Source: an uncultured Thermodesulfobacteriota bacterium (GTDB taxonomy: Bacteria > Desulfobacterota > Thermodesulfobacteria > Thermodesulfobacteriales > Thermodesulfatatoraceae). Taken from it: a DNA stretch of 64,000 nucleotides. The notes below the pieces were generated by a model. It did not search any database, was not told the origin of the DNA, and saw only the letters and a list, made by a program, of their open reading frames with translations. Both the position numbers and the translations under genes were made by a program. Where the stretch lies: assembly GCA_964630855.1 (NCBI GenBank), contig CAZVXP010000021.1:29038-93037 (forward strand), given 5' to 3'. This document shows, piece after piece, positions 1 through 64,000 of this stretch; the first letter of the stretch is position 1; each line of letters opens with the position of its first letter.

Positions 1-16
1 AAAAACGGGAGGTGTT

Positions 17-415
17 ATGTCAACTCGACCTCTTCCTCCGGATCTTCCTGAACCGAGCAGTGTGGCCAGGGAAGTGGTCCTTTCTCTCGTTACTTGTGGC
101 CTTTGGGATATCATCTGGCAATACAAACAAATGAAAGTGGTCAATCTCCTTTTGGGTGAAGAGGAATTTTCCTTTGGAAAGTGGCTCGTGTTTACCATTC
201 TCACTTGCGGTCTCTATCACCTTTATCACGAATACCTGATGGGACGGGCCATCGTGAGAGTACAGCATCTTTATGGACTACCTCCTAGCGAGAGTCTGCC
301 GGCGATCTCTATTGTTATGGCCCTTATTTCTTTGGGGATTATTACCGATGCCATCCAACAAAAAGAGATCAATCTCATATTACAGGAACTACGACAAAGG
401 AGAGGCCGCTTTTGA
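17..415 (+). CDS. small integral membrane protein, DUF4234-like
   Basis: 132-aa ORF. Two hydrophobic segments each carry a TCGL(W/Y) motif (LVTCGLWDIIWQY, ILTCGLYHLYHEY), as I recall for DUF4234 proteins. Motif-level call only. Confidence 0.55.
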   Translation: MSTRPLPPDLPEPSSVAREVVLSLVTCGLWDIIWQYKQMKVVNLLLGEEEFSFGKWLVFTILTCGLYHLYHEYLMGRAIVRVQHLYGLPPSESLPAISIVMALISLGIITDAIQQKEINLILQELRQRRGRF

Positions 416-770
416 GCGTTTTCTCGCACGAATCCTGGTTTTACTGGCCCTGGCCCTTTCTGTGCTTTCTTGGGCTGGCTGGTTAAATTTAAAAGATCTT
501 AGACTTCCCTGGCTTTGTCCGATAAAGTCCCTTACAGGACATCCCTGTCCGGGATGTGGACTCACAGATGCCTCACGAGCCTTGCTTGAAGGCCATCTTG
601 TGGAGGCGGCCCGGTTAAATCCTAACGTTTATCTTCTCTTTTTTTGGCTTCTGATAGTGGCTTTTTTACCAGAAGAAAGACGCAGAAGATGGCAAAAAAG
701 TAAAGGTCGTCCTTGGTTTTATGGAATTTGGCTCTTGGGAGCTCTTATCTGGTGGGCCTTGAGATGGTGA
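348..770 (+). CDS. DUF2752-like membrane protein (CPxxxxTGxPCPGCGxT motif)
   Basis: The ORF frame is open from 273. The conserved core is LCPIKSLTGHPCPGCGLTDA, preceded by a TM helix and followed by two more. ATG 348 keeps the pre-motif TM helix and limits overlap with the upstream gene to 68 nt. The start is uncertain (273 and 462 are alternatives). Confidence 0.55.
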   Translation: MPSNKKRSISYYRNYDKGEAAFERFLARILVLLALALSVLSWAGWLNLKDLRLPWLCPIKSLTGHPCPGCGLTDASRALLEGHLVEAARLNPNVYLLFFWLLIVAFLPEERRRRWQKSKGRPWFYGIWLLGALIWWALRW

Positions 771-798
771 AAGAGGCGGGCAAACGCCCGCCTCTTTT
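771..798. terminator. bidirectional rho-independent terminator between convergent genes
   Basis: A perfect 10-bp GC-rich stem, aagaggcggg (771-780) / cccgcctctt (787-796), is flanked by A/T runs. It lies between the stop at 770 (+) and the acs stop at 801 (-). Confidence 0.65.
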
Positions 799-800
799 GG

Positions 801-2789
801 TTATTTCTTCATCAGTTCCTCGCGTCCTTTGATGAGCTCGTCGATGACCGAAGGATCCGCCAGGGTGGAAGTGTCTCCTAAGTCTTCGTATTGGCCGGTG
901 GCAATCTTCCGCAGGATGCGGCGCATGATCTTCCCGCTGCGGGTCTTGGGCAACCCTGAAACAAATTGCAGGAATTCCGGAGTAGCAATGGGGCCGATGA
1001 CTTGGCGCATATGCTGCTTGAGTTCCTTGCGAAGCTCTTCAGAGGGTTCATATCCTTCCTTTAAGATGACAAAGGCGTAGATGGTCTCACCTTTTACTTC
1101 GTGTGGAACTCCAATGACCGCGGCTTCTGCTACAGCTGGGTGAGCTACCAGGGCACTTTCAAGTTCCATGGTCCCCAGGCGGTGTCCGGAGACGTTGATA
1201 ACGTCGTCAAGACGCCCCATGATCCAGAAATAGCCGTCTTCATCTCGCCGTGCTCCATCTCCGGTGTAGTAGTAGCCAGGGAAGCGGCTGAAATAGACTT
1301 CTTTGAAACGCTTGGGATCTCCCCAGACTCCGCGGAGCATGCCAGGCCAGGCCCGTTTCATGCAGAGATGGCCACCTTCGTTAACTCCCGCCGGGGTACC
1401 ATCGTCTTTGAGGATGACCGGTTCTACTCCGGGAAGCGGAACGGTGGCAGAACCCGGCTTTTGCGGAATGGCGTAAGGTAGAGGAGAGATGAGAAAGCCT
1501 CCGGTTTCGGTCTGCCACCAGGTGTCCACGATGGGGCAACGGCTGCGACCTACGTGTTTGTGATACCAAAGCCAGGCTTCGGGATTGATGGGCTCACCAA
1601 CTGAGCCCAAAATCCGTAGTGAGGAGAGGTCAAACTTGTGAGGCCATTCGTCACCCTCCCGCATGAGGGCCCGGATGACCGTGGGGGCCGTATAGAAGAG
1701 GGTGACCTTGAACTTTTGGCAGAGCTCCCAGAAGCGACCAGGATGTGGATAGGTGGGCACCCCTTCATACATGATCTCCGTGGCTCCCAAGCTCAAAGGT
1801 CCGTAGACAATGTAGGAATGACCCGTGATCCAGCCAATGTCAGCGGTGCACCAGAAGATGTCATCGGGTTTGAGATCGAAGACCCATTGCAAGGTGTGAG
1901 CCACGTAGACCAGGTATCCTCCGGTGGTGTGGAACACGCCTTTGGGTTTGCCCGTGGAGCCGGAGGTGTAGAGAATAAAGAGGATGTCTTCGGCGTCCAT
2001 CTCCTCGCAATCACACCAGTCGGAGATGTCTTCGGCGTTGATGGCTTCGTGATACCAGATGTCACGTCCATCGACCCAGTTGATGTCAAGCCCCAGACGT
2101 CTGACCACTATACACTTCTCCACGGTGGGGCAGTGTTCCAGGGCGGCGTCGGCGTTTTTCTTGGCCTCGATCTTGCGCCCGGCACGCCAGTAGCCGTCAG
2201 CCGTAATGAGAAGTTTGGCTTCACAGTCCTGAATGCGGGTCTTGAGGCTTTCGGCAGAAAATCCACCAAAAACTACGGAATGAATGGCCCCGATCCGAGC
2301 ACAAGCGAGCATGACAACGGGAAGTTCCGGGATCATGGGAAGGTAAATGGCAACGCGATCTCCTTTTTTGATTCCCAATTTCTTGAGAACGTTGGCAAAG
2401 CGGCAGACCTCCCGATGAAGCATCTGGTAGGTATAGACCCGGACCTCTTCGTCCGGTTCGCCTTGCCAGATAATAGCGGCTTTGTTTTTGTTTTCGTCGT
2501 TCAAATGGCGGTCAAGGCAGTTGTAACAAGCGTTGAGCTTGCCTCCTTCAAACCACCTGATCTCCGGTTTTTCAAAGTCCCAGTAACAGGTGCGATCCCA
2601 GAGCTTGAACCAGGTGATTAGTTCCTTGGCACGTTCGCTCCAGAATCCATCGGGATCTTCCATGGAATACTTGTAGATTTGTTCATACTCAAACTTGGAA
2701 CCGATGTAGGCCTGATCACGCCCCTCCTGAGGAGGATAGAAGATCCGCTCTTCCTTCAGAACGCTTTCGATTTTGGTGGGTTCGGACAT
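801..2789 (-). CDS. acs: acetyl-CoA synthetase (AMP-forming)
   Basis: Full-length Acs-like sequence with [58 protein letters not shown] and [11 protein letters not shown] motifs. I chose the start at ATG 2789 (MSEPTKIE) because GGAGG lies 6-10 nt upstream. The 2852 start in the ORF track is an upstream extension. Confidence 0.95.
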
Positions 2790-2824
2790 AGCCAACCTCC
2801 TTGATAGATTTTTCGGGGGATGGT

Positions 2825-2852
2825 GTGAGAAAAAGATAAATAATTTTCTCAC
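2825..2852. promoter_or_regulatory. 9-bp perfect inverted repeat in the acs upstream region (candidate operator)
   Basis: gtgagaaaa (2825-2833) and ttttctcac (2844-2852) are separated by 10 nt and lie 36-63 nt upstream of the acs ATG. Confidence 0.25.
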
Positions 2853-2872
2853 TGATGGCTAGGTTATAAACA

Positions 2873-2901
2873 GTTACGGGGCGGATTGTCCGCCCCGTAA
2901 C
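2873..2901 (-). terminator. rho-independent terminator downstream of the porin gene
   Basis: A 12-bp perfect stem, gttacggggcgg / ccgccccgtaac, with a 5-nt loop lies 26 nt after the porin stop codon (2927) on the minus strand. Confidence 0.6.
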
Positions 2902-2926
2902 TTATCGAAACCTTCAAAAAATCTGA

Positions 2927-4225
2927 TTAGAAGAGATATTGCATGGAAATGGTGAACCGGTTCCCGGTATCAGTATAAGAGTGGCGCTCGGTCTCGATAT
3001 GGATGATTTCTGCACCGAACTTAAGGGGTTTCGAGAACTGATACCAAACGTTGGCAAAATACTGCGTGTTCTTGGTAAACTGGCGGTCACTCATGACATT
3101 AGCCGTTGGCATATCACTATTGTTGGGATTGTCGAAGCCAGCACCGATGGTAGCAGACCAGCGCGGTGCGAACTTCCAGGTAAGGTCAGCCCAGCCACCA
3201 TAAGCCTCGGCCGGAGAACCATCTGGAGCCCGGTCCAGTTTGTAGCGGAGGAAGCATTCCCCAATTCCTTTTCCATACCAAGCTTCACCTTTGAAGAGGA
3301 TACGCTTGTCAAGAAAGTGGAACTTCCATTCACCCACCACCAGGTAACGGTCGATGTCTCGGGAATCAGCCTCACCATAACTTGCGTGCCGATAACCCAC
3401 GCCCAGAGCTACCATGTTTCCATCGCCAAGGATGCCACCGGTATAAGCTACCCGGCCTAGGAGCCAGGGCATCCGGTCTTCCCGGGCGGTGCTGGTGCGC
3501 CGATGTTTCATCAGAGAGACCAAAAATTCAAAGTTGTCAAAAGCTTTCTGGCGCAGAGTAATCTGAGGAACTCGCCACCAGAGGTTCCCTGCGGCGGTAA
3601 GAATACCAAAGTCCACGGTGCTGGGGTTGAGCCGGGCTATAGGGATCCAGTCCTGACCAATCAGGAGGCTGGTTTTGGTACGCACGTTGGTCAAGTTGGC
3701 GTAGGAAAGCCTCATTCGGGGGATGAGGTTGTTGCCGTTGTTGTCTCCGTAAAAATCGATTTCAAAGCGGCCTTTGATCAGCCAGTCATCGCGTTTGTGT
3801 GCCGCCCAGAAACCAAAACGCGTGTCACGAGGGTTGAAATTGGTGGAATCGTTTTTGTAATCAGGATGCCCAGCCCGATTGGCCACGGCCCCTACGAAGT
3901 CATTGTATCTCACAAACTGGGCTGTATCGTAATTTGCATCAAACTTGATCTTTCCGTAAAGCAACCATTCGGTGTTTTTACCACTGAAGACCGGGTTCCC
4001 CTCTTTAGTCACCCATTTAGGCGCTACTCCTTGACTCTGAACTTGTTCGAGTTTTTTTTGCAGGGCCTCGATCTGGGCCTGCATTTGTTTTTGCATCTCC
4101 ATCATTTGGCGTTTGAGGGCCTCGATTTGGGCTTTAAGGGCTTCCGGATCTTCAGCACAAAGACCGGTCGAGGCCAGTAGGAAGAGACCCACCAACAAGA
4201 CCACCAAAAATCTACAGAATTTCAT
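2927..4225 (-). CDS. outer-membrane porin with N-terminal coiled coil (DcaP / OprO-P-like architecture)
   Basis: Signal peptide MKFCRFLVVLLVGLFLLASTGLCA, then a heptad coiled coil (EALKAQIEALKRQMMEMQKQMQAQIEALQKKLEQ). The rest has alternating beta-strand character rich in Y/G/N/D and a C-terminal ...SMQYLF. GGAGGTG sits upstream of the ATG. Confidence 0.7.
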   Translation of the reverse strand: MKFCRFLVVLLVGLFLLASTGLCAEDPEALKAQIEALKRQMMEMQKQMQAQIEALQKKLEQVQSQGVAPKWVTKEGNPVFSGKNTEWLLYGKIKFDANYDTAQFVRYNDFVGAVANRAGHPDYKNDSTNFNPRDTRFGFWAAHKRDDWLIKGRFEIDFYGDNNGNNLIPRMRLSYANLTNVRTKTSLLIGQDWIPIARLNPSTVDFGILTAAGNLWWRVPQITLRQKAFDNFEFLVSLMKHRRTSTAREDRMPWLLGRVAYTGGILGDGNMVALGVGYRHASYGEADSRDIDRYLVVGEWKFHFLDKRILFKGEAWYGKGIGECFLRYKLDRAPDGSPAEAYGGWADLTWKFAPRWSATIGAGFDNPNNSDMPTANVMSDRQFTKNTQYFANVWYQFSKPLKFGAEIIHIETERHSYTDTGNRFTISMQYLF

Positions 4226-4403
4226 AAAACACCTCCTTGTGCAGATTTAGCTCTTGATAAGTCCACAATATTTCTTCGGGCATAGCAGATCTTTTCAGAT
4301 CTGTGAAGTCCGGAGTTTTGGTCCTGATCGAAAAAAATCTTTCAATTTGTAGCTGAAATCTCAAGCAACCGAAAAAAATTGGAAGGGATTTTAAGGGGTA
4401 TCC

Positions 4404-6410
4404 ATGCGTTTACCTCGCCGCTGGCCTTTGGAATTGCGGATTATCTTTCCCTTTGGCTTTTTCTTGGGGATGGCCTTTTTTATCACCAATTATTTGACCC
4501 TTTCAGAGCTTAATACCTATCGGGAAGTTTTACTCAAAGAGGAACTTCAACTCGGTCGAGAAAATGTGCACTATTTTGAAGCTATTGCTCAGTATAATAT
4601 GCATTTAGCAGGTACTTTAGTCAAAAACCCTCGTTTTTTAGAATCTTTGATCTCTAATAAGGAACCAGAGGCTTTTCTTAATCGTCAGGCAATTCTTTTA
4701 AGTCGAGAAGCTCCGTTCCCTTATTTCGTATCTTTTAGGCAGTTAGAAAACTCGTCCGAGGCTTTTTGGCAACTTGAAAGACAAGGAGATGACTTATTTC
4801 TCTCTGGAGCAGCTCCCGTTATTTCTGGGGAGAAGTTGTTGGGTTTTTTGGTAGTTTCTTGCCGTCTAAAAGATGTTATCCATAGATTAGAACATATTGC
4901 ACATTTTCAAGCGGGTCTTCTCCTTCTAGATTCTGATAAAAGGCTTAAAATTCTCAAAGAAGTTCCGTTTCCCGTCGAAGAGAAGCTTCGGAAAAATCTT
5001 CAATATTTTTTACGTCAAAATCAAGCATTGAAAATAGGCCATCAGGTTGTTTTACTTTTCCCCTTACGCGATGCCAAAGGTGAAGTGATAGGTTTTTTTG
5101 TAAGGAGTACATTTTCTCCTTCTTTTTATTTTTCTCCTTATAATCTCCTCAAAAACAACATTTTTCCTACAGCGCTTCTTTTTGGTTTAGCTTTAATAGT
5201 CGCCATATTTTTTACGCGTCAATATCTTTGCGAACCACTGCGCAAATTTAATGATCAATTAAAAGAAATTTCTCGGGTTATAGGAAAGCGTTTGCGTCAA
5301 CCTGTAGAAGAATCTGTTCTAAAGGTAAGTGGTGATGATGAATTAGCTAATTTAGCTCGAACCATTAATGAACTCGTACGTGAACTTGACGAGCTAGCTT
5401 CATTTCGACAGGCTATTGAAACAGATGAAACTCCTCAGGAAATCTATAGTAGATTAGCTCGAGTAATTAAAAAGAAATTTGATTTTTCAAATTTTGTCAT
5501 TTTTGAAGTTTCTAATAGTCAAAATCGTATAGAACCTGTAATTGTTGAGCCATCTTGCCTTTTAGAAGAATGTTGTTATCAAGAAATAGAAGGCCGTCCG
5601 GCTCTTTGTCGAGTACTTCGGAGGGCCATTAAAGCTTCTTCTCTTCATTTTACAGAAACATGTGAATACTTTCGTGACCCTGATCTTAATTATTTATGTT
5701 TACCTCTTTATACTGGCGGTCATGTTATAGGTATTATTCATTTTCTTCTTCCTATAACTTTCCGTTTGGAAGAAAAATATCGTACAATTCTTAACCGAAT
5801 AGAGGCATATCTTCAGGAGGCAGCTCCTGTGCTGGAAGCTAAACGTTTTGCTCAAAGTTTGAGAGAAATTTCATTGCGAGACACTCTTACTGGTCTTTAT
5901 AATAGACGTATTTTGGATGATTTGGTTCCACAAATTGCAGCTGGTGTTGTTCGTAGAGATAGTATTATGGGCGTCTTGATGATAGATATCGATCATTTTA
6001 AGATAATTAATGATACATATGGTCATTCTTTTGGAGATCGTATTCTTAAATCTGTTGCTAGCATGGTGCAAGATGAGCTAAGATCTAGTGATTTAGCTAT
6101 CCGTTTTGGTGGAGAAGAGTTTCTTTGTCTTCTAGTCGATGTTGAAGAAGGTATAAGCTTTGCTATAGCTGAAAGAATTCGAGAGAAAATAGAAACAAAT
6201 TCTTTTGTCTTTGAAGGTCAGTTAGCAGCGGTAACAGTCTCTATTGGTGTAGCAGAATTTCCCCTTGACGACCGCAATCTTTGGAATGTCATCAGTTTTG
6301 CAGATCTAGCCCTTTACAGGGCTAAGCGGCAAGGTCGTAACCAATGCGTTCGTTTCGATCGGACGTTTTTGTTGGAAGAGAAGCCTAGAGTTTTAAATAG
6401 AAGACCTTGA
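4404..6410 (+). CDS. membrane sensor diguanylate cyclase (2 TM + periplasmic domain, HAMP, GAF-like, GGDEF)
   Basis: The C-terminal GGDEF domain has DIDHFKIINDTYGHSFGD, I-site RSSD, an active-site GGEEF (RFGGEEFLCLL) and ADLALYRAKRQGRN. The N-terminal half has two TM helices flanking about 230 aa. Confidence 0.9.
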   Translation: MRLPRRWPLELRIIFPFGFFLGMAFFITNYLTLSELNTYREVLLKEELQLGRENVHYFEAIAQYNMHLAGTLVKNPRFLESLISNKEPEAFLNRQAILLSREAPFPYFVSFRQLENSSEAFWQLERQGDDLFLSGAAPVISGEKLLGFLVVSCRLKDVIHRLEHIAHFQAGLLLLDSDKRLKILKEVPFPVEEKLRKNLQYFLRQNQALKIGHQVVLLFPLRDAKGEVIGFFVRSTFSPSFYFSPYNLLKNNIFPTALLFGLALIVAIFFTRQYLCEPLRKFNDQLKEISRVIGKRLRQPVEESVLKVSGDDELANLARTINELVRELDELASFRQAIETDETPQEIYSRLARVIKKKFDFSNFVIFEVSNSQNRIEPVIVEPSCLLEECCYQEIEGRPALCRVLRRAIKASSLHFTETCEYFRDPDLNYLCLPLYTGGHVIGIIHFLLPITFRLEEKYRTILNRIEAYLQEAAPVLEAKRFAQSLREISLRDTLTGLYNRRILDDLVPQIAAGVVRRDSIMGVLMIDIDHFKIINDTYGHSFGDRILKSVASMVQDELRSSDLAIRFGGEEFLCLLVDVEEGISFAIAERIREKIETNSFVFEGQLAAVTVSIGVAEFPLDDRNLWNVISFADLALYRAKRQGRNQCVRFDRTFLLEEKPRVLNRRP

Positions 6411-7803
6411 GAAAGAAACCTTTTTCGTCTTTTCCACACCCGAGAAGCCCGCGTAAAAAATTGATTTGCCAGTTTTCTTTCTTGCGATGGATCTGTAACA
6501 AAAAACCGATATCTACGAAATCTTCTTCATCTGTATGATCGTGTCGGTAAAGACCCCAAAACCATCGCGAGCGAGAAAAACCCCGTGGATCCTGGATGTA
6601 TTCGTACAGTCTTAGTAAGGGGGCATAGTTGCGATCAATTCCTTCAGAATGGAAGGGGATCAAGGCCGGAAAAAAGAAACACTCGAAGCCATCTGCTCGT
6701 CTGATCTTTTCTCCCAGAGGCCAGACCCGATGAGCCTCATAAGTGAGTTTTCCATTTTCGTCCCAGACCTTTTCAAATTTGGTGAGAAGATAAAATCGTC
6801 GTACTTCACGCCGGAAAAGACGTCCGTTGTGTTTGACTTCTTCGAGCTGATATTTGTAAAGCGGCCATAAAAAGAAATGAGAATAAGTATTTTTGCGTCT
6901 TTCATATCCTATGAGAGGCCAAAGTTTTCGTTCTCGGTGAGGGGTTTTCTGACTTTCGGCGTATCGAAAAAAGGGCCAAGGCAAATCAAGGGCTAAGGTT
7001 TCCTCTCTAAAGTTCCGGTAATAACGAAAAAAAGGCCACAGAAAGGTCCTGTGTTCGTGAACCGGACTGCGTTCGTTTATCCAGAAGGGGAAAAACATGT
7101 CCCGCGTAGTGGGGTTGGTGGCCAGATTGAATTCTTCGTGCCAGAAAAAGGGCCAAAGAAAAAAGCGTCGGTCAAAGACTCCTTTTTTGACCTTGTGTCC
7201 ATAGATAGGCCAGAATTTGCGTTCATAAAAAGTAGGGCCATCTGTGCGGTTGTAGATAGGCCAGAGCCAGGTACTCGAATGGTTTCCTTCCCAATATGAG
7301 GTCACTCGAAGAGGCCAGAGGGTGAAGCGGGTTTCTTCTTTTCCGTTCCAGTCAAGGAGGCGGCCAAAAAATGGGAAGATTCCCCAATATTTTTCTCCCT
7401 CTTCTGAACGCCCCCAAAACACTAATATAAAACTATGATGATCTTTTCTGGTTTCTTGTTGTGAGTTCTGCCCTAAAAAAGGGACCAAACGCGAGCGGCT
7501 GTACTCACCACATTCCTGATAGTGTCCCAATGGACTCAAATAATAGACATCCCGACATCCCTGGGGACGCTCGATAGTGGATAAAAAGGGTCTGATGGAA
7601 GATCCCGATTCCTCAGGACTTTCATAGCGATAAAAGAAAGGGCCCAAAAATTCCAGCTCGCGAACCCGATGGTCCGTAGAAGTTTGATAGAAAAACAAGG
7701 GCCAAAAATTGAGTCTGGTGCGGAAGCCTTCTTCTGCTTCACAAATCGAAAGAGAAAAAAGAAAGAGAATTGCTACTAAAATAACAATCCGTCCCAGTCC
7801 CAT
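6385..7803 (-). CDS. secreted repeat protein with about 18 (F/L)WP(L/F/I)-type repeats, function unknown
   Basis: The ORF is open to 7836 (TTG). ATG 7803 gives a classical signal peptide, MGLGRIVILVAILFLFSLSICEA. The body has at least 10 exact WP cores (FWPLFFY, LWPLRV, LWPIYN, FWPIYG, FLWPFFW, FLWPFFRY, PWPFFRY, LWPLIGY, LWPLYKY, VWPLGE) plus degenerate copies. It is the last gene of the mla operon. Confidence 0.7.
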   Translation of the reverse strand: MGLGRIVILVAILFLFSLSICEAEEGFRTRLNFWPLFFYQTSTDHRVRELEFLGPFFYRYESPEESGSSIRPFLSTIERPQGCRDVYYLSPLGHYQECGEYSRSRLVPFLGQNSQQETRKDHHSFILVFWGRSEEGEKYWGIFPFFGRLLDWNGKEETRFTLWPLRVTSYWEGNHSSTWLWPIYNRTDGPTFYERKFWPIYGHKVKKGVFDRRFFLWPFFWHEEFNLATNPTTRDMFFPFWINERSPVHEHRTFLWPFFRYYRNFREETLALDLPWPFFRYAESQKTPHRERKLWPLIGYERRKNTYSHFFLWPLYKYQLEEVKHNGRLFRREVRRFYLLTKFEKVWDENGKLTYEAHRVWPLGEKIRRADGFECFFFPALIPFHSEGIDRNYAPLLRLYEYIQDPRGFSRSRWFWGLYRHDHTDEEDFVDIGFLLQIHRKKENWQINFLRGLLGCGKDEKGFFLKVFYLKL

Positions 7804-7813
7804 AATCCATTTT

Positions 7814-8872
7814 CTATTGAAGGACCATCGTGCCAATGGTTCCCAGAATAGTTACAGGCATTTGTTCTTGGACCCCAGAGGCCGCTTGATTCACACTCTG
7901 GAGGGTCTTTTTGGCCTCGAAATAAAGGCTGTCATCGTTGATCAGCTTACCAAGAGTCCCTTCTCCTTTGTCAATTTTTTCTGAAATGCGACGCAAGGTA
8001 ACAATAGTTTGGTTTAGATTGTTGTATAAGCTTTCATCAGCTATGAGTTTGCCCAGCGTTCCTTCGCCTTTTTCTATTTTGGAAGCAATTTGATTTAAAG
8101 TTTCAGCAGCGCGGTCTATATGGATGATAGTTTGTTTAAGATCATAATACAATTCGTCATCATTGATTAAACGACCAAGTGTGCCTTCATTGCGATTTAA
8201 CTTTTCAGCTATTTGATTAAGATTTATGCTGAGCTTTTCTAACTGAGCATAAAGAGAATCATCCACCAATAATTTGCCCAATGTTCCTTCACCTTTTGTT
8301 AACATCTCTCCTACCTGTCGAAAAGACTTAGCTGCTTCACTAATGTTGTTTACCATAGCCTGTAAATTGTTCTTCCCTTCGGTAGTTCCAAGTAGATCTT
8401 TGAGACCAGCTGTGATGTCGCGCAGATCTTTTAAGGCCGGTCCCACTTCCGCCAGTATTTCATCAAGATCTACAGGGGATACCGTCTTGGCAATCATGCC
8501 ACCCGGGGGGAGACTTTCTGGACTTTTCCCTTGGCGAATCTCGATATATCGATCTCCAAGCACTCCTTTGGTTCTGACCATAGCTACAGCATCTTTAGCT
8601 ATTTTTACACCTTGGTAGATATTCATCTTCACACGGGCTTTGCCATCAGCTAAGGAAATATCTGCCACTCGTCCGATCTCCACGCCTGCCATTTCAACTC
8701 GTGCCCCCACTACCAGACCTGAAACGTCGTCAAATAGGGCTTCTATCGGATAGGTCTTTTTGGTGCTAATGGTTTCCTCGCCCAATTTGAGACTCAGATA
8801 AGTCAAAAAAGCCAGGGCAATAAGGACGAAAAGACCAACTTTTATTTCGATCCCGGTATCTGTCCTTTTCAT
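7814..8872 (-). CDS. mlaD: MCE-domain protein (MlaD family) with a long C-terminal helical repeat extension
   Basis: N-terminal TM anchor, then an MCE core (FDDVSGLVVGARVEMAGVEIGRV...LGDRYIEI). The C-terminal roughly 140 aa consists of EGTLG(K/R)LI repeats. Its ATG overlaps the mlaF stop (ATGA). Confidence 0.85.
   Translation of the reverse strand: MKRTDTGIEIKVGLFVLIALAFLTYLSLKLGEETISTKKTYPIEALFDDVSGLVVGARVEMAGVEIGRVADISLADGKARVKMNIYQGVKIAKDAVAMVRTKGVLGDRYIEIRQGKSPESLPPGGMIAKTVSPVDLDEILAEVGPALKDLRDITAGLKDLLGTTEGKNNLQAMVNNISEAAKSFRQVGEMLTKGEGTLGKLLVDDSLYAQLEKLSINLNQIAEKLNRNEGTLGRLINDDELYYDLKQTIIHIDRAAETLNQIASKIEKGEGTLGKLIADESLYNNLNQTIVTLRRISEKIDKGEGTLGKLINDDSLYFEAKKTLQSVNQAASGVQEQMPVTILGTIGTMVLQ
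7883..8296 (-). repeat. four tandem 34-41-aa coding repeats inside mlaD
   Basis: The repeat KGEGTLGKL(L/I)xDDSLYxxLxxxxxxLxxIxxKI has EGTLG at residues 195, 229, 269 and 304 of the protein. Confidence 0.7.
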
Positions 8873-9621
8873 GACTCGCCTCCTTCAAGGACCGGGCATT
8901 TGAGGGCCCGTAAAAACTCTCTGACAAAGGGCTTCTGAGAGAGCCGGATTTCTTCCGGAGTTCCTTCTTCCAAGATAATACCTTCGTGGAGAAAGGCGAT
9001 CTTGTCAGCAATGGCAAAGGCCACGGGGATATCATGGCTGATGACGACACAGGTAAGATGATGACTCTCTTTGGTTTCCTTTATGAGTTTGGCAATGCTC
9101 ATCTGCATGATTGGATCGAGTCCGGTAGTAGGTTCGTCAAAAAGGACTACTTCTGGCTCTAAGGCCAGAGCCCGGGCCAAGGCAGCACGTTTCTTCATTC
9201 CTCCTGAGAGCTCCGAGGGCATTTTATCTATGTCCTTCAGGAGTCCTACCTGGGCCAGTTTGGCTTCCACTCGAGCCCATATCTCTTTTTCGGAAAGGCG
9301 GGTGTGTTCACGCAGGGGAAACGCCACGTTTTCTCCCACGGTCATGGAATCGAAAAGAGCTCCTTCCTGGAAGAGCATACCGAAACGCTTTCGGATTCGA
9401 GCTAGTTCCCGTTCGCTCATGGAGGTGATATCCTGTCCATCGATGAGGATCTGGCCAGAATCGGGTTCTAAGAGACCGATAATATGCTTGAGAAGAACGC
9501 TTTTTCCCGTGCCGCTTCTTCCCATGATGAAGGTGATCTGTCCCTTGGGGATCTCCAAGTTAACCCCTCGCAGAACCTGCTGATCTCCAAAGCTTTTGTA
9601 GAGGTCAACGATTTTGATCAT
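8869..9621 (-). CDS. mlaF: ABC transporter ATP-binding protein (MlaF family)
   Basis: Walker A GRSGTGKS, signature LSGGMKKR, Walker B VVLFDEPTTGLD and an H-loop ISHD. It sits between the mlaE and mlaD genes. Confidence 0.9.
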   Translation of the reverse strand: MIKIVDLYKSFGDQQVLRGVNLEIPKGQITFIMGRSGTGKSVLLKHIIGLLEPDSGQILIDGQDITSMSERELARIRKRFGMLFQEGALFDSMTVGENVAFPLREHTRLSEKEIWARVEAKLAQVGLLKDIDKMPSELSGGMKKRAALARALALEPEVVLFDEPTTGLDPIMQMSIAKLIKETKESHHLTCVVISHDIPVAFAIADKIAFLHEGIILEEGTPEEIRLSQKPFVREFLRALKCPVLEGGES

Positions 9622-9630
9622 TGCTTTGTC

Positions 9631-10404
9631 CTATCGAAAGAGGAGCGAAGTCAAAATGTAGTCCCCAGCCAAAATACTAATAGAAGAGATTACTACTGCT
9701 TCGGTGGTGGCACGTCCTACTCCCTCAGCTCCGCCCCGAGCATGGTAACCCTTGTAACAACCAATAAGCGTTAAGAGTCCTCCAAAGACAAAGGCTTTAT
9801 AAAGACCGTTTAAAATGTCAGAAAGTTCTACTAATTCCCGCATTTTGGCCACAAAGATTCCCTGATCGATATGAAGAAGGATTACACCTACGAAATAACC
9901 ACCGGCTATTCCAATGACATCAGCCAGTACGGTGAGAAGGGGCACCATGAGCACCCCCGCCCAAAAACGAGGAACTACCAAATAATGAATAGGGTTGACC
10001 GCCATCACGGTTAAGGCGTCAATTTGTTCGGTGACACGCATAGTGCCAAGCTCTGCTGCAATGGCTGAGCCTGCGCGGGCCGTGACCATCAGCCCGGTGA
10101 GTACCGGACCAAGTTCCCGCACCAGAGAAAGAGCTACCGTGGCTCCGAGAAGAGATTCTCCTCCAAACTTGCGGAAACCGTAATAACCTTGCAAGGCCAA
10201 AACCATGCCTGAAAAAAGGCCTGTCAAAAGGACCACCAAAGTAGATTTGACACCAATAAATTCCATTTGTTTGAAAAAGAGCCGGAAGCGAAAAGGAGGA
10301 CGAAAGGTAAAAAAAAGAGTTTTTAAAAGCATGAGGGCCATGCCCCCCATTTCACCAACCAAAAGGATGCTCCCGCGCCCCAATGCCGCAATAGGATTAA
10401 TCAC
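9631..10404 (-). CDS. mlaE: ABC transporter permease (MlaE family)
   Basis: 257-aa polytopic protein with the MlaE-type conserved block LGPVLTGLMVTARAGSAIAAELGTMRVTEQIDAL. GTG start with AAGGAGG upstream. Confidence 0.9.
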   Translation of the reverse strand: MINPIAALGRGSILLVGEMGGMALMLLKTLFFTFRPPFRFRLFFKQMEFIGVKSTLVVLLTGLFSGMVLALQGYYGFRKFGGESLLGATVALSLVRELGPVLTGLMVTARAGSAIAAELGTMRVTEQIDALTVMAVNPIHYLVVPRFWAGVLMVPLLTVLADVIGIAGGYFVGVILLHIDQGIFVAKMRELVELSDILNGLYKAFVFGGLLTLIGCYKGYHARGGAEGVGRATTEAVVISSISILAGDYILTSLLFR

Positions 10405-10506
10405 CGAAATCCTCCTTAATTAGGGCCCTGTTGCTACCATTAACATCCGTCTTTTTTTGTTCAATGGTCAAGGGACGTTTAAAATCATTTTGCGCCCAAA
10501 TAAGCC

Positions 10507-11874
10507 TTAAAAAAGACTCTGGTCCATTCTTGGAGTTTCATCGAGAAGAGACGAAATTTTATGTGATTTTAATAGAGTTCCATATAGAGTTTCATTGACC
10601 AATCGTTCCACCCTGACCGGGCGAATGCTACCTTCCAACCCTGGCGGCCCTGTAAAATGTACTGTCACATAGTTTTCCGTAAGTCCTTGATAAAGTCCCC
10701 TTTCTGGGTCGTATCGTCGTTCTACCAGGACGTGTAAAGTCCGACCGATCTGTTCGGAATAGAAGGCCTTCTTTTTGGCGCGTCCCAGTTCTTGGAGAGC
10801 CTTTGCCCGGCGAGCTATCTGGTGTGGAGGTAGCTGGGCCCACTGGGCAGCTTTGGTCCCAGGACGGGGAGAGAAAGGAAAGACATGAAGGTAAGAGACA
10901 GGGAGTCTTCTCAGGAGCTCGTACGTTCTTTTGAAAGCTTCTTCGCTTTCACCAGGGAAACCCACGATGACGTCAGCTCCGATAGCCGCTTCCGGGAAAC
11001 GTCTCTTTATTTTTGAGACCACTTCTTCAAAGAGCGCAGCCTGATAAGGACGCCCCATCTGTTTCAAGACGTTATCATCTCCACTTTGGAGGGAAAGATG
11101 AAAATGAGGGCATAGGAGCCCGCTCTTTTCCGCCCAGTCCAGCAACCCAGGACTTATCTCCGAAGGGTGGAGTGAACTAAGGCGCAAGCGGGGTGGTTTT
11201 ATGGCTTCTAGGGCCTGAAGAAGCTCGAGCAGCTCTCGCGGAGGTGAGAGATCCTTTCCCCACAGGCCCAGGTGGACCCCTGTGAGGACGATTTCAGCAA
11301 AGCCGGCTTCTTTGAGCAGGCAAGCTTGTTCCAGCACCTCTTCAAGGGAGAGACTCCTTGCCGGTCCTCGAGCCAGAGGCACGATGCAATACGAACAGAA
11401 AGCGTCACAGCCGTCCTGGACCCTGAGAAAGGCGCGATGGTGTCCCGGAAAACGCCTGTAGCGAAATGGTTCACACCGACGCAGGCGTTGAACGTCTCCT
11501 ACTAGGAGAAGGGATTCTTCCAAGGGTAGAGAAATCTGGTTCATAATTTCTGGAATGCGAGCTTTGCGATCTTGTCCCACGAGGAGGACCGGGCCATCTA
11601 TACGTTCCAGGATCTCTTGGGCTCCAACCTGGACGTAGCATCCAGTGGCTATCACCAGGAGGGGTTTTCTCTTCAGGGCCCGTCGAATGAGCTGACGACT
11701 TTCATAGGCGGCACGAGCAGTAACGGCGCAGGTATTGATCAGGTAAATCTCAGCCGGCTCTTTAAATGAAACCAAACGGCTTCCCTTTTCCTCCAGCTTT
11801 TCAAGGAGGGAGGCCGTTTCTACCTGGTTTATCTTACAGCCGAGGGTAGCGGCTGCTAACCGAAGTCCTTTCAT
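10507..11874 (-). CDS. mtaB: radical SAM tRNA methylthiotransferase (MtaB/MiaB family)
   Basis: N-terminal UPF0004 domain (TLGCKINQVE...NTCAVT), radical SAM CDAFCSYCIVP and a C-terminal TRAM-like region. Its ATG overlaps the ychF stop (ATGA). Confidence 0.85.
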   Translation of the reverse strand: MKGLRLAAATLGCKINQVETASLLEKLEEKGSRLVSFKEPAEIYLINTCAVTARAAYESRQLIRRALKRKPLLVIATGCYVQVGAQEILERIDGPVLLVGQDRKARIPEIMNQISLPLEESLLLVGDVQRLRRCEPFRYRRFPGHHRAFLRVQDGCDAFCSYCIVPLARGPARSLSLEEVLEQACLLKEAGFAEIVLTGVHLGLWGKDLSPPRELLELLQALEAIKPPRLRLSSLHPSEISPGLLDWAEKSGLLCPHFHLSLQSGDDNVLKQMGRPYQAALFEEVVSKIKRRFPEAAIGADVIVGFPGESEEAFKRTYELLRRLPVSYLHVFPFSPRPGTKAAQWAQLPPHQIARRAKALQELGRAKKKAFYSEQIGRTLHVLVERRYDPERGLYQGLTENYVTVHFTGPPGLEGSIRPVRVERLVNETLYGTLLKSHKISSLLDETPRMDQSLF

Positions 11875-12905
11875 ATGCTGAACCGGAAGAGGATTACATC
11901 TCCGTCTTTAACTTCGTAATCTTTGCCTTCTAAACGGATCTTACCGGCTTTTTGAGCTGCTTGGTAGGAACCCAAGGCCACTAATTCTTCGTATCCGATG
12001 ACCTCAGCCCGAATGAAACCCCTCTCCATGTCGGAGTGAATGGTCCCCGCGGCTTTGACGGCCTTCGTGCCTCTTGGAACGGGCCAGGCACGGGTTTCTT
12101 TTTCACCGCCGGTAAAGAAACAAATGAGATCCAGAATCTCAAAACTTTTACGAATGAGCAGGGGAAGGGCCGGCTCAGAAAGACCGTATTCTTCTCGAAA
12201 GAGATCGGCTTCTTCCGGTGTCATCTCTATCAAATCGGCCTCCAGTCGCCCTTTAATGGCTACGGCCTCTGCACCTGGAGGAAGCTCCAGAGTTGGTATT
12301 TCGTCTTCTTCTCCAGTATTTATCACGACTAAAAGGGGTTTGATGGACAAAAAGGTATATCCCCGTAAAAGGGGATTGGTACGGAGGCCCTGGTCCACTC
12401 GAAGAGGCTGGCCAGCTTCGAGTAATTCGCGGGCTCGGTACAAGGTTTCAAGCTCTCCTTCTTTGGGGAGCTTGCCCTTTTTGACCTCTTTTTCCAGTCG
12501 CTCAAGGCGGCGTTCTACCATGGCCAGATCCGAGAGAATCATCTCTTCGTGGAGGGTATCTAATTCTTTTTGCGGTTCAGCAGGGAGTCCGGCCAGTTCG
12601 AAGTTCCTTACCACCAAGAGGAGGGCGGCGGCGGTTTTGAGCTCGTTGAGAAGACGCTCCAGATCGCTCTGGCGCCCTTCTCTTTCGCGTAGATCAAAAG
12701 CCAGATCCAGATATTCTACCTGGGCCGGAGTAATCTTGGGGGAAGCGAAGATTTTTTGGAGCACCGCAAGCCTTTCATCCGGCACTTTGACCACGGCTCG
12801 TCGCAGGGAGCCGGTCTTTTCCTCCGCCGAAGCAAAACTCCCTGCTGCTGCTCGAAAGATGGTGGTCTTGCCCGATTGCGGTAGCCCCAATATGCCCAGC
12901 CGCAT
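11871..12905 (-). CDS. ychF: YchF/OLA1-family P-loop NTPase
   Basis: G1 motif GLPQSGKTT. The C-terminal YchF-type domain is FFTGGEKETRAWPVPRGTKAVKAAGTIHSDMERGFIRAEV...KDYEVKDGDVILFRF. Confidence 0.8.
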   Translation of the reverse strand: MRLGILGLPQSGKTTIFRAAAGSFASAEEKTGSLRRAVVKVPDERLAVLQKIFASPKITPAQVEYLDLAFDLREREGRQSDLERLLNELKTAAALLLVVRNFELAGLPAEPQKELDTLHEEMILSDLAMVERRLERLEKEVKKGKLPKEGELETLYRARELLEAGQPLRVDQGLRTNPLLRGYTFLSIKPLLVVINTGEEDEIPTLELPPGAEAVAIKGRLEADLIEMTPEEADLFREEYGLSEPALPLLIRKSFEILDLICFFTGGEKETRAWPVPRGTKAVKAAGTIHSDMERGFIRAEVIGYEELVALGSYQAAQKAGKIRLEGKDYEVKDGDVILFRFSI

Positions 12906-12915
12906 GATGGTGATT

Positions 12916-13863
12916 TTAATCCGCTGGGGAGATGAGGGCTACCGTCGGTCTGGTGGCCAGGTGCAAGACCCGGGACGAAACGCTGCCCAAGATGATCTCA
13001 CGTAGTCCGGATTTTCCCGTCCGGCCCATCATGATGATATTGTATGAACCTTCTTCTGCTACGCGGACAATTTCTTCGGCTGGATCCCCAAAGACCAAGA
13101 TGGTCTGAAGTTTTTTTTCTGATATTCCAAGGGAAAGAAGGAGTTCTTTGGCCTCTTTCAAGATCTTTTGACCCTCTCCGTCCGTCTGCTCGTAAGCTGC
13201 TTCGACTACATAGAGAGTGGAGATTTCGATAACTTCGTCCGGAAAGGCCAGGGCTAAAGCGGCGGCTTCTTTCAGCGCGTTCGTTGCAAAACGGGACCCG
13301 TCTACCGGTACCAGAATGCGGGGGACTGGGCAGGCATGGATGTCAATTTCTTCCAGCCCAACAATGTAATCCGTGTGTCGTCCCGGACGGTGGGAGACCG
13401 CATAGCTGCAACTTCCAAGGACTCTTTCTGCTAGAGCCGATCGCCGTCGCCGTCCCATGACGATGGTATGGATCTTTCCTTTGAGGGCGAAATTGATGAT
13501 TTCCTTGGTGGGGTCCCCTTCGATGACCTGACGAGTAATCTTGCACTTTACACCAGCTTCTCTGAGGAGCCCTTCCACCTCCTCCATGAAAGGCTGGATC
13601 TCTTTTTCCACGTACTCGCGAGCCAGTTTTTTGAAAAGCGGGGTTTCCTTTAGGGCCGCGATGCGAAGATCAATGTTGGCAGCCATCTTTTCTAGGAAAC
13701 TGACTCCTAAGACGTGGAGGAGAACAATTTCTTGTACTACGCCATTGGTCAGAGGAGCCAGAAGGCAGGCGGCAAAACGCACCGCTCGGTCTGAGGCGTC
13801 ACTCTGGTCCACCGGGATGAGAACGCGATCCATATTGGGAAGCAGTTTTTTGATCTCCGTCAT
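12916..13863 (-). CDS. tandem universal stress protein (two UspA domains)
   Basis: Two Usp modules, each ending in the ATP-binding-type motif (IVMGRRRRSALAERVLGS and IMMGRTGKSGLREIILGSVSSRVL). Confidence 0.85.
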   Translation of the reverse strand: MTEIKKLLPNMDRVLIPVDQSDASDRAVRFAACLLAPLTNGVVQEIVLLHVLGVSFLEKMAANIDLRIAALKETPLFKKLAREYVEKEIQPFMEEVEGLLREAGVKCKITRQVIEGDPTKEIINFALKGKIHTIVMGRRRRSALAERVLGSCSYAVSHRPGRHTDYIVGLEEIDIHACPVPRILVPVDGSRFATNALKEAAALALAFPDEVIEISTLYVVEAAYEQTDGEGQKILKEAKELLLSLGISEKKLQTILVFGDPAEEIVRVAEEGSYNIIMMGRTGKSGLREIILGSVSSRVLHLATRPTVALISPAD

Positions 13864-13876
13864 AGAGGCCTCCTTA

Positions 13877-15622
13877 TTAATAGAAAATTAGAAGCCAAGC
13901 GTTGGCCAGGCCAACACTAATGATCATGTAGAGAAACGCCACCTTCATAAATCCGAAGAAGGTGACGCGATGGCCAGCGCTTTCGGCGATACCCAGAGTG
14001 ACCACGTTGGCACTCGCTCCAATCATGGTTCCGTTACCGCCGAAACAAGCACCAAGGGCCAGAGCCCACCAGAGAACGCCGGATTCCGCTCCTGGAATGA
14101 CCTTGGTGAGATAAGCCGTGATGGGGAGCATGGTGGCGGTAAAGGGGATATTGTCCACAAAGGCACTCATGATGGCGGAGACCCACAAAATAAGACAGAT
14201 AGCCGCTACCAGGCTGCCATGAGAAAGATGAAAGACCCAATCCGCGATCATGTCCAGCAGGCCCACATCTTCCACGGCACCCACTAAAATGAAAAGGAAG
14301 ATAAAGAAGAGCAAAGTGGGCCATTCGATGTCTTTCTCTATGAGATGTAAGAGATCGATCTTTTTGGTTACTAGGGCGTATGTGAAAAGCACGCTCGCCC
14401 CGAAAAGGGCGGCAATGGATACTTCCATGTGAAGCACTCCGTGAAGGAGGAACATCACAATTACTACGGCCATCACCGCCAGACCAAAGCCCAGGAGAGT
14501 GGAGTCGGTGATGCGGTATTCCTGGCGGAGTTGTTCGATGAAGGCTTGGATATCTTCGATTTTGGCCCGGCTGTATTCACGCTTATAGACAAAACTAGTA
14601 TAAAGAAAAAGGACTATCATGGAAACGACGCATACCGGTGCCAGGTTTTTAACGAAGTCCATAAAAGTTAGTCCGGCGTAAGAACCAATCATAATGTTGG
14701 GAGGGTCCCCGATGAGGGTGGCGGTACCACCGATATTGGAGGCCAAGATTTCGGGAATGAGAAGCGACATGGGAGAGATGCCCAAAGAAAGGGCGATCTC
14801 AATGGTGACCGGGGTGAGGAGGAGCATGGTGGTCACGTTGTCGAGAAAGGCCGAAGAAACCGCGGTGAAGATCATCAAGATGAGAGAGAGCACGATCACG
14901 TTTCCCCGGGCCAACTGATAGCATTTGTAGGCACACCACTGGAACACCCCGGTGTTTTTCAAGATACCTACAATGATCATCATACCCATGAGGAGGAAGA
15001 CCACGTTCATATCAATGGAATGGATGGCACTTTCGTAGGAGAGGATATGATATTCAGGGTTGAAGGTTCCAATAGTATAGCTGATGAGCAACATAACTGA
15101 AGCTCCGAGCATGGCAGCCAGAGTTCGATGGAGGAGTTCGAATGAGATGAGGATGTAAGCCAGGATGAAGACCACCGTAGCGATCCAGAAAGCGGGTCCT
15201 TTGGTACGAGGGATAATTATTTCCACTTTGGCGTAGTATTCTCCGTTTTTGATGGCAAAGTCTTGTGGTTTGAGGGTCAAAACCGTTTTCTTATAACTGG
15301 GTTTGAAGATAACCAGTTTGATCTCTCCCTTTTCGATGGTTTCCTTCGGGAGATCAAGCTCCACCTGAAAGCTTCCGTCAAACTCGGTGGTGAGTCCTTC
15401 TCCGACAGGTCCATGTCCTTTCGCTGGAGGATGAAATTCTTGACCGTTGACGTAGATGGAAATTTCTGCATCTGGTACCCCTTTTTTGTGGGGATTGAGG
15501 ATGCGGCCAAAAAGATTAAGGCGGGCTAGTTCCTCTTGAGAGGAGCTCTTTTCCATGGCCCAGGCCCCTTGCGTCAGGAGCCAGATCATGACCAAGACGA
15601 TCCCCCACCACCGGTACCTCAT
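13877..15622 (-). CDS. ArsB/NhaD (citrate-transporter-like) superfamily permease with N-terminal extracytoplasmic beta-sandwich-like domain
   Basis: Signal or anchor sequence, about 120 aa of beta-rich domain, then about 11 TM helices with the GGTATLIGDPPNIMI and GGNGTMIGASANV hairpin motifs typical of this superfamily. Confidence 0.8.
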   Translation of the reverse strand: MRYRWWGIVLVMIWLLTQGAWAMEKSSSQEELARLNLFGRILNPHKKGVPDAEISIYVNGQEFHPPAKGHGPVGEGLTTEFDGSFQVELDLPKETIEKGEIKLVIFKPSYKKTVLTLKPQDFAIKNGEYYAKVEIIIPRTKGPAFWIATVVFILAYILISFELLHRTLAAMLGASVMLLISYTIGTFNPEYHILSYESAIHSIDMNVVFLLMGMMIIVGILKNTGVFQWCAYKCYQLARGNVIVLSLILMIFTAVSSAFLDNVTTMLLLTPVTIEIALSLGISPMSLLIPEILASNIGGTATLIGDPPNIMIGSYAGLTFMDFVKNLAPVCVVSMIVLFLYTSFVYKREYSRAKIEDIQAFIEQLRQEYRITDSTLLGFGLAVMAVVIVMFLLHGVLHMEVSIAALFGASVLFTYALVTKKIDLLHLIEKDIEWPTLLFFIFLFILVGAVEDVGLLDMIADWVFHLSHGSLVAAICLILWVSAIMSAFVDNIPFTATMLPITAYLTKVIPGAESGVLWWALALGACFGGNGTMIGASANVVTLGIAESAGHRVTFFGFMKVAFLYMIISVGLANAWLLIFY

Positions 15623-15672
15623 CCTTATACCTCCTTGAGAAAGGGTTCTTTTAACTTATCGACCGCTGGGCC

Positions 15673-15705
15673 AAATAAAAAAGCCCGGCCCACGCAGGCC
15701 GGGCT
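15673..15705 (-). terminator. rho-independent terminator after the DUF1634 gene
   Basis: On the minus strand, AGCCCGGCC-TGCGTG-GGCCGGGCT is followed by TTTTTTATTT, 18 nt after the stop at 15723. Confidence 0.65.
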
Positions 15706-15722
15706 TCTGAGTTGGCGGGATT

Positions 15723-16157
15723 TTAATGACCACCCACGCCGGGCAGGATGATGGGTTTGAGGATAGCGAAGAGGTATTCCACCACCAGGATCAGGAAGAG
15801 TAAGGTAAGCACGCGGTGCGTGGCCCCTACCTTGGGCCAGGCCGCCAAAATTGCAGCGAGAGGAGCAAGAGCCAAAATGCAGATACCGATCATGGAAAGA
15901 CAGTCCATACAGGTAAGGTTTTTAAGGAACCAGCTATAGCCAGAGATATGGATCCCCACCACGTTGTGCCAAAAGTGGCCTACTGGATGATGCCACTGGG
16001 CGATGGCGTGTTTCATCTCTACGTAAGCCGGAAGCCCGAAAAGATAAAGGAGACCAAAGATAATCATTACGGCAATACCAATATAGGTCACTATCTCCAT
16101 AGCTCGGGCAAACACCAAATTGGCCGGATCAACGTAGACCTGGTTTTTGTCTGCCAT
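15723..16157 (-). CDS. DUF1634-like membrane protein (usual partner of TauE/SafE permeases)
   Basis: 144 aa with 4 TM helices, immediately downstream of a TauE/SafE-type gene. GGAGGG lies upstream of the ATG. Family call is by architecture and context. Confidence 0.65.
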   Translation of the reverse strand: MADKNQVYVDPANLVFARAMEIVTYIGIAVMIIFGLLYLFGLPAYVEMKHAIAQWHHPVGHFWHNVVGIHISGYSWFLKNLTCMDCLSMIGICILALAPLAAILAAWPKVGATHRVLTLLFLILVVEYLFAILKPIILPGVGGH

Positions 16158-16194
16158 TTGTTGAACCCTCCTTAATAAGGTTTCGATTCAAATT

Positions 16195-17211
16195 TTAAAT
16201 GATATGAAGTCCCTTCAAACCTTTGATGATGTTAAGGGCGGCTGCCAGAAGCATGATACCCATCACTAAAATCTTAACAAAAGCCGGTTTGGCTTTCACG
16301 GCCAGTTTGGCTCCGATGCGGGCTCCGATAGAGATTCCCAGAACCGAAGGGACTACGATAAGGGGCAACACCGCACCCTTGGCCAGATAAATCCAGGCCG
16401 CTGCGGCGTCATTGATGGCGATGATGGTCATGCTCGTGGCTACTGCTACTTTGATGGGAGCTCCCATGATGAGGTTAAGCACCGGAACGTTGGCCCAGCC
16501 AGCACCCAGACCAAACATTCCCGCGATGAACCCCACTGCGGCAAAGCAAATGAGTCCTATAGGAAGCCGGGTCAACTTATATTCAACAACTTTGTTAAGA
16601 GTCGGCTCAAACCAGCTCCCTGAAAGGGCCAAGGCTTTGGAGAGGCCGTCCTGTTCCTTGACCTCTGGGAATTCGACCCTTTTGGAGGTTAGCATCACGA
16701 AGAAGATGAGAAGGAGCACCAGACCAAGGGCGATGGTGATGTAGTGTTTACCAGCAGGAAAGGCGTTGGTGATCCAGAGACCAACGATTCCGCCCAAGAT
16801 CGAGGTCACCATCGAGACGCAGACGAGGGGTGTCATGATCCGGATGTTGGCCAATCCTTTGCGGATGAACTGGGGTGAGGCCGAAAGGGCACTGGTTAGG
16901 GCCATGATGAGACCGGCACCACGAATGAAGTCCACGCTAAAGGGAAAGAAAGCCGTGGAAAGGGGTACAAAGAGGACCCCACCGCCCACTCCAGAAAGAG
17001 GAGCTATGATTCCGATGACAAAGGTGAAACCAAAGAGAATGATGGGCCAGAGCCACCACGCGATGCTTGAAGGGCGGGCTTCAACCTCTTGAACGGCTTC
17101 TTTGGCCGCTTCCGTGACCGAATGAGGTTCCTGTGCCCATAAGTAAGTTCCCAAGAGGAACAGAAAGACCAAAAGACTCATGAACAAAAGCCATCTTCGT
17201 TGAGATAACAT
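16195..17211 (-). CDS. TauE/SafE family sulfite/anion exporter
   Basis: Polytopic protein with duplicated GxGGG motifs (PLSGVGGGVLFVP, MFGLGAGWANVP). I chose the start at ATG 17211 (MLSQRR) because of a strong AAGGAGG 9 nt upstream. The 17259 start is an extension. Confidence 0.85.
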   Translation of the reverse strand: MLSQRRWLLFMSLLVFLFLLGTYLWAQEPHSVTEAAKEAVQEVEARPSSIAWWLWPIILFGFTFVIGIIAPLSGVGGGVLFVPLSTAFFPFSVDFIRGAGLIMALTSALSASPQFIRKGLANIRIMTPLVCVSMVTSILGGIVGLWITNAFPAGKHYITIALGLVLLLIFFVMLTSKRVEFPEVKEQDGLSKALALSGSWFEPTLNKVVEYKLTRLPIGLICFAAVGFIAGMFGLGAGWANVPVLNLIMGAPIKVAVATSMTIIAINDAAAAWIYLAKGAVLPLIVVPSVLGISIGARIGAKLAVKAKPAFVKILVMGIMLLAAALNIIKGLKGLHII

Positions 17212-17442
17212 TTCAGGAAACCTCCTTCCCCAAAGAATTTTAGAAAGCCGTAAAAACACTACAGCGGACCTTCAAGGTCCATACTGCTGGCCAGGGGAGT
17301 TTGTCAAAGCCCTTTAAGGCCCACCAGATACCGTTCTACTCTCTTAGATACCGAATTTCCGAACAAAGAGGTCTTTTGGCCTCCTAAGCCTTCCAGGCTT
17401 GAAGAAAAGGGCAATTTGATTGAAAAATTGGTTCAATCCCTT

Positions 17443-18093
17443 TTAAACCCTGGTGAAGCGGGCCAGGTATTCCTTGCGTCCAAGAAGGAATAATTCTTCG
17501 TCCTTTTCAATGATATGTTCTGCCGGAGGGAGGATCAGAATGCGGTTGGTCAGCTTGTTGCGGATGGCAACGACGTAGACATGGTGCTTGCGGCGAAGAT
17601 CGAGCTCCTTGAAACTTTTGCCAATGAATTCGGCAGGAGGATCGACCCGAGCGACGGCGAACTCTGGTAGCAAGGGCAAAAAGTCGACGATGTTTGGGGT
17701 GGTAAGGGCTCGGGCTTCACGAATGGCAGAGTCTCTTTCTGGAATAACTACCTGATCTGCTCCCACCAGAGATAAAATGCGGGCGTGGTCTTCATCAAGG
17801 GCCTTGGCAAGGATGAATTTGGCTCCTAATTCCTTCAGGTAAAGGGTAATGAGGACACTGGCCGAAAGATCACCGATGGCTACAACCACTTTTTCGGCCT
17901 CTGAAATCCCCAGGCCTCGCAATACGTCTTTGCGTGAGGCGTCTCCCACCACAGCTTCTGAAACGAATTCGCTAATCTCCTCCACCAGATTTTCGTCGCG
18001 GTCGATACAGAGGACACTTTGTTTTTCTTCGGCCAGGGTCTTGGCCAGGTAATAGCCAAACTTGCCCAGACCAATCACTACGAAACGAGCCAT
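17443..18093 (-). CDS. trkA: K+ uptake system NAD-binding subunit (TrkA/KtrA, RCK_N + RCK_C)
   Basis: MARFVVIGLGKFGYYLAKTL Rossmann motif and a C-terminal TrkA_C-like domain. The ATG overlaps the trkH TAA (TAATG). The 419-aa ORF in the track is an out-of-context extension into trkH. Confidence 0.9.
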   Translation of the reverse strand: MARFVVIGLGKFGYYLAKTLAEEKQSVLCIDRDENLVEEISEFVSEAVVGDASRKDVLRGLGISEAEKVVVAIGDLSASVLITLYLKELGAKFILAKALDEDHARILSLVGADQVVIPERDSAIREARALTTPNIVDFLPLLPEFAVARVDPPAEFIGKSFKELDLRRKHHVYVVAIRNKLTNRILILPPAEHIIEKDEELFLLGRKEYLARFTRV

Positions 18094-19451
18094 TATCCCA
18101 CCATAACCTCTTCTGGGGCGTAGGAATAGGGTTTGGGACGTTGTACCTGGGCCAGGACCGAAAGGAGAGAAAGCAGCCCCACTCGTCCTAAAAACATGGC
18201 CAAGATAATCAGGAGCTTTCCAAGAGGATGCAAGGCCGGGGTGATGCCTGTCGAAAGACCGACGGTGCCAAGGGCCGAGACCACTTCGAAGAGGGTGGCC
18301 AGGAACTCCCCCTGGGCCTGATAAAAGGGAAAGCTTGGTACGGCGTAAGTGAGCAAGAAATGGAGGACGACCACGGTGGTCACAGCAGCGACCAGGAGAG
18401 TCATGGCCTTGCTTACCAAAAGATCCGGAATAGTACGCTTGAAAGCGATGGTGCGAAAATATCCTTTTAGACGACTCAAGGCCGTGGCCCAGATCACGGC
18501 GGCGGTGGTGGTTTTGATTCCTCCCCCGGTTGATCCCGGACACGCTCCGATAAACATGAGAAGGGTGATGAAATATAGGCCATGTTCGGAAAACCGGGCC
18601 ATCTCTACGGTGTTGAAGCCTGCGGTGCGGGCGCTCACGCTGTGAAAAAGAGCTGCCAGAAACTTGAGCCCTGTTGGCAGGGGCGCAAAAGCAGCCTTCC
18701 ACTCTGAGGCCAGGAGGACAAGGGTCCCCAGGAACAACAAAAAGAAATGGGTGAAGAGCGTGAGCTTGAAATGGAGAGAAAAATGACCGCGGTGTCGCCG
18801 AATGCGATTCAGCAATTCATATGCCACAGGGAAACCCGTGTTGCCCAGGAAGACGGCGATCATGATGAGACAGGGGACCAGGAAGTGATGTTGGTAAAGA
18901 ACGAGACCTTCTCGAAAGGTAGAGAAACCGGCGTTGCAGAAAGCAGAGATAGAATGAAAGACGGCGTGAAAGAGGGCTTCGCCTGGAGGGAAACGCAAGA
19001 GGAAACAAGCAAAGAGCAAGACAGCCACCGAACTTTCCACCAAAAGGGTGTAGAGAAAAATAGTACGCAAGAGATCTTTTAGGTCGGCAGGACCGTAAGG
19101 TAAAAAGGCCTCGGTGATTACCAGGCGACTTTTCAGCCCGAGACCCTTTTTGAAGCCCAGGGCGATCAAGATGGAGAAACTCATCACTCCCAGGCCACCC
19201 AGCTGGATAAGGAGGAGGATAACCAGTTGTCCCAGTCTGGTGAAGGCTTCAGCGGTGTTGACCACGGTAAGCCCTGTGACGCAGATCGCTGAAGTAGCGG
19301 TAAAAAACGCGTCCAGGACCGAGAGAGGACCCCGGTGCATGAAAGGCAAGAGCAAGAAAAGGGCTCCCACCAGATCGGCCAGGGCGAAGGAAACAATCAC
19401 CAGGGAGGCTGGATGGTTACGGAGACGGTGCCCTGAGAGTTTGAACCGCAT
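18093..19451 (-). CDS. trkH: K+ transporter membrane subunit (TrkH/KtrB family)
   Basis: 452-aa polytopic protein with repeated pore-loop motifs (TGLT, NAGFS, TAGFN, TVGLSTG). Confidence 0.9.
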   Translation of the reverse strand: MRFKLSGHRLRNHPASLVIVSFALADLVGALFLLLPFMHRGPLSVLDAFFTATSAICVTGLTVVNTAEAFTRLGQLVILLLIQLGGLGVMSFSILIALGFKKGLGLKSRLVITEAFLPYGPADLKDLLRTIFLYTLLVESSVAVLLFACFLLRFPPGEALFHAVFHSISAFCNAGFSTFREGLVLYQHHFLVPCLIMIAVFLGNTGFPVAYELLNRIRRHRGHFSLHFKLTLFTHFFLLFLGTLVLLASEWKAAFAPLPTGLKFLAALFHSVSARTAGFNTVEMARFSEHGLYFITLLMFIGACPGSTGGGIKTTTAAVIWATALSRLKGYFRTIAFKRTIPDLLVSKAMTLLVAAVTTVVVLHFLLTYAVPSFPFYQAQGEFLATLFEVVSALGTVGLSTGITPALHPLGKLLIILAMFLGRVGLLSLLSVLAQVQRPKPYSYAPEEVMVG

Positions 19452-20494
19452 TACAGGGTGTGGCGCTGACTGAAAGCTACTAGTTCTTCGAGCTTGTCGA
19501 GGGCCTTGCCGGAGGCCAAAATTTCAAGGGCCTTCTTTACTCCGGCCTTGAGGTCTATGCTTTGCCCTGTGGCATAAAAAACGGCCCCAGCGTTCAGGGC
19601 TACCATGTCTCGTTTAGGACCTTCTTCCTGCCCGGCCAGGATTTTTCGGATAAGGCGCGCGTTCTCGAAGGCATCTCCTCCTTTGAGTTCAGCCGGGTCC
19701 TCACATCGTTCAAGGCCCACGTCCTCTGGGTCAACATAATAGGTGGTAATACGACCTTCCCGCAATTCCGAAACCTTGGTAGAACCCGTTACTACGAATT
19801 CGTCATATCCTCCTTCACCAAAGACCACCAGTGCCCGCATGCAACCCAGGGCATCCAGAGCGAAGGCCATCTTTTCTGTAAGACGGAAATCATAGACCCC
19901 CAATACCTGAATGTTAACCCCCGCTGGGTTACAAAGAGGCCCCAGGAGGTTGAAAATGCTTCGGAAACCAAGCTCCCGCCGCGGACCAGCTACGTTTTTC
20001 ATGGCAGGATGGTAAAGCGGGGCGAAGAGGAAGCAGAGACCGAGTTCCCGCAAGCATTCTGCTGCCATTTCAGGGGGCATATCAATTTTGACACCCATGG
20101 CCTCCAATACGTCTGCACTACCGCACCGACTGGAAACAGAACGGTTACCATGTTTGGCTACCCGTACCCCTCCGGCGGCGGCCACAAAGGCCGCGGCGGT
20201 AGAGACATTGAAGGTGCCCTTCTGGTCGCCGCCGGTGCCACAAGTATCAACTAGAGGTTCGCCTGCCGGAAGCTGATGGGGTACGGAGAGGGCGTGTTGG
20301 CGCATGACACGTGCGGCTTCGGCAATTTCTTCCCAGGTTTCTCCTCGCAGTCGTAAAGCCGCCAACAAAGCCCCTATTTGGGCGGCACTCGCCCGTCCAG
20401 AAATCATCTCTTCAAAGGCCTGGCGTATTTCAGGACGGGACAATTCTTTTCCTTCTACGGCCTTGGCCAGAATGGGCTTCAAGGCTTCAGACAT
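19451..20494 (-). CDS. trpD: anthranilate phosphoribosyltransferase
   Basis: Motifs GALLAALRLRGET, DTCGTGGD, KHGNRSVSSRCGSADVLE and NLLGPLCNPA. The stop overlaps the trkH ATG by 1 nt. Confidence 0.9.
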   Translation of the reverse strand: MSEALKPILAKAVEGKELSRPEIRQAFEEMISGRASAAQIGALLAALRLRGETWEEIAEAARVMRQHALSVPHQLPAGEPLVDTCGTGGDQKGTFNVSTAAAFVAAAGGVRVAKHGNRSVSSRCGSADVLEAMGVKIDMPPEMAAECLRELGLCFLFAPLYHPAMKNVAGPRRELGFRSIFNLLGPLCNPAGVNIQVLGVYDFRLTEKMAFALDALGCMRALVVFGEGGYDEFVVTGSTKVSELREGRITTYYVDPEDVGLERCEDPAELKGGDAFENARLIRKILAGQEEGPKRDMVALNAGAVFYATGQSIDLKAGVKKALEILASGKALDKLEELVAFSQRHTL

Positions 20495-20527
20495 ACGGCC
20501 CCCGTTTTTTTGAGGGCTACTTTAGCC

Positions 20528-21001
20528 CTAAACGTAAAGCTTGGCCACCTTATCTACCAGACGTTCAGCCTCAAGCCAGTCTTCCAGGGCCTTGCCAGGT
20601 TCCTTCCCTCGGCGGAGATAGAATTCGTAAGCGATTTTTTCGATGAGTTCTTTCTTCAGGCGCTGAGCTTCTTCTGGTGGCCCTATGAATTCCACGGTCA
20701 CGTTTGGGTCTTTGGCGCTTTGAACCTCGATTCCCTTTACGTCGCCGTTTTCCCTCAACACGTATATGGCCCGCGGAGAAACCAGGGTATGGATAAGATG
20801 AGAAGGCCGTTCTACATCCACACCACCCACAAAAACCTCAACGTCCTTTTTCTTGGCCTCGTAAACCAACCCCATAAAGGGAAGGTCGTGACAAATTTCC
20901 TGCCCTCCTACGGAAATACGAACCGGACGAAACTGGTGTTCGGCGTTGAAGTTTTTGAGAAACGTAGGCCAGTCCTTTTTGAGAATGCGCTCCTTCTTCA
21001 T
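20528..21001 (-). CDS. hypothetical protein, DUF5335-like N-terminus with DUF2934-like C-terminal helix
   Basis: The C-terminal IAYEFYLRRGKEPGKALEDWLEAER matches the DUF2934 motif as I recall it. I chose the start at ATG 21001 (MKKERIL) because of TAAGGAGGGG upstream. Confidence 0.5.
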   Translation of the reverse strand: MKKERILKKDWPTFLKNFNAEHQFRPVRISVGGQEICHDLPFMGLVYEAKKKDVEVFVGGVDVERPSHLIHTLVSPRAIYVLRENGDVKGIEVQSAKDPNVTVEFIGPPEEAQRLKKELIEKIAYEFYLRRGKEPGKALEDWLEAERLVDKVAKLYV

Positions 21002-21180
21002 GGTCCCCTCCTTAGAATGAATTTGCAGCAAAAACTTCTCTGCACTAAAAGATAAGTCTGCCACTTGAGGCTTTCTGCCCTTTTCCCGCTAAAAACGTGA
21101 ATGGAGGAGCTAAAAGATGCTTGCCACCTCCTGGACCAAGCTGTAAACCCATGAAAGAAATCCCCCGAAGGAGGTCCATC

Positions 21181-22890
21181 ATGGCTGAAAGAGTAGTGGT
21201 GATCGGAGCTGTGGCCGCGGGACCCCGAGCCGCTTGTCGACTCAAAAGACTTCGTCCCGAAGCCGAGATCTACCTTGTCGACAAAGACGATCTCATTTCC
21301 TACGGGGGGTGCGGGATACCCTATTACGTCTCCGGGGACATCCCTGACGAGAACGAGCTCCGGAAGACGGCCTTTCACATGCTGCGCAACGAGGCCTTCT
21401 TCGAAAACGCCAAGGGGCTTCACGTTCTCACCAAAACCCTTGCCACCAAGATAGATCGCGAAAAGAAGGTTGTCCACGTAAAAAACTTAGACAGTGGCCA
21501 GGAAGATACCCTGCCCTACGACAAACTTGTTCTCACTACCGGGGCTTCCCCTTTCATTTTGCCTTTGCCGGGGCGCGATCTCGATGGCGTTTTTGCCATT
21601 TCTAACCTTCACTCCGCCATTGAGATCAAGGAGCGTGTGGCCAGGGGACAGGTCGAGAAAGTAGTTATTATCGGTGCCGGGCCCATCGGACTCGAGATGG
21701 CCGAAGCCTTCCGCGATCTTTGGGGACTTGAAGTCACGGTGCTCGAATACTTTGATCAACCCCTTCCTCGCATTGTGGACAAACCCATGGCCCGCATCGT
21801 GGCCCATCACCTGCAAGAAAAAGGAGTCAGGCTCGTTGTAAACGCCCGGACTAAAGAAATAGAGGGAAAAGATGGCAAAGTGGTGGCGGTGGTCACCGAA
21901 GACGGCCGTTATGAGTGTGACCTGGTGCTCATGGCCACCGGTGTGCGGCCAAACAGTCAGCTGGCCCGGGAGGCGGGTCTTCTAGTTTCTCCCCTCACCG
22001 GGGGAATCGTGGTCAACGAGCGTCTTCAAACCTCCGATCCAAACATCTATGCTGGAGGAGATTGTATTGAAGTCACCCACCTTATCACCGGCAAAAAGGT
22101 GGTTTTACCTCTGGGCTCCCTGGCCAACCGTCATGGCCGCATCATTGGAACCAACCTGGCCGGGGGAACGGAAACCTTTCGCGGGGCCGTAGGGGCCTTT
22201 GTCATGAAGTGTTTTGATCTGGCTATCGCCGCCTGTGGTGTTTCATACACGGTGGCCAGGGCTGAAGGTTTCGACGCCTTCTTCGCCCTCCACAACCAGA
22301 CCGAACGGGCTCATTATTACCCTGGAGCGGAGTTCATCTTCGTCGAGATTGTGGCAGATCGGCGTGACCGCCGAGTATTAGGTTTCCAGGCCGTAGGCCC
22401 CATGACCGACGGGGCCATGGCCCGGGTGAACGCCCTAGCCAAGCTTCTGGAGTTCAAGCCTCGCCTGGAAGACACAGCCTACATGGAGCTTGCCTACGCT
22501 CCTCCCTTCAACACCGCCCTTGATCCCATAAACGTGGTCTCCATGGTGGCCAGCAACCTGGCTGATGGTCTATTCAAGCCCACGACCTGGGATGAAGTGC
22601 GTGAGAGGCTTGAGAAGAATGACCCGGATACGATCTTTGTTGACGTGCGCCATCCTAAGGAAGCCGAACCTTTTGTCAAGAAATATCCGGGGCGCTGGAT
22701 CAATGTAGTTTACGATCAGGTGCGTCACAATCTGGACAAGATTCCCAGGGACAAAGACGTGATCCTCATTTGCAACTCTTCCATGCGTTCCTACGAAGCG
22801 GCTCGGGTACTATATGGAGCGGGTTACGAACGGGTTTATGTGCCCCTTGGAGGTTTAAACTTTCCCCGCCGTTGGGGTTGGGAATTTTAG
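21181..22890 (+). CDS. CoA-disulfide reductase / NADH-dependent persulfide reductase-type flavoprotein fused to a rhodanese domain
   Basis: FAD motif VVVIGAVAAGPRAA, redox Cys in SYGGCGIPYY, NAD motif VVIIGAGPIGLEMA and a C-terminal rhodanese with active-site ICNSSMRS. The start at ATG 21181 has GAAGGAGG upstream. Confidence 0.85.
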   Translation: MAERVVVIGAVAAGPRAACRLKRLRPEAEIYLVDKDDLISYGGCGIPYYVSGDIPDENELRKTAFHMLRNEAFFENAKGLHVLTKTLATKIDREKKVVHVKNLDSGQEDTLPYDKLVLTTGASPFILPLPGRDLDGVFAISNLHSAIEIKERVARGQVEKVVIIGAGPIGLEMAEAFRDLWGLEVTVLEYFDQPLPRIVDKPMARIVAHHLQEKGVRLVVNARTKEIEGKDGKVVAVVTEDGRYECDLVLMATGVRPNSQLAREAGLLVSPLTGGIVVNERLQTSDPNIYAGGDCIEVTHLITGKKVVLPLGSLANRHGRIIGTNLAGGTETFRGAVGAFVMKCFDLAIAACGVSYTVARAEGFDAFFALHNQTERAHYYPGAEFIFVEIVADRRDRRVLGFQAVGPMTDGAMARVNALAKLLEFKPRLEDTAYMELAYAPPFNTALDPINVVSMVASNLADGLFKPTTWDEVRERLEKNDPDTIFVDVRHPKEAEPFVKKYPGRWINVVYDQVRHNLDKIPRDKDVILICNSSMRSYEAARVLYGAGYERVYVPLGGLNFPRRWGWEF

Positions 22891-22917
22891 CGAGATCCGT
22901 TTGCTGTTCCTCTAGCT

Positions 22918-23292
22918 ATGCCCGAGCTGCTTTTGGTGGGTCTTGGTGGTTTTTGCGGAGCCATGGCGCGTTATCTTCTGGCCGGGCTCTTTTGGCGGCT
23001 TTCGCCTCTTTTTCCCTGGGGGACCTTTACGGTGAACGTTCTGGGAACTATGGCCCTGGGCTTCCTGATGACGCTGGCCACAGAGACGCTTCTCATTTCT
23101 CCAGCCCTCAGGGTCTTCTTGGCTATAGGATTTCTGGGATCCTTTACCACGTTTTCCACTTTTGCTTACGAAACAAGCGCTCTTCTGGATGATGGCGCCC
23201 TTGTTCCAGCTTTGCTAAATGTAGTCTTTAGTCTCCTGGCTGGTCTTTGTGGTGTGCGCCTGGGAGCATGGCTGGCCAGATCATTCTTTTAG
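22918..23292 (+). CDS. crcB: fluoride ion channel CrcB/Fluc
   Basis: 124 aa with 4 TM helices and motifs GGFCGAMARY, GTFTVNVLG and GFLGSFTTFSTF. Confidence 0.9.
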   Translation: MPELLLVGLGGFCGAMARYLLAGLFWRLSPLFPWGTFTVNVLGTMALGFLMTLATETLLISPALRVFLAIGFLGSFTTFSTFAYETSALLDDGALVPALLNVVFSLLAGLCGVRLGAWLARSFF

Positions 23293-23301
23293 GAGGCCGA
23301 A

Positions 23302-23625
23302 ATGGCCTACAAAAGGCTTACCATCTACGTCGATGAGGACGATCATTTTGGGAAGCGTCCCCTTTACGAAGAAATTCTCCACTTTTTGCGTCAAAATGGT
23401 ATCCGCGGGGCAACAGTCTTTAAAGGCGTCTTGGGCTGGGGACCGGATGGAGTGGTGCACACCGTGCGTCTCTTACGCGCCAGCGGTAACCTTCCCCTAA
23501 AGATCGAAGTCATAGAAACAGAAGAGAAGGTGGCCGCTATCCTGCCGGAATTGCAAAAACGCCTGCTAAAAGGTCTTCTCACTCTGGAAGATGTGGAAGT
23601 GTTAAAAGGCTATCCCGAGAGTTGA
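23302..23625 (+). CDS. DUF190 domain protein (frequent crcB neighbour)
   Basis: 107 aa with RPLYEEILHFLRQNGIRGATVFKGVLGWG, which is characteristic of DUF190. GGAGG lies upstream of the ATG. Confidence 0.8.
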   Translation: MAYKRLTIYVDEDDHFGKRPLYEEILHFLRQNGIRGATVFKGVLGWGPDGVVHTVRLLRASGNLPLKIEVIETEEKVAAILPELQKRLLKGLLTLEDVEVLKGYPES

Positions 23626-23681
23626 CGCTCCCGGTGGGTTGTGAAAAGGTCTAAAACCATAGTTCCCCAAAGGAGGCCAAA

Positions 23682-26600
23682 ATGCTCGCCAGGATCGAAG
23701 TGGCCCTCAAGCCTGAACTCCGCGATGCCCTGGGTGAAAAAACAGCCCGGCGGATGCGTGAGGACCTGGGACTTTCTGTCTCTTCCTGCCGAACCATCCG
23801 CGTCTACCTGGTAGAGGCTGAGATAAACGAAGGAGAGCTTGAGGCCTTTGCCTCCGGCCCCCTTTGTGATCCGGTGACCCAGCTTTACGCTGTAAGAAAG
23901 CCACTGGCCCCGCTTTTCGGTTTTGATTGGCTTATCCAGGTCGGGTTCCGGCCCGGGGTCACCGACAACGAGGGCAAGGTGGCCAGAGAAGCGCTTGAAC
24001 TCCTGCTTGGTCGAAAACTCTCAGAAGAAGAAAACGTTTATTCTCTCATGCAATATTTGGTGAAGGGGGAACTTTCCAGAGAAGATGCAGAACGAGCCGC
24101 CCGGGAGCTTCTGGCCAACGAGCTTATCGAGCGTTTTTGGATCATTTCACCTTCAGAGTTTGATGAAGAGCGTGGTCTTGAAATCCCTCCTCCCAAAGTG
24201 ACCGAGGAACCCGAGATTCGGGTGGAGCTTTTCGATCTTTCGACCCTCTCAGATGAAGAGTTGCTCAAGCTTTCGCGAGAAAGGGTGCTGGCCCTGAATC
24301 TTCGAGAAATGCAAACCATTCGAGACTATTTCAAGCGGCCGGAATTTCTGGATCTCCGGCGCCAACACGGCCTCGACCATCGGATCACAGACGTAGAGCT
24401 CGAATGTCTGGCCCAGACCTGGTCCGAACACTGCAAACACAAGATCTTCAACGCCAAAATTACTTACACCGACGAAACCACCGGTAAGACCGAGGTCATA
24501 GACAGTCTCTTCAGGACCTATATTCGGAGGGCCACGGATGAGATCCGGCAGGCCAAGGGAGAAAGGGATTTTTGTCTTTCGGTCTTCGTGGACAACGCCG
24601 GTGTCATTCGTCTGAACGAGAAATGGAACGTGGCCATGAAGGTGGAGACTCACAACAGCCCCTCAGCCCTTGATCCCTACGGTGGTGCGCTCACCGGCAT
24701 CGTGGGAGTGAATCGGGATCCTTTCGGCACAGGCAAGGGCTGCCTCCTGGTCTTTAACACCGACGTTTTCTGTTTCGCTCCCCCCGATTGGGACAGACCC
24801 CTGCCTCCCAGGCTCCTTCATCCCAAGCGTATCTTCGAAGGGGTACGTGAGGGGGTGGAGCACGGTGGCAACAAGAGCGGTATCCCTACGGTCAATGGCT
24901 CCATCGTCTTTGACTCACGTTATCTTGGTAAACCTTTAGTTTTTTGTGGCACGGGTGGGATCATGCCGGCCGAAGTCTGCGGGGAACCCAGCTGGAAAAA
25001 AGGGGCCCGCCCCGGGGATCTGGTGGTTATGGTGGGGGGAAGGATCGGAAAGGACGGCATTCACGGAGCTACCTTTTCTTCGGAGGAGCTTCACGAAGGA
25101 AGCCCTGCCACGGCGGTCCAGATCGGAGACCCCATCACCCAGAAGAAGATGTTCGACTTCTTGCTTGTGGCCAGGGACGAGTGCCTCTACACCTCCATCA
25201 CGGACAACGGCGCGGGGGGACTTTCTTCTTCCGTGGGTGAGATGGCCCGAGAGTCGGGTGGGGCGGAACTCGACCTTGAGAAGGCCCCCCTCAAATACCA
25301 CGGCTTACAGCCTTGGGAAATCTTGGTTTCGGAAAGCCAGGAGCGAATGACGCTAGCGGTGCCGCCGGAACATATCGACCGTTTTCTTGAGCTTGCCAGA
25401 AAGATGGACGTGGAAGCCACGGTACTTGGAAAGTTTACGGATTCGGGCTTTTTCCACGTGCGCTACGAGGGGAAAACAGTGGCCTTACTTCCGCTTGACT
25501 TTCTGCACGAAGGGGTGCCTCAGCTTGAGCTGCGGGCCATCTGGAGCCCCCCGGAACACGAAGAACCGGCTCTTCCAGTGCCGGAAGATTGCGGTGCCGT
25601 GCTCAAGGAGCTCCTTTCTCGCTACAACGTCTGTTCCAAGGAATACGTGGTGCGCCAGTATGACCACGAAGTGCAAGGGGGAAGCGTCATCAAGCCGCTG
25701 GTGGGGGTAAGAGATGATGGCCCAAGTGACGCGGCCGTGCTGCGGCCTGATCTTGAGCGTCTGGACGGCCTGGTGGTGGCCCACGGAATTTGTCCCAAAT
25801 ATTCCGATCTCGATACTTACTGGATGGTAATGAACGCGGTGGATGAAGCGGTTCGAAATGCAGTCTGTGTGGGGGCAGATCTCGAGCATATGGCAGGCCT
25901 TGATAATTTCTGCTGGTGTGACCCTATTCAGAGCGAAAAGACCCCGGATGGGCACTACAAATTGGCCCAGCTGGTGCGAGCCAACCAGGCCCTTTATGAG
26001 ATCACCACGGCTTACGGGGTCCCCTGTATTTCGGGGAAAGACTCCATGAAGAATGATTATCTGGCTGTAGGTCTTGGTTTGAGCCCGGAAAACAACCCTT
26101 ATGGGACGGGGGTGGTGCTTCCTGACGGAAGTCTCAAGATCTCCGTTCCCCCCACCCTCCTCTTTTCCGTTATCGCCCGAATCCCTGATGTCAGGCGCGC
26201 GATGACCATGGACGTCAAGCGTCCCGGAGATCTCATCTACCTTTTGGGAATGACCAGGGACGAGCTCGGAGGATCAGAGTATTTTCGAGCTCGTGGTTTC
26301 GTAGGGCAGAAGGTCCCGCAGGTGCAACCCGAGGCGGCTCGAGATCGCTATCTTCGCCTGAGGGAAGCCATTTATTACGATCTAGTTTCCGCAGCTCACG
26401 ATTGCTCAGATGGCGGTCTTGGTGTAGCTTTGGCAGAAATGGCCTTTGCCGGGGGTCTGGGGGTGCTGGTTGATCTTTCTGCTGTGCCTTACGAAGGGGA
26501 AGCACGGCCCGATTTCGTGCTTTTTTCTGAATCCGCAAGCCGTATTGTGGTCACGGTGCCGCGAGAGAAACAGCGGGAGTTTGAAAAGCTCTTTTCGGGT

Positions 26601-26732
26601 TCGGTTTACGCGCTCATCGGAGAGGTGGTGGCGGAGCCGGTCCTTATAGTTCGAAACGGTCGCGGAGAGACCCTCATAGAAGAGAACATCTTTGACCTCA
26701 AAGCCGCCTGGCAAAAACCCTTAAATTGGTAG
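23682..26732 (+). CDS. purL: phosphoribosylformylglycinamidine synthase, long PurL form with a PurS-like N-terminal domain and no glutaminase domain
   Basis: Motifs CKHKIFNA, VETHNSPSALDPYGGALTGIVGVNRD, GDPITQKK and ITDNGAGGLSSSVGEM, with duplicated AIR-synthase-like halves. AGGAGG lies upstream. Confidence 0.85.
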   Translation: MLARIEVALKPELRDALGEKTARRMREDLGLSVSSCRTIRVYLVEAEINEGELEAFASGPLCDPVTQLYAVRKPLAPLFGFDWLIQVGFRPGVTDNEGKVAREALELLLGRKLSEEENVYSLMQYLVKGELSREDAERAARELLANELIERFWIISPSEFDEERGLEIPPPKVTEEPEIRVELFDLSTLSDEELLKLSRERVLALNLREMQTIRDYFKRPEFLDLRRQHGLDHRITDVELECLAQTWSEHCKHKIFNAKITYTDETTGKTEVIDSLFRTYIRRATDEIRQAKGERDFCLSVFVDNAGVIRLNEKWNVAMKVETHNSPSALDPYGGALTGIVGVNRDPFGTGKGCLLVFNTDVFCFAPPDWDRPLPPRLLHPKRIFEGVREGVEHGGNKSGIPTVNGSIVFDSRYLGKPLVFCGTGGIMPAEVCGEPSWKKGARPGDLVVMVGGRIGKDGIHGATFSSEELHEGSPATAVQIGDPITQKKMFDFLLVARDECLYTSITDNGAGGLSSSVGEMARESGGAELDLEKAPLKYHGLQPWEILVSESQERMTLAVPPEHIDRFLELARKMDVEATVLGKFTDSGFFHVRYEGKTVALLPLDFLHEGVPQLELRAIWSPPEHEEPALPVPEDCGAVLKELLSRYNVCSKEYVVRQYDHEVQGGSVIKPLVGVRDDGPSDAAVLRPDLERLDGLVVAHGICPKYSDLDTYWMVMNAVDEAVRNAVCVGADLEHMAGLDNFCWCDPIQSEKTPDGHYKLAQLVRANQALYEITTAYGVPCISGKDSMKNDYLAVGLGLSPENNPYGTGVVLPDGSLKISVPPTLLFSVIARIPDVRRAMTMDVKRPGDLIYLLGMTRDELGGSEYFRARGFVGQKVPQVQPEAARDRYLRLREAIYYDLVSAAHDCSDGGLGVALAEMAFAGGLGVLVDLSAVPYEGEARPDFVLFSESASRIVVTVPREKQREFEKLFSGSVYALIGEVVAEPVLIVRNGRGETLIEENIFDLKAAWQKPLNW

Positions 26733-26741
26733 GTAGCCCAG

Positions 26742-28100
26742 ATGAAGATTATGGTTTTTGGTCGACCGTCGGTTTCTTTTGGCCCGGAGGTTGAAATCGT
26801 TCCTTCGAAAGAAGGAACTTTAGCTGATCTTTATCTCATTGGTCCAGAAGAGATGAATCTTCCGAAACTCCTCACCCTGCGTTCCGATCCAGAAAAGGCC
26901 TTATCTCCCGTTTATCTGACGGAATTCACCGAAGATCGGCGACTTCTGGAAGTGGCAGATGGCCTCTGGCGTGGGGAAGAGACTTTGGCAGAAGTGGCCA
27001 AGATAAAGAAACGTCTGTCTTCCTTGCCTGCCCCTTCGGTCCGTCTCTCAGATACGGAGAGGCGTTTAATACTTTTTTTGAGATTTTTGTGGAGTCGCAG
27101 AAGAGAGGAATTTCATCCCTTTCCCGAGGTGAACTCGCGGGTGGGTTATCACTATCCCCTGCTTCAGGGGTTTCTCGGTTTTCAGCCTGGTGAAGAAATA
27201 GATCATCTGGAACAGATGTTCGCCCTGGGGGTGATACGACCTTTTCGACTCATCAATCGAGTGCCCATCTGTCCGCACGATGGACACTATCAGCTTGTCT
27301 TTCGTGAGATCTGTCCTCAGTGTGGATCCCTCAATTTGGAAGAAACGGAACTCTACTACCATTTTGATTGTGGTTATGTTGGACCGCGAGAAGATTTCGT
27401 GAGAGAGGAGATTTTGCGTTGTCCTAAATGTCACCAGGCCTTGCGACATCTGGGCGTGGATTACGAGATACCCAATCGAGTCTTTCGGTGTCTGGATTGT
27501 CATTATCTAGCAGAAGAGCCAAAAGTGGAGGTCTTTTGTCTTCATTGTGAAAGGAGTTTTTCTCTGGAATCCCTGCATTTCTTTGAAGCTCAAATTTATC
27601 AAATTACAGCTTTGGGTTTTCAGTCGGCAGAAGAAGGCCAGCTTCCAGTTCGGGCTGTGGAAGAGATTTTTGATCGTCTTAATCTGGTGAGATGGAATAT
27701 CTTTCAGTTTGTAGTGGACTGGGAGAAGAAGAAATACGAACGTTATCAACACCCTTTTAGTTTGCTTATTGTAAGTTGGGATTGGAAACGCATTGAAGAG
27801 TTGGCAGAGACGTATGGTATTTCAGCTATAAGATCTTATTTCGAAGAAGTAATAGGTTATTTGCGCGAGAGTTTGCGCTCTGTGGATATCGGAACTCGTT
27901 ACGAACTTGGACGTTATCTCTTTTTGTTGCCAGAAACTCCCGGAGATAAAGCTGAAATTGTTCGTCAACGTCTAAGCGAAAAAATCAAACATATCAAAAC
28001 AGATCTTCCCGTCCCTAAAGTTGATTTTCATCTTGAATCCTGCCCTGGAAGATTGGAAAGTATGGATCTTGAAGCCATTTTGCGTGATCTTCAAGCCTAA
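26742..28100 (+). CDS. cytoplasmic zinc-ribbon protein with a degenerate GGDEF domain retaining the RxxD I-site (candidate c-di-GMP receptor)
   Basis: Ten Cys lie in CxxC-type pairs (ICPHDG, CPQCG, CPKCH, CLDCH, CLHCE). The C-terminal domain aligns to GGDEF: FSLLIVSWDWKRIEELAETYG ... RSVD-IGTRY-ELGRY-LFLLPET versus the canonical RxxD-xxxRx-GGDEF-xxxLPxT. Confidence 0.75.
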   Translation: MKIMVFGRPSVSFGPEVEIVPSKEGTLADLYLIGPEEMNLPKLLTLRSDPEKALSPVYLTEFTEDRRLLEVADGLWRGEETLAEVAKIKKRLSSLPAPSVRLSDTERRLILFLRFLWSRRREEFHPFPEVNSRVGYHYPLLQGFLGFQPGEEIDHLEQMFALGVIRPFRLINRVPICPHDGHYQLVFREICPQCGSLNLEETELYYHFDCGYVGPREDFVREEILRCPKCHQALRHLGVDYEIPNRVFRCLDCHYLAEEPKVEVFCLHCERSFSLESLHFFEAQIYQITALGFQSAEEGQLPVRAVEEIFDRLNLVRWNIFQFVVDWEKKKYERYQHPFSLLIVSWDWKRIEELAETYGISAIRSYFEEVIGYLRESLRSVDIGTRYELGRYLFLLPETPGDKAEIVRQRLSEKIKHIKTDLPVPKVDFHLESCPGRLESMDLEAILRDLQA

Positions 28101-29407
28101 TGTTTGATTTTTATTATTTTCTTCAGCAATTAAGTCATTATTTTCGCCATTTTGTCTTAAGTGAACCTTTATTACAAATTCTTATTTTAACTCCTGCTTT
28201 CTGGATTGAATATCCCTGGTATTTCCTTATGACAATACTTCCCTTTTTTCATCGCGTTTTCCCTTCTTATTTGCAGGATTATTCTCCTCCTGTTGGTATC
28301 ATTGTGACAGCTTATCGTGAACCATCGAGTGATATTTTGCGCAATTTGCGAACCATTCTTTATCAGGATTATCCTGGAAAGATAGAGATTGTTTTAATTT
28401 TTGATTCTCCAAGGGATGTTACTTTTTTTAAAAATCTTGAACTTCCTGCACGAAGATTTTTAAAGGTTATAAGTAAATATTATCGTGGTGGCAGGGCATC
28501 ATCTCTGAATTTAGGTCTAAAGCTTCTTTCTCCAGAGATAGAAATTGTGTTAGCTGTTGATGCTGATACTTCTCTTGACTATGACGCTTTGCGTCTTCTT
28601 CTACGTCCTTTTAGCAATCCACGCGTAATAGCGGTCTCGGGAAACATCAAAGTGCGCAATGCCAAGGATAGCATCTGGACAAGATTTCAGCATATCGAAT
28701 ACGTAATTTCCATAGCCCTGGCTCGTTTAACCCTTTCTCGTCTTTTTGGTACGGTGAACAATATCTCTGGAGCTTATGGAGCTTTTAGGCGAGGTTTTTT
28801 GGAGTTGGTTTATGGTTGGGATTCGGGAACGGCGGAAGATCTGGACCTCACGGCAAGACTTAAGATAGCAGCTTCTTTTTATCCAGAGGCTCGCTTTGCT
28901 TTTGTGCCAGAATCCGTGGCACGCACCTCTGTGCCCGAGACTTTTGCCGGACTCATCAAACAGAGACAGCGGTGGGATGGTGATTTGGTGTGGCTCTTTT
29001 TTAAAAAATACCGACGATTTTTGGTGCCGGCTTTTCCTAATTGGAGAGACTTTTTCCTATTTCTTGACCTTAATCTTCTCCTTCAATTTGTTATGCCCGT
29101 GGCCATGTTCGTATATAACGTTTATCTCTGGTTGAATTACGGTCTGGTGGGCCTTTTGGTGGTTGATCTCTTTATCCTTGCCGTTTATGCCTTGTGGACT
29201 TTAGTTATGTATTTTTCTTATCTCTTGACTATTTCCCGAGAACGTGCTTATGATCTCTCATTCTTTGGATATCTCCTGATTTATCCTTTGTATAACTGGA
29301 TTTTGCGGTTACATGCTTTGAAGGCTTATTTTGACGATTGGTGTGGAGATTTGCATAAGTATTCATCATACGTGCCACGATGGGTGTCAAGAAGATTGCC
29401 TTTTTAG
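28100..29407 (+). CDS. processive family-2 glycosyltransferase (membrane-embedded beta-glycan synthase, PgaC/BcsA/NodC-like core, no PilZ)
   Basis: Motifs VTAYRE (UDP-binding D region), AVDADT (DxD), GTAEDLDLTARL (TED) and QRQRWDGD (QxxRW). There are 2 N-terminal and about 3-4 C-terminal TM helices. The ATG overlaps the upstream TAA (TAATG). Confidence 0.85.
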   Translation: MFDFYYFLQQLSHYFRHFVLSEPLLQILILTPAFWIEYPWYFLMTILPFFHRVFPSYLQDYSPPVGIIVTAYREPSSDILRNLRTILYQDYPGKIEIVLIFDSPRDVTFFKNLELPARRFLKVISKYYRGGRASSLNLGLKLLSPEIEIVLAVDADTSLDYDALRLLLRPFSNPRVIAVSGNIKVRNAKDSIWTRFQHIEYVISIALARLTLSRLFGTVNNISGAYGAFRRGFLELVYGWDSGTAEDLDLTARLKIAASFYPEARFAFVPESVARTSVPETFAGLIKQRQRWDGDLVWLFFKKYRRFLVPAFPNWRDFFLFLDLNLLLQFVMPVAMFVYNVYLWLNYGLVGLLVVDLFILAVYALWTLVMYFSYLLTISRERAYDLSFFGYLLIYPLYNWILRLHALKAYFDDWCGDLHKYSSYVPRWVSRRLPF

Positions 29408-31383
29408 TTTTAATTTTTGTCATCTGGGATCATAGCTCTTGGGCTCTAAGATATAAAGAATTGCCCCTTCTTGTAGACGGATCACCTCTCTTCTCTTCCT
29501 ATAGTTACCATCTGAAACAGATTGAATCCCGTATTAAGCGCCTCTCTTTAGAGAATGGCTGGTGGCTTTCTTTGAGTGGCACATATTATTTCAATAATAG
29601 TTATGCTAAAGATGTTATTGGCTATACTTTTGGTTTATCACTCAAGCTTAATAAAGATTTTGGAGGATATAACTCCAATAATTTATTTCAGCGTTTTTTG
29701 GCCCGACTTGACTTTTTGAAAGTTGGTCTTGCTAAAGATGAGAGAAAGGTTTTGCTCCTTTGGCGTCTTCGTTTTCTTTTCATAGAATATCTTCTCCTTG
29801 AACAAAAGATTCAGATTTTGAAAAATCTCGAACAAGAAATTGAAACCATCCTCTCTCCTTTGAGAGAGAGGATGATCCATGGTCTTGAGAAAAGAGAAGA
29901 CGTGGACTTCTATGTTGATCGTCTTTTTCGTTATCGTCTGGAGGAGAACCTTTGTCGCCAACAACAGAAAAAGATAGAAGAACTATTTTCTCTTATATTA
30001 AATTGCGAAGATTGTCGTCCGGAAAAGGAAAATCTTTATTTGACCTTGCCCTTAAACCTTCCCTCTCCGGAAAAGACAGATTTTCTGGAGAAAGTCTCCG
30101 AACAACTGGCTGAGCTTTCGAAAAGACGATTTTATCCTCGTTTCAAATTTTCTCTTGGTGTAGATCGAACCTGGGACGACAATTCTGGCAGTCTCTGGAC
30201 AGGTTTCTCGGTCTCCGTCCCTTTGCACTTTCAGGCCTCGGAAAGGGCTCGCCAGGAGGAGATCTTTGCCCTGTGGCAACGCCTTAAAGCCGAAGAGGAG
30301 CTGCGAGAGACGCGCCTGAAGAACCAGGCCTTTGAACACCTCATGGGTTTGATCTCTTATCAAAGCGATCTTCGTTTCCTGGCTCGCCGCTTTTCCTCCG
30401 CTCTTTTGGAGAAGCCTCCCCCGGTCTTTGATCGTTCCTGGGCCAGGTCCAGGATCAAAGCGTTGGAGATCCTGAAAGATTATTACGACGTTCAGATCCG
30501 GATCTTTGCCTTGTGGGCTTCCTTGGGAGGTGCTTTACAACTTAAGGATTTCCCGGTCTCGCATGACAGAGGTCTATGGGTCGCTTTACCTCCTCGCGAC
30601 TTGGCAGCTTGGTGGTGGGCCAGTGAGCCTTCGGTTTCTCACGTTCGCCAGGTTTCAGATTCTTTAGGGCTTACCCGGCTTTATTTTTCTCTAAACGCTA
30701 AACAGATCGAAGAGTACCTTCAAAAAGGGAATCCGGAACTTTCACGCTTTATTGTCGATCTGTATCAACAGGGAACAGTGACTGAAATCCTCCTCGGAGA
30801 ACCCACTTGGATCTTCCCTCAGGCTCGAAAGAAACTCTTTCAAATTGTCTCTTGGCTGGAAAAACGCCTTTATCCTTTGGTTCAGGTGGTTCATCTCGAT
30901 TTGGAACCCCACGCCCTTTCGGATTTTTCCCGTAACAAAGAAAGATATCTTCGTCTCTATTTGGATACCTTGGCAGAACTTCGAAAAGAAACCCCTATGG
31001 ATCTGATCGTAGATGTTCCTCTTTATTTCTTCAGGGAAAAAATTTCTTGGCAGGGAAAGGAAGCCCTTTTGATTGATCATCTGGTGCCTTTGGTCAACGG
31101 AGTGGTAGTGATGAACTATTTTGGTGATCCTGATCTTTTTGAGCGCTGGGCCAAAAAAGTAGCTCAAATGCTAGAGGCACGAAGCCTCCCTTACTGGATA
31201 GGCCTTTCTCTGGAAAAGGACATCCCCTCTGAAGAGAGTCTCAAAGACCTTTCGGTTGAAGTATTTCGGCAGTTTTTGAGAGAAGAACTCTCACAGATTT
31301 CTCCTTCTTATTTTTTCCGAGGTTTGGCGGTGCAAAATTTCAAGGAGTTAGAGAAATATGCTGCACCTTCGCAGACTCCGTAG
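29380..31383 (+). CDS. secreted two-domain protein: TolC/OEP-like N-terminal half fused to a TIM-barrel glycoside-hydrolase-like C-terminal half (tentative)
   Basis: Signal peptide MGVKKIAFLVLIFVIWDHSSWA. The N-terminal half alternates beta segments (WWLSLSGTYYF, FKFSLGVDRTW, GFSVSVPL) with long helices. The C-terminal half has a beta/alpha periodicity with RLYFSL, EILLGEPTW, VVHLDLEPH, LIVDVP and VVVMNY strands. It overlaps the GT2 gene by 28 nt. Confidence 0.55.
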   Translation: MGVKKIAFLVLIFVIWDHSSWALRYKELPLLVDGSPLFSSYSYHLKQIESRIKRLSLENGWWLSLSGTYYFNNSYAKDVIGYTFGLSLKLNKDFGGYNSNNLFQRFLARLDFLKVGLAKDERKVLLLWRLRFLFIEYLLLEQKIQILKNLEQEIETILSPLRERMIHGLEKREDVDFYVDRLFRYRLEENLCRQQQKKIEELFSLILNCEDCRPEKENLYLTLPLNLPSPEKTDFLEKVSEQLAELSKRRFYPRFKFSLGVDRTWDDNSGSLWTGFSVSVPLHFQASERARQEEIFALWQRLKAEEELRETRLKNQAFEHLMGLISYQSDLRFLARRFSSALLEKPPPVFDRSWARSRIKALEILKDYYDVQIRIFALWASLGGALQLKDFPVSHDRGLWVALPPRDLAAWWWASEPSVSHVRQVSDSLGLTRLYFSLNAKQIEEYLQKGNPELSRFIVDLYQQGTVTEILLGEPTWIFPQARKKLFQIVSWLEKRLYPLVQVVHLDLEPHALSDFSRNKERYLRLYLDTLAELRKETPMDLIVDVPLYFFREKISWQGKEALLIDHLVPLVNGVVVMNYFGDPDLFERWAKKVAQMLEARSLPYWIGLSLEKDIPSEESLKDLSVEVFRQFLREELSQISPSYFFRGLAVQNFKELEKYAAPSQTP

Positions 31384-32341
31384 GCGAATTCCTCTGGGGG
31401 TCCCGGAATCATTACGAGAAGGCCCTAAGCCCAAAAGCCGCCGCGGATACTATCTTCTGGTCCTGTTCTTTTTACTGATAGGTTTGGCCCTTTATTTCTA
31501 TTACTACCATCTCTTGGTAAAGGGCTCGGGGCTGGTAGTCGGGGAGGTATTGGCTATCCGTTCTCCCCTAAAAGGACAGGTGGTTTCAGTACCCGAACTG
31601 GGAAGCGCCTTTCAGATGGGAGATCCTCTCCTTTCACTCAAACCTTATGCCCTCTTCGATGAAATTCCTTACCTTGAAGAAAAGAGAGAGACGCTTGAGG
31701 CCAGTTACGAAGTCTTGAACGCCGAAAGATGGAATCTCTTGCGGGAGAAAGAGACCCTCCAGAAACAACTCTCCGAACTCAATGCCCTGTATCGGCGACG
31801 TTTGGTCACTCTTCCGGAAAAGCTGAGTCTGCTCTCCGCCCTTCGGTCCTTAAACGCCCAAATTTTGAGTTTTGAGCAGGGATTAAAAAGGATAGATCTT
31901 GAGCTTCTGGAGGTAGAGAAAAGATTGGCCGAAGCCAAGAAGAGACAAGAGTCCTATGTATTTCGGGCTCCCGAAAGGGGCTTCGTTTTGGAGAGATTGG
32001 TTAGCCCTGGAAGTCTGGTCTTCCCGGGAGACTATCTCCTTCGTATTTCTTGTGGTCCTCCTCGGTATCTTTTGGTCTATTTTTCCCTAAAAGATGTTCC
32101 GTATATTTATCCGGGCCTGACCGTCAAAGTCCGTCTGGACCGGGGCGTGGTTTTCAAGGGTGTGGTTCGTGATATCTTGAAGGAAACCGCCTACAAGCCT
32201 CCTTATCTTCTGCGCACCTTCGAGAAACGCGCGCTTTCCCTTCAAGTATTGGTGGAGATCCCGGATCTTGAAGAGCCCCAGCTCCTCTTGCAAGAACCCG
32301 TTTGGGTGAGTTTCCGGCGTCCTTTTCCGTGGTTTCATTGA
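31358..32341 (+). CDS. HlyD-family periplasmic adaptor (membrane fusion protein)-like
   Basis: N-terminal basic segment plus a single TM helix (YYLLVLFFLLIGLALYFYYY), split lipoyl-like halves (IRSPLKGQVVSV ... FRAPERGFVLERLVSPGSLVFPGDYLLRI) flanking a coiled coil, and a C-terminal beta-barrel-like region. It overlaps the upstream gene by 26 nt. Confidence 0.7.
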   Translation: MLHLRRLRRRIPLGVPESLREGPKPKSRRGYYLLVLFFLLIGLALYFYYYHLLVKGSGLVVGEVLAIRSPLKGQVVSVPELGSAFQMGDPLLSLKPYALFDEIPYLEEKRETLEASYEVLNAERWNLLREKETLQKQLSELNALYRRRLVTLPEKLSLLSALRSLNAQILSFEQGLKRIDLELLEVEKRLAEAKKRQESYVFRAPERGFVLERLVSPGSLVFPGDYLLRISCGPPRYLLVYFSLKDVPYIYPGLTVKVRLDRGVVFKGVVRDILKETAYKPPYLLRTFEKRALSLQVLVEIPDLEEPQLLLQEPVWVSFRRPFPWFH

Positions 32342-32378
32342 TCTTCCCTTCCCGAGTTTCTCCTGTTAAGAAGGGCTC

Positions 32379-33143
32379 ATGAAGCTGGCCATTTGCGGTA
32401 AGGGAGGCGTGGGAAAATCAACGGTGGCGGCCCTCCTTGTTGAGGCCCTACTCGCTTCGGGGTATCGGGTCCTGGCCATCGATGCTGATCCTAGCCCTCA
32501 TTTGGCACGCCTTCTGGGGGTGCCAGGGGCCGAAGAGATCGTGCCTATTGCCGAGATGAAGGAGCTCCTTCTTGAGCGCGCTCAAAAAGACGGTCCCTTT
32601 TACGTCCTGAACCCCAAGGTGGATGATCTTCCGGCCAGGTTCATGAAAGAAAGAAACGGACTCAAACTCATGGTCCTTGGGGCGGTGCGCGAAGCGGGAG
32701 GCGGTTGCGCCTGCCCGGAACAAACCGTCTTAAGGCGTCTGCTCTCACTTTTGCTCCTTCAGAGCCAGGAGGCGGTAATCGTCGATCTGGAGGCCGGTGT
32801 GGAACCCTTTGGCCGGGCTACGGTTTCAGCCCTGGAGGCAGTTTTGATCGTGGTTCAGCCTTATCGGGGTAGCCTGGAGACCGCCAGGCAAATCCGAAAA
32901 ATGGCCCAGGATCTCGGGGTGAAGCGTGTCTTTTTGGTGGGGAATCTCTTCTCTCAGGAAGAAGACCGTTTGTTCGTGGAAGAGGCCCTTGCTGAAAAAC
33001 TTTTAGGCTATCTTCCCCGGGATGAGGAGTTATCACGGGCCGAACGAATGGGAAAACCTCTTCGGGAGGTGAGGGGGCCCGCCTGGAAAGCGGCTCAAGA
33101 ATTGGCGCGCAAGCTGGAGAAAGAGCTTTCTCATGGAGCTTAA
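32379..33143 (+). CDS. CooC-type MinD/ParA-family NTPase (metallocentre maturation ATPase-like)
   Basis: Deviant Walker A ICGKGGVGKST and a CxC metal motif GGGCACPE. Size and order resemble CooC/AcsF accessory proteins. Confidence 0.75.
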   Translation: MKLAICGKGGVGKSTVAALLVEALLASGYRVLAIDADPSPHLARLLGVPGAEEIVPIAEMKELLLERAQKDGPFYVLNPKVDDLPARFMKERNGLKLMVLGAVREAGGGCACPEQTVLRRLLSLLLLQSQEAVIVDLEAGVEPFGRATVSALEAVLIVVQPYRGSLETARQIRKMAQDLGVKRVFLVGNLFSQEEDRLFVEEALAEKLLGYLPRDEELSRAERMGKPLREVRGPAWKAAQELARKLEKELSHGA

Positions 33144-33975
33144 AGACGTACAAAACCAGCCGGACTTTCGACAGATAGAAATAGATAAAGTTGGCATAAA
33201 AGGCATTCATTATCCCATTTCAGTGTTGGACCGGCGCAAAGGGGTCCAGCACACCGTTGCTACCATCAATATGTACGTGGATCTTCCGCACCATTTTAAG
33301 GGGACCCACATGAGCCGTTTTGTGGAGATCCTCAACGAGTACCGCCATGAAATCCACATGAAGAAGATTCCCCGGATCTTGGAAGAAATGCGCCGGAGAC
33401 TTTCTGCCAAGATGGCCCATCTGGAGATAGAGTTCCCCTTTTTCATGGAAAAAGAGGCCCCGGTTTCTGGAGCGCGGGGTCTGATGGAATACGGTTGTAA
33501 GATCTATGGTTCTTTAGGAGAAGGTTTTCGGGATCTAATGGTAGAGGTTCGGGTGCCGGTGATGACAGTTTGCCCCTGCTCGCAGGAGATCAGCGAGCGG
33601 GGGGCCCATAACCAGCGCGGTTTGGTACGGGTCCGGGTTAGATTCAAAAAATTTATCTGGATCGAAGAGTTAATCGAGATTGTCGAGAAATGTGCTTCTT
33701 CTCCGGTCTATCCTTTGCTCAAGAGACCGGATGAAAAATTCGTTACCGAATGGGCCTATGATCACCCCATGTTCGTGGAAGACGTGGTGCGCGAGGTTTG
33801 TCGCCGCCTCCTCGCCCACCCGGAGATCACCTGGTTTTCGGTGGAAGCGGAAAACTTTGAATCCATTCATGCTCACAATGCATACGCCTTTATCGAAAGG
33901 TCCAAAGAAGATCAGGCAGATTGTTGTTCTTCGACTTCAAGTTCGAGTTCGAAGAAACTCTCACCACAATCATAG
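33133..33975 (+). CDS. folE2: GTP cyclohydrolase FolE2/MptA (type IB)
   Basis: Motifs QNQPDFRQIEIDKVGIKGIHYPI, DLPHHFKGTHMSRF, TVCPCSQEISERGAHNQR and ESIHAHNAYA. The last roughly 25 aa (Ser-rich tail) look like non-conserved read-through into the convergent gene. Confidence 0.9.
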   Translation: MELKDVQNQPDFRQIEIDKVGIKGIHYPISVLDRRKGVQHTVATINMYVDLPHHFKGTHMSRFVEILNEYRHEIHMKKIPRILEEMRRRLSAKMAHLEIEFPFFMEKEAPVSGARGLMEYGCKIYGSLGEGFRDLMVEVRVPVMTVCPCSQEISERGAHNQRGLVRVRVRFKKFIWIEELIEIVEKCASSPVYPLLKRPDEKFVTEWAYDHPMFVEDVVREVCRRLLAHPEITWFSVEAENFESIHAHNAYAFIERSKEDQADCCSSTSSSSSKKLSPQS

Positions 33976-34124
33976 CATTTTACGTCCAGAGTGTTATCAA
34001 ACAAAGAAACGTAAATTTCGTCGCAACCGCAAGCTGGGCAGGGCCCCTCAATCTGCTCCTCGATGACCTTTCTGATCTCCTCCTGAATATCCGCAGGAAT
34101 ATCAGGATCAAAGAAAATCTTCAC
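33912..34124 (-). CDS. small acidic zinc-ribbon protein (CxxC...CxxC), function unknown
   Basis: 70-aa ORF with a GTG start 6 nt after GGAGG. It has CPACGC and CYDCG pairs and its own promoter-like element upstream. Confidence 0.55.
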   Translation of the reverse strand: MKIFFDPDIPADIQEEIRKVIEEQIEGPCPACGCDEIYVSLFDNTLDVKCYDCGESFFELELEVEEQQSA

Positions 34125-34152
34125 GATAACCTCCTCTTTTTAAGCGGCCTGC

Positions 34153-34181
34153 ATAGTAACAATCGGCCTCTATATTGTAAA
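34153..34181 (-). promoter_or_regulatory. sigma70-like promoter for the small zinc-ribbon gene
   Basis: On the minus strand, TTTACA, a 17-nt spacer, then TACTAT, ending about 29 nt upstream of the GTG at 34124. Confidence 0.35.
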
Positions 34182-34198
34182 GCGCACCGCAGGGTTTT

Positions 34199-34762
34199 TT
34201 AAGGATTTTTTGTCAGAATTTGAAAATTTTTCTGTCTTCGATAGAACCTCCAGAAGCGCAGGACTCGTTCCAGATATGATATCGTTTCACTAAAAGGTGG
34301 CACTCCGCGATAGAGCCTTACCCGTTCTGGTCCGGCATTGTAAGCCGCTAAAGCCAAACGGACGTCTTGAAATTCCGCAAGCAAGTCTCGCAAATAAGCC
34401 GCAGCTCCTCGAACGTTTTCTTCTGGGTCAAAGGGATCTTTTACGCCATAGGCTTGCGCAGTCTCTGGCATGAGTTGCATGAGTCCCAACGCTCCTTTGG
34501 GAGAAACCGCCCCCGGATTGAAATTGGATTCTGCCCGGGCAATGGCTCTAAGCAGAGCCGGATCAAGATCATAGAGACGGGCGGCTTCTTCAAAATAATC
34601 TTTGGGATGGAAACGCTTCCAGGTTTGCCCCATGGGAATGTTGGTTACGTGTAGGACCCCGTTGGCGTCGCGATAGAGATAGAGTTCAGCCTGGCTCAAG
34701 GCAGGCCAAAATATTAACCAGAAGAAGCAGAGGAGTGCTCTTTTAAAAATTTTTGGCGGCAT
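34199..34762 (-). CDS. lytic transglycosylase (SLT domain) with DUF4124-like N-terminal segment
   Basis: Signal peptide, LYLYRDANGVLHVTNIP, and the catalytic block AIARAESNFNPGAVSPKGALGLMQLMPETA ... AAYNAGP. Confidence 0.85.
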   Translation of the reverse strand: MPPKIFKRALLCFFWLIFWPALSQAELYLYRDANGVLHVTNIPMGQTWKRFHPKDYFEEAARLYDLDPALLRAIARAESNFNPGAVSPKGALGLMQLMPETAQAYGVKDPFDPEENVRGAAAYLRDLLAEFQDVRLALAAYNAGPERVRLYRGVPPFSETISYLERVLRFWRFYRRQKNFQILTKNP

Positions 34763-35010
34763 TCTTCACTACAAAAATAATAGACCTTGCCCTTCCAGAT
34801 GGCGGTGTAAGCCGTGCTCTTTGGGCAATAGACCCCGCATACTGGGTCCTCTACCAGTTTATCGGTCACTGGAAATCTTGATCTTGAGGAAGAAGATTTT
34901 TGGGAAGGTGATGGCCGCCGCCTGAAAAGCTGTTTCAAGTCTTTGAGGATGGAACGCCCCACCCAGATGATGAGAAATAAAAGAAACAGAATGATTATAA
35001 GACGAATCAT
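34714..35010 (-). CDS. membrane-anchored YHS/TRASH-domain metal-binding protein
   Basis: N-terminal TM helix, with a C-terminal DPVCGVYCPKSTAYTAIWKGKVYYFCSEECRQKF (YHS/TRASH Cys pattern). The ATG overlaps the folK stop (ATGA). Confidence 0.75.
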   Translation of the reverse strand: MIRLIIILFLLFLIIWVGRSILKDLKQLFRRRPSPSQKSSSSRSRFPVTDKLVEDPVCGVYCPKSTAYTAIWKGKVYYFCSEECRQKFLKEHSSASSG

Positions 35011-35513
35011 GGTTCCACAAAGACTAGGAAATCTACCCGTTCCTTGGACGAAAGAGAATTCAAAAGTTCCTGAAAAGTTTGGCCTATGAGGGGATGTTTC
35101 TCCCTAGCAACAAGATCTGTCAAGGGGCGAAGGACAAAAAGGCGCTCATGAAGATGGGGATGGGGCAAGGTGAGTACCTTCGAGGACAAGGTGACCCCCT
35201 GATAGAGCAGGAGATCGAGGTCAAGGGGGCGATCTGAAGGGCCTCTTGGGCTGGTACGCCTGCGTCCAGCTTGACATTCAAGCTTCCACAAAACAAAGAG
35301 TAGGGCCCAGGGGGAAAGGGAGGTCTCTATTTCCACCACGAAATTGAAGAACCAATGTTGGGAATAAAAACCTACGGGTTCGGTCAAATAAATAGCAGAC
35401 CACCTCAAGAGACGAATCCCTGGCTGGCTGCGCAAAGCAGCTAGGGCCTGACGGCAATGGTTCAGCCGATCTCCCAGGTTGGAACCTACACCAATGTAGG
35501 CCTTCTTTAGAAT
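35007..35513 (-). CDS. folK: 2-amino-4-hydroxy-6-hydroxymethyldihydropteridine diphosphokinase (HPPK)
   Basis: RPLDLDLLLY and LTLPHPHLHERLFVLRPL identify the family. The conserved N-terminus AYIGVGSNLGDRLNHCRQAL is encoded at 35442-35501, upstream of the first canonical start (TTG 35435). The only in-frame candidate there is ATT 35513. The 5' end is uncertain. Confidence 0.75.
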   Translation of the reverse strand: MLKKAYIGVGSNLGDRLNHCRQALAALRSQPGIRLLRWSAIYLTEPVGFYSQHWFFNFVVEIETSLSPWALLFVLWKLECQAGRRRTSPRGPSDRPLDLDLLLYQGVTLSSKVLTLPHPHLHERLFVLRPLTDLVAREKHPLIGQTFQELLNSLSSKERVDFLVFVEP

Positions 35514-36670
35514 TTGAGGTTGGCTATTCGTGCCAAGGCCTCCTTGAGACGGTCCTTGTCAACGGTGAGAGCGATGCGGAAAAATCCCTCTCCTGGATCA
35601 CCGAAGCCGTTGCCCGGGGTAACCACGATACCAGCTTCCTGGAGGAGTTTGGCACAAAAATCCGCAGAAGAATAGCCAGCAGGTACTTTCGCCCAAACAT
35701 AAAAGGTGGCTTTGGGTTTTTCTACCTGAAAGCCCAGTTTTTGGAGACCTTCAACCACCACGTCTCGTCTCTCCTTGAAGATACGGCGAAATTCCTCCAC
35801 ACAACTTTGGTCTCCAGTAAGGGCAGCGATGCCGGCCTCTTGTACGGCTTGAAAGGCACCGGAATCCACGTTGTTTTTGACCTTGGCCAGGCCTGAAATC
35901 AATTCTGGATTGCCTACCGCAAAGGCAATCCGCCAGCCCGTCATGCAATAAGTCTTGGAAAGACTGTGGAATTCAAGGCCTACTTCTTTAGCTCCTTCAG
36001 CTTGTAAAAGGCTTGGAGGACGATAATCGTCGAAATAAAGCTCCGTATAGGCAGCGTCGTGAGCTACGATTAAGCCGTGTTTCCGAGCGAAATCTACCAC
36101 TTGATTGAAAAAGCCCACGTCCGCTATCGCGGCGGTGGGATTGTTAGGATAATTTAGCCAGAGAATCTTGGCTCGTGAAAGGACTTCTGACGGAACAGTC
36201 GAAAGGTCCGGCAAAAATCCATTCTCTTCGAGCAATGGAAGATAATACGTCTCCCCTCCAGCAAATAAGGTTCCGATGTGATAAACCGGATAAGAGGGGG
36301 TGGGAACCAGGACCACTTCTCCCGGGTTAACAAAAGCCAGGGGGAAATGGGCAATGCCTTCTTTGGAGCCAATAAGAGTGACCACCTCCGTATCGGGATC
36401 AAGAGAAATCCCGAAACGTTTTTCAAACCATTGGGCAGCTGCCTCCCGGAAGCTCCTCATTCCTATACTTGAGGGATAATGGTGATTTTCTGGCTTTTTG
36501 ACCGCTTCTATAGCGGCCTGAACGATGTGATCTGGGGTGGGGAGATCCGGATCCCCCACCCCGAGATCGATGACATCAACTCCTCTGGCCTTGGCTTCTG
36601 CCTTGAGACGATCAAGTTCCACAAAGAGATAGGGTGGAAGACGTTTCAAGCGTTCGGAAAAGGTGAACAT
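35507..36670 (-). CDS. class I/II PLP aminotransferase, LL-diaminopimelate aminotransferase-like
   Basis: N-terminal RLPPYLFVELDRLKAEAKARGVDVIDLGVGDPDLPTP, NYPNNPT, and a PLP lysine in FHSLSKTYCMTGWRI. I did not verify the substrate assignment. Confidence 0.8.
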   Translation of the reverse strand: MFTFSERLKRLPPYLFVELDRLKAEAKARGVDVIDLGVGDPDLPTPDHIVQAAIEAVKKPENHHYPSSIGMRSFREAAAQWFEKRFGISLDPDTEVVTLIGSKEGIAHFPLAFVNPGEVVLVPTPSYPVYHIGTLFAGGETYYLPLLEENGFLPDLSTVPSEVLSRAKILWLNYPNNPTAAIADVGFFNQVVDFARKHGLIVAHDAAYTELYFDDYRPPSLLQAEGAKEVGLEFHSLSKTYCMTGWRIAFAVGNPELISGLAKVKNNVDSGAFQAVQEAGIAALTGDQSCVEEFRRIFKERRDVVVEGLQKLGFQVEKPKATFYVWAKVPAGYSSADFCAKLLQEAGIVVTPGNGFGDPGEGFFRIALTVDKDRLKEALARIANLKF

Positions 36671-36681
36671 TTGAGCCCCCT

Positions 36682-37788
36682 TTAACGTTCACGTTTGCCC
36701 TCGATGAACTCGATTACCATCTGTCGAGCGACGTTGTCAGGATATTGTTGTGGAGGGTGTTTCATCGTGTAGGCCGAAATGGAGATCAAAGGCCCGGAAA
36801 CACCTCGATCCATGGCCAGCTTGGCGCAACGAATGGCATCCACCGCCGAGCCAGCAGAGTTGGGGGAGTCTTCTACGCTGAGTTTCAACTCAATGTACAT
36901 TGGTACGCCGCCAAAAAGCTCCCCTTCTAGCCTAATGTAAGCGATCTTGTTGTCTTTGAGCCAGGGAATCCAGTCTGAAGGACCGATATGGATATTGTCT
37001 TCGCCAATGTCATAGGGCAGAAGAGAGGTTACAGCTTCGGTTTTGGAGACTTTTTTGGTCTTCAGCCTTTCACGTGCCAGCATGTTCAGGAAATCGGTGT
37101 TGCCGCCGAAATTGACCTGATAGGAGCGTTTGACTGGCACCCCTCGGTCTACCATGAGCTTGGTCAGCACGCGATGGACAATCGTGGCTCCCACTTGGCT
37201 CTTGATATCGTCTCCTACCGCTGGGATACCCGCTTCTTCAAAACGTTTGCCCCAATCTCCAGACACGATGAAGGTGGGCATGGCATTGACAAAGGCTACT
37301 CCTGCCTTGAGGCAGGCCTCAGCGTAGAAACGAGCAGCTTCTTCCGAACCGACTGGTACGTAGTTGATGAGGACATCGGCTTGGCGCTCTTTAAGCACGG
37401 CTACGACGTCTTCCAGTTCGTCTTCTTTGGCTTCTGAGAGAACGAAAGTCTTCTCTTCGGGATAGTGGGCCATGTGCGGAGCACAGCCGTCGAGGACCTT
37501 ACCCTTACGGACCTCAACGCCCAGTTCGGGGACGTCCCGATAGAAGACCGTCGTGCAATTTGGAAGGGCGAAAATGGCCTGCGAGACATCTTTACCCACC
37601 TTACGGGCGTCGATGTCCCAGGCAGCCACAATCTCCAAATCCCAGGGTTTGTATCCACCAATGTCTGGAAACATCACACCTTGGGTGACGTCCAGACCCT
37701 TTTCGCGATAATAGAAGATGCCTTGAATCAGGGCGCTAGCACAATTTCCTACTCCCGCGATCGCCACCCGAACTTTTTTGCCCGACAT
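36682..37788 (-). CDS. ino1: myo-inositol-1-phosphate synthase (archaeal/bacterial short type)
   Basis: Motifs VRVAIAGVGNCASALIQGI, GDDIKSQVGATI and NFGGNTDF, and the size (368 aa), are typical of the family. GGAGGTGAG lies upstream. Confidence 0.88.
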   Translation of the reverse strand: MSGKKVRVAIAGVGNCASALIQGIFYYREKGLDVTQGVMFPDIGGYKPWDLEIVAAWDIDARKVGKDVSQAIFALPNCTTVFYRDVPELGVEVRKGKVLDGCAPHMAHYPEEKTFVLSEAKEDELEDVVAVLKERQADVLINYVPVGSEEAARFYAEACLKAGVAFVNAMPTFIVSGDWGKRFEEAGIPAVGDDIKSQVGATIVHRVLTKLMVDRGVPVKRSYQVNFGGNTDFLNMLARERLKTKKVSKTEAVTSLLPYDIGEDNIHIGPSDWIPWLKDNKIAYIRLEGELFGGVPMYIELKLSVEDSPNSAGSAVDAIRCAKLAMDRGVSGPLISISAYTMKHPPQQYPDNVARQMVIEFIEGKRER

Positions 37789-37859
37789 GGCTCACCTCCC
37801 TGCTAATTTTGGTGCCAAGGGCTAAATGTAATCACACCCCCGGTGCGATCAAGAAGGCT

Positions 37860-38750
37860 TTAACCGTAGTTTTTGAAAAAATCTATAAAAATTTGTGCTA
37901 TAGGTGAAAGCGTTCGCCTCTCCTGGGTGATGAGATAAAAGTTTCTCTCAATCTTGAGACCTACGATTTCCACTTCGCGGATGAGTCCGCGCTTAAGCTC
38001 TTCTTCCACGGCTTTCTTGGAGATAAAAGCCCCTCCAATTCCCCCTTTAATGGCTTGTTTTACGGCCTCGGTGGAACCAAGCTCCGCCACGATGGGTAAT
38101 TTTTCCGCAGAAATCCCAGCGGCTTTAAGGGCTTTTTTGGCTGTCAGCCAGGTACCAGATCCTTTCTCTCGTACGATAAGCGGAAGGTCTCGCAAGCTTT
38201 CTGGCGAGATAGGGCTTGGCAGTTCCCAATCTCCTGGTACAGCTAGGATGATCTCATCACGAAAATGGGGTTCAAAACGTAATTCTCCCTCGAAAACTTT
38301 GGCCCCCACTACACCCAGTTCCAATTCTCCTTCACAAACTAGACGAGAAATTTCTTTGGTGTCAGCAATTTTGAGGGTTATTTCTACGTCTGGATGGATC
38401 TTTTTGAAGGCCCCCAAGACTTGGGGAAGGATGTATTGTCCGGGGATAGTACTTCCCCCCAAGAGGAGTTTGCCCTTGCCACCAGATTTGAAAAGGGCCA
38501 TCTCTTGCTCGAGGTCGTTGACCAGCCGTACGATCCTTTTGGCGTAACGATACAGAAGAAGGCCGGCTCTGGTGGGGAGTACCTCCCGGGTGTGACGGTC
38601 AAGGAGAGTGATGCCCAGAGCCTCTTCCAGAGCCTTGATGTGTCCGGAGACCGTGGGCTGTGAGAGATGGCAGATCTCTGCTGCCTTGGAAAAACTTCGC
38701 TGTTCCATGACCGCCACGAAGACCTGCAGTTTCTTCAGGTCAAACTGCAC
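37860..38750 (-). CDS. LysR-family transcriptional regulator
   Basis: The wHTH reads LKKLQVFVAVMEQRSFSKAAEICHLSQPTVSGHIKALEE, followed by a LysR substrate-binding fold. I chose the GTG 38750 start. The longer 38819 start would overlap the upstream gene by 80 nt. Confidence 0.85.
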   Translation of the reverse strand: MQFDLKKLQVFVAVMEQRSFSKAAEICHLSQPTVSGHIKALEEALGITLLDRHTREVLPTRAGLLLYRYAKRIVRLVNDLEQEMALFKSGGKGKLLLGGSTIPGQYILPQVLGAFKKIHPDVEITLKIADTKEISRLVCEGELELGVVGAKVFEGELRFEPHFRDEIILAVPGDWELPSPISPESLRDLPLIVREKGSGTWLTAKKALKAAGISAEKLPIVAELGSTEAVKQAIKGGIGGAFISKKAVEEELKRGLIREVEIVGLKIERNFYLITQERRTLSPIAQIFIDFFKNYG

Positions 38751-39108
38751 CCTTCTCCACCTCTCCCAAAACAGCTTCTCTGATACGAGCTGGCAGGAGC
38801 TTGGCTCCCCAAGAGACAATCTTCTTGAGAATAGGGATGATATCTTCGTCTCCAGGCCAGTGGCTCCGTAAAACCTCTTCGTCTACGTGGTTTAAGAGAC
38901 GCAATACCGCCAGGGCCACGAGATAAAGGTCATCTACCAGGCCGAAAAACGGGATTACGTCTGGAATGAAATCAGCCGGATTCAACAGATAAGCTAGGGC
39001 CGCTATTAATATGGCCTTGTCTTCCATGGGAACACGTGAATCTTTGAGGAGTCCTAAAAGGAGTTTCAAAAAATGAGGTAATAAGGAGAGATACTTTTTG
39101 ATGGCCAA
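38740..39108 (-). CDS. DUF1232 (YkvA-like) membrane protein
   Basis: LAYLLNPADFIPDVIPFFGLVDDLYLVALAV is the DUF1232 signature. TTG start 5 nt after GGAGGGGG. Confidence 0.8.
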   Translation of the reverse strand: MAIKKYLSLLPHFLKLLLGLLKDSRVPMEDKAILIAALAYLLNPADFIPDVIPFFGLVDDLYLVALAVLRLLNHVDEEVLRSHWPGDEDIIPILKKIVSWGAKLLPARIREAVLGEVEKGAV

Positions 39109-39189
39109 AGATTCCCCCTCCTTGAGCTGGTTCCAGATTTATTGCTTACACCTATCGTAGCAGGTCAAAAGTGTTATACTCTTAATAAG

Positions 39190-40278
39190 ATGAACCGGCA
39201 AGGAAGGCTGCGAAAAAAGACGAGGGTCATTTACGTGGGCTCTGTCCCGATAGGGGGAGAACATCCAGTAGTTGTGCAATCAATGACCAACACTGATACC
39301 CGGGATGTCAGCTCTACAGTGGCTCAGATCAAACGGCTCGAAGAAGTGGGGTGTGAGATCATCCGTGTAGCGGTCCCGGATGAGGAGGCGGCCCGGGCCA
39401 TCAGTGCCATTAAGAAAGAAATTCGTATCCCTCTCATCGCTGACATTCACTTCGACTGGCGGCTGGCCTTATTGGCCCTTGAGCACGGGGCAGATGGTCT
39501 AAGAATCAATCCAGGGAATATAAAGGGGCTGGACAACGTAAAAAGGGTCATTTTAGCGGCCAAGGAGCGAGATGCAGCGGTGCGCATAGGGGTTAATGCG
39601 GGCTCTCTGGAAAGGGATTTGCGTCGTCGCTACGGAGGAGCTACGCCGGAAGCCTTGGTGGAAAGCGCTTTGCGTCATCTCGATTTTATCGTAGGTGACC
39701 TCGGTTTTGAAAACCTCAAAGTCTCTCTCAAATCTTCTGACGTTTGGACCACCCTAGCGGCTTACCGGCTCTTTGCCGAAAGGAGCGATTTCCCTCTGCA
39801 CTTGGGGGTCACAGAAGCTGGAGGACTTATCGCAGGGACAGTCAAAAGTGCTTTTGCCCTAGGGCTTCTTCTGGCCGAAGGTATTGGTGATACCATCCGG
39901 GTCTCACTCACACGGGATCCCGAAGAAGAGGTTCAGGTAGCTTATGAGATCTTACGGACCGTGGGGCTCCGACAGAGAGGGCCGGAAATCATTTCTTGTC
40001 CTACTTGCGGGCGTTGCGAAATCGATCTCTTTCGGATCGCTGAAGAAGTGGAACGTTTTGCCCGCAAGATCGAGTATCCTCTCAAACTGGCGGTCATGGG
40101 GTGCGTGGTCAACGGTCCGGGAGAGGCGCGGGAAGCCGACGTTGGTTTGGCTGGTGGAAAGGGAGTGGGGCTTATCTTTCGTAAGGGAAAGATCTTGCGA
40201 AAGGTGCCAGAGAAAGAGATTTTGCCCGCTTTTTTCGAAGAAGTGGAACGTCTCTTGCGAGAACTCAAGCCTTCCTGA
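39190..40278 (+). CDS. ispG: 4-hydroxy-3-methylbut-2-en-1-yl diphosphate synthase (flavodoxin)
   Basis: Motifs VGSVPIGGEHPVVVQSMTNTDT, RINPGNI and CPTCGRC, with a third Cys-region GCVVNGPGE. ATG 39190 gives the usual N-terminus. Confidence 0.92.
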   Translation: MNRQGRLRKKTRVIYVGSVPIGGEHPVVVQSMTNTDTRDVSSTVAQIKRLEEVGCEIIRVAVPDEEAARAISAIKKEIRIPLIADIHFDWRLALLALEHGADGLRINPGNIKGLDNVKRVILAAKERDAAVRIGVNAGSLERDLRRRYGGATPEALVESALRHLDFIVGDLGFENLKVSLKSSDVWTTLAAYRLFAERSDFPLHLGVTEAGGLIAGTVKSAFALGLLLAEGIGDTIRVSLTRDPEEEVQVAYEILRTVGLRQRGPEIISCPTCGRCEIDLFRIAEEVERFARKIEYPLKLAVMGCVVNGPGEAREADVGLAGGKGVGLIFRKGKILRKVPEKEILPAFFEEVERLLRELKPS

Positions 40279-41128
40279 GTTTGAGGCCCAGGCGGTAGAG
40301 CTCTTTGGCAGAAAGAGCTGTTTCGCGGGCCAGGAGGCGGCTTGCTTCCTTGAGAGGTATCCCCTGGGCAAGCAGTTGACCAAGCTTCTCTCGAACTTCA
40401 TCCAGAGGGATATCCCTCTTTTGGTGGGGAGCACCTTCAAGTATTAAGCTGATTTCTCCCCGCGGTTCTTCTTGGTGAAAACGTTCTCTGAGCTGGCTCA
40501 GGGTTGTCAGGATGTATTCTTCGTGGACCTTGGTCATCTCTCGGGCTAGAAAGACCCGTCTTTCGCCAAAAGTCTTCAAAAGGTCTTCCAATGTCTCGCG
40601 CAAACGGTGAGGACTTTCGAAAATAACCAAAGGGCGTCTTTCTCCCGCCACTTCGGCCAGAAGTCTTTTCCGTTCTCCTCTTTTGGCCGGGAGGAAACCC
40701 AGGAAGAGGAATCCCTGGTGCAGGTCAAAGCCCGAGACACTAAGGGCCGTGGCCAAGGCCGAAGGTCCCGGAATCGGACGCACGGGAATACCTTCTTCGT
40801 GGGCCAAGGCTACCAGTCTGGCTCCGGGATCGGAAATCCCAGGCGTTCCGGCTTCACTTACCAAGGCAAGTTTTTGTCCTCCTTTAAGACAGGCCAGGAG
40901 CTGCGGAGCCCGCTCGGTTTCGTTGTGTTTGTGGAAAGGTATCAACTTGGGACCTTTGATACCAAAGTGGTTGAGAAGTTTGAGCGTGGTACGGGTGTCT
41001 TCGGAGGCGATAAGATCCACTTCTTTTAAGACTTCTAGGGCCCGGAGGGTAATGTCTTTGAGATGACCAATGGGAGTGGCAACCACGTAAAGCAGGCCAA
41101 CTTCAGGCTTTGGAGCAACGCCAGACAT
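40265..41128 (-). CDS. rsmI: 16S rRNA (cytidine1402-2'-O)-methyltransferase
   Basis: Tetrapyrrole-methylase fold motifs LYVVATPIGHLKDITLRALEVLKEVDLIASEDTR and SEAGTPGISDPG. Confidence 0.9.
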   Translation of the reverse strand: MSGVAPKPEVGLLYVVATPIGHLKDITLRALEVLKEVDLIASEDTRTTLKLLNHFGIKGPKLIPFHKHNETERAPQLLACLKGGQKLALVSEAGTPGISDPGARLVALAHEEGIPVRPIPGPSALATALSVSGFDLHQGFLFLGFLPAKRGERKRLLAEVAGERRPLVIFESPHRLRETLEDLLKTFGERRVFLAREMTKVHEEYILTTLSQLRERFHQEEPRGEISLILEGAPHQKRDIPLDEVREKLGQLLAQGIPLKEASRLLARETALSAKELYRLGLKLRKA

Positions 41129-41693
41129 GGATGATACGCTGAAGGGCCGTAAAATTGGCGAAGAAAGCCAGGGCCGCCAGCACAGGAAGTAACCAGCCTG
41201 TCAATAACCCGATGGTCAGAAGAAGCAATCTTTCAAAGCGCGTGAGGAGGCCAACCTTGCATTCAAAACCCAGGGCTTCGGCTCGAGCGCGGGTGTAACT
41301 GACCATTAAAGAGCCAGCCAGCGCGAGAAAAAGAAGGATCACCGGCCAGAACTGAGATGTTTCCAAAAGATAGTAGAGCAACCCCCCAAAGATGGCGATT
41401 TCGGAATAGCGGTCGAGGGTTGAGTCCAAGAAGGCCCCGAATTTGGTTTGCTGTCCGGAACGGCGGGCCAAAAGGCCATCTACCGCATCCAACGGGCCAA
41501 AAACCACCAAGAGCAGCCCTCCTAGACGAGGATAACCCAGCGCCAGTACTATCCCTACGGCTACGCACCCCAGGAAACCCAGAATGGTGACCGTATTGGG
41601 TGAAACCCGCCATTTGGCCAGGAAATCGGCAATCGGGGCCAAAAATGGCTGACTGAGGGCTCGAACGCGGTCTGTGAGGGTGAAGGTTGACAT
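41103..41693 (-). CDS. CDP-alcohol phosphatidyltransferase family protein
   Basis: DAVDGLLARRSGQQTKFGAFLDSTLDRYSE matches D-G-x2-A-R-x8-G-x3-D-x3-D. The protein is 196 aa and polytopic. Confidence 0.85.
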   Translation of the reverse strand: MSTFTLTDRVRALSQPFLAPIADFLAKWRVSPNTVTILGFLGCVAVGIVLALGYPRLGGLLLVVFGPLDAVDGLLARRSGQQTKFGAFLDSTLDRYSEIAIFGGLLYYLLETSQFWPVILLFLALAGSLMVSYTRARAEALGFECKVGLLTRFERLLLLTIGLLTGWLLPVLAALAFFANFTALQRIIHVWRCSKA

Positions 41694-41751
41694 GCTTCAG
41701 CTCTCCCTGCAGCGAATAATAACCCTTTTATCGCGGAGAAGCCAAGACTTT

Positions 41752-42618
41752 TTAAGAGAGAGCGATGAGGAAGACCCCGGTCAACATGAGGGCGGCTCCA
41801 AAGAGACGGCTGGCCATAGCCTCTTCCCGGAAAAAGAGGCCGCCCATCACGACTCCGAAAAGGACACTTAAACGTTTGACGGCGATCATGTAAGCAGCTG
41901 GGGCCAAACTGATGGCCCACATGTGACAGATAACCATGGCACTCTGGGCCAGTCCGACCAGGAGGACTCCTTTGGGACAGGCACGTACTATTTCTCCAGC
42001 TCGAGCCTTAAAGAAGAAGCGCAAGACCAGTACGGCGAACAGGCCGTGGACAATAAAGTAAAAACAAGCAAAGAAAAATGGGTTGGAATGAGTGACAGCC
42101 AGTTTACCCAACACCGAGGTAATGGCATATAAGAAAGCCACAAGCAACATGAGAAGGGAACCCCTTTCTCGAATGATGGCTCGCAAGGGGGCCAAAAGCC
42201 CTTGTTTCAAGGTGTTAAGATGCAAGGCATAACTGCCACCCACGATGAAGAAAATACCGATTATGCCTTGGAGACTCAGATGTTCACCTAGGATCAAGGC
42301 CCCGGTAACGATCATGAAAGCTGGGGTGAAGGCCAAGAAGGGAACGGTGAGGGAAAGAGGGGAGATTCGTAGGGCCTCCATATAGCATAGTAGGGCTGTG
42401 GTTTCCAAAGGGAGCAAGATGAAGACCGTGCGCCAGAAGATCCAGTCCAGTTGGGGCCAGGGTTGGAGTAGGAGCAAGGGGAAGAGGAAGAAGATTGGCC
42501 CCAAGACCCGGGCCAGGGCCATCCTGGCCGTGCCAAAGGGACGTAGATAGTGTTTGACCAGGGCGTCACCAGCCGCCGTAAAAAAGGCGGTGGCTATCGC
42601 AATTCCAAGCCAGAGCAT
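41752..42618 (-). CDS. EamA/DMT-superfamily transporter
   Basis: 288 aa with 10 predicted TM helices in two EamA-like halves. Confidence 0.75.
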   Translation of the reverse strand: MLWLGIAIATAFFTAAGDALVKHYLRPFGTARMALARVLGPIFFLFPLLLLQPWPQLDWIFWRTVFILLPLETTALLCYMEALRISPLSLTVPFLAFTPAFMIVTGALILGEHLSLQGIIGIFFIVGGSYALHLNTLKQGLLAPLRAIIRERGSLLMLLVAFLYAITSVLGKLAVTHSNPFFFACFYFIVHGLFAVLVLRFFFKARAGEIVRACPKGVLLVGLAQSAMVICHMWAISLAPAAYMIAVKRLSVLFGVVMGGLFFREEAMASRLFGAALMLTGVFLIALS

Positions 42619-42663
42619 GTTTCCATCTAAGAGAGAGCCTGCAGGGCGTCAAGAGGAGGAAAG

Positions 42664-43971
42664 ATGAAGACCAAAGTTTTGACCGCCAAAGTTGTTTTAC
42701 CAGCCTGGGATGAGGAACCCCTGAGAGACGGAGCGGTGGTGGTAGAGAAAGACCAGATTTTAGCGGTGGGGAAGAAAGAGGAAATCCTTGCCCTTTATCC
42801 TGAGGCTGAGGTCCTGGATTTCCCTCACGGTATGCTGCTGCCTGGTCTGGTTAATGCACATACCCACGCCTCCATGACCATCTTTCGAGGATTGGCTGAC
42901 GATCTTCCCCTCATGACCTGGCTTGAAAACTACATTTTTCCCGTGGAAAAGCACCTTCGGCAGGACTGGGTTTACTGGGGGGCGAAACTGGCCATAGCCG
43001 AGATGCTGCGTTCTGGAGTGACGATTTTTGCTGACATGTACCTCTTTGAACCAGAGGTCATCCGGGCCGTGGAAGAAGCGGGAGTGCGTGCCGCTTTAGG
43101 AGAGGGCCTCTTTGATTTTCCCTCTCCGAGTTACGGTCCACTCGAGAAGGGGCTAGCCCTTACAGAAGAACTTTTGCAACAATTTGCCGAACATCCCAGG
43201 ATCAAAATCCTGGTCTGTCCCCACGCCACCTATACTTGTTCCCCCGAGACCCTTCGAAGGGCCAAAGAGATAGCCGATCGGTTTGGGGCTTTGCTACACA
43301 TTCATCTTTCCGAGACCAGGGAAGAGGTCTCTTTGATCAAGGCCCGTTACGGTAAGCGTCCTCCGGCTCATCTGGATTCTCTGGGACTGCTCAATGACCG
43401 GCTTCTGGTGGCACATGCGGTGCAGCTCACAGACGAAGAGATTGAACTCTTCGCCCAAAAAGGGGTACGGGTGGCTCACTGCCCGGAAAGCAATCTCAAG
43501 TTGGCCTCCGGGGTGGCTCCGATAAGCGCCCTCCTTGAGACCGGAACCACGGTGGGGATAGGCACAGACGGGCCTGCCAGCAACAACGATCTGGATCTCC
43601 TGACAGAGATGCGAACCGCTGCTTTCTTGCAGAAGGGTCTTTCCTTTGACCCCACCAAACTGCCGGCCCGTACGGTGTTTCGCCTGGTTACGGAGATGGG
43701 GGCGCAGGCTTTGGACTTCAAGGGCTGCGGGCGCCTGGCTCCGGGATGGGCGGCAGATTTGGTGGTGCTTGATCTCAAGAAACCCCATCTCACCCCCCTT
43801 CACGACCCATTTTCTCTTCTGGTTTACAGCGCCCGGGGAGGAGACGTGAGTCACGTGATGGTAGCTGGAGAGTTTGTCTTATGGGAGGGGCAGGTGGTGC
43901 GCTTTGATGAGGAGGAGGCCCGGCAACAAGTCCAGCGGATTGGAGAAGAAATCCGAGAGATGCTTGCTTAA
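42664..43971 (+). CDS. mtaD: amidohydrolase, 5-methylthioadenosine/S-adenosylhomocysteine deaminase-like
   Basis: Motifs LPGLVNAHTHASMTIFRGLADDLPLMTWL, HLSET, HAV, GTDG and SNN. GGAGGA lies upstream. Confidence 0.85.
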   Translation: MKTKVLTAKVVLPAWDEEPLRDGAVVVEKDQILAVGKKEEILALYPEAEVLDFPHGMLLPGLVNAHTHASMTIFRGLADDLPLMTWLENYIFPVEKHLRQDWVYWGAKLAIAEMLRSGVTIFADMYLFEPEVIRAVEEAGVRAALGEGLFDFPSPSYGPLEKGLALTEELLQQFAEHPRIKILVCPHATYTCSPETLRRAKEIADRFGALLHIHLSETREEVSLIKARYGKRPPAHLDSLGLLNDRLLVAHAVQLTDEEIELFAQKGVRVAHCPESNLKLASGVAPISALLETGTTVGIGTDGPASNNDLDLLTEMRTAAFLQKGLSFDPTKLPARTVFRLVTEMGAQALDFKGCGRLAPGWAADLVVLDLKKPHLTPLHDPFSLLVYSARGGDVSHVMVAGEFVLWEGQVVRFDEEEARQQVQRIGEEIREMLA

Positions 43972-44447
43972 AGCGAGACCCTTTTGACCTCCAGAAGCTC
44001 AAAGACGCGGGTTACCGCCTCTTCAGGAGTCTCGACATAGTGGACACCTTCAATCCCGGGCCAGGTGTGCAACCCCACCACGGGCTTCCACATTTTGAGG
44101 GCCAAAGCGATTTCAGAAAGAGTGCCGTAACCCCCGGAGATGGCAATGGCTGCCTCGGCCGAGCGTACCAGTACTACGTTTCGGGCTTGGCCAAGATCTG
44201 TGACAATCGGAATCTGGACGTAAGGATTGGCGTCTTCGGCGCGGTTTCCCGGGAGGACACCCACGGTGAGTCCTCCGGCCTCTAGTGCCCCTCGGGAAGC
44301 CGCTTCCATCACCCCTCCCAACCCTCCAGTGAGGACAATGGCCTTAGAGGCCAGAAGGCGGCCCACTTCGTAGGCCAACCGATAAATTTCGCCCTCGCAG
44401 ATCCCGGCTCCAAAGACGGCGATGCGACGTTTATTCCGGAAATCCAT
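43968..44447 (-). CDS. TIGR00725-like (LOG/lysine-decarboxylase-like Rossmann) protein
   Basis: Motifs [23 protein letters not shown] and [10 protein letters not shown]. Confidence 0.75.
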
Positions 44448-45081
44448 GTTCTCCCACCAGTTTGACGAAACGCACGGCTCCTAGGTTTTCTTTAACCAAC
44501 CTGGGTCCCTTTTTGACCACCTTGATGAGATACTGCGACCATTCGTCACCCACAGGCATCACTAAACGTCCACCATCCTTCAACTGTTCGAGCAAGGGTT
44601 CAGGGATCTGTGGACCAGCGGCGGTCACAATGATGGCATCAAAGGGAGCGGCTTCTGGCCAGCCCTTGGTACCATCGCCCACGCGAATGTGGACGTTTCG
44701 ATATCCGAGTTTTTCCAGAAGCCGTTTGGCCCGGTGAGCCAGACTCGGATAGCGTTCAATGGAATAGACTTCATCAGCCAGTTCCGCCAGGATGGCCGTC
44801 TGATAACCAGAACCCGTACCTATTTCCAGGACCTTTTCCGGGCCCTTCAGTTCAAGGGCTTCGGTCATGAGGGCTACGATGTAAGGCTGGGAAATGGTCT
44901 GTCCTTCACCGATGGGCAAAGGATAATCACCATAGGCCTGGTCTCTCAGGGCCTCGTCCACAAAGAGATGGCGCGGGATCTTTCGCATGGCAGCCAGCAC
45001 CCTCGGGTCACGAATACCCCGGGCGGCTATCTGGGTCTGAACCATCCGATCTCTGGCGCGCTGGTAGATATCAGGCTCCAT
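44431..45081 (-). CDS. pcm: protein-L-isoaspartate O-methyltransferase
   Basis: Motifs [19 protein letters not shown] and [13 protein letters not shown]. Confidence 0.92.
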
Positions 45082-45083
45082 GG

Positions 45084-45425
45084 TTACTCCTTTTTACGAC
45101 GCACGAAATAGATACAATCCGAAGCCCGGTCCCCCACAAAACTAATGCGCAAGATCTCTATTTCTTCCTTCCCCAGACTTTTCCCTAACAAAGGGACCTT
45201 CTTCAAAGTGCTCTCATTGACATGATAGTAATACCATTCCTCCCGGTCAGGAGGATGGCGAACAACTCTGTCTGGAGGGCCCAGGAGTTGATAGACTTCT
45301 TGCTTAGTGGAAAGACCTTTTCTTATGAGACAGGCTTCAGAGGCCAGGTTTCTTTCGGGTGCCCCCGAACAATTTAAGAGGCCCAGGGTCAAAAAGACGA
45401 TAAAGAAAAAGTAGAGCCGTTTCAT
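45084..45425 (-). CDS. small lipoprotein, BamE (SmpA/OmlA)-like
   Basis: The start at ATG 45425 gives [19 protein letters not shown] (a lipobox), followed by [16 protein letters not shown], which resembles the BamE motif. The longer track ORF (45536) lacks support. Confidence 0.5.
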
Positions 45426-45473
45426 ACGGCCCTGATTATAAACAATCTTTGATCCTTCTGGCCAGGAGGAAAA

Positions 45474-45944
45474 ATGCGCTGTCCAAAATGTAAGCTTGTA
45501 GTGGCGGAATACCTTCGTCTCTGTCCGGAGTGTCAAACTGATCTCCGAAACCTAAACGAACTGTTCGGCCCCTTCTATGAGCCCCATCCCGAGGCCTTTC
45601 TAGGACTTTTTGAAGAAGGGCTCCAGGTAGAAGAGGGGCTGGAAGAGGACTTCCTCTTCGTAGAGGAACCAGAACCTCAAGAGGAAATGCCCCTTCAAAC
45701 CTTAGGAGAAGAGGAACTCCCTCTTGAAGAAGAGGCCCCGGAACTCGATCTCTCAGACCTGGACCTCCCCGAAGAACCCGAGGGGGAATCTCTCTTGGAA
45801 GCAGAGGAGGAAGCCCCTGAGGGAGAGATTGTCCTGGAAGAGCTTGAAGAGGAACCCTTGGAAGAGATCCACGAAGAGTTATTGGAAGGCTTGGAGGAGA
45901 TAGAAGACCTTCTTCCTGGTGAACCCGAAAAGGAGGCTACCTAA
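45474..45944 (+). CDS. zinc-ribbon protein with extremely acidic Glu/Leu/Pro-rich tail, function unknown
   Basis: MRCPKCK...CPECQ N-terminus, with AGGAGGA upstream of the ATG. The C-terminal roughly 110 aa are low complexity (EE/LE/PE). Confidence 0.55.
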   Translation: MRCPKCKLVVAEYLRLCPECQTDLRNLNELFGPFYEPHPEAFLGLFEEGLQVEEGLEEDFLFVEEPEPQEEMPLQTLGEEELPLEEEAPELDLSDLDLPEEPEGESLLEAEEEAPEGEIVLEELEEEPLEEIHEELLEGLEEIEDLLPGEPEKEAT

Positions 45945-46677
45945 CCGGGCGCCCCCAGTAATCTTTAAGAGTTCCCTCGGCCAGGGCCTTGGTCTCTTCC
46001 AAGGCTTTGGCATAGTATCTTTGCACGAGAGAGCGGGCTTTGGTGGCGGCTCTGGTTTCCGGATAGGTTTGTAGGAGATAGAGGATGCGATAGTAAGCCG
46101 CCCGGTATCGCTTCGTACGGTAGTAGAAGTGTGCGACGTAGAGCTCATGCTCCCCGAGTCGTTCCCTGCCCTCACGGATGCGCTTTTTGGCTTCTAGGGT
46201 GTAAGGGGAATCCGGAAACTGTTTGATAAGTCGTTCGTAGGTCTCGATGGCCTTCTTAGTAAAACTCTGATCCCGGTCAGGAGGGAGCATTAGTTTGTAG
46301 TAGCAAGTACCAATCTGAAACACTACATACGGAATAGCTTCGTTGGTGGGATGGAGTTTTTCAAACTCTTCGTAGAGAACGATGGCTTCCAGATACTGTC
46401 CAGCATAGAACTTACAGTCTGCCAGTTTCAATTCTGCCCACAGAGCGTAAGGAGAATCCGGATAGCGGTCCCGTATGGTGCGAAAGGCCTCTTCAGCCAG
46501 CTCCCAGTATCCCTTACGATAATAACGTAAGGCTTTCTCGATGAGTTGAGCCAGCTGACCGGAAGGTTCTTCGTGTTTCTTTTTAAACCAGGAGAGAAGT
46601 CCCCCTTGATGCTCTCCACCACAGGCAGAGAGCAAAACTAACAGACAAAAACAAATAATGAGAAAACGACGAATCAT
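45937..46677 (-). CDS. bamD: outer membrane protein assembly factor BamD (YfiO-like TPR lipoprotein)
   Basis: Lipobox LLSAC and TPR-like repeats (YRKGYWELAEEAF, KFYAGQYLEAI, YYRTKRYRAA). The ATG overlaps the trxB stop (ATGA). Confidence 0.8.
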   Translation of the reverse strand: MIRRFLIICFCLLVLLSACGGEHQGGLLSWFKKKHEEPSGQLAQLIEKALRYYRKGYWELAEEAFRTIRDRYPDSPYALWAELKLADCKFYAGQYLEAIVLYEEFEKLHPTNEAIPYVVFQIGTCYYKLMLPPDRDQSFTKKAIETYERLIKQFPDSPYTLEAKKRIREGRERLGEHELYVAHFYYRTKRYRAAYYRILYLLQTYPETRAATKARSLVQRYYAKALEETKALAEGTLKDYWGRPVR

Positions 46678-47597
46678 TTTTGAGCCAGGTAGTGTTCCGC
46701 CATAAAAGCAGCCGTGGCTCCGTCTCCGGCGGCGGTAACAATCTGGCGACAGGCCTTGGCACGGACGTCTCCGGCTGCAAAGACCCCTGGGACTTCAGTG
46801 CGCATCTCGGCATCCGTGAAGATGAATCCCTTTTCATCCGTAGGAAGGACCCCTTTGACGAACTCGGACTGGGGAGAGATGCCCACGAAGACAAAGACCC
46901 CTTGTACTTTGAGGGTCTCGGTTTCTCCGGTCTGAACGTGACGAAGACGCAGTCCCTCGACCTGTTCCTCTCCGAGGATTTCTTCTACCACGCGGTTCCA
47001 GAGGATGGTGATCTTTTCGTTGGCCAGAGCCCTTTCTTGAAGGATCTTCTGGGCACGAAGTTGATCTCGCCGGTGGACGAGATAGACTCGCCTAGCAAAG
47101 CGTGTAAGGAAGATGGCTTCCTGGACAGCGGTATTTCCACCACCTATAACCGCGACTTCCTGATCGCGGAAAAAGGGGCCATCGCAAGTGGCACAATAAG
47201 AAACTCCCCTTCCGGTAAGCTTTTCTTCTCCTGGAACACCGAGGCGATTGGGACGAGCCCCGGTGGCAATGATCACCGCCCGCCCTGTGACTTTCCGACC
47301 GTCGGTGAAAATTACTCTTTTGAGTTCTCCTTCTATTTCAAGCTTTGCCACTTCACCGTTGATGATTTTAAGGCCGAGTTTTTTAACCTGGGCCAAGAAA
47401 CGATCCATGAGCTCAAACCCGGAAAGGGGTTCGGGAAAGCCCGGATAGTTTTCCACCAGGTCTGTAACCAGGACCTGACCGCCGGGTGATAGTTTTTCCA
47501 CCAGGACACAATTGAGGCGGGCCCGCGCGGCATACAAATAGGCCGTAAGCCCCGCGGGGCCACCCCCTATGATTATCAAGTCAAAGATTTCCGCCAT
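46674..47597 (-). CDS. trxB: thioredoxin-disulfide reductase
   Basis: Motifs IIIGGGPAG, the redox-active CATCDG, VIGGGNTAVQEA and GVFAAGD. Confidence 0.93.
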   Translation of the reverse strand: MAEIFDLIIIGGGPAGLTAYLYAARARLNCVLVEKLSPGGQVLVTDLVENYPGFPEPLSGFELMDRFLAQVKKLGLKIINGEVAKLEIEGELKRVIFTDGRKVTGRAVIIATGARPNRLGVPGEEKLTGRGVSYCATCDGPFFRDQEVAVIGGGNTAVQEAIFLTRFARRVYLVHRRDQLRAQKILQERALANEKITILWNRVVEEILGEEQVEGLRLRHVQTGETETLKVQGVFVFVGISPQSEFVKGVLPTDEKGFIFTDAEMRTEVPGVFAAGDVRAKACRQIVTAAGDGATAAFMAEHYLAQK

Positions 47598-47598
47598 C

Positions 47599-47925
47599 TC
47601 AAGCCGAAAGCAGGCGTTTGATCACGTTTTCAATGGTGGATTTGGCCACCGCTCCGGTAATCATGTCTACCGCCTGCCCGTTCTTAAAGAAAATAAGAGT
47701 CGGGATGGCCCGGATACCAAATTTGCCAGGAGTGATAGGATTTTCGTCAACGTTCATCTTGCACACTTTGAGCTGGCCCGCATATTCCTCGGCAAGCTCT
47801 TCAATGACCGGAGCAATGGCCCGACAAGGCCCACACCAAGCCGCCCAAAAGTCAACCAAAACCGGGATATCAGACTGGAGGACTTCCTTCTCAAAGTTCT
47901 GATCCGTCACGTGCACTACACCCAT
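47599..47925 (-). CDS. trxA: thioredoxin
   Basis: 108 aa with [12 protein letters not shown] and [14 protein letters not shown]. Confidence 0.93.
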
Positions 47926-47993
47926 CGCGCGCCTCCTAAAGGGGGAGTTTGCTGAATCATAATGCGAGGCCCAAGATGGTGCAAGGAAACTTT

Positions 47994-49332
47994 CTAGCGG
48001 AAAAGTCCCTCAAGGAGCTCCTGTAAATTCGAGATCTCGATAAATTTTATTGGAAACATCTGGCTAACGTTTCCCTGTGGTAAACAGACAACATCAAAAC
48101 CCAATCTCAGGGCTTCCTTTATTCTTTGTTCCGCGTGGGACACCGGACGGACTTCGCCTGTGAGGCCAACTTCTCCGAACAAGAAGAGCCCGGGAGGCAG
48201 GGTTTTTTCCAGGCGGCTTGAGACCAGAGCCGTGGCCACGGCCAGGTCTGCCCCTGGTTCGGAGAGTCTCAGCCCTCCTACGACATTGAGATAGATGTCT
48301 CGGTCGTAAAAGGAAAGTCCCAGACGCTTTTCCAGAATGGCAGCCATCATAGAGAGTCTTTGGGGATCGTAGCCCACGCTGGTGCGTCGTGGTACAGCGA
48401 GGGGAGTTCCTGCCACCAGGGCTTGGACTTCCACCAAGATGGGACGGGTCCCTTCCACGGTGGCCAGGATTACGGCGCCTGGCTGGGAGGTGCTAGCCTG
48501 TGAAAGGAAGAGGGCTGAAGGATTTTCCACAGGCTTCAACCCCCGGGGTTGCATTTCGAAGACCCCGATTTCGTTGGTGGAACCAAAGCGATTCTTTACG
48601 GCTCGTAGGATTCGGTAGTTTGCCCCTCGATCCCCCTCAAAATAAAGGACCGTATCTACCAGGTGTTCCAATACCCTCGGTCCGGCGAGGAGACCCTCTT
48701 TGGTCACGTGCCCCACCAAAAAAGTAGCGATCCCCTTTTTCTTGGCCAACCTCAAGAGGCGAGCGGCACATTCGCGCACCTGGGCCACGCTGCCAGGGGC
48801 GGAGGTGACCTCTTCTAAGTAAACGGTTTGAATAGAATCCACGACAAACAAAGAGGGTTTTAGGGTTTCCGCCGCTTCCAAGCCCTGGTTCAGATTGGTT
48901 TCCGCCAGGACGAACAGTTTTTCGGGCTGTGTCCCGAGTCTTTCGGCTCGCAGCTTGATTTGCTGGGGGGATTCCTCTCCGGAAAGGTAGAGGACGGGAT
49001 GTTCCTCCGCGAGGTGACGGGCTATTTGAAGAAGGAGAGTGGATTTCCCGATTCCAGGATCTCCCCCGATAAGAACCAGAGAACCGGGAACAATACCACC
49101 TCCCAGGACCCGGTCGAGCTCCTGGAGTCCGGTTGAAAGCCGTGGAGTTTCGGTTACAGAGACAGCCGACAGGGGAAGAGGAGGAGTCTTTTTGCCCTTT
49201 GGGGAAAAGGGGGAAGAGACCTCTTCTACCAGACTCTCCCACGTCCCGCAGGATGGGCAACGCCCAAGCCATTTGGGACTCTGATAGCCGCATTCCTGAC
49301 AGACAAAACGCTTCTTGGCCACCTCTTCTATC
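47994..49332 (-). CDS. radA: DNA repair protein RadA/Sms
   Basis: Zinc finger [23 protein letters not shown], Walker [11 protein letters not shown], the KNRFG motif and a Lon-like C-terminus. GTG 49332 gives the usual [10 protein letters not shown]-terminus. TTG 49370 is the alternative. Confidence 0.9.
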
Positions 49333-49426
49333 CTAACGCCAAGGCTGGGAAAGCCAAAATTTGGTTGCAAATGAAGGGGCTTATTCGTATAAAGATCTAA
49401 GCATATTACTTCCGAGGAGGGAAACT

Positions 49427-49768
49427 ATGAAGAGGGTCAAAAAGTGGATTGGGGCTATAGGTTTGGCTTCTCTGCTCATCGTACCTATCGGTTGTTCGGG
49501 ACTTTCTAAAGAAGATCGGGCCCTAATGGAAGAGGCCATCAAGGCTTCTCAAGAAGCAAAGGCGGCAGCGGCTCAGTGTCAAGCGTTGCAGCAATCCATT
49601 GCGCGGGTAGAAGCTGCGGCGCAGCGGGCAGAAGCTGCTTCTCAGGCCGCAGCAATGGCTGCAGAAAGGGCGGACGCTGCGGCTAACCGGGCGGCCCAGG
49701 CTGCCGCCAAAGCCGAAGCAGCGGCCACCAAAATCGAACGCGTCTTTGAAAAGAGCCTGCGAAAATAA
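49427..49768 (+). CDS. alanine-rich coiled-coil lipoprotein, Braun lipoprotein (Lpp)-like, ending in Arg-Lys
   Basis: GAGGAGG lies upstream of ATG 49427. The signal peptide has a lipobox-like IVPIGC. The mature part is an Ala/Gln/Glu heptad coil, and the C-terminus is ...EKSLRK. Confidence 0.6.
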   Translation: MKRVKKWIGAIGLASLLIVPIGCSGLSKEDRALMEEAIKASQEAKAAAAQCQALQQSIARVEAAAQRAEAASQAAAMAAERADAAANRAAQAAAKAEAAATKIERVFEKSLRK

Positions 49769-49781
49769 GAGAATAGAAAGA

Positions 49782-50684
49782 CTAACGGCGTCTCCGCTTG
49801 GCTTTCCCCACCACGGCGGGGACGCCATTTGTCTCTTCAAGGACTTTTTGCACCTGATCAAAATAAAGGATTATTTTCTGCCCTAATTCTCTTTCGAGAC
49901 GGTTGGCCAACCTTAAAATCTCAAATCGTGCGTTGGGAATTCGTCTTTCGAAGTCTGGAAAAGCTTGCAAATAGACCTTGCCTTCCTTTACACCCAATTT
50001 GAAGGGCTGATACACGATGAAAACAGGGGTTCCTATCGCGACCAGGGGAAAGAGGGCTTCTATGTCTTCGGGATAGAGTCGGATGCAGCCGTGACTCACG
50101 CGTCGTCCAATGCCCCAGGGTCGGTTGGTGCCATGGATGGCGTAAGCCCCACGTGAAAGATAAAGCGCATAAGCTCCTAAAGGGTTGTCCGGCCCCGGAG
50201 GGACCACTTCTGGCAAAGTGGGATCTTCTTCGCGAATGGACTTGGGTACGTGCCAGGCAGGGTTTTTCTTTTTCCGAATAACGGTATAGACTCCCAGCTC
50301 TGTGAGCTTTCCCTCTACTCCCACTCCGATTGGAGCGGTATAGACCACCTTCTGCCCCAGTTCTTGACGGAAGAAATAAAGTCTCATCTCAGCCAAGTTG
50401 ACCACCAGTCCGCTCTTTTTCTCTGGCAAGACGTAACAAGAAGGAATGAGGATCTCCGTGCCCTCAGGGGGGATCCAGGGGTCTATTTCGGGGTTAGCCA
50501 GGACTATTTGATTGTAGCCCAAGTTATACCAGCGGGCGATATCGAGCAGGGTCTCTCCCTCAGACACCACGTGGGTGATGAGTTTGCCTATCACTGAGTG
50601 CTCTGGAGTCCAGATGAAGCGCTCCAGACCCCAGCCCGGAGTCGCAACAAGCAACCATAAGAATAAGAAACCAAAAATCTTCAT
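49782..50684 (-). CDS. LysM-domain L,D-transpeptidase (YkuD family)
   Basis: Signal peptide MKIFGFLFLWLLVATPGWG, LysM HVVSEGETLLDIARWYNLGYNQIVLANP and the YkuD active site IHGTNRPWGIGRRVSHGCIRL. The ATG overlaps the upstream stop (ATGA). Confidence 0.88.
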   Translation of the reverse strand: MKIFGFLFLWLLVATPGWGLERFIWTPEHSVIGKLITHVVSEGETLLDIARWYNLGYNQIVLANPEIDPWIPPEGTEILIPSCYVLPEKKSGLVVNLAEMRLYFFRQELGQKVVYTAPIGVGVEGKLTELGVYTVIRKKKNPAWHVPKSIREEDPTLPEVVPPGPDNPLGAYALYLSRGAYAIHGTNRPWGIGRRVSHGCIRLYPEDIEALFPLVAIGTPVFIVYQPFKLGVKEGKVYLQAFPDFERRIPNARFEILRLANRLERELGQKIILYFDQVQKVLEETNGVPAVVGKAKRRRR

Positions 50685-51982
50685 CGCAAAGGTGGATTGA
50701 AATATCCAAACCTCAATCGGGGAAACTCCCGGGCCAGAGCCCTTACCAGACCCTTTATTCCCAAGGTCTCCCCCTGTGGTTTGAAACGAATCTTTTTGAG
50801 CAACCACATCGGATCCACCGCCATATTTCGTAATTGAACATAATCCACGCCCAATCTCAAAAGATCGCATAGGGCTTCGAATTCTTCGCGTTCGTCGGTG
50901 AATCCCGGAAATACGAAGAGATTGAGGGAAATAAACCCTCCCTTTTCCTTCATCTGTCGAATACTTTCCTTGACCTCCGAAAGCCCAAAGCCTCTCGGGC
51001 GGAAATAGGCTTGATAGTACCTTTTGCGAGCGCTAAAGAGACTGACCCGCATGGAATCGAGACCGGCTCGTCTGAGACGCGCTACCGCTTCAGGCCGACT
51101 GGCGTTGGTATTGAGGTTGATGGTTCCCCGAGGAGTACTTTGTCGCATAAGGAAAATTGCTCTCTCAAGGACCTTTTCCTGTAAAAGGGGTTCCCCTTCA
51201 CAGCCCTGGCCAAAGGAGACCATGGCCCTGGGAGCTTCTTTCAGGTGAGGAACCATGGCTTCTGCGATTTCCTCTGGCGAGGGGACGAAAGAGAGTCGTT
51301 CTTGAGCCAGGTGGGGTCCGTCTTCTTCTTGAAGAGAAAGACAACCCAAACACCGGGCGTTGCAGACTGGAGAAGTGGGAATCGGGGCTTCCCAGCGTTT
51401 TAGGACGAAATTCCTGGCAGCTGGACAACGATAGCGTGTCACACAATTTTCTATCAGGTGTCTTACCAGACGGTTTCGAGGGAACCGGGAAAGCAGACTT
51501 TTGCCCCCTTTTTGGAGACGCTCTTCATCGAAGAAGCGCACTTCCTGGCGGTGATCAAAATCCGAACGAAAAGCTGTGACGTAAAAGCGGCCGTTCCACC
51601 AGCCTACACAGGCGTAGGAGAACAACGGCAAGGGGGAAAGATTTTTTTCTGCTTCAAGATAGGGGCAGAGGTAGAGTTGAGTATGAGCGGGCGCCAGATA
51701 GGCTGCCACGGCCCAGGCCGGTTCTCCAGCTGAAAAGGGGTTTTCGCGCAGAATGATCGGGGTCTCGGTTTGAGGATCGAGTCCCACAGGATGTCGGTGA
51801 GGCAGCACGTAAAGCGCGCTTCCTACCGGCAAGGGGATGAAGTCTTCAGGAGCAGGGAGGATGACATCCAGACCCGAGAGCCCTAAGGCCAGGAGTGAAG
51901 GATGATCATAAAGACGACCTCTTGAATCTGCAAAAAGGAGTCGGGGAGAAGAGGAGGGATGGGAGCTGAGTTTGGGCCACAT
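50681..51982 (-). CDS. radical SAM protein with a roughly 190-aa N-terminal domain of unknown function
   Basis: CNARCLGCLS (CxxxCxxC) followed by a typical radical SAM half-barrel (GQGCEGEPLL, NLNTNAS). I did not recognise the N-terminal domain. Confidence 0.75.
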   Translation of the reverse strand: MWPKLSSHPSSSPRLLFADSRGRLYDHPSLLALGLSGLDVILPAPEDFIPLPVGSALYVLPHRHPVGLDPQTETPIILRENPFSAGEPAWAVAAYLAPAHTQLYLCPYLEAEKNLSPLPLFSYACVGWWNGRFYVTAFRSDFDHRQEVRFFDEERLQKGGKSLLSRFPRNRLVRHLIENCVTRYRCPAARNFVLKRWEAPIPTSPVCNARCLGCLSLQEEDGPHLAQERLSFVPSPEEIAEAMVPHLKEAPRAMVSFGQGCEGEPLLQEKVLERAIFLMRQSTPRGTINLNTNASRPEAVARLRRAGLDSMRVSLFSARKRYYQAYFRPRGFGLSEVKESIRQMKEKGGFISLNLFVFPGFTDEREEFEALCDLLRLGVDYVQLRNMAVDPMWLLKKIRFKPQGETLGIKGLVRALAREFPRLRFGYFNPPLR

Positions 51983-52022
51983 GACTTTACGCTAAAAGGC
52001 TGACTTAGGCTTGTAAAGAGTT

Positions 52023-52574
52023 TCAAAAGAGGAGTCCCGGGGAAGGTTTGCCTACTTCTAAGAGAACCGGTTCTTCCAGATAAAAAAGAAAGGCCTTTGG
52101 TTTTTGGCCCTGGATTTCTTCTAGGAGTCTCTGATAGAGGCGGACTTGTTCCCAGTGGCTGCGACGTCTCACCCCCAGCTTGAATTCCAAGATCACCGGG
52201 CCTTCGGGGGAGAATACCAGACGGTCCAGACGATGAAACTCACCAGAACTATCTTGGATTTCTACTTCCCGGTAAGCTTTGATCCCTTCTTCGAAGAAAG
52301 GCCGGGCTTCCGGTAGAAGGAGGGCCCTGACAAGGACCTTGGTCAGGAAAGAAGCCACTTCGTTGAAGTCTTCCCTGAAGCGGGGATCGGAAAGGGCCAA
52401 GGCCTGGCGAACGGCTTTTTCTACCAATCGGACCACTGTCTGGCGGCTGGCCCCTCTGGGCAGAGCGGGTAGGAGATAGAGGGCCTGATGGGCCAGCTCT
52501 CCGTAACTGATCTCCCGTCCCCTTTCACCGAGAAGTTCGAGATCGTAACGGCGCACCCGTAGTTTGGGTCTCAT
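52023..52574 (-). CDS. PD-(D/E)xK (RecB-family) nuclease domain protein, separately encoded or frameshifted C-terminus of the upstream helicase
   Basis: Motifs in order are GELAHQAL, RLDRLVF (D), ILEFKLG (ExK) and QVRLYQRLL (QxxxY). ATG 52574 is preceded by AAGGAGG at an 11-nt spacing. It overlaps the helicase 3' end by 50 nt in another frame. Confidence 0.65.
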   Translation of the reverse strand: MRPKLRVRRYDLELLGERGREISYGELAHQALYLLPALPRGASRQTVVRLVEKAVRQALALSDPRFREDFNEVASFLTKVLVRALLLPEARPFFEEGIKAYREVEIQDSSGEFHRLDRLVFSPEGPVILEFKLGVRRRSHWEQVRLYQRLLEEIQGQKPKAFLFYLEEPVLLEVGKPSPGLLF

Positions 52575-55035
52575 CTCCAAGGAATCCTCCTTCTTCAAGG
52601 AGACGTTTGACAATGTCACCTGTCCCAAAACGACAACCCCGTCCCCCGGTCTCTTGCGGGACGAAAAGATAGAGTTCTTCACGTGCCCGAGTGAAGGCCA
52701 CGTAGAGGAGATTGAGCATCTCCAAGCCTTGTAGGCATTTCTCTTCCAAAACCCTCTCCCTAATAGGGCCAGGATAGGGGCGTTGAACATAACCCAAATA
52801 TCCCTCGGGGAGGGTAACCAAGTTTGTGGTCCGGATCTCCCAGTGGAGATAAGGCAGCACCACGACGTCGAATTCGAGCCCCTTGGCAGCATGAATGGTG
52901 AGGATTCGCACAGCGTGGATTTCCTCAGGGAGCCCCAGTCGTTCTTCAAGACCTCTTTCCATCCATCGTTCTAAAAAAGCCGATAAGCCCGCCCCCTCTT
53001 GTTCGAAGAAAAGGACAAGAGAGAGGAAACGATTGATAAAGGCCTCTTCCTGGGGGAAACGTTCGAGCACTTGGAAACGCTGGAGGATTTCGCGGACCAG
53101 ATCATATGGAGAGAGGAAGCCGACTTTCTCAAGCAACGGAGCCAGGTAAAGGGAGAAAGCCTCTGGTGTCTTCTCCCGCAAAGCCTCAAGTAGAGAACGA
53201 TCCTTGGCTTCGGTGAAGAAGCTGGAATCCAAGGTAAAGAAGGGTTGGGCCAGTTCGCTTCTCAAAAAACCTGCCAAAGCCACGTCATTTCCGGGGTAAT
53301 CCAAAAAGCTTAAAAGAGAGATCAGGGCTCGAATAAGCCTTGAGCTCGAAAGACGAAGGGCGTTTTCCGTGACAGCGGGGATCTTTAGTTCAAAGAGGAG
53401 ACGAGCCATTTCTTCGGCCTGCTCGTTGGTGCGTACCAGAATGGCCAGATTCTTGCCTTCACGATTTAAACGTTCGAAGAGTCCAGGGAGGAGGTGCTCA
53501 GCTATTTGCCGGGCCCTTTCTTCTCGCTCCCGGCTGCTCTTGCCAGGGCAGGGGATTATTTCGACCCGCCCTCCAGGTTTTTTTCGCGGAAGATCCTGTG
53601 AGACGCGGGAAAAGATCTCTTTCAGGTGCGACGCCAGTCGTGTCACCCACGGACACCGCGAGGTCTCTTTTCGGCCCTGACGCCCGTGGAGTAGGGAACT
53701 TGCTATCCAATAAGACAGAGGGGTATCTGCTAGTTTGGCGAAGAACCGATTGTTAAATTCCACGAGACTTTCAAGAGAACGCCAGTTGAACGGCAGGGGC
53801 TCTTCTGTGAGACGCGCCGGAAGCTCTCCCGGTACTTCTACAAAGAGTCTGGGATCTCCCCCCCGCCAGACATAGATGGCCTGTTTAATATCTCCGACAT
53901 AGGTGAAACTACCACCTTGGGCAAGGGCGTTTTCTACCAGTGGTTTGAGGGCCTCCCATTGTTGGCGACTGGTATCCTGGAATTCATCAATGAGGAAATG
54001 ACGGAACCTTGCTCCAAGTTTGCAATATACCAAGGGGACTCCTTCTTCTCGCAGAACTTTCCCGACCAGGACGGTCCAGGCCCCCCCGTGGATGAGTCCT
54101 TCCTGTTCTCGCAAGGTCTCGAGTTCTTTTTTCAGATGGTGGTAAAGCCTGGCGTATGGTACGAGGCGCACGATGGCCCTGGTGAGGAGGAAGTCTTCCA
54201 GGGCTTGGCGGAAGGTTTGGTAAGCCTCTTCAAGTGCCTCCCAGTCTTTAGCGTGAGAGAGGATCTCGCGCACGGATTCCTTGTGTAGAACCGGAGCTCC
54301 GGGATCTTCGAGGGGATTTAAAAATTTCTCCTCCCAAGTCTTCCAGCGGAACCGGGCCCTTTGATGGGCTACGGCTTCGAGGAAGAGATGGGCCTTTCCC
54401 TCTACCTCAAGGGCCAGCTCTTCCAGGGCTGTCTTGATCGGTGCTTCGTGCAAAAGATGTCCCTTTTGTTCATAGCGAAAAAGATCCAGCAAGACATAAC
54501 GGATGCGCCGTTCGGGATTAAATCCACCGCGGGCCTCTATTTCCAAAAAGGTGAGTAGCACTTCGCGGAAAAGAGATCGTAGTTCTTCTTGGGTGCGCAA
54601 ATTGAGAAGGAGGCGATCGTAAGCCCGAGAGAGCAGGAGATCTTCTTTGAGTTCTGCTTCAAGGTCCGGGCGAAGACCAATCTCAAGGGCCACGCCCTTG
54701 AGAATGGTAAAGACCAAAGAATCAATGGTGCGGACCTGAAGATTTTGATAATGCTCAAAGATGATATCAAGCCAGCGTCTGGCTTTCTCAGGGGAAAGGC
54801 CGGTGGAAGCAGCTCGTTCCTTGCCAGTTGGTGTGGCAAGGGCGATTTCTTTCAGGGACCGGATGAGGCGTTCCTTCATTTCCGCCGCCGCTTTGTTGGT
54901 AAAGGTGATGGCCACGATCTGACGTAAGGCCTCTGGAGAGGGAGGAAGTTGGCTCAGAAGTTCCAGAAAACGGCTGGTCAAGCGGAAGGTCTTGCCCGCG
55001 CCTGCTGAGGCCTCGATCTTCAGGATCTGGCTCAT
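52525..55035 (-). CDS. UvrD/AddA-like superfamily 1 DNA helicase
   Basis: Walker A ASAGAGKT, motif Ia ITFTNKAAAEM, motif II FLIDEFQDTS, motif V-VI TIHAAKGLEFDVVVLP and YVAFTRAREELYLF. The ATG overlaps the upstream stop (ATGA). Confidence 0.88.
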   Translation of the reverse strand: MSQILKIEASAGAGKTFRLTSRFLELLSQLPPSPEALRQIVAITFTNKAAAEMKERLIRSLKEIALATPTGKERAASTGLSPEKARRWLDIIFEHYQNLQVRTIDSLVFTILKGVALEIGLRPDLEAELKEDLLLSRAYDRLLLNLRTQEELRSLFREVLLTFLEIEARGGFNPERRIRYVLLDLFRYEQKGHLLHEAPIKTALEELALEVEGKAHLFLEAVAHQRARFRWKTWEEKFLNPLEDPGAPVLHKESVREILSHAKDWEALEEAYQTFRQALEDFLLTRAIVRLVPYARLYHHLKKELETLREQEGLIHGGAWTVLVGKVLREEGVPLVYCKLGARFRHFLIDEFQDTSRQQWEALKPLVENALAQGGSFTYVGDIKQAIYVWRGGDPRLFVEVPGELPARLTEEPLPFNWRSLESLVEFNNRFFAKLADTPLSYWIASSLLHGRQGRKETSRCPWVTRLASHLKEIFSRVSQDLPRKKPGGRVEIIPCPGKSSREREERARQIAEHLLPGLFERLNREGKNLAILVRTNEQAEEMARLLFELKIPAVTENALRLSSSRLIRALISLLSFLDYPGNDVALAGFLRSELAQPFFTLDSSFFTEAKDRSLLEALREKTPEAFSLYLAPLLEKVGFLSPYDLVREILQRFQVLERFPQEEAFINRFLSLVLFFEQEGAGLSAFLERWMERGLEERLGLPEEIHAVRILTIHAAKGLEFDVVVLPYLHWEIRTTNLVTLPEGYLGYVQRPYPGPIRERVLEEKCLQGLEMLNLLYVAFTRAREELYLFVPQETGGRGCRFGTGDIVKRLLEEGGFLGDETQTTGAPLRSRTSR

Positions 55036-56465
55036 TTTTCCACCGGTCGATTGATGCGAATCTCAAGCAAGATTTTGGCTCGGGCTTCAGGGTCCAACCT
55101 GAAGCGCCAAACTGCCCGGCCCTCTGGGGAGAGTTCCTCCCACGGAGGGTCTGCAGAAGCTTTGATACGTATTTCTTTTTTCTTGGCAATAGGTATGCGA
55201 TCGATCACCTCTACTTCGAAGGGCCGTTGGTAATGGTTGACAAGGGTGGTACGAAACACCTTTTCGATGATCTCTCGTTCCCGAGAGAAAAGAGGATGCC
55301 CGGAGGTGTCTTTCAGTATCTCTCGTTTGACTTCAAGGAGATGGGCCGTTCCGAAATAAAAGGCCTTTTTCACCCCGGGGCTCAGGGCTTCCAGACTTCC
55401 TTGTCCGACGTAGGTTCCATCCAGGTAAAAGTCCGCTCGGGTGCGTGGCACGCTAATCTTGGGTACCACGTCTGCCCGGAAATAGGCCTTATTGACGGCG
55501 TAAACCGGCACTTCTAGGAGAATCTTCTTGGCTGGGAGACGATAGTGTGCCAAGGGGATCAGGGTCTCCTGGCCGCAGGGTAACTCCACACCCTCGATTA
55601 CGATCCTTTCCCACAGCGCACCAGGAGACTCCTCCCGACGGGGTGAGAGAGGAAGTTTGGCGGCTAGTTTTTCGAGTTTTCCTTTGAGCAAACCTAGAGG
55701 TTGCGGGAGATCTATTATCCATGGCTTGAAAGGTGGAGGGGAGAGAATGGCTCCTGGTTCAAAGCGCGGGTAAAAGCGTACTTCTACTCCGGACCAGTCT
55801 TCTCCAGAGCGCTGTTTGAGAACCGCCTGCCCGCTCAAAAGGACGACCTTCTCTTGGGTCACAAGGTCCAGCCGATAGAATCGACGCCAGGAAAGGAGTC
55901 CCGGGGCTGGGTAACGCACGACCAGGTGTCCGGGCTGAAGGACTTCGGCCCGAAGTACACTGATACGGCCCCGAGGAAGCAGCTCTTCCAGCTTCTTTAT
56001 CTCCTTTTTCAACTGTTTCTCTTGCTCCTCGAGATCTTTGAGCTTGGAGTACAGTCTTTCGTAGAGCTCAAAATATTGTTTCAAAATTGAAGGATCCGGA
56101 ATGGAATCTTGGTTTTCGAGCGTCGTTTGGAGAAGGGAAAGTTTTCTTTCAAGGAGCTTCTTTTGTGCTTCAAGCCCCTGGAGCTCTTTTCTGCGTTTTT
56201 GGAGTCTTTCGGCCAGGGTTCCGGCAGGTAGGGCTTCTTCCAAAGAGAGGACGAGAATTTGCGTTCCTCTGGGTTCCACCTGAATTTCCGAGGTATTATT
56301 GAGATGGGCCTTGAGAGGTAGTCGATTGAGGCCTGCTTTCACGGAGAATTCTTCTTCCAGGAAGACATTTCCAGGATAAACCTCTACCACGGTGACCCGG
56401 GCCAGGGCTGTTTGTGTCCACCACCATAGATTCAGGATCAAACCAATGAGAACGAAGTATCTCAT
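55032..56465 (-). CDS. DUF4139/DUF4140 (MuiA-like) protein with N-terminal signal/anchor
   Basis: The start at ATG 56465 (MRYFVLIGLILNLWWW) has GGAGG upstream. There is a central coiled coil (KELQGLEAQKKLLERKLSLL ... KDLEEQEKQLKKEIKKLEE). The C-terminal beta-rich part with ADFYLDGTYVGQGSL and TLVNHYQRPFEVEVIDRIP resembles DUF4139, from memory. Confidence 0.65.
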   Translation of the reverse strand: MRYFVLIGLILNLWWWTQTALARVTVVEVYPGNVFLEEEFSVKAGLNRLPLKAHLNNTSEIQVEPRGTQILVLSLEEALPAGTLAERLQKRRKELQGLEAQKKLLERKLSLLQTTLENQDSIPDPSILKQYFELYERLYSKLKDLEEQEKQLKKEIKKLEELLPRGRISVLRAEVLQPGHLVVRYPAPGLLSWRRFYRLDLVTQEKVVLLSGQAVLKQRSGEDWSGVEVRFYPRFEPGAILSPPPFKPWIIDLPQPLGLLKGKLEKLAAKLPLSPRREESPGALWERIVIEGVELPCGQETLIPLAHYRLPAKKILLEVPVYAVNKAYFRADVVPKISVPRTRADFYLDGTYVGQGSLEALSPGVKKAFYFGTAHLLEVKREILKDTSGHPLFSREREIIEKVFRTTLVNHYQRPFEVEVIDRIPIAKKKEIRIKASADPPWEELSPEGRAVWRFRLDPEARAKILLEIRINRPVEK

Positions 56466-56512
56466 AAGGGACCTCCCAGAAAAAACTAAACCCTTGTTCT
56501 CTCCCTGACAAA

Positions 56513-57652
56513 TCAATAGGAGACATAGGGCCTTGCCCGAGAGATGAAGCTCTCCGGTCCAAGACCGGAGAGATCCCGGAGCCGTCTCTGGCGCCGGAGT
56601 TTCAGGATGCGCTTGGCCAAAGTGGGTCCGATACCCGGAACCCTCAAAAGCTCTTCGTAAGAGGCGCGGTTCACGTTTACCGGAAAGAACTCCGGATGGG
56701 CCCGGGCCCAGGCCGTCTTGGGGTCTATCTCCAGATCCAGAAAGCCGTTTACCAGAGGAATCTCTTGGGCTTTGAAACCGTAGCGACGAAGTAGAAAATC
56801 TACCTGATAGAGACGATGTTCACGGGTGCGAAGATCCAGACGTCTGGCCAGGGTCTCTCCTGGCAGTTCGGGGCGTCCGCAACCAGGTTGATAGGCGGAG
56901 AAATAGACCCGGTTGAGACCAAGTTTATGATAGAGGGCTTCGGTGATGCGAATAAGATCCTCGTCACTTTCCCCGGCTGCGCCTACCACCAGCTGAGTGG
57001 TGTGGGAGAACTTGAAGGATTCTTTCAATTGTGCCAGATAGCGGCTCAGGGTGATGAGGTCTTCAAAGCGTTTTCTTTGAGAAAGAAGGGTGAAATATTG
57101 TTTTTTCGGGGCCTCTAAATTGAGGGAGAGGGCGTCTGCCAGGCGAGCGGCTTCTTCCACCGCAGCTTTGCTGGCCCCTGGAATGACCTTTAGATGGAGG
57201 TAACCACCAAAGCCCTCTTTTTCTCGTAGAATTTGGGCCGTGCGTAAAAGGAGCTCCATGGTGGTGTCCGGGTCCTTCACTACCCCGGAGGAAAGAAAGA
57301 GCCCCTGGACCAGTTTTTGGCGCCAGTAGCTCATGAAGGCCCGGGCCAGTTCCTCGGGACGCAGACTCACTCGGCGTGGATCCCGATCGGATCGCAGGGG
57401 ACAGTAGGCGCAATCATTCACGCAGACGTTTGTGAGAAGGATGCGAAAGAGGGTCATTTGTCGTCCGCTGGGAAGTACCACCGGATAGATCCACCGTCCA
57501 AAGCTTCCGCGCCGACGACCCCGACCCGAAGGATCCTTGGCACATGAGCCAGCCAAGTCATAGCGTGAATCTTCTGCCAGGAGATGGAGGCGTTCCTCAA
57601 GAGAAGGCGAAACCACGATGCCAAAGAGGTTCTTCTGGCGGGGCACCGGCAT
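56513..57652 (-). CDS. putative DNA modification/repair radical SAM protein (TIGR03916-like) with C-terminal helix-hairpin-helix
   Basis: Motifs AEDSRYDLAGSC, LFRILLTNVCVNDCAYCPLRSDRD (CxxxCxxC), GLFLSSGVVKDPDTTME, GYLHLKVIPGA and the HhH LLRVPGIGPTLAKRIL. Confidence 0.8.
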   Translation of the reverse strand: MPVPRQKNLFGIVVSPSLEERLHLLAEDSRYDLAGSCAKDPSGRGRRRGSFGRWIYPVVLPSGRQMTLFRILLTNVCVNDCAYCPLRSDRDPRRVSLRPEELARAFMSYWRQKLVQGLFLSSGVVKDPDTTMELLLRTAQILREKEGFGGYLHLKVIPGASKAAVEEAARLADALSLNLEAPKKQYFTLLSQRKRFEDLITLSRYLAQLKESFKFSHTTQLVVGAAGESDEDLIRITEALYHKLGLNRVYFSAYQPGCGRPELPGETLARRLDLRTREHRLYQVDFLLRRYGFKAQEIPLVNGFLDLEIDPKTAWARAHPEFFPVNVNRASYEELLRVPGIGPTLAKRILKLRRQRRLRDLSGLGPESFISRARPYVSY

Positions 57653-57688
57653 ATCTTTCTTGATACCAGACCGGTGCCCCCAAGGGAA

Positions 57689-58792
57689 CTAGGCCACGGG
57701 ATAGGCCTTTTCAGGCCGTTGTTCTACCAGCTGCACGTTGGTGGCCCCTTCGTCGAGCTGGACGATCTTTGTCCTAGTAACCACCCTTTCCGGCAGCTCA
57801 ATGAGACGCCCTCGGCGTCTGATGGTGGTGGGGGCAAGACGGGTCTTGTAGGTGATCTTTACCCCGAAGACCTTGCGTCCAAAACGCGTGGTATATTCTC
57901 CGGGACCTTCGAGTTTGATGTCAAAGGCGTCTCCCGGGAAATAGACCCTTTTCACCCTCAGTCGGGGATAGGTACGTCCCCCTTTGTATTCGTGAGGACT
58001 TTCGTAGACCAGCCAGAGGGTCTTACCACTTCGATAACGGGCCTCGGTGGGGATATAGGTTTCGGCCTTTTCCTCCTCGGCCAAAAGCCGCTGGAGATAT
58101 TCCTCGATGGTTTCTTCCTGGACAAATTCATCCTCGTTCCAGGGCTCATAGACGATGTCCCACTGGTTGACCGCGGCTATGATGTTGGCCAATTTTACCG
58201 CCCGCTCGTTCTCTTGGAGGGCGATCTCGCGGAGCTTGACCACGTGTTCCCCCAATCGTCGTTCAAGTTCTCGAGAATAGGTTAGGGTGACCAGGAAGTC
58301 CGCGTACTTTTTGAGTTCTGTAAGTTCTTCTGGTTCATCCACAAAGAGCATGGCTTTACGCAGACGGCAAAATTCACGTCGCAGGACGTCGAGTTCTTGC
58401 TGAATTTCCTCAAGAATCTCAAGGGGTCTGGCCTCTTCAATCTCTCTGATCAAGGCGTCGTCAAGCTCGTCGAGTTTTTTCTCAATTTCAGCGGCGCTTT
58501 CAGCTCCCCAGGCGGCATAATGTTTGTCCCAGCCTTGATAACGGGCCACGTAATTGGCCAACCTTACCGTGGCCACGTTTTCTTCACGGGCTACCTGGCG
58601 CAGTTCGTCTACCCGGGGGCCGAATTTTTTGCGCCAGAAAGGACTATAAGTAAGGGTGCACAGGTAGTCCGACCGTTTTTTCAGGTCTGTGAGTTCTTCG
58701 GGACTCTTGACCGCCAACATTTCATCTCGGATGATACAATTGATGCGTCTGATGTCCTCTGCGCCGTTTACCGGACCATAGATCCAGGCCAT
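57689..58792 (-). CDS. hypothetical protein with an internal 74-aa duplication and a beta-rich C-terminal domain
   Basis: 367-aa ORF. Residues 22-95 and 145-218 align without gaps (PEELT(D/E)LKK..D(Y/F)L.TLTYS ... (R/K)LAN..A....WD..Y..W). I recognised no family. Confidence 0.6.
   Translation of the reverse strand: MAWIYGPVNGAEDIRRINCIIRDEMLAVKSPEELTDLKKRSDYLCTLTYSPFWRKKFGPRVDELRQVAREENVATVRLANYVARYQGWDKHYAAWGAESAAEIEKKLDELDDALIREIEEARPLEILEEIQQELDVLRREFCRLRKAMLFVDEPEELTELKKYADFLVTLTYSRELERRLGEHVVKLREIALQENERAVKLANIIAAVNQWDIVYEPWNEDEFVQEETIEEYLQRLLAEEEKAETYIPTEARYRSGKTLWLVYESPHEYKGGRTYPRLRVKRVYFPGDAFDIKLEGPGEYTTRFGRKVFGVKITYKTRLAPTTIRRRGRLIELPERVVTRTKIVQLDEGATNVQLVEQRPEKAYPVA
58139..58729 (-). 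repeat. intragenic duplication (two roughly 222-nt copies offset by 369 nt)
   Basis: Copy 1 is at 58508-58729 and copy 2 at 58139-58360. The similarity is at the protein level, with conserved W, Y and acidic positions in register. Confidence 0.6.
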
Positions 58793-58858
58793 CTTCCCAC
58801 CTCCTTCCTCCGGTTTCCTTCAACGAGAAAGATAGGTACGAAAGACTCTTTTGTCTGG

Positions 58859-60052
58859 TCAGGATTGAGAAAAAGTGTGCCGGAAAAGCGTCCTCATCTC
58901 CTCAGGAGAGAGGTCTTGGAGTCGGATGACCAGTTTCTCCAAGGGATCAGCCACTTCGTAGCCTCGAGCGGTTTGTCGGATTCGGTTGTGACGCAGCAGA
59001 GTTTGGAGGGTCTTCTGGACGGAGGAGGCGGTGAGATGGGTTTTCTTGAGGAAGGAAGCCCCGTAAGGGTCAGATACCGGACCAAAGAGGGCTATGGCGC
59101 GCAAAAGTTCCCGTGCTCTGACAGAAAGGAAGGCGTTTAAGTCTTCGTAACGTTTCTTCTCAAGTACCACCAGTTCTTCGAGTAATTCCGCCCAGATTTG
59201 AGGATCATTGAGGATCTTCTTTTTCAAAGAGGCCTCGCGCCACAGGCGATGAAAAAAGAAGTTCATGGCATAAGGATGGCCCCCGATGATTTCCAAGAGC
59301 TTACGTACCAGGACCCTTTTGGGGGCTTGTTTGAGGGTCTCCTTGAAACAAGAAACCACGAAGCTTTCGGCTTCTTGAAGAGGGAGGGGTTCGCATTCGT
59401 AAACGGTGACCATGCGATAGAAAGCAGCCCGGTCGTCGTTCATCATCTGTAGGAGGAGGGAGCGTTCGGAGCCAGCGAAGAGGGCGGAAAAGAAGCTCTG
59501 GCGTCCTTCAAAGACGCGGCGCATGGTCCATTCGATCTCCCCCTTGGGAGAGAGGCGGCGTATGTTCTGGAATTCGTCGATCACCAGCCAGAAGGGCTTT
59601 TTCGTTTTCTCGGCGTGTGTCACCAGGCTGAGGAGGAGTTCCCGCAGGAAGGCGTAGGCGTCTTTTTCGTCAACTAGGCGGGGAATCAGGCGAAGATCTC
59701 CGGTTCGAGGATCAAGGCCTAGCTCCATTTCGGGTCGCCAGGAAAGGCTCTTTTTGAGACGAAAGAGGAGCCTCTCCTTGGTGGATAACTTGGAAAGCCC
59801 CTTTTCTAGATGAGATATCAGGTCTTCCAGGCGAAAGACATCGCTTAGATCCAGGCGTAAAACTTCCACCTTTTGGGCCAGACGTCCTTCGAGCTGATTG
59901 ATGAGAGAGGTCTTGCCCATCCTCCGGATGGAGACCAGACAGATAAGCTCGGCTCCGAACACGCCCCTTTCGAGATAGCCGAGCTCCTTGGAGCGATTGC
60001 AAAAGGGTTCTCCGTAACGGATGGGGCGCTGGTATATAAAGGGGTTTTCCAT
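58859..60052 (-). CDS. AAA-type ATPase of the archaeal-ATPase (PF01637-like) class with C-terminal winged-helix
   Basis: N-terminal FIYQRPIRYGEPFCNRSKELGYL, Walker A SIRRMGKTSL, Walker B WLVIDEFQNI and a C-terminal wHTH-like LLRAIALFGPVS...VQKTLQTLLRHNRIRQTARGYEVADPL. Confidence 0.78.
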   Translation of the reverse strand: MENPFIYQRPIRYGEPFCNRSKELGYLERGVFGAELICLVSIRRMGKTSLINQLEGRLAQKVEVLRLDLSDVFRLEDLISHLEKGLSKLSTKERLLFRLKKSLSWRPEMELGLDPRTGDLRLIPRLVDEKDAYAFLRELLLSLVTHAEKTKKPFWLVIDEFQNIRRLSPKGEIEWTMRRVFEGRQSFFSALFAGSERSLLLQMMNDDRAAFYRMVTVYECEPLPLQEAESFVVSCFKETLKQAPKRVLVRKLLEIIGGHPYAMNFFFHRLWREASLKKKILNDPQIWAELLEELVVLEKKRYEDLNAFLSVRARELLRAIALFGPVSDPYGASFLKKTHLTASSVQKTLQTLLRHNRIRQTARGYEVADPLEKLVIRLQDLSPEEMRTLFRHTFSQS

Positions 60053-60062
60053 CTGAAAATGG

Positions 60063-60085
60063 GGATTATCCTTTTAGGATAATCC
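60063..60085. promoter_or_regulatory. perfect 9-bp inverted repeat (operator or 5' stem-loop) just upstream of the ATPase gene
   Basis: GGATTATCC (60063-60071), TTTTA, then GGATAATCC (60077-60085), 11-33 nt upstream of ATG 60052. The nested palindrome cttttaggat/atcctaaaag extends it to 60091. Confidence 0.35.
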
Positions 60086-60113
60086 TAAAAGTTAAAGGAT
60101 CTTCTGTAAAGTA

Positions 60114-60138
60114 AAAAGGGGGCGTTTCGCCCCCTTTT
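60114..60138 (-). terminator. rho-independent terminator of the dap operon
   Basis: AAAAGGGGGCG-TTT-CGCCCCCTTTT is a perfect 11-bp stem overlapping the dapB stop codon, flanked by A and T runs. Confidence 0.7.
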
Positions 60139-60943
60139 AGTCCTTGAGTCCCAAGACGTCGTGCATGTCATAGACCCCTGGAGCTTTGCCCACGACCCAG
60201 ATGGCGGCTTTTACGGCTCCACGGGCGAAGGTGTCACGGCTGGCAGCGCGGTGAGTAAGTTCTAGACGCTCCCCAGTGCCGGCAAAAAGGACCGTGTGTT
60301 CTCCCACAATCTCTCCCGCCCGGATGGTCTGAATACCGATTTCCTTTTTGGGACGTTCACCGATGATCCCTTCCCGACAGAAACGAAAAGTGGAATCGTC
60401 CCAACCCAAGGTCTTGGCGATGACGTTGGCTAGAGCGATGGCTGTACCACTCGGGGCGTCTTTCTTCATCCGATGATGGGCCTCAACGATCTCGATGTCG
60501 AAATCATCCCCTAACACCTTGGTGGCCATCTCCACCAATTTGTAGAGCAGGTTGATCCCCAGGCTCATGTTGTAGGCTTGTACCAATGGGAAGTGTTCCC
60601 GGGCGAGACGATGGATCTCTTCAAGCTCTTCTTTCTTAAAGCCGGTGGTACCGATGACCATGGCTTTTCCATACCGGGCGTTGATCCTTGCGTGAGCCAG
60701 GGAGGCCTCGTGAAAGGTGAAGTCGATGATTACGTCGCCTTTTTCGATGACCTTTTCCAGGCTGTCTTCAATCAGGATACCGGTCTGGGGCAGACCAACT
60801 ACTTCACCCACGTCTTTCCCCACCGCAGGGCTGTCTGGTCGCTCAAAAGCAGCGACCAATTCGATGCCCTCGGTGGCCATGATATTATGAATGATGCGGC
60901 TGCCCATACGCCCCGCCGCGCCAGCGACTATGGCTCTTACCAT
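60137..60943 (-). CDS. dapB: 4-hydroxy-tetrahydrodipicolinate reductase
   Basis: Motifs VAGAAGRMG, IDFT, GTTG and EAHHRMKKDAPSGTA. Confidence 0.93.
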   Translation of the reverse strand: MVRAIVAGAAGRMGSRIIHNIMATEGIELVAAFERPDSPAVGKDVGEVVGLPQTGILIEDSLEKVIEKGDVIIDFTFHEASLAHARINARYGKAMVIGTTGFKKEELEEIHRLAREHFPLVQAYNMSLGINLLYKLVEMATKVLGDDFDIEIVEAHHRMKKDAPSGTAIALANVIAKTLGWDDSTFRFCREGIIGERPKKEIGIQTIRAGEIVGEHTVLFAGTGERLELTHRAASRDTFARGAVKAAIWVVGKAPGVYDMHDVLGLKD

Positions 60944-61710
60944 GGCATTTGTCCTCCTTGAGGCATGGGATAAGACATCTTCTTGTAACCCTCGGGTACC
61001 GCGAAGAAGCTCTTTGACAAGCGCTTCTTTTCCACTTTGGTCACTTCCATTTGATACCGGTCTTCGTAGGAGATCTCTTTCAAGGGAAAACCCAGTTCTT
61101 CATACTGGTCGGCTTCGACGGTAGAACCTCCACCGCGGCCTTTCCATTCTTCCGGTAGAAAGGCTTCGGTCATTTTGGCCAGCTTCTCAAGGTCGCAACA
61201 TTTACCCAGGTCGTGTCCTACCTTCTTGGAAACCCAAACCTCGCTTACGGGTTTTCCATCTTCGTAAACAATCACCTGTTCTACCTTGTAACCGGCTATC
61301 TTGGCCTTTTGGCCGGTCTTTTTGTAGGTCACTTTGGGCTGGTGTGGTTCTTCAGCGGGAGGGGTCTCCGCTGTCCCTCCTCCAAAGAGCTTGCCAAACT
61401 TCTTCTCCATGGCCCCCAGGGCCTTTTTCATCTTTTCCATCTGTTCTTCCATGGCCTTCAGACGTTTGCGGCTTTCTTCCGCCGAGGTGGCGTAATAGGT
61501 CCTGTCTTTGGTGAAGATCGTGTAGGTCATCTGGTGTTTGGCATCCATGATGGTGTAGACCTCATCGGTGCCCATGCGAAAAAGACCATCTTCACAAGCC
61601 CAGAGAAAACGTTCTCCCTTGTTGGTGCGAGCCTCCATCAACATCCCAGCCAGGACCGAAGACACGCCAAAGAAGAGAACAAATCCCAAAACAAGTCCCA
61701 GTTTTTTCAT
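60937..61710 (-). CDS. secreted protein of unknown function (possibly DUF4412-like) embedded in the dap operon
   Basis: Signal peptide MKKLGLVLGFVLFFGVSSVLA, a central Lys/Glu/Met-rich helix, and GQKAKIAGYKVEQV, which resembles the DUF4412 motif. It overlaps the dapB start by 7 nt. Confidence 0.55.
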   Translation of the reverse strand: MKKLGLVLGFVLFFGVSSVLAGMLMEARTNKGERFLWACEDGLFRMGTDEVYTIMDAKHQMTYTIFTKDRTYYATSAEESRKRLKAMEEQMEKMKKALGAMEKKFGKLFGGGTAETPPAEEPHQPKVTYKKTGQKAKIAGYKVEQVIVYEDGKPVSEVWVSKKVGHDLGKCCDLEKLAKMTEAFLPEEWKGRGGGSTVEADQYEELGFPLKEISYEDRYQMEVTKVEKKRLSKSFFAVPEGYKKMSYPMPQGGQMPW

Positions 61711-61736
61711 CTTTAAGCCCCCTTTTAAAGAGATTG

Positions 61737-62666
61737 CTACACCAATTTATATTCGGCCAGGACCGCCTTGAGCTTTTCCACGTTTTCTTCACTCATGGCC
61801 GAAAGGGGCAGGCGGACTTCAGGGGTTGCGATTTTGCCCATCAGCCACAGGGCGGTCTTGGCTGGGACCGGATTGGTCTCAATGAACATGGCCTTGAATA
61901 GAGAATAAAGTTTGTAATGGAGCTTGCGACCTTTATCCCAGTTGCCCTTGAGACAGGCGTTCATCATGTCGGCCATTTCTTTGGGCATGACATTGGAAGC
62001 TACAGAGATTACCCCCACTCCCCCCAAGGCCATGGTGGGATAGGCAGTGAAGTCGTCACCGGAGAAAAGGAGGAAACGATTACTACACTGGCGAATGATC
62101 TCCGTGACCTGACGCATATTTCCCGTGGCCTCTTTGATACCCACGATGTTCTTGATCTTTGAGAGACGGGCTACGGTCTCCGGGGCGAGGGAGACGCTGG
62201 TGCGCCCCGGGACATTGTAGAGGATGATGGGAATCTTTTTCACGGCTTCGGCCACCGCCTTGTAATGTTGATAGAGCCCTTCCTGGGTGGGTTTGTTGTA
62301 GTATGGCGTGACCATCAGGACGGCGTCCACTCCAATGTCTGCGGCCAGCTTAGTCAGCTCGATGGACTGAGCGGTATTGTTAGTACCTGTGCCAGCGATG
62401 ACCGGAACGCGTCCGTTGGCGATCTCTACTGTCAATTCGTAAAGACGCTTTTTTTCTTCAAGGGAAAGGGTGGCAGACTCTCCGGTAGTCCCCACCGTAA
62501 GGAGCCCGTGGGTGCCACTTTTGATCTGCCATTCTACGAGTTCCCGATAGGATTCTTCATCCAGTTTTCCATCTTTGAAAGGGGTGACGAGAGCAACGAT
62601 GGCTCCTTCTAAGGCCTTTTTGTTTTTGGTGTTTTTGGTCTTTCTTCGGGCACATTTGGCGGCCAT
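61737..62666 (-). CDS. dapA: 4-hydroxy-tetrahydrodipicolinate synthase
   Basis: Motifs GAIVALVTPF, VGTTGESATL, YNVPGRT and GIKEATG. The start at ATG 62666 has GAAGGAGGAAG upstream. The 62774 start is an extension. Confidence 0.92.
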   Translation of the reverse strand: MAAKCARRKTKNTKNKKALEGAIVALVTPFKDGKLDEESYRELVEWQIKSGTHGLLTVGTTGESATLSLEEKKRLYELTVEIANGRVPVIAGTGTNNTAQSIELTKLAADIGVDAVLMVTPYYNKPTQEGLYQHYKAVAEAVKKIPIILYNVPGRTSVSLAPETVARLSKIKNIVGIKEATGNMRQVTEIIRQCSNRFLLFSGDDFTAYPTMALGGVGVISVASNVMPKEMADMMNACLKGNWDKGRKLHYKLYSLFKAMFIETNPVPAKTALWLMGKIATPEVRLPLSAMSEENVEKLKAVLAEYKLV

Positions 62667-62688
62667 TTTCTTCCTCCTTCTTGCTTTA

Positions 62689-63528
62689 TTATTCCAAAGC
62701 CTCCCTGGAGAGGCGCCCGCGATAGATGAAACGGGCCTCACCTTCCAGGTAGACATCTTGTCTCTGCTCATCAAAGAAGATGGTCAAGACTTCGCCTCCC
62801 TGAGTGAGCACTTCCACGGGAGAGGTCACCAGGCCCTTTTCTATGGCGACCAGCGCTGCAGCTGTAGCTCCAGTCCCGCAGGCCAGGGTTTCATCTTCTA
62901 CGCCTCGTTCATAGGTGCGAACCTGCAGACGTTTGGGGCCTAATACCGAGACGAAGTTCACGTTGGTTCCCTGGGGAGCGAATGTTTCATGAAACCGGAT
63001 TTTTCTACCTCTTTCCTTTACCGGCACAGAGGTCAGGTCTTCTACGAAACACACCACGTGCGGCACACCGGTATTGATGAAGGAGACCGAAAGCTTCCCC
63101 TCGGGAAGCCAGAGATCAAAGTCCAGTTGCAGGTCTTTGGGAGGAGAGAGTCTTATCTTGACCCTTTTACCCCTGACCTCCGCCCAGATGGGACCAGCCA
63201 GGGTCTCGAAAACCAGGGGATTGGGGGCCAGCCTTTCTTCCACGGCAAACCTTGCGGCACAACGCCCGCCGTTTCCGCACATCTCGGCTTCGCTTCCATC
63301 AGCGTTAAAAAAACGCCATGCAAAGGCTGCTTCTCCTTGAGCAGGTTCCAAAAAGATTAGGCCGTCGGCTCCCACGGAGATGGCACGTCGACACAGCTTC
63401 TTAGCCAGCCAGGAACCATGTTCCGGAGGGATGGTACGAGAGAAGTTATTGATCAGAATAAAGTCGTTTCCCGAGGCGCTCATCTTGGTAAAGGGAAGTC
63501 CTTCATAGGCCTCGGTGTGGGTGTCCAT
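62689..63528 (-). CDS. dapF: diaminopimelate epimerase
   Basis: FTKMSASGNDFILI, with catalytic Cys motifs MCGNGGRC and ACGTGATA. Confidence 0.92.
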   Translation of the reverse strand: MDTHTEAYEGLPFTKMSASGNDFILINNFSRTIPPEHGSWLAKKLCRRAISVGADGLIFLEPAQGEAAFAWRFFNADGSEAEMCGNGGRCAARFAVEERLAPNPLVFETLAGPIWAEVRGKRVKIRLSPPKDLQLDFDLWLPEGKLSVSFINTGVPHVVCFVEDLTSVPVKERGRKIRFHETFAPQGTNVNFVSVLGPKRLQVRTYERGVEDETLACGTGATAAALVAIEKGLVTSPVEVLTQGGEVLTIFFDEQRQDVYLEGEARFIYRGRLSREALE

Positions 63529-63560
63529 GTTCTCTTTAATAGCAAATTTGCGGCCTGTGT

Positions 63561-64000
63561 CTACCGGAGAAAATCCGGGATGCGTTCTCCGGCTACCAGA
63601 CGGGCGTAATTTTCACGTCTTCGCACTACGAAAAAGCGATCTCCATGGACCAAGACCTCCGGAGGTCTGGGGCGGGAATTGTAGTTGGAAGACATCACGA
63701 AACCGTAAGCCCCAGCACTCATCACTGCCAGGAGCTCTCCAGGTCTGACCAGGGGCAATTTCCGGTCCTGAGCCAGAAAGTCTCCAGTTTCACAAATAGG
63801 ACCTACCACGTCGGTTACGATTTCGGGCCTTTCTTTGTGAACAACAGGGACTATCTCGTGATAGGCCTGATAGAAGGCCGGGCGGAGCAGGTCGTTCATG
63901 CCAGCGTCCACAATGATGAACTTCTTAGCTGGTGTTTCCTTGAAATAAAGGACCCTGGTTACCAGGATCCCGGCGTTTCCTACCAGTACGCGTCCGGGTT
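63561..64000 (-). CDS. lysA: diaminopimelate decarboxylase, C-terminal part (gene continues beyond the window)
   Basis: Motifs [39 protein letters not shown] and [22 protein letters not shown]. The frame is open to position 64000. Confidence 0.88.

Follow-up and report, generated by a model that had tools for sequence, protein, structure and literature searches.

An OprI/Lpp-family alanine-zipper lipoprotein and its convergent L,D-transpeptidase in Thermodesulfobacteriota: a predicted covalent outer membrane-peptidoglycan tether

A small alanine-rich lipoprotein encoded in the window, the 64,000-nucleotide stretch of DNA from an uncultured Thermodesulfobacteriota bacterium analysed here, is a homologue belonging to the OprI/Lpp alanine-zipper family. 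Together with the L,D-transpeptidase (Ldt) encoded convergently beside it, this protein probably forms a covalent outer membrane-peptidoglycan tether resembling OprI with LdtPae2 and LdtPae3, a prediction based on sequence, a structural model and analogy. The lipoprotein/Ldt system is near-universal in the order Thermodesulfobacteriales, to which the host, a heat-loving relative of sulfate reducers, belongs. A sequence-only reading of the same DNA had put forward an Lpp-like candidate tether outside the Gammaproteobacteria, and this proposal is supported by conservation of the terminal lysine, an invariant lipobox cysteine and a conserved Ldt neighbour.

The lipoprotein, its signals and its family

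The lipoprotein gene occupies 49427-49768 on the forward strand including the stop codon, with an ATG start at 49427 and a TAA stop at 49766-49768, and is assigned from the open reading frame listing, its Pfam score and its orthologues. Orthologues sharing 32-82% identity were found in 39 of 41 related genomes, so this is not a chance open reading frame. A Shine-Dalgarno sequence, GAGGAGGG, lies at 49414-49421 (+), separated from the ATG by 5 nt (49422-49426), with its GGAGG core (49416-49420) 6 nt from the start codon. Further upstream, the arrangement TTGCAA, 17 nt, TATAAA at 49365-49393 (+), read by eye, is a possible promoter of the gene's own; it was omitted by the consensus promoter scan because the final base of the -10 element is A rather than T.

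As first described from the sequence alone, the precursor is 113 residues long, carries a signal peptide with the lipobox-like IVPIG-C, and ends in ...SLRK. It is encoded at 49427-49765; its N-terminus reads MKRVKKWIGAIGLASLLIVPIGC followed by SGLS, and its last ten residues are ERVFEKSLRK. The signal peptide (residues 1-22) precedes the predicted acylated Cys23, and signal peptide and lipobox V-P-I-G-C together span 49427-49495 (+). The proline at position -3 of the lipobox (LLIVPIG-C23) is as originally noted, is atypical, and was counted against the tether reading. The lipobox cysteine is invariant across a 41-sequence alignment (A2), orthologues from sister lineages have more canonical lipoboxes such as LGGC, LSGC and AFGC, and genes for Lgt, LspA and LolA are present in the host genome.

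These export signals also bear on where the protein would reside. Residue +2 is serine in the window protein, and homologues have Ser, Gly, Ala or Thr there with no instance of Asp; a LolA gene lies close to the window; and to our knowledge all characterised members of PF11839 and PF04728 are outer-membrane lipoproteins. On these grounds we consider it very improbable that the lipoprotein is retained in the inner membrane and bonded to peptidoglycan from there, giving an inner membrane-peptidoglycan tether comparable to Dickeya OutB, even though the lipobox is atypical, the host phylum has no established Lol sorting rules and, according to one report (PMC12274547), Lpp-anchoring Ldts also attach the inner-membrane protein OutB of Dickeya.

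The AlphaFold2 model of the protein consists of one unbroken helix over residues 28-112 (85 residues, 49508-49762, +) with pLDDT above 90. A single heptad register runs from approximately residue 30 to residue 110, with 87.5% A/L/I/V/C/F at the a and d positions and a period of 3.5 residues, defining an alanine zipper of 12 heptads and bearing out the continuous heptad coil seen in the sequence-only reading.

Family membership was assigned through Pfam PF11839 (Alanine_zipper, OprI family), for which the protein scored 27.2 bits, above the cut-off of 23.1, with residues 55-113 aligned to positions 11-69 of the 69-position model and therefore reaching the model end. Relatives in public databases carry precomputed PF11839 assignments and are named 'alanine-zipper protein'. 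The NCBIfam model for Lpp/OprI alanine-zipper lipoproteins (NF040598) aligned over its full length (residues 12-113 to model positions 7-90 of 90) at a score of 23.5 bits, below the cut-off of 43. There was no match of the window protein at E <= 1 to PF04728 (LPP), the family of Braun lipoprotein proper, on which E. coli Lpp itself scored 89.5 bits. Profile comparison with E. coli Lpp by hhalign gave 93% probability over the signal peptide and the N-terminal part of the coil only, and a search of the PDB with the lipoprotein profile returned weak coiled-coil matches only, among which E. coli Lpp (1eq7, E 0.024) ranked no better than unrelated coils.

The wording ER-x-F-E-K-x-L-x-K at the C-terminus is common to the whole family. 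Homologues lacking a conserved C-terminal lysine had been named beforehand as one finding that would refute the tether proposal; of 68 distinct homologues, 67 terminate in lysine, and alignments A1 and A2 show no exception at this position. The penultimate residue drifts among R, K, L, T and Q and is thus not always arginine; the T. autotrophicus protein, for one, ends in ...LTK. The codon of Lys113, the predicted attachment residue, lies at 49763-49765 (+). A near-invariant terminal lysine next to a drifting residue would be puzzling if that lysine had no role, which argues against an unattached coiled-coil lipoprotein of the periplasm (for instance a spacer or a partner of other envelope proteins) accompanied by an Ldt that makes 3-3 cross-links only, the pair being inherited together with no direct enzyme-substrate relation, as with E. 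coli lpp-ldtE. We regard such an arrangement as unlikely, and the evidence on it from the enzyme and from gene distribution is given below.

The convergent L,D-transpeptidase and the locus

The neighbouring ldt gene (49782-50684, reverse strand; start at 50684, TAG stop at 49782-49784) encodes a 300-residue LysM-YkuD protein containing RRVSHGCIRLYPED, identified by Pfam, sequence identity and orthologues as a co-orthologue of E. coli LdtA/B/C/E. The YkuD catalytic domain (residues 93-223, 50016-50408, -) scored 94.4 bits against a Pfam cut-off of 23.4. A LysM-like peptidoglycan-binding domain (residues 38-81, 50442-50573, -) scored 18.2 bits, below the Pfam cut-off of 20.9, over a stretch that aligns to the LysM domain of E. 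coli LdtE. The active-site motif SHGCIRL is encoded at 50076-50096 (-), with the codon of the catalytic Cys200 at 50085-50087, and its arginine two positions past the cysteine is characteristic of the transpeptidase type (PMC8263019, PMC10434034). No Ldt_C domain was detected with Pfam in this protein.

Identity to E. coli LdtA, B, C and E is 36-40%, at approximately 145 bits each, reaching 40% over 245 residues for LdtE; the NCBIfam LdtE alignment spans residues 26-294 at a score far below the equivalog cut-off. The best relative in the PDB is 9tyw, a full-length LysM-type L,D-transpeptidase (E 3e-66), for which the literature search found no paper mentioning the structure. In the Ldt tree, the four E. 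coli paralogues (LdtA-C and LdtE) plus 9tyw form the sister group of the Desulfobacterota enzymes. This topology is uninformative as a guide to anchoring versus 3-3 cross-linking, in keeping with the published statement that Ldt function is not readable from lineage (PMC10434034).

The host genome encodes only two YkuD proteins, of which the window Ldt is the sole transpeptidase-type one and may therefore also make 3-3 cross-links. For a lipoprotein that is never attached, this counts in favour, as any 3-3 cross-linking would have to come from this enzyme, and the same is true of the lack of phylogenetic separation between anchoring and cross-linking enzymes. In addition, the E. coli enzyme adjoining lpp, LdtE, makes 3-3 cross-links and does not anchor Lpp, so adjacency alone is no proof of anchoring (PMC10434034).

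The second YkuD protein (YkuD2) is encoded outside the window, on contig C23 at 29448-30489, and scored 75.7 bits with Pfam YkuD. It carries the motif THGCIAL, and WTxGC[IVL]A[LM] was read in 9 of 9 orthologues across the order. YkuD2 aligns to E. coli DpaA with 24% identity over 167 residues (E 7e-5) and scored 18.1 bits on the NCBIfam DpaA equivalog (NF040599), below the cut-off of 365. A YkuD2 with the DpaA-type TxGChA motif is present in 40 of the 41 Thermodesulfobacteriales genomes, and in one of these (G013) it is encoded in a contiguous block with ldt and the lipoprotein gene. This co-occurrence of a DpaA-motif YkuD, sometimes clustered with the lipoprotein gene, speaks against a lipoprotein that is never attached.

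The stop codons of the lipoprotein gene and ldt are separated by exactly 13 nt (49769-49781), as had been read from the sequence together with the SHGCIRL motif, and the hairpin scan found no terminator hairpin fitting this spacer. On the other side of ldt, a Radical SAM gene (50681-51982, -; Pfam Radical_SAM) has its stop codon overlapping the ldt start (ATGA). This gene was considered as a part of the module and rejected as a lineage-specific neighbour, since only 8 loci, all of the Thermodesulfatator-like family, retain the ATGA overlap with ldt; RadA, upstream, is likewise not conserved among the compared loci.

The convergent layout of the window pair is identical to that of lpp-ldtE in E. 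coli K-12, and the lipoprotein is therefore a homologue that was anciently inherited or transferred. The 'independent' origin that the sequence-only reading had also offered is rejected on this layout taken together with the PF11839 score and the family-wide C-terminal wording.

Distribution, predicted mechanism and meaning

The lipoprotein was found in 39 of 41 genomes of Thermodesulfobacteriales and the Ldt, as one orthologue per genome, in all 41. Among species-representative genomes, ldt directly adjoins the lipoprotein gene at 40 of 53 loci, spanning Thermodesulfobacteriales, Desulfobacterales, Desulfobulbales, Dissulfuribacterales and SEEP-SRB2. Another 16 loci of the phylum include 15 with such a neighbour, arranged either convergently or as a co-directional operon. 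Homologues ending in lysine beside ldt genes had been named as something to look for, and the Ldt neighbour is conserved well above chance expectation. Linkage of the two genes is absent in Thermodesulfobacterium and Caldimicrobium, which was counted against the tether reading and favours the alternative of an unattached lipoprotein.

Across 301 sampled genomes of the phylum, both genes were detected in 86, the lipoprotein only in 9 and the Ldt only in 20, giving an odds ratio of 89 (Fisher p 1e-44) by a statistic that ignores phylogeny. Eight of the 9 lipoprotein-only matches are probably false because they lie inside open reading frames of 410-750 residues. PF11839 members with the conserved terminal lysine and a linked Ldt occur in approximately 30% of the sampled genomes. 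An inherited pair with no attachment is hard to reconcile with the close Ldt clade being almost confined to lipoprotein-bearing genomes (86/106), with most Ldt-only genomes having weak matches (15 of 20 at E weaker than 1e-60), and with adjacency that has outlasted repeated orientation changes, the two genes being adjacent in 60 of the 86 genomes that carry both, in several orientations.

In the predicted tether, the precursor would be exported and Cys23 modified with diacylglyceryl by Lgt. The helix of residues 28-112, as given by the model and the heptad pattern, would then oligomerise, most likely in threes, to give a rod of approximately 12-13 nm, some 1.5-fold the length of Lpp from E. 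coli. The epsilon-amino group of Lys113 would be joined to the L-centre of the stem-peptide diamino acid, with the neighbouring periplasmic LysM-YkuD Ldt (Cys200, SHGCIR) as the putative joining enzyme. YkuD2, whose THGCIAL motif is of the DpaA/YafK/LdtPae3 type, probably hydrolyses the lysine bond and would in this way adjust how much lipoprotein is bound. With all these components in place, the outer membrane would be fastened to the sacculus by covalent bonds, in the manner of OprI, LdtPae2 and LdtPae3 in Pseudomonas aeruginosa.

Two widely cited surveys confine Lpp-type covalent tethering to a subclade of the Gammaproteobacteria (bioRxiv 10.1101/2021.05.31.446380, later published; PMC8263019), and both searched Pfam PF04728 only. 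PF11839 is the sister family of PF04728 and is present in another phylum with a tightly linked L,D-transpeptidase. The earlier statement that Lpp tethering is documented chiefly in Gammaproteobacteria is correct as regards biochemistry, but a long Geobacter 'Lpp' already appears in the literature (PMC8824477, PMC13442872), and databases already name relatives 'alanine-zipper protein'. The system is a known one, widespread in a phylum where the surveys reported none, and with the Geobacter protein already in the literature it is not entirely new. Literature searches for PF11839, for PA2854 with OprI, and for Lpp-like proteins in Desulfo... taxa returned nothing relevant.

The lipoprotein/Ldt pair, often joined by the DpaA-type YkuD, may be part of the core envelope machinery of Desulfobacterota/Thermodesulfobacteriota, passed on vertically and sharing ancestry with gammaproteobacterial lpp-ldtE and oprI-ldt, a reading that we put forward tentatively, at slightly under even chances. 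If it is true, covalent lipoprotein tethering would have a much greater age and a much wider spread than the 'recent gammaproteobacterial invention' of the surveys implies, and the 12-heptad tether would set an unusually wide distance between outer membrane and peptidoglycan in these thermophiles. If attachment is confirmed, evolutionary scenarios for outer-membrane tethering will need revision, the DpaA-like proteins of bacteria 'lacking Lpp' will gain a substrate, and a natural series of rod lengths, which includes mature tethers of 70 and of 90 residues in different species, will offer a test of whether tether length sets periplasm width.

Comparison with known tethering systems

Godessart et al. 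2021 and Sandoz et al. 2021 reportedly found that Ldts tether beta-barrel proteins in Alphaproteobacteria and Coxiella, a likeness to the predicted tether in that YkuD enzymes there bind an outer-membrane protein to mDAP outside Enterobacterales. The beta-barrel substrates in those bacteria are joined by way of residues at the N-terminus or inside the chain and are not homologous to the window lipoprotein, which is a coiled coil with a candidate C-terminal lysine.

Closer in taxonomy is the Geobacter 'long Lpp', which has at least 99 residues (PMC8824477) and which another study takes, by assumption, to be a covalent tether (PMC13442872). By the taxonomy used here its host belongs to the same phylum, and like the window protein it is longer than enterobacterial Lpp. 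The phylum sample also contains PF11839 members of approximately 99-107 residues ending in ...FQKSM[KR]K with ldt directly upstream. These form a separate subfamily with weak matches to the Thermodesulfobacteriales profile (E about 1e-4 to 1e-7), and their genes are co-directional, ldt then lpp, whereas those in the window are convergent.

With E. coli Lpp, the window protein shares its small size, heptad coiled coil and terminal Arg-Lys, and the two loci share a convergent lipoprotein and LysM-YkuD gene. They differ in the zipper, built on alanine here and on Leu/Ile in Lpp, in the length of the helix (85 versus 56 residues), in the unmatched PF04728 model, and in the number of enzymes, as the host has one Ldt where E. 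coli has four paralogues.

A close counterpart is found in P. aeruginosa. Mature OprI has 64 residues compared to 91 in the mature window protein, and the predicted rod is therefore longer. OprI ends in Arg-Lys and is anchored by LdtPae2, of the ErfK/YbiS/YcfS/YnhG lineage, and the YafK-like LdtPae3 carries SXGChA (PMC10434034). The window system differs in coming from a thermophilic lineage of Thermodesulfobacteriota rather than from Gammaproteobacteria and in being a predicted tether, in the below-cut-off score on the NCBIfam Lpp/OprI model, and in a host genome that has no separate cross-linking enzyme of the LdtPae1 type. Shared by both are an alanine-rich, continuous-helix lipoprotein of the PF11839 family with an ...R-K end and similar preceding wording, an Ldt of the ErfK/YbiS/YcfS/YnhG lineage with (S/T)xGChR, and a second YkuD protein with (S/T)xGChA.

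The lipoprotein and its conserved C-terminus

The lipoprotein gene (49427-49765, forward strand; stop TAA at 49766-49768) encodes a predicted 113-aa lipoprotein precursor that begins with MKRVKKWIGAIGLASLLIVPIGC, continues with SGLS and ends in ERVFEKSLRK. A strong Shine-Dalgarno sequence, GAGGAGGG, is separated from the ATG by 5 nt, and a putative promoter, assigned by eye only, lies at 49365-49393 (TTGCAA, 17 nt, TATAAA). In Pfam, the precursor passes PF11839 (Alanine_zipper, OprI family) with 27.2 bits against a gathering score of 23.1, the alignment reaching the final model position, and it has no match to PF04728, the Braun Lpp model. It falls below the cut-off of the NCBIfam model 'Lpp/OprI family alanine-zipper lipoprotein' (23.5 bits against 43), and profile comparison with E. 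coli Lpp gave a probability of 93%, confined to the signal peptide and the start of the coil. The continuous heptad coil described in the sequence-only reading was borne out: a single register with a period of 3.5 residues runs without a break from about residue 30 to 110, its a and d positions are A, L, I, V, C or F in 87.5% of cases, and AlphaFold2 (41-sequence alignment) predicts residues 28-112 as one helix with pLDDT >90. A cysteine in the coil, C50, occupies a heptad 'a' position and is kept as AAAQCQ in its family.

The lipoprotein was detected in 39 of the 41 genomes of the order Thermodesulfobacteriales, the two without it being 76% and 91% complete. All 29 extracted orthologues contain a signal peptide, a cysteine in the same place and the coil, and share the C-terminus ER[IV]FE[KR][GS]L-x-K. 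Conservation of the terminal lysine in homologues, on which the sequence-only reading had made its proposal depend, held in 67 of 68 distinct lipoproteins (orthologues of the order pooled with loci taken from a collection that represents each species by a single genome), with R, K, L, T or Q as the penultimate residue; the species-representative scan was baited with KxER[IV]FEK[GS]L, leaving only the last two residues unbiased in that subset.

Orthologues from Thermodesulfobacterium and Caldimicrobium (loci L018-L032 and L049-L085), relatives for which public sources already use the name 'alanine-zipper protein', have a linker rich in both Cys and Pro (GC-xC-P...E-CPEC or CC-K) following the lipobox, and often a cysteine right before ERIFEK (..KCERIFEKGLKK). 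Like C50, these cysteines may be disulfide-bonded, either inside a putative trimer or from one trimer to the next; Salmonella LppB, offered as a comparison, is reportedly redox-active.

The L,D-transpeptidase and a second YkuD protein

The 300-aa product of the ldt gene (49782-50684, reverse strand; stop TAG at 49782-49784) has a signal peptide, a LysM-like stretch and a YkuD domain. Open reading frames and Pfam matches confirmed the reported convergent pairing of a lipoprotein-type gene with a LysM-YkuD gene, including the 13-nt spacer between the two stop codons, with the LysM-like stretch slightly under the Pfam LysM cut-off (18.2 bits against 20.9) and aligning with the LysM of E. coli LdtE. 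The YkuD domain scored 94.4 bits in Pfam and carries the motif SHGCIRL, in which Cys200 is the catalytic residue; Arg at Cys+2 marks amide-forming YkuD enzymes, and Ala at that position marks the hydrolase DpaA/YafK (PMC8263019, PMC10434034). The closest solved structure, PDB 9tyw_A (322 aa, E 3e-66, full length), is a recent deposit titled 'L,D-TPase catalytic domain-containing protein', and a literature search found no publication on it.

E. coli LdtA, LdtB, LdtC and LdtE are 36-40% identical to the Ldt, with equal scores. In a maximum-likelihood tree, the Desulfobacterota Ldts form one clade (support 100/99) that is sister to these four paralogues and 9tyw, and the Ldt is thus co-orthologous to anchoring LdtA-C and cross-linking LdtE alike. 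The same conclusion, that function is not readable from lineage, was reached for LdtPae2, the anchoring enzyme of P. aeruginosa (PMC10434034). This tree position is compatible with a free lipoprotein whose neighbouring Ldt makes only 3-3 cross-links, a reading that we consider unlikely; the conserved lysine is consistent with a covalent tether, which we regard as the probable mechanism. Several Ldt matches in the phylum sample (G308, G053, G199, G163, G286 and other genomes) show a single in-frame stop (TAA, TAG or TGA).

The genome (2.06 Mb, 99.9% complete) encodes two YkuD proteins only. The second, YkuD2 (contig C23, 29448-30489, reverse strand, outside the window), has the motif THGCIAL, with Ala at Cys+2 as in DpaA/YafK and the YafK-like LdtPae3 of P. 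aeruginosa, and a C-terminal extension of ~110 residues with no assigned domain. It was found in 40 of the 41 genomes of the order, and 9 of the 9 orthologues read carry WTxGC[IVL]A[LM], which likewise places Ala at Cys+2. The ldt, lipoprotein and ykuD2 genes are contiguous in one genome of the order (G013), where ykuD2 directly adjoins the lipoprotein gene, and the two lie ~6 kb apart in eight Thermodesulfobacterium-type genomes. Since YkuD2 resembles E. coli DpaA only weakly (24% identity, E 7e-5, and 18 bits on the DpaA equivalog model), it is the motif and genomic context that point to YkuD2 as the probable release enzyme, or amidase, for the lipoprotein.

Lgt, LspA and LolA are also encoded, so lipoprotein maturation and outer-membrane delivery are available; an inner-membrane variant of the tether appears very improbable. 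Three OmpA-domain proteins are encoded as well, and non-covalent tethers would probably coexist with the lipoprotein.

Linkage and co-occurrence of the two genes

Within the order, the Thermodesulfatator-like family and three other genera retain the convergent pair, and the Thermodesulfobacterium- and Caldimicrobium-type genera do not; every one of the 41 genomes has exactly one Ldt orthologue. In the species-representative collection, ldt lies directly downstream of the lipoprotein gene in 40 of 53 loci, including records labelled Desulfobacterales, Desulfocapsaceae/Desulfobulbaceae, Dissulfuribacterales and SEEP-SRB2. Phylum-wide sampling added 16 loci, 15 with an adjacent ldt (39-52% identical), some convergent and some upstream on the same strand, operon-like; every readable lipoprotein among the 16 ends in Lys (e.g. 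...FQKSMKK, ...FELQQRK, ...IFMKKMKK).

Among 301 evenly drawn genomes of the phylum, 95 had a lipoprotein match and 106 a close Ldt: 86 had both, 9 the lipoprotein only and 20 the Ldt only (odds ratio 89, Fisher p-value 1e-44, a statistic that ignores shared ancestry). The genes lie <=1.5 kb apart in 60 of the 86. For eight of the nine lipoprotein-only genomes, the match sits in an ORF of 410-750 aa and probably reflects an Ala-rich coil in some other protein, and 15 of the 20 Ldt-only genomes gave weak matches only (E-values weaker than 1e-60). That linkage persists even where the orientation has changed is difficult to account for if the two genes are functionally unconnected, and the comparative evidence that the two proteins would act as a functional pair is strong.

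Genomes of one genus in the phylum sample (g40; e.g. G262, G233, G290 and G317) have several copies of both genes, with three or four paralogues of the small alanine-zipper lipoprotein and two or three close Ldts apiece, which suggests a lineage-specific expansion of the module. In an ATGA overlap, the stop of a radical SAM gene (50681-51982, reverse strand, 433 aa) runs into the start codon of ldt. Only the Thermodesulfatator-like family preserves this coupling (8 loci), and the gene was therefore rejected as part of the tether module. One contig labelled 'archaeon isolate JL_RS_05_5' (JAIWFS010000009.1, L052) carries a bacterial pair nearly identical to those in records labelled Deltaproteobacteria or SEEP-SRB2, and is thus probably mis-binned.

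Relation to known tethers

The proposal of an Lpp-like tether outside Gammaproteobacteria is likely to stand, and its suggested independent origin was rejected, as the lipoprotein belongs to the known OprI/Lpp family. Claims restricting Lpp to a subclade of Gammaproteobacteria were based on PF04728-only searches (bioRxiv 10.1101/2021.05.31.446380; PMC8263019). Geobacter Lpp proteins of at least 99 residues were noted by Mandela et al. (PMC8824477), and G. sulfurreducens Lpp figures as a covalent tether in a 2026 paper that assumes the bond (PMC13442872). Judged from sequence, the locus adds to the OprI/Lpp family a new thermophile member of somewhat greater length, accompanied by its cognate L,D-transpeptidase and by an enzyme that probably serves for release. 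In P. aeruginosa, LdtPae2 anchors OprI, which has Arg-Lys at its C-terminus, to DAP, and LdtPae3 probably releases it (PMC10434034). By our own arithmetic (0.15 nm per residue), the predicted rod of the window lipoprotein would be about 12-13 nm long, against ~8 nm for the 56-residue helix of E. coli Lpp. The lpp (forward) and ldtE (reverse) genes of E. coli K-12 are convergent neighbours 63 bp apart (L086, NC_000913.3 1757421-1758725); this arrangement matches that of the window and suggests an old origin for the lipoprotein/Ldt pair as a unit.
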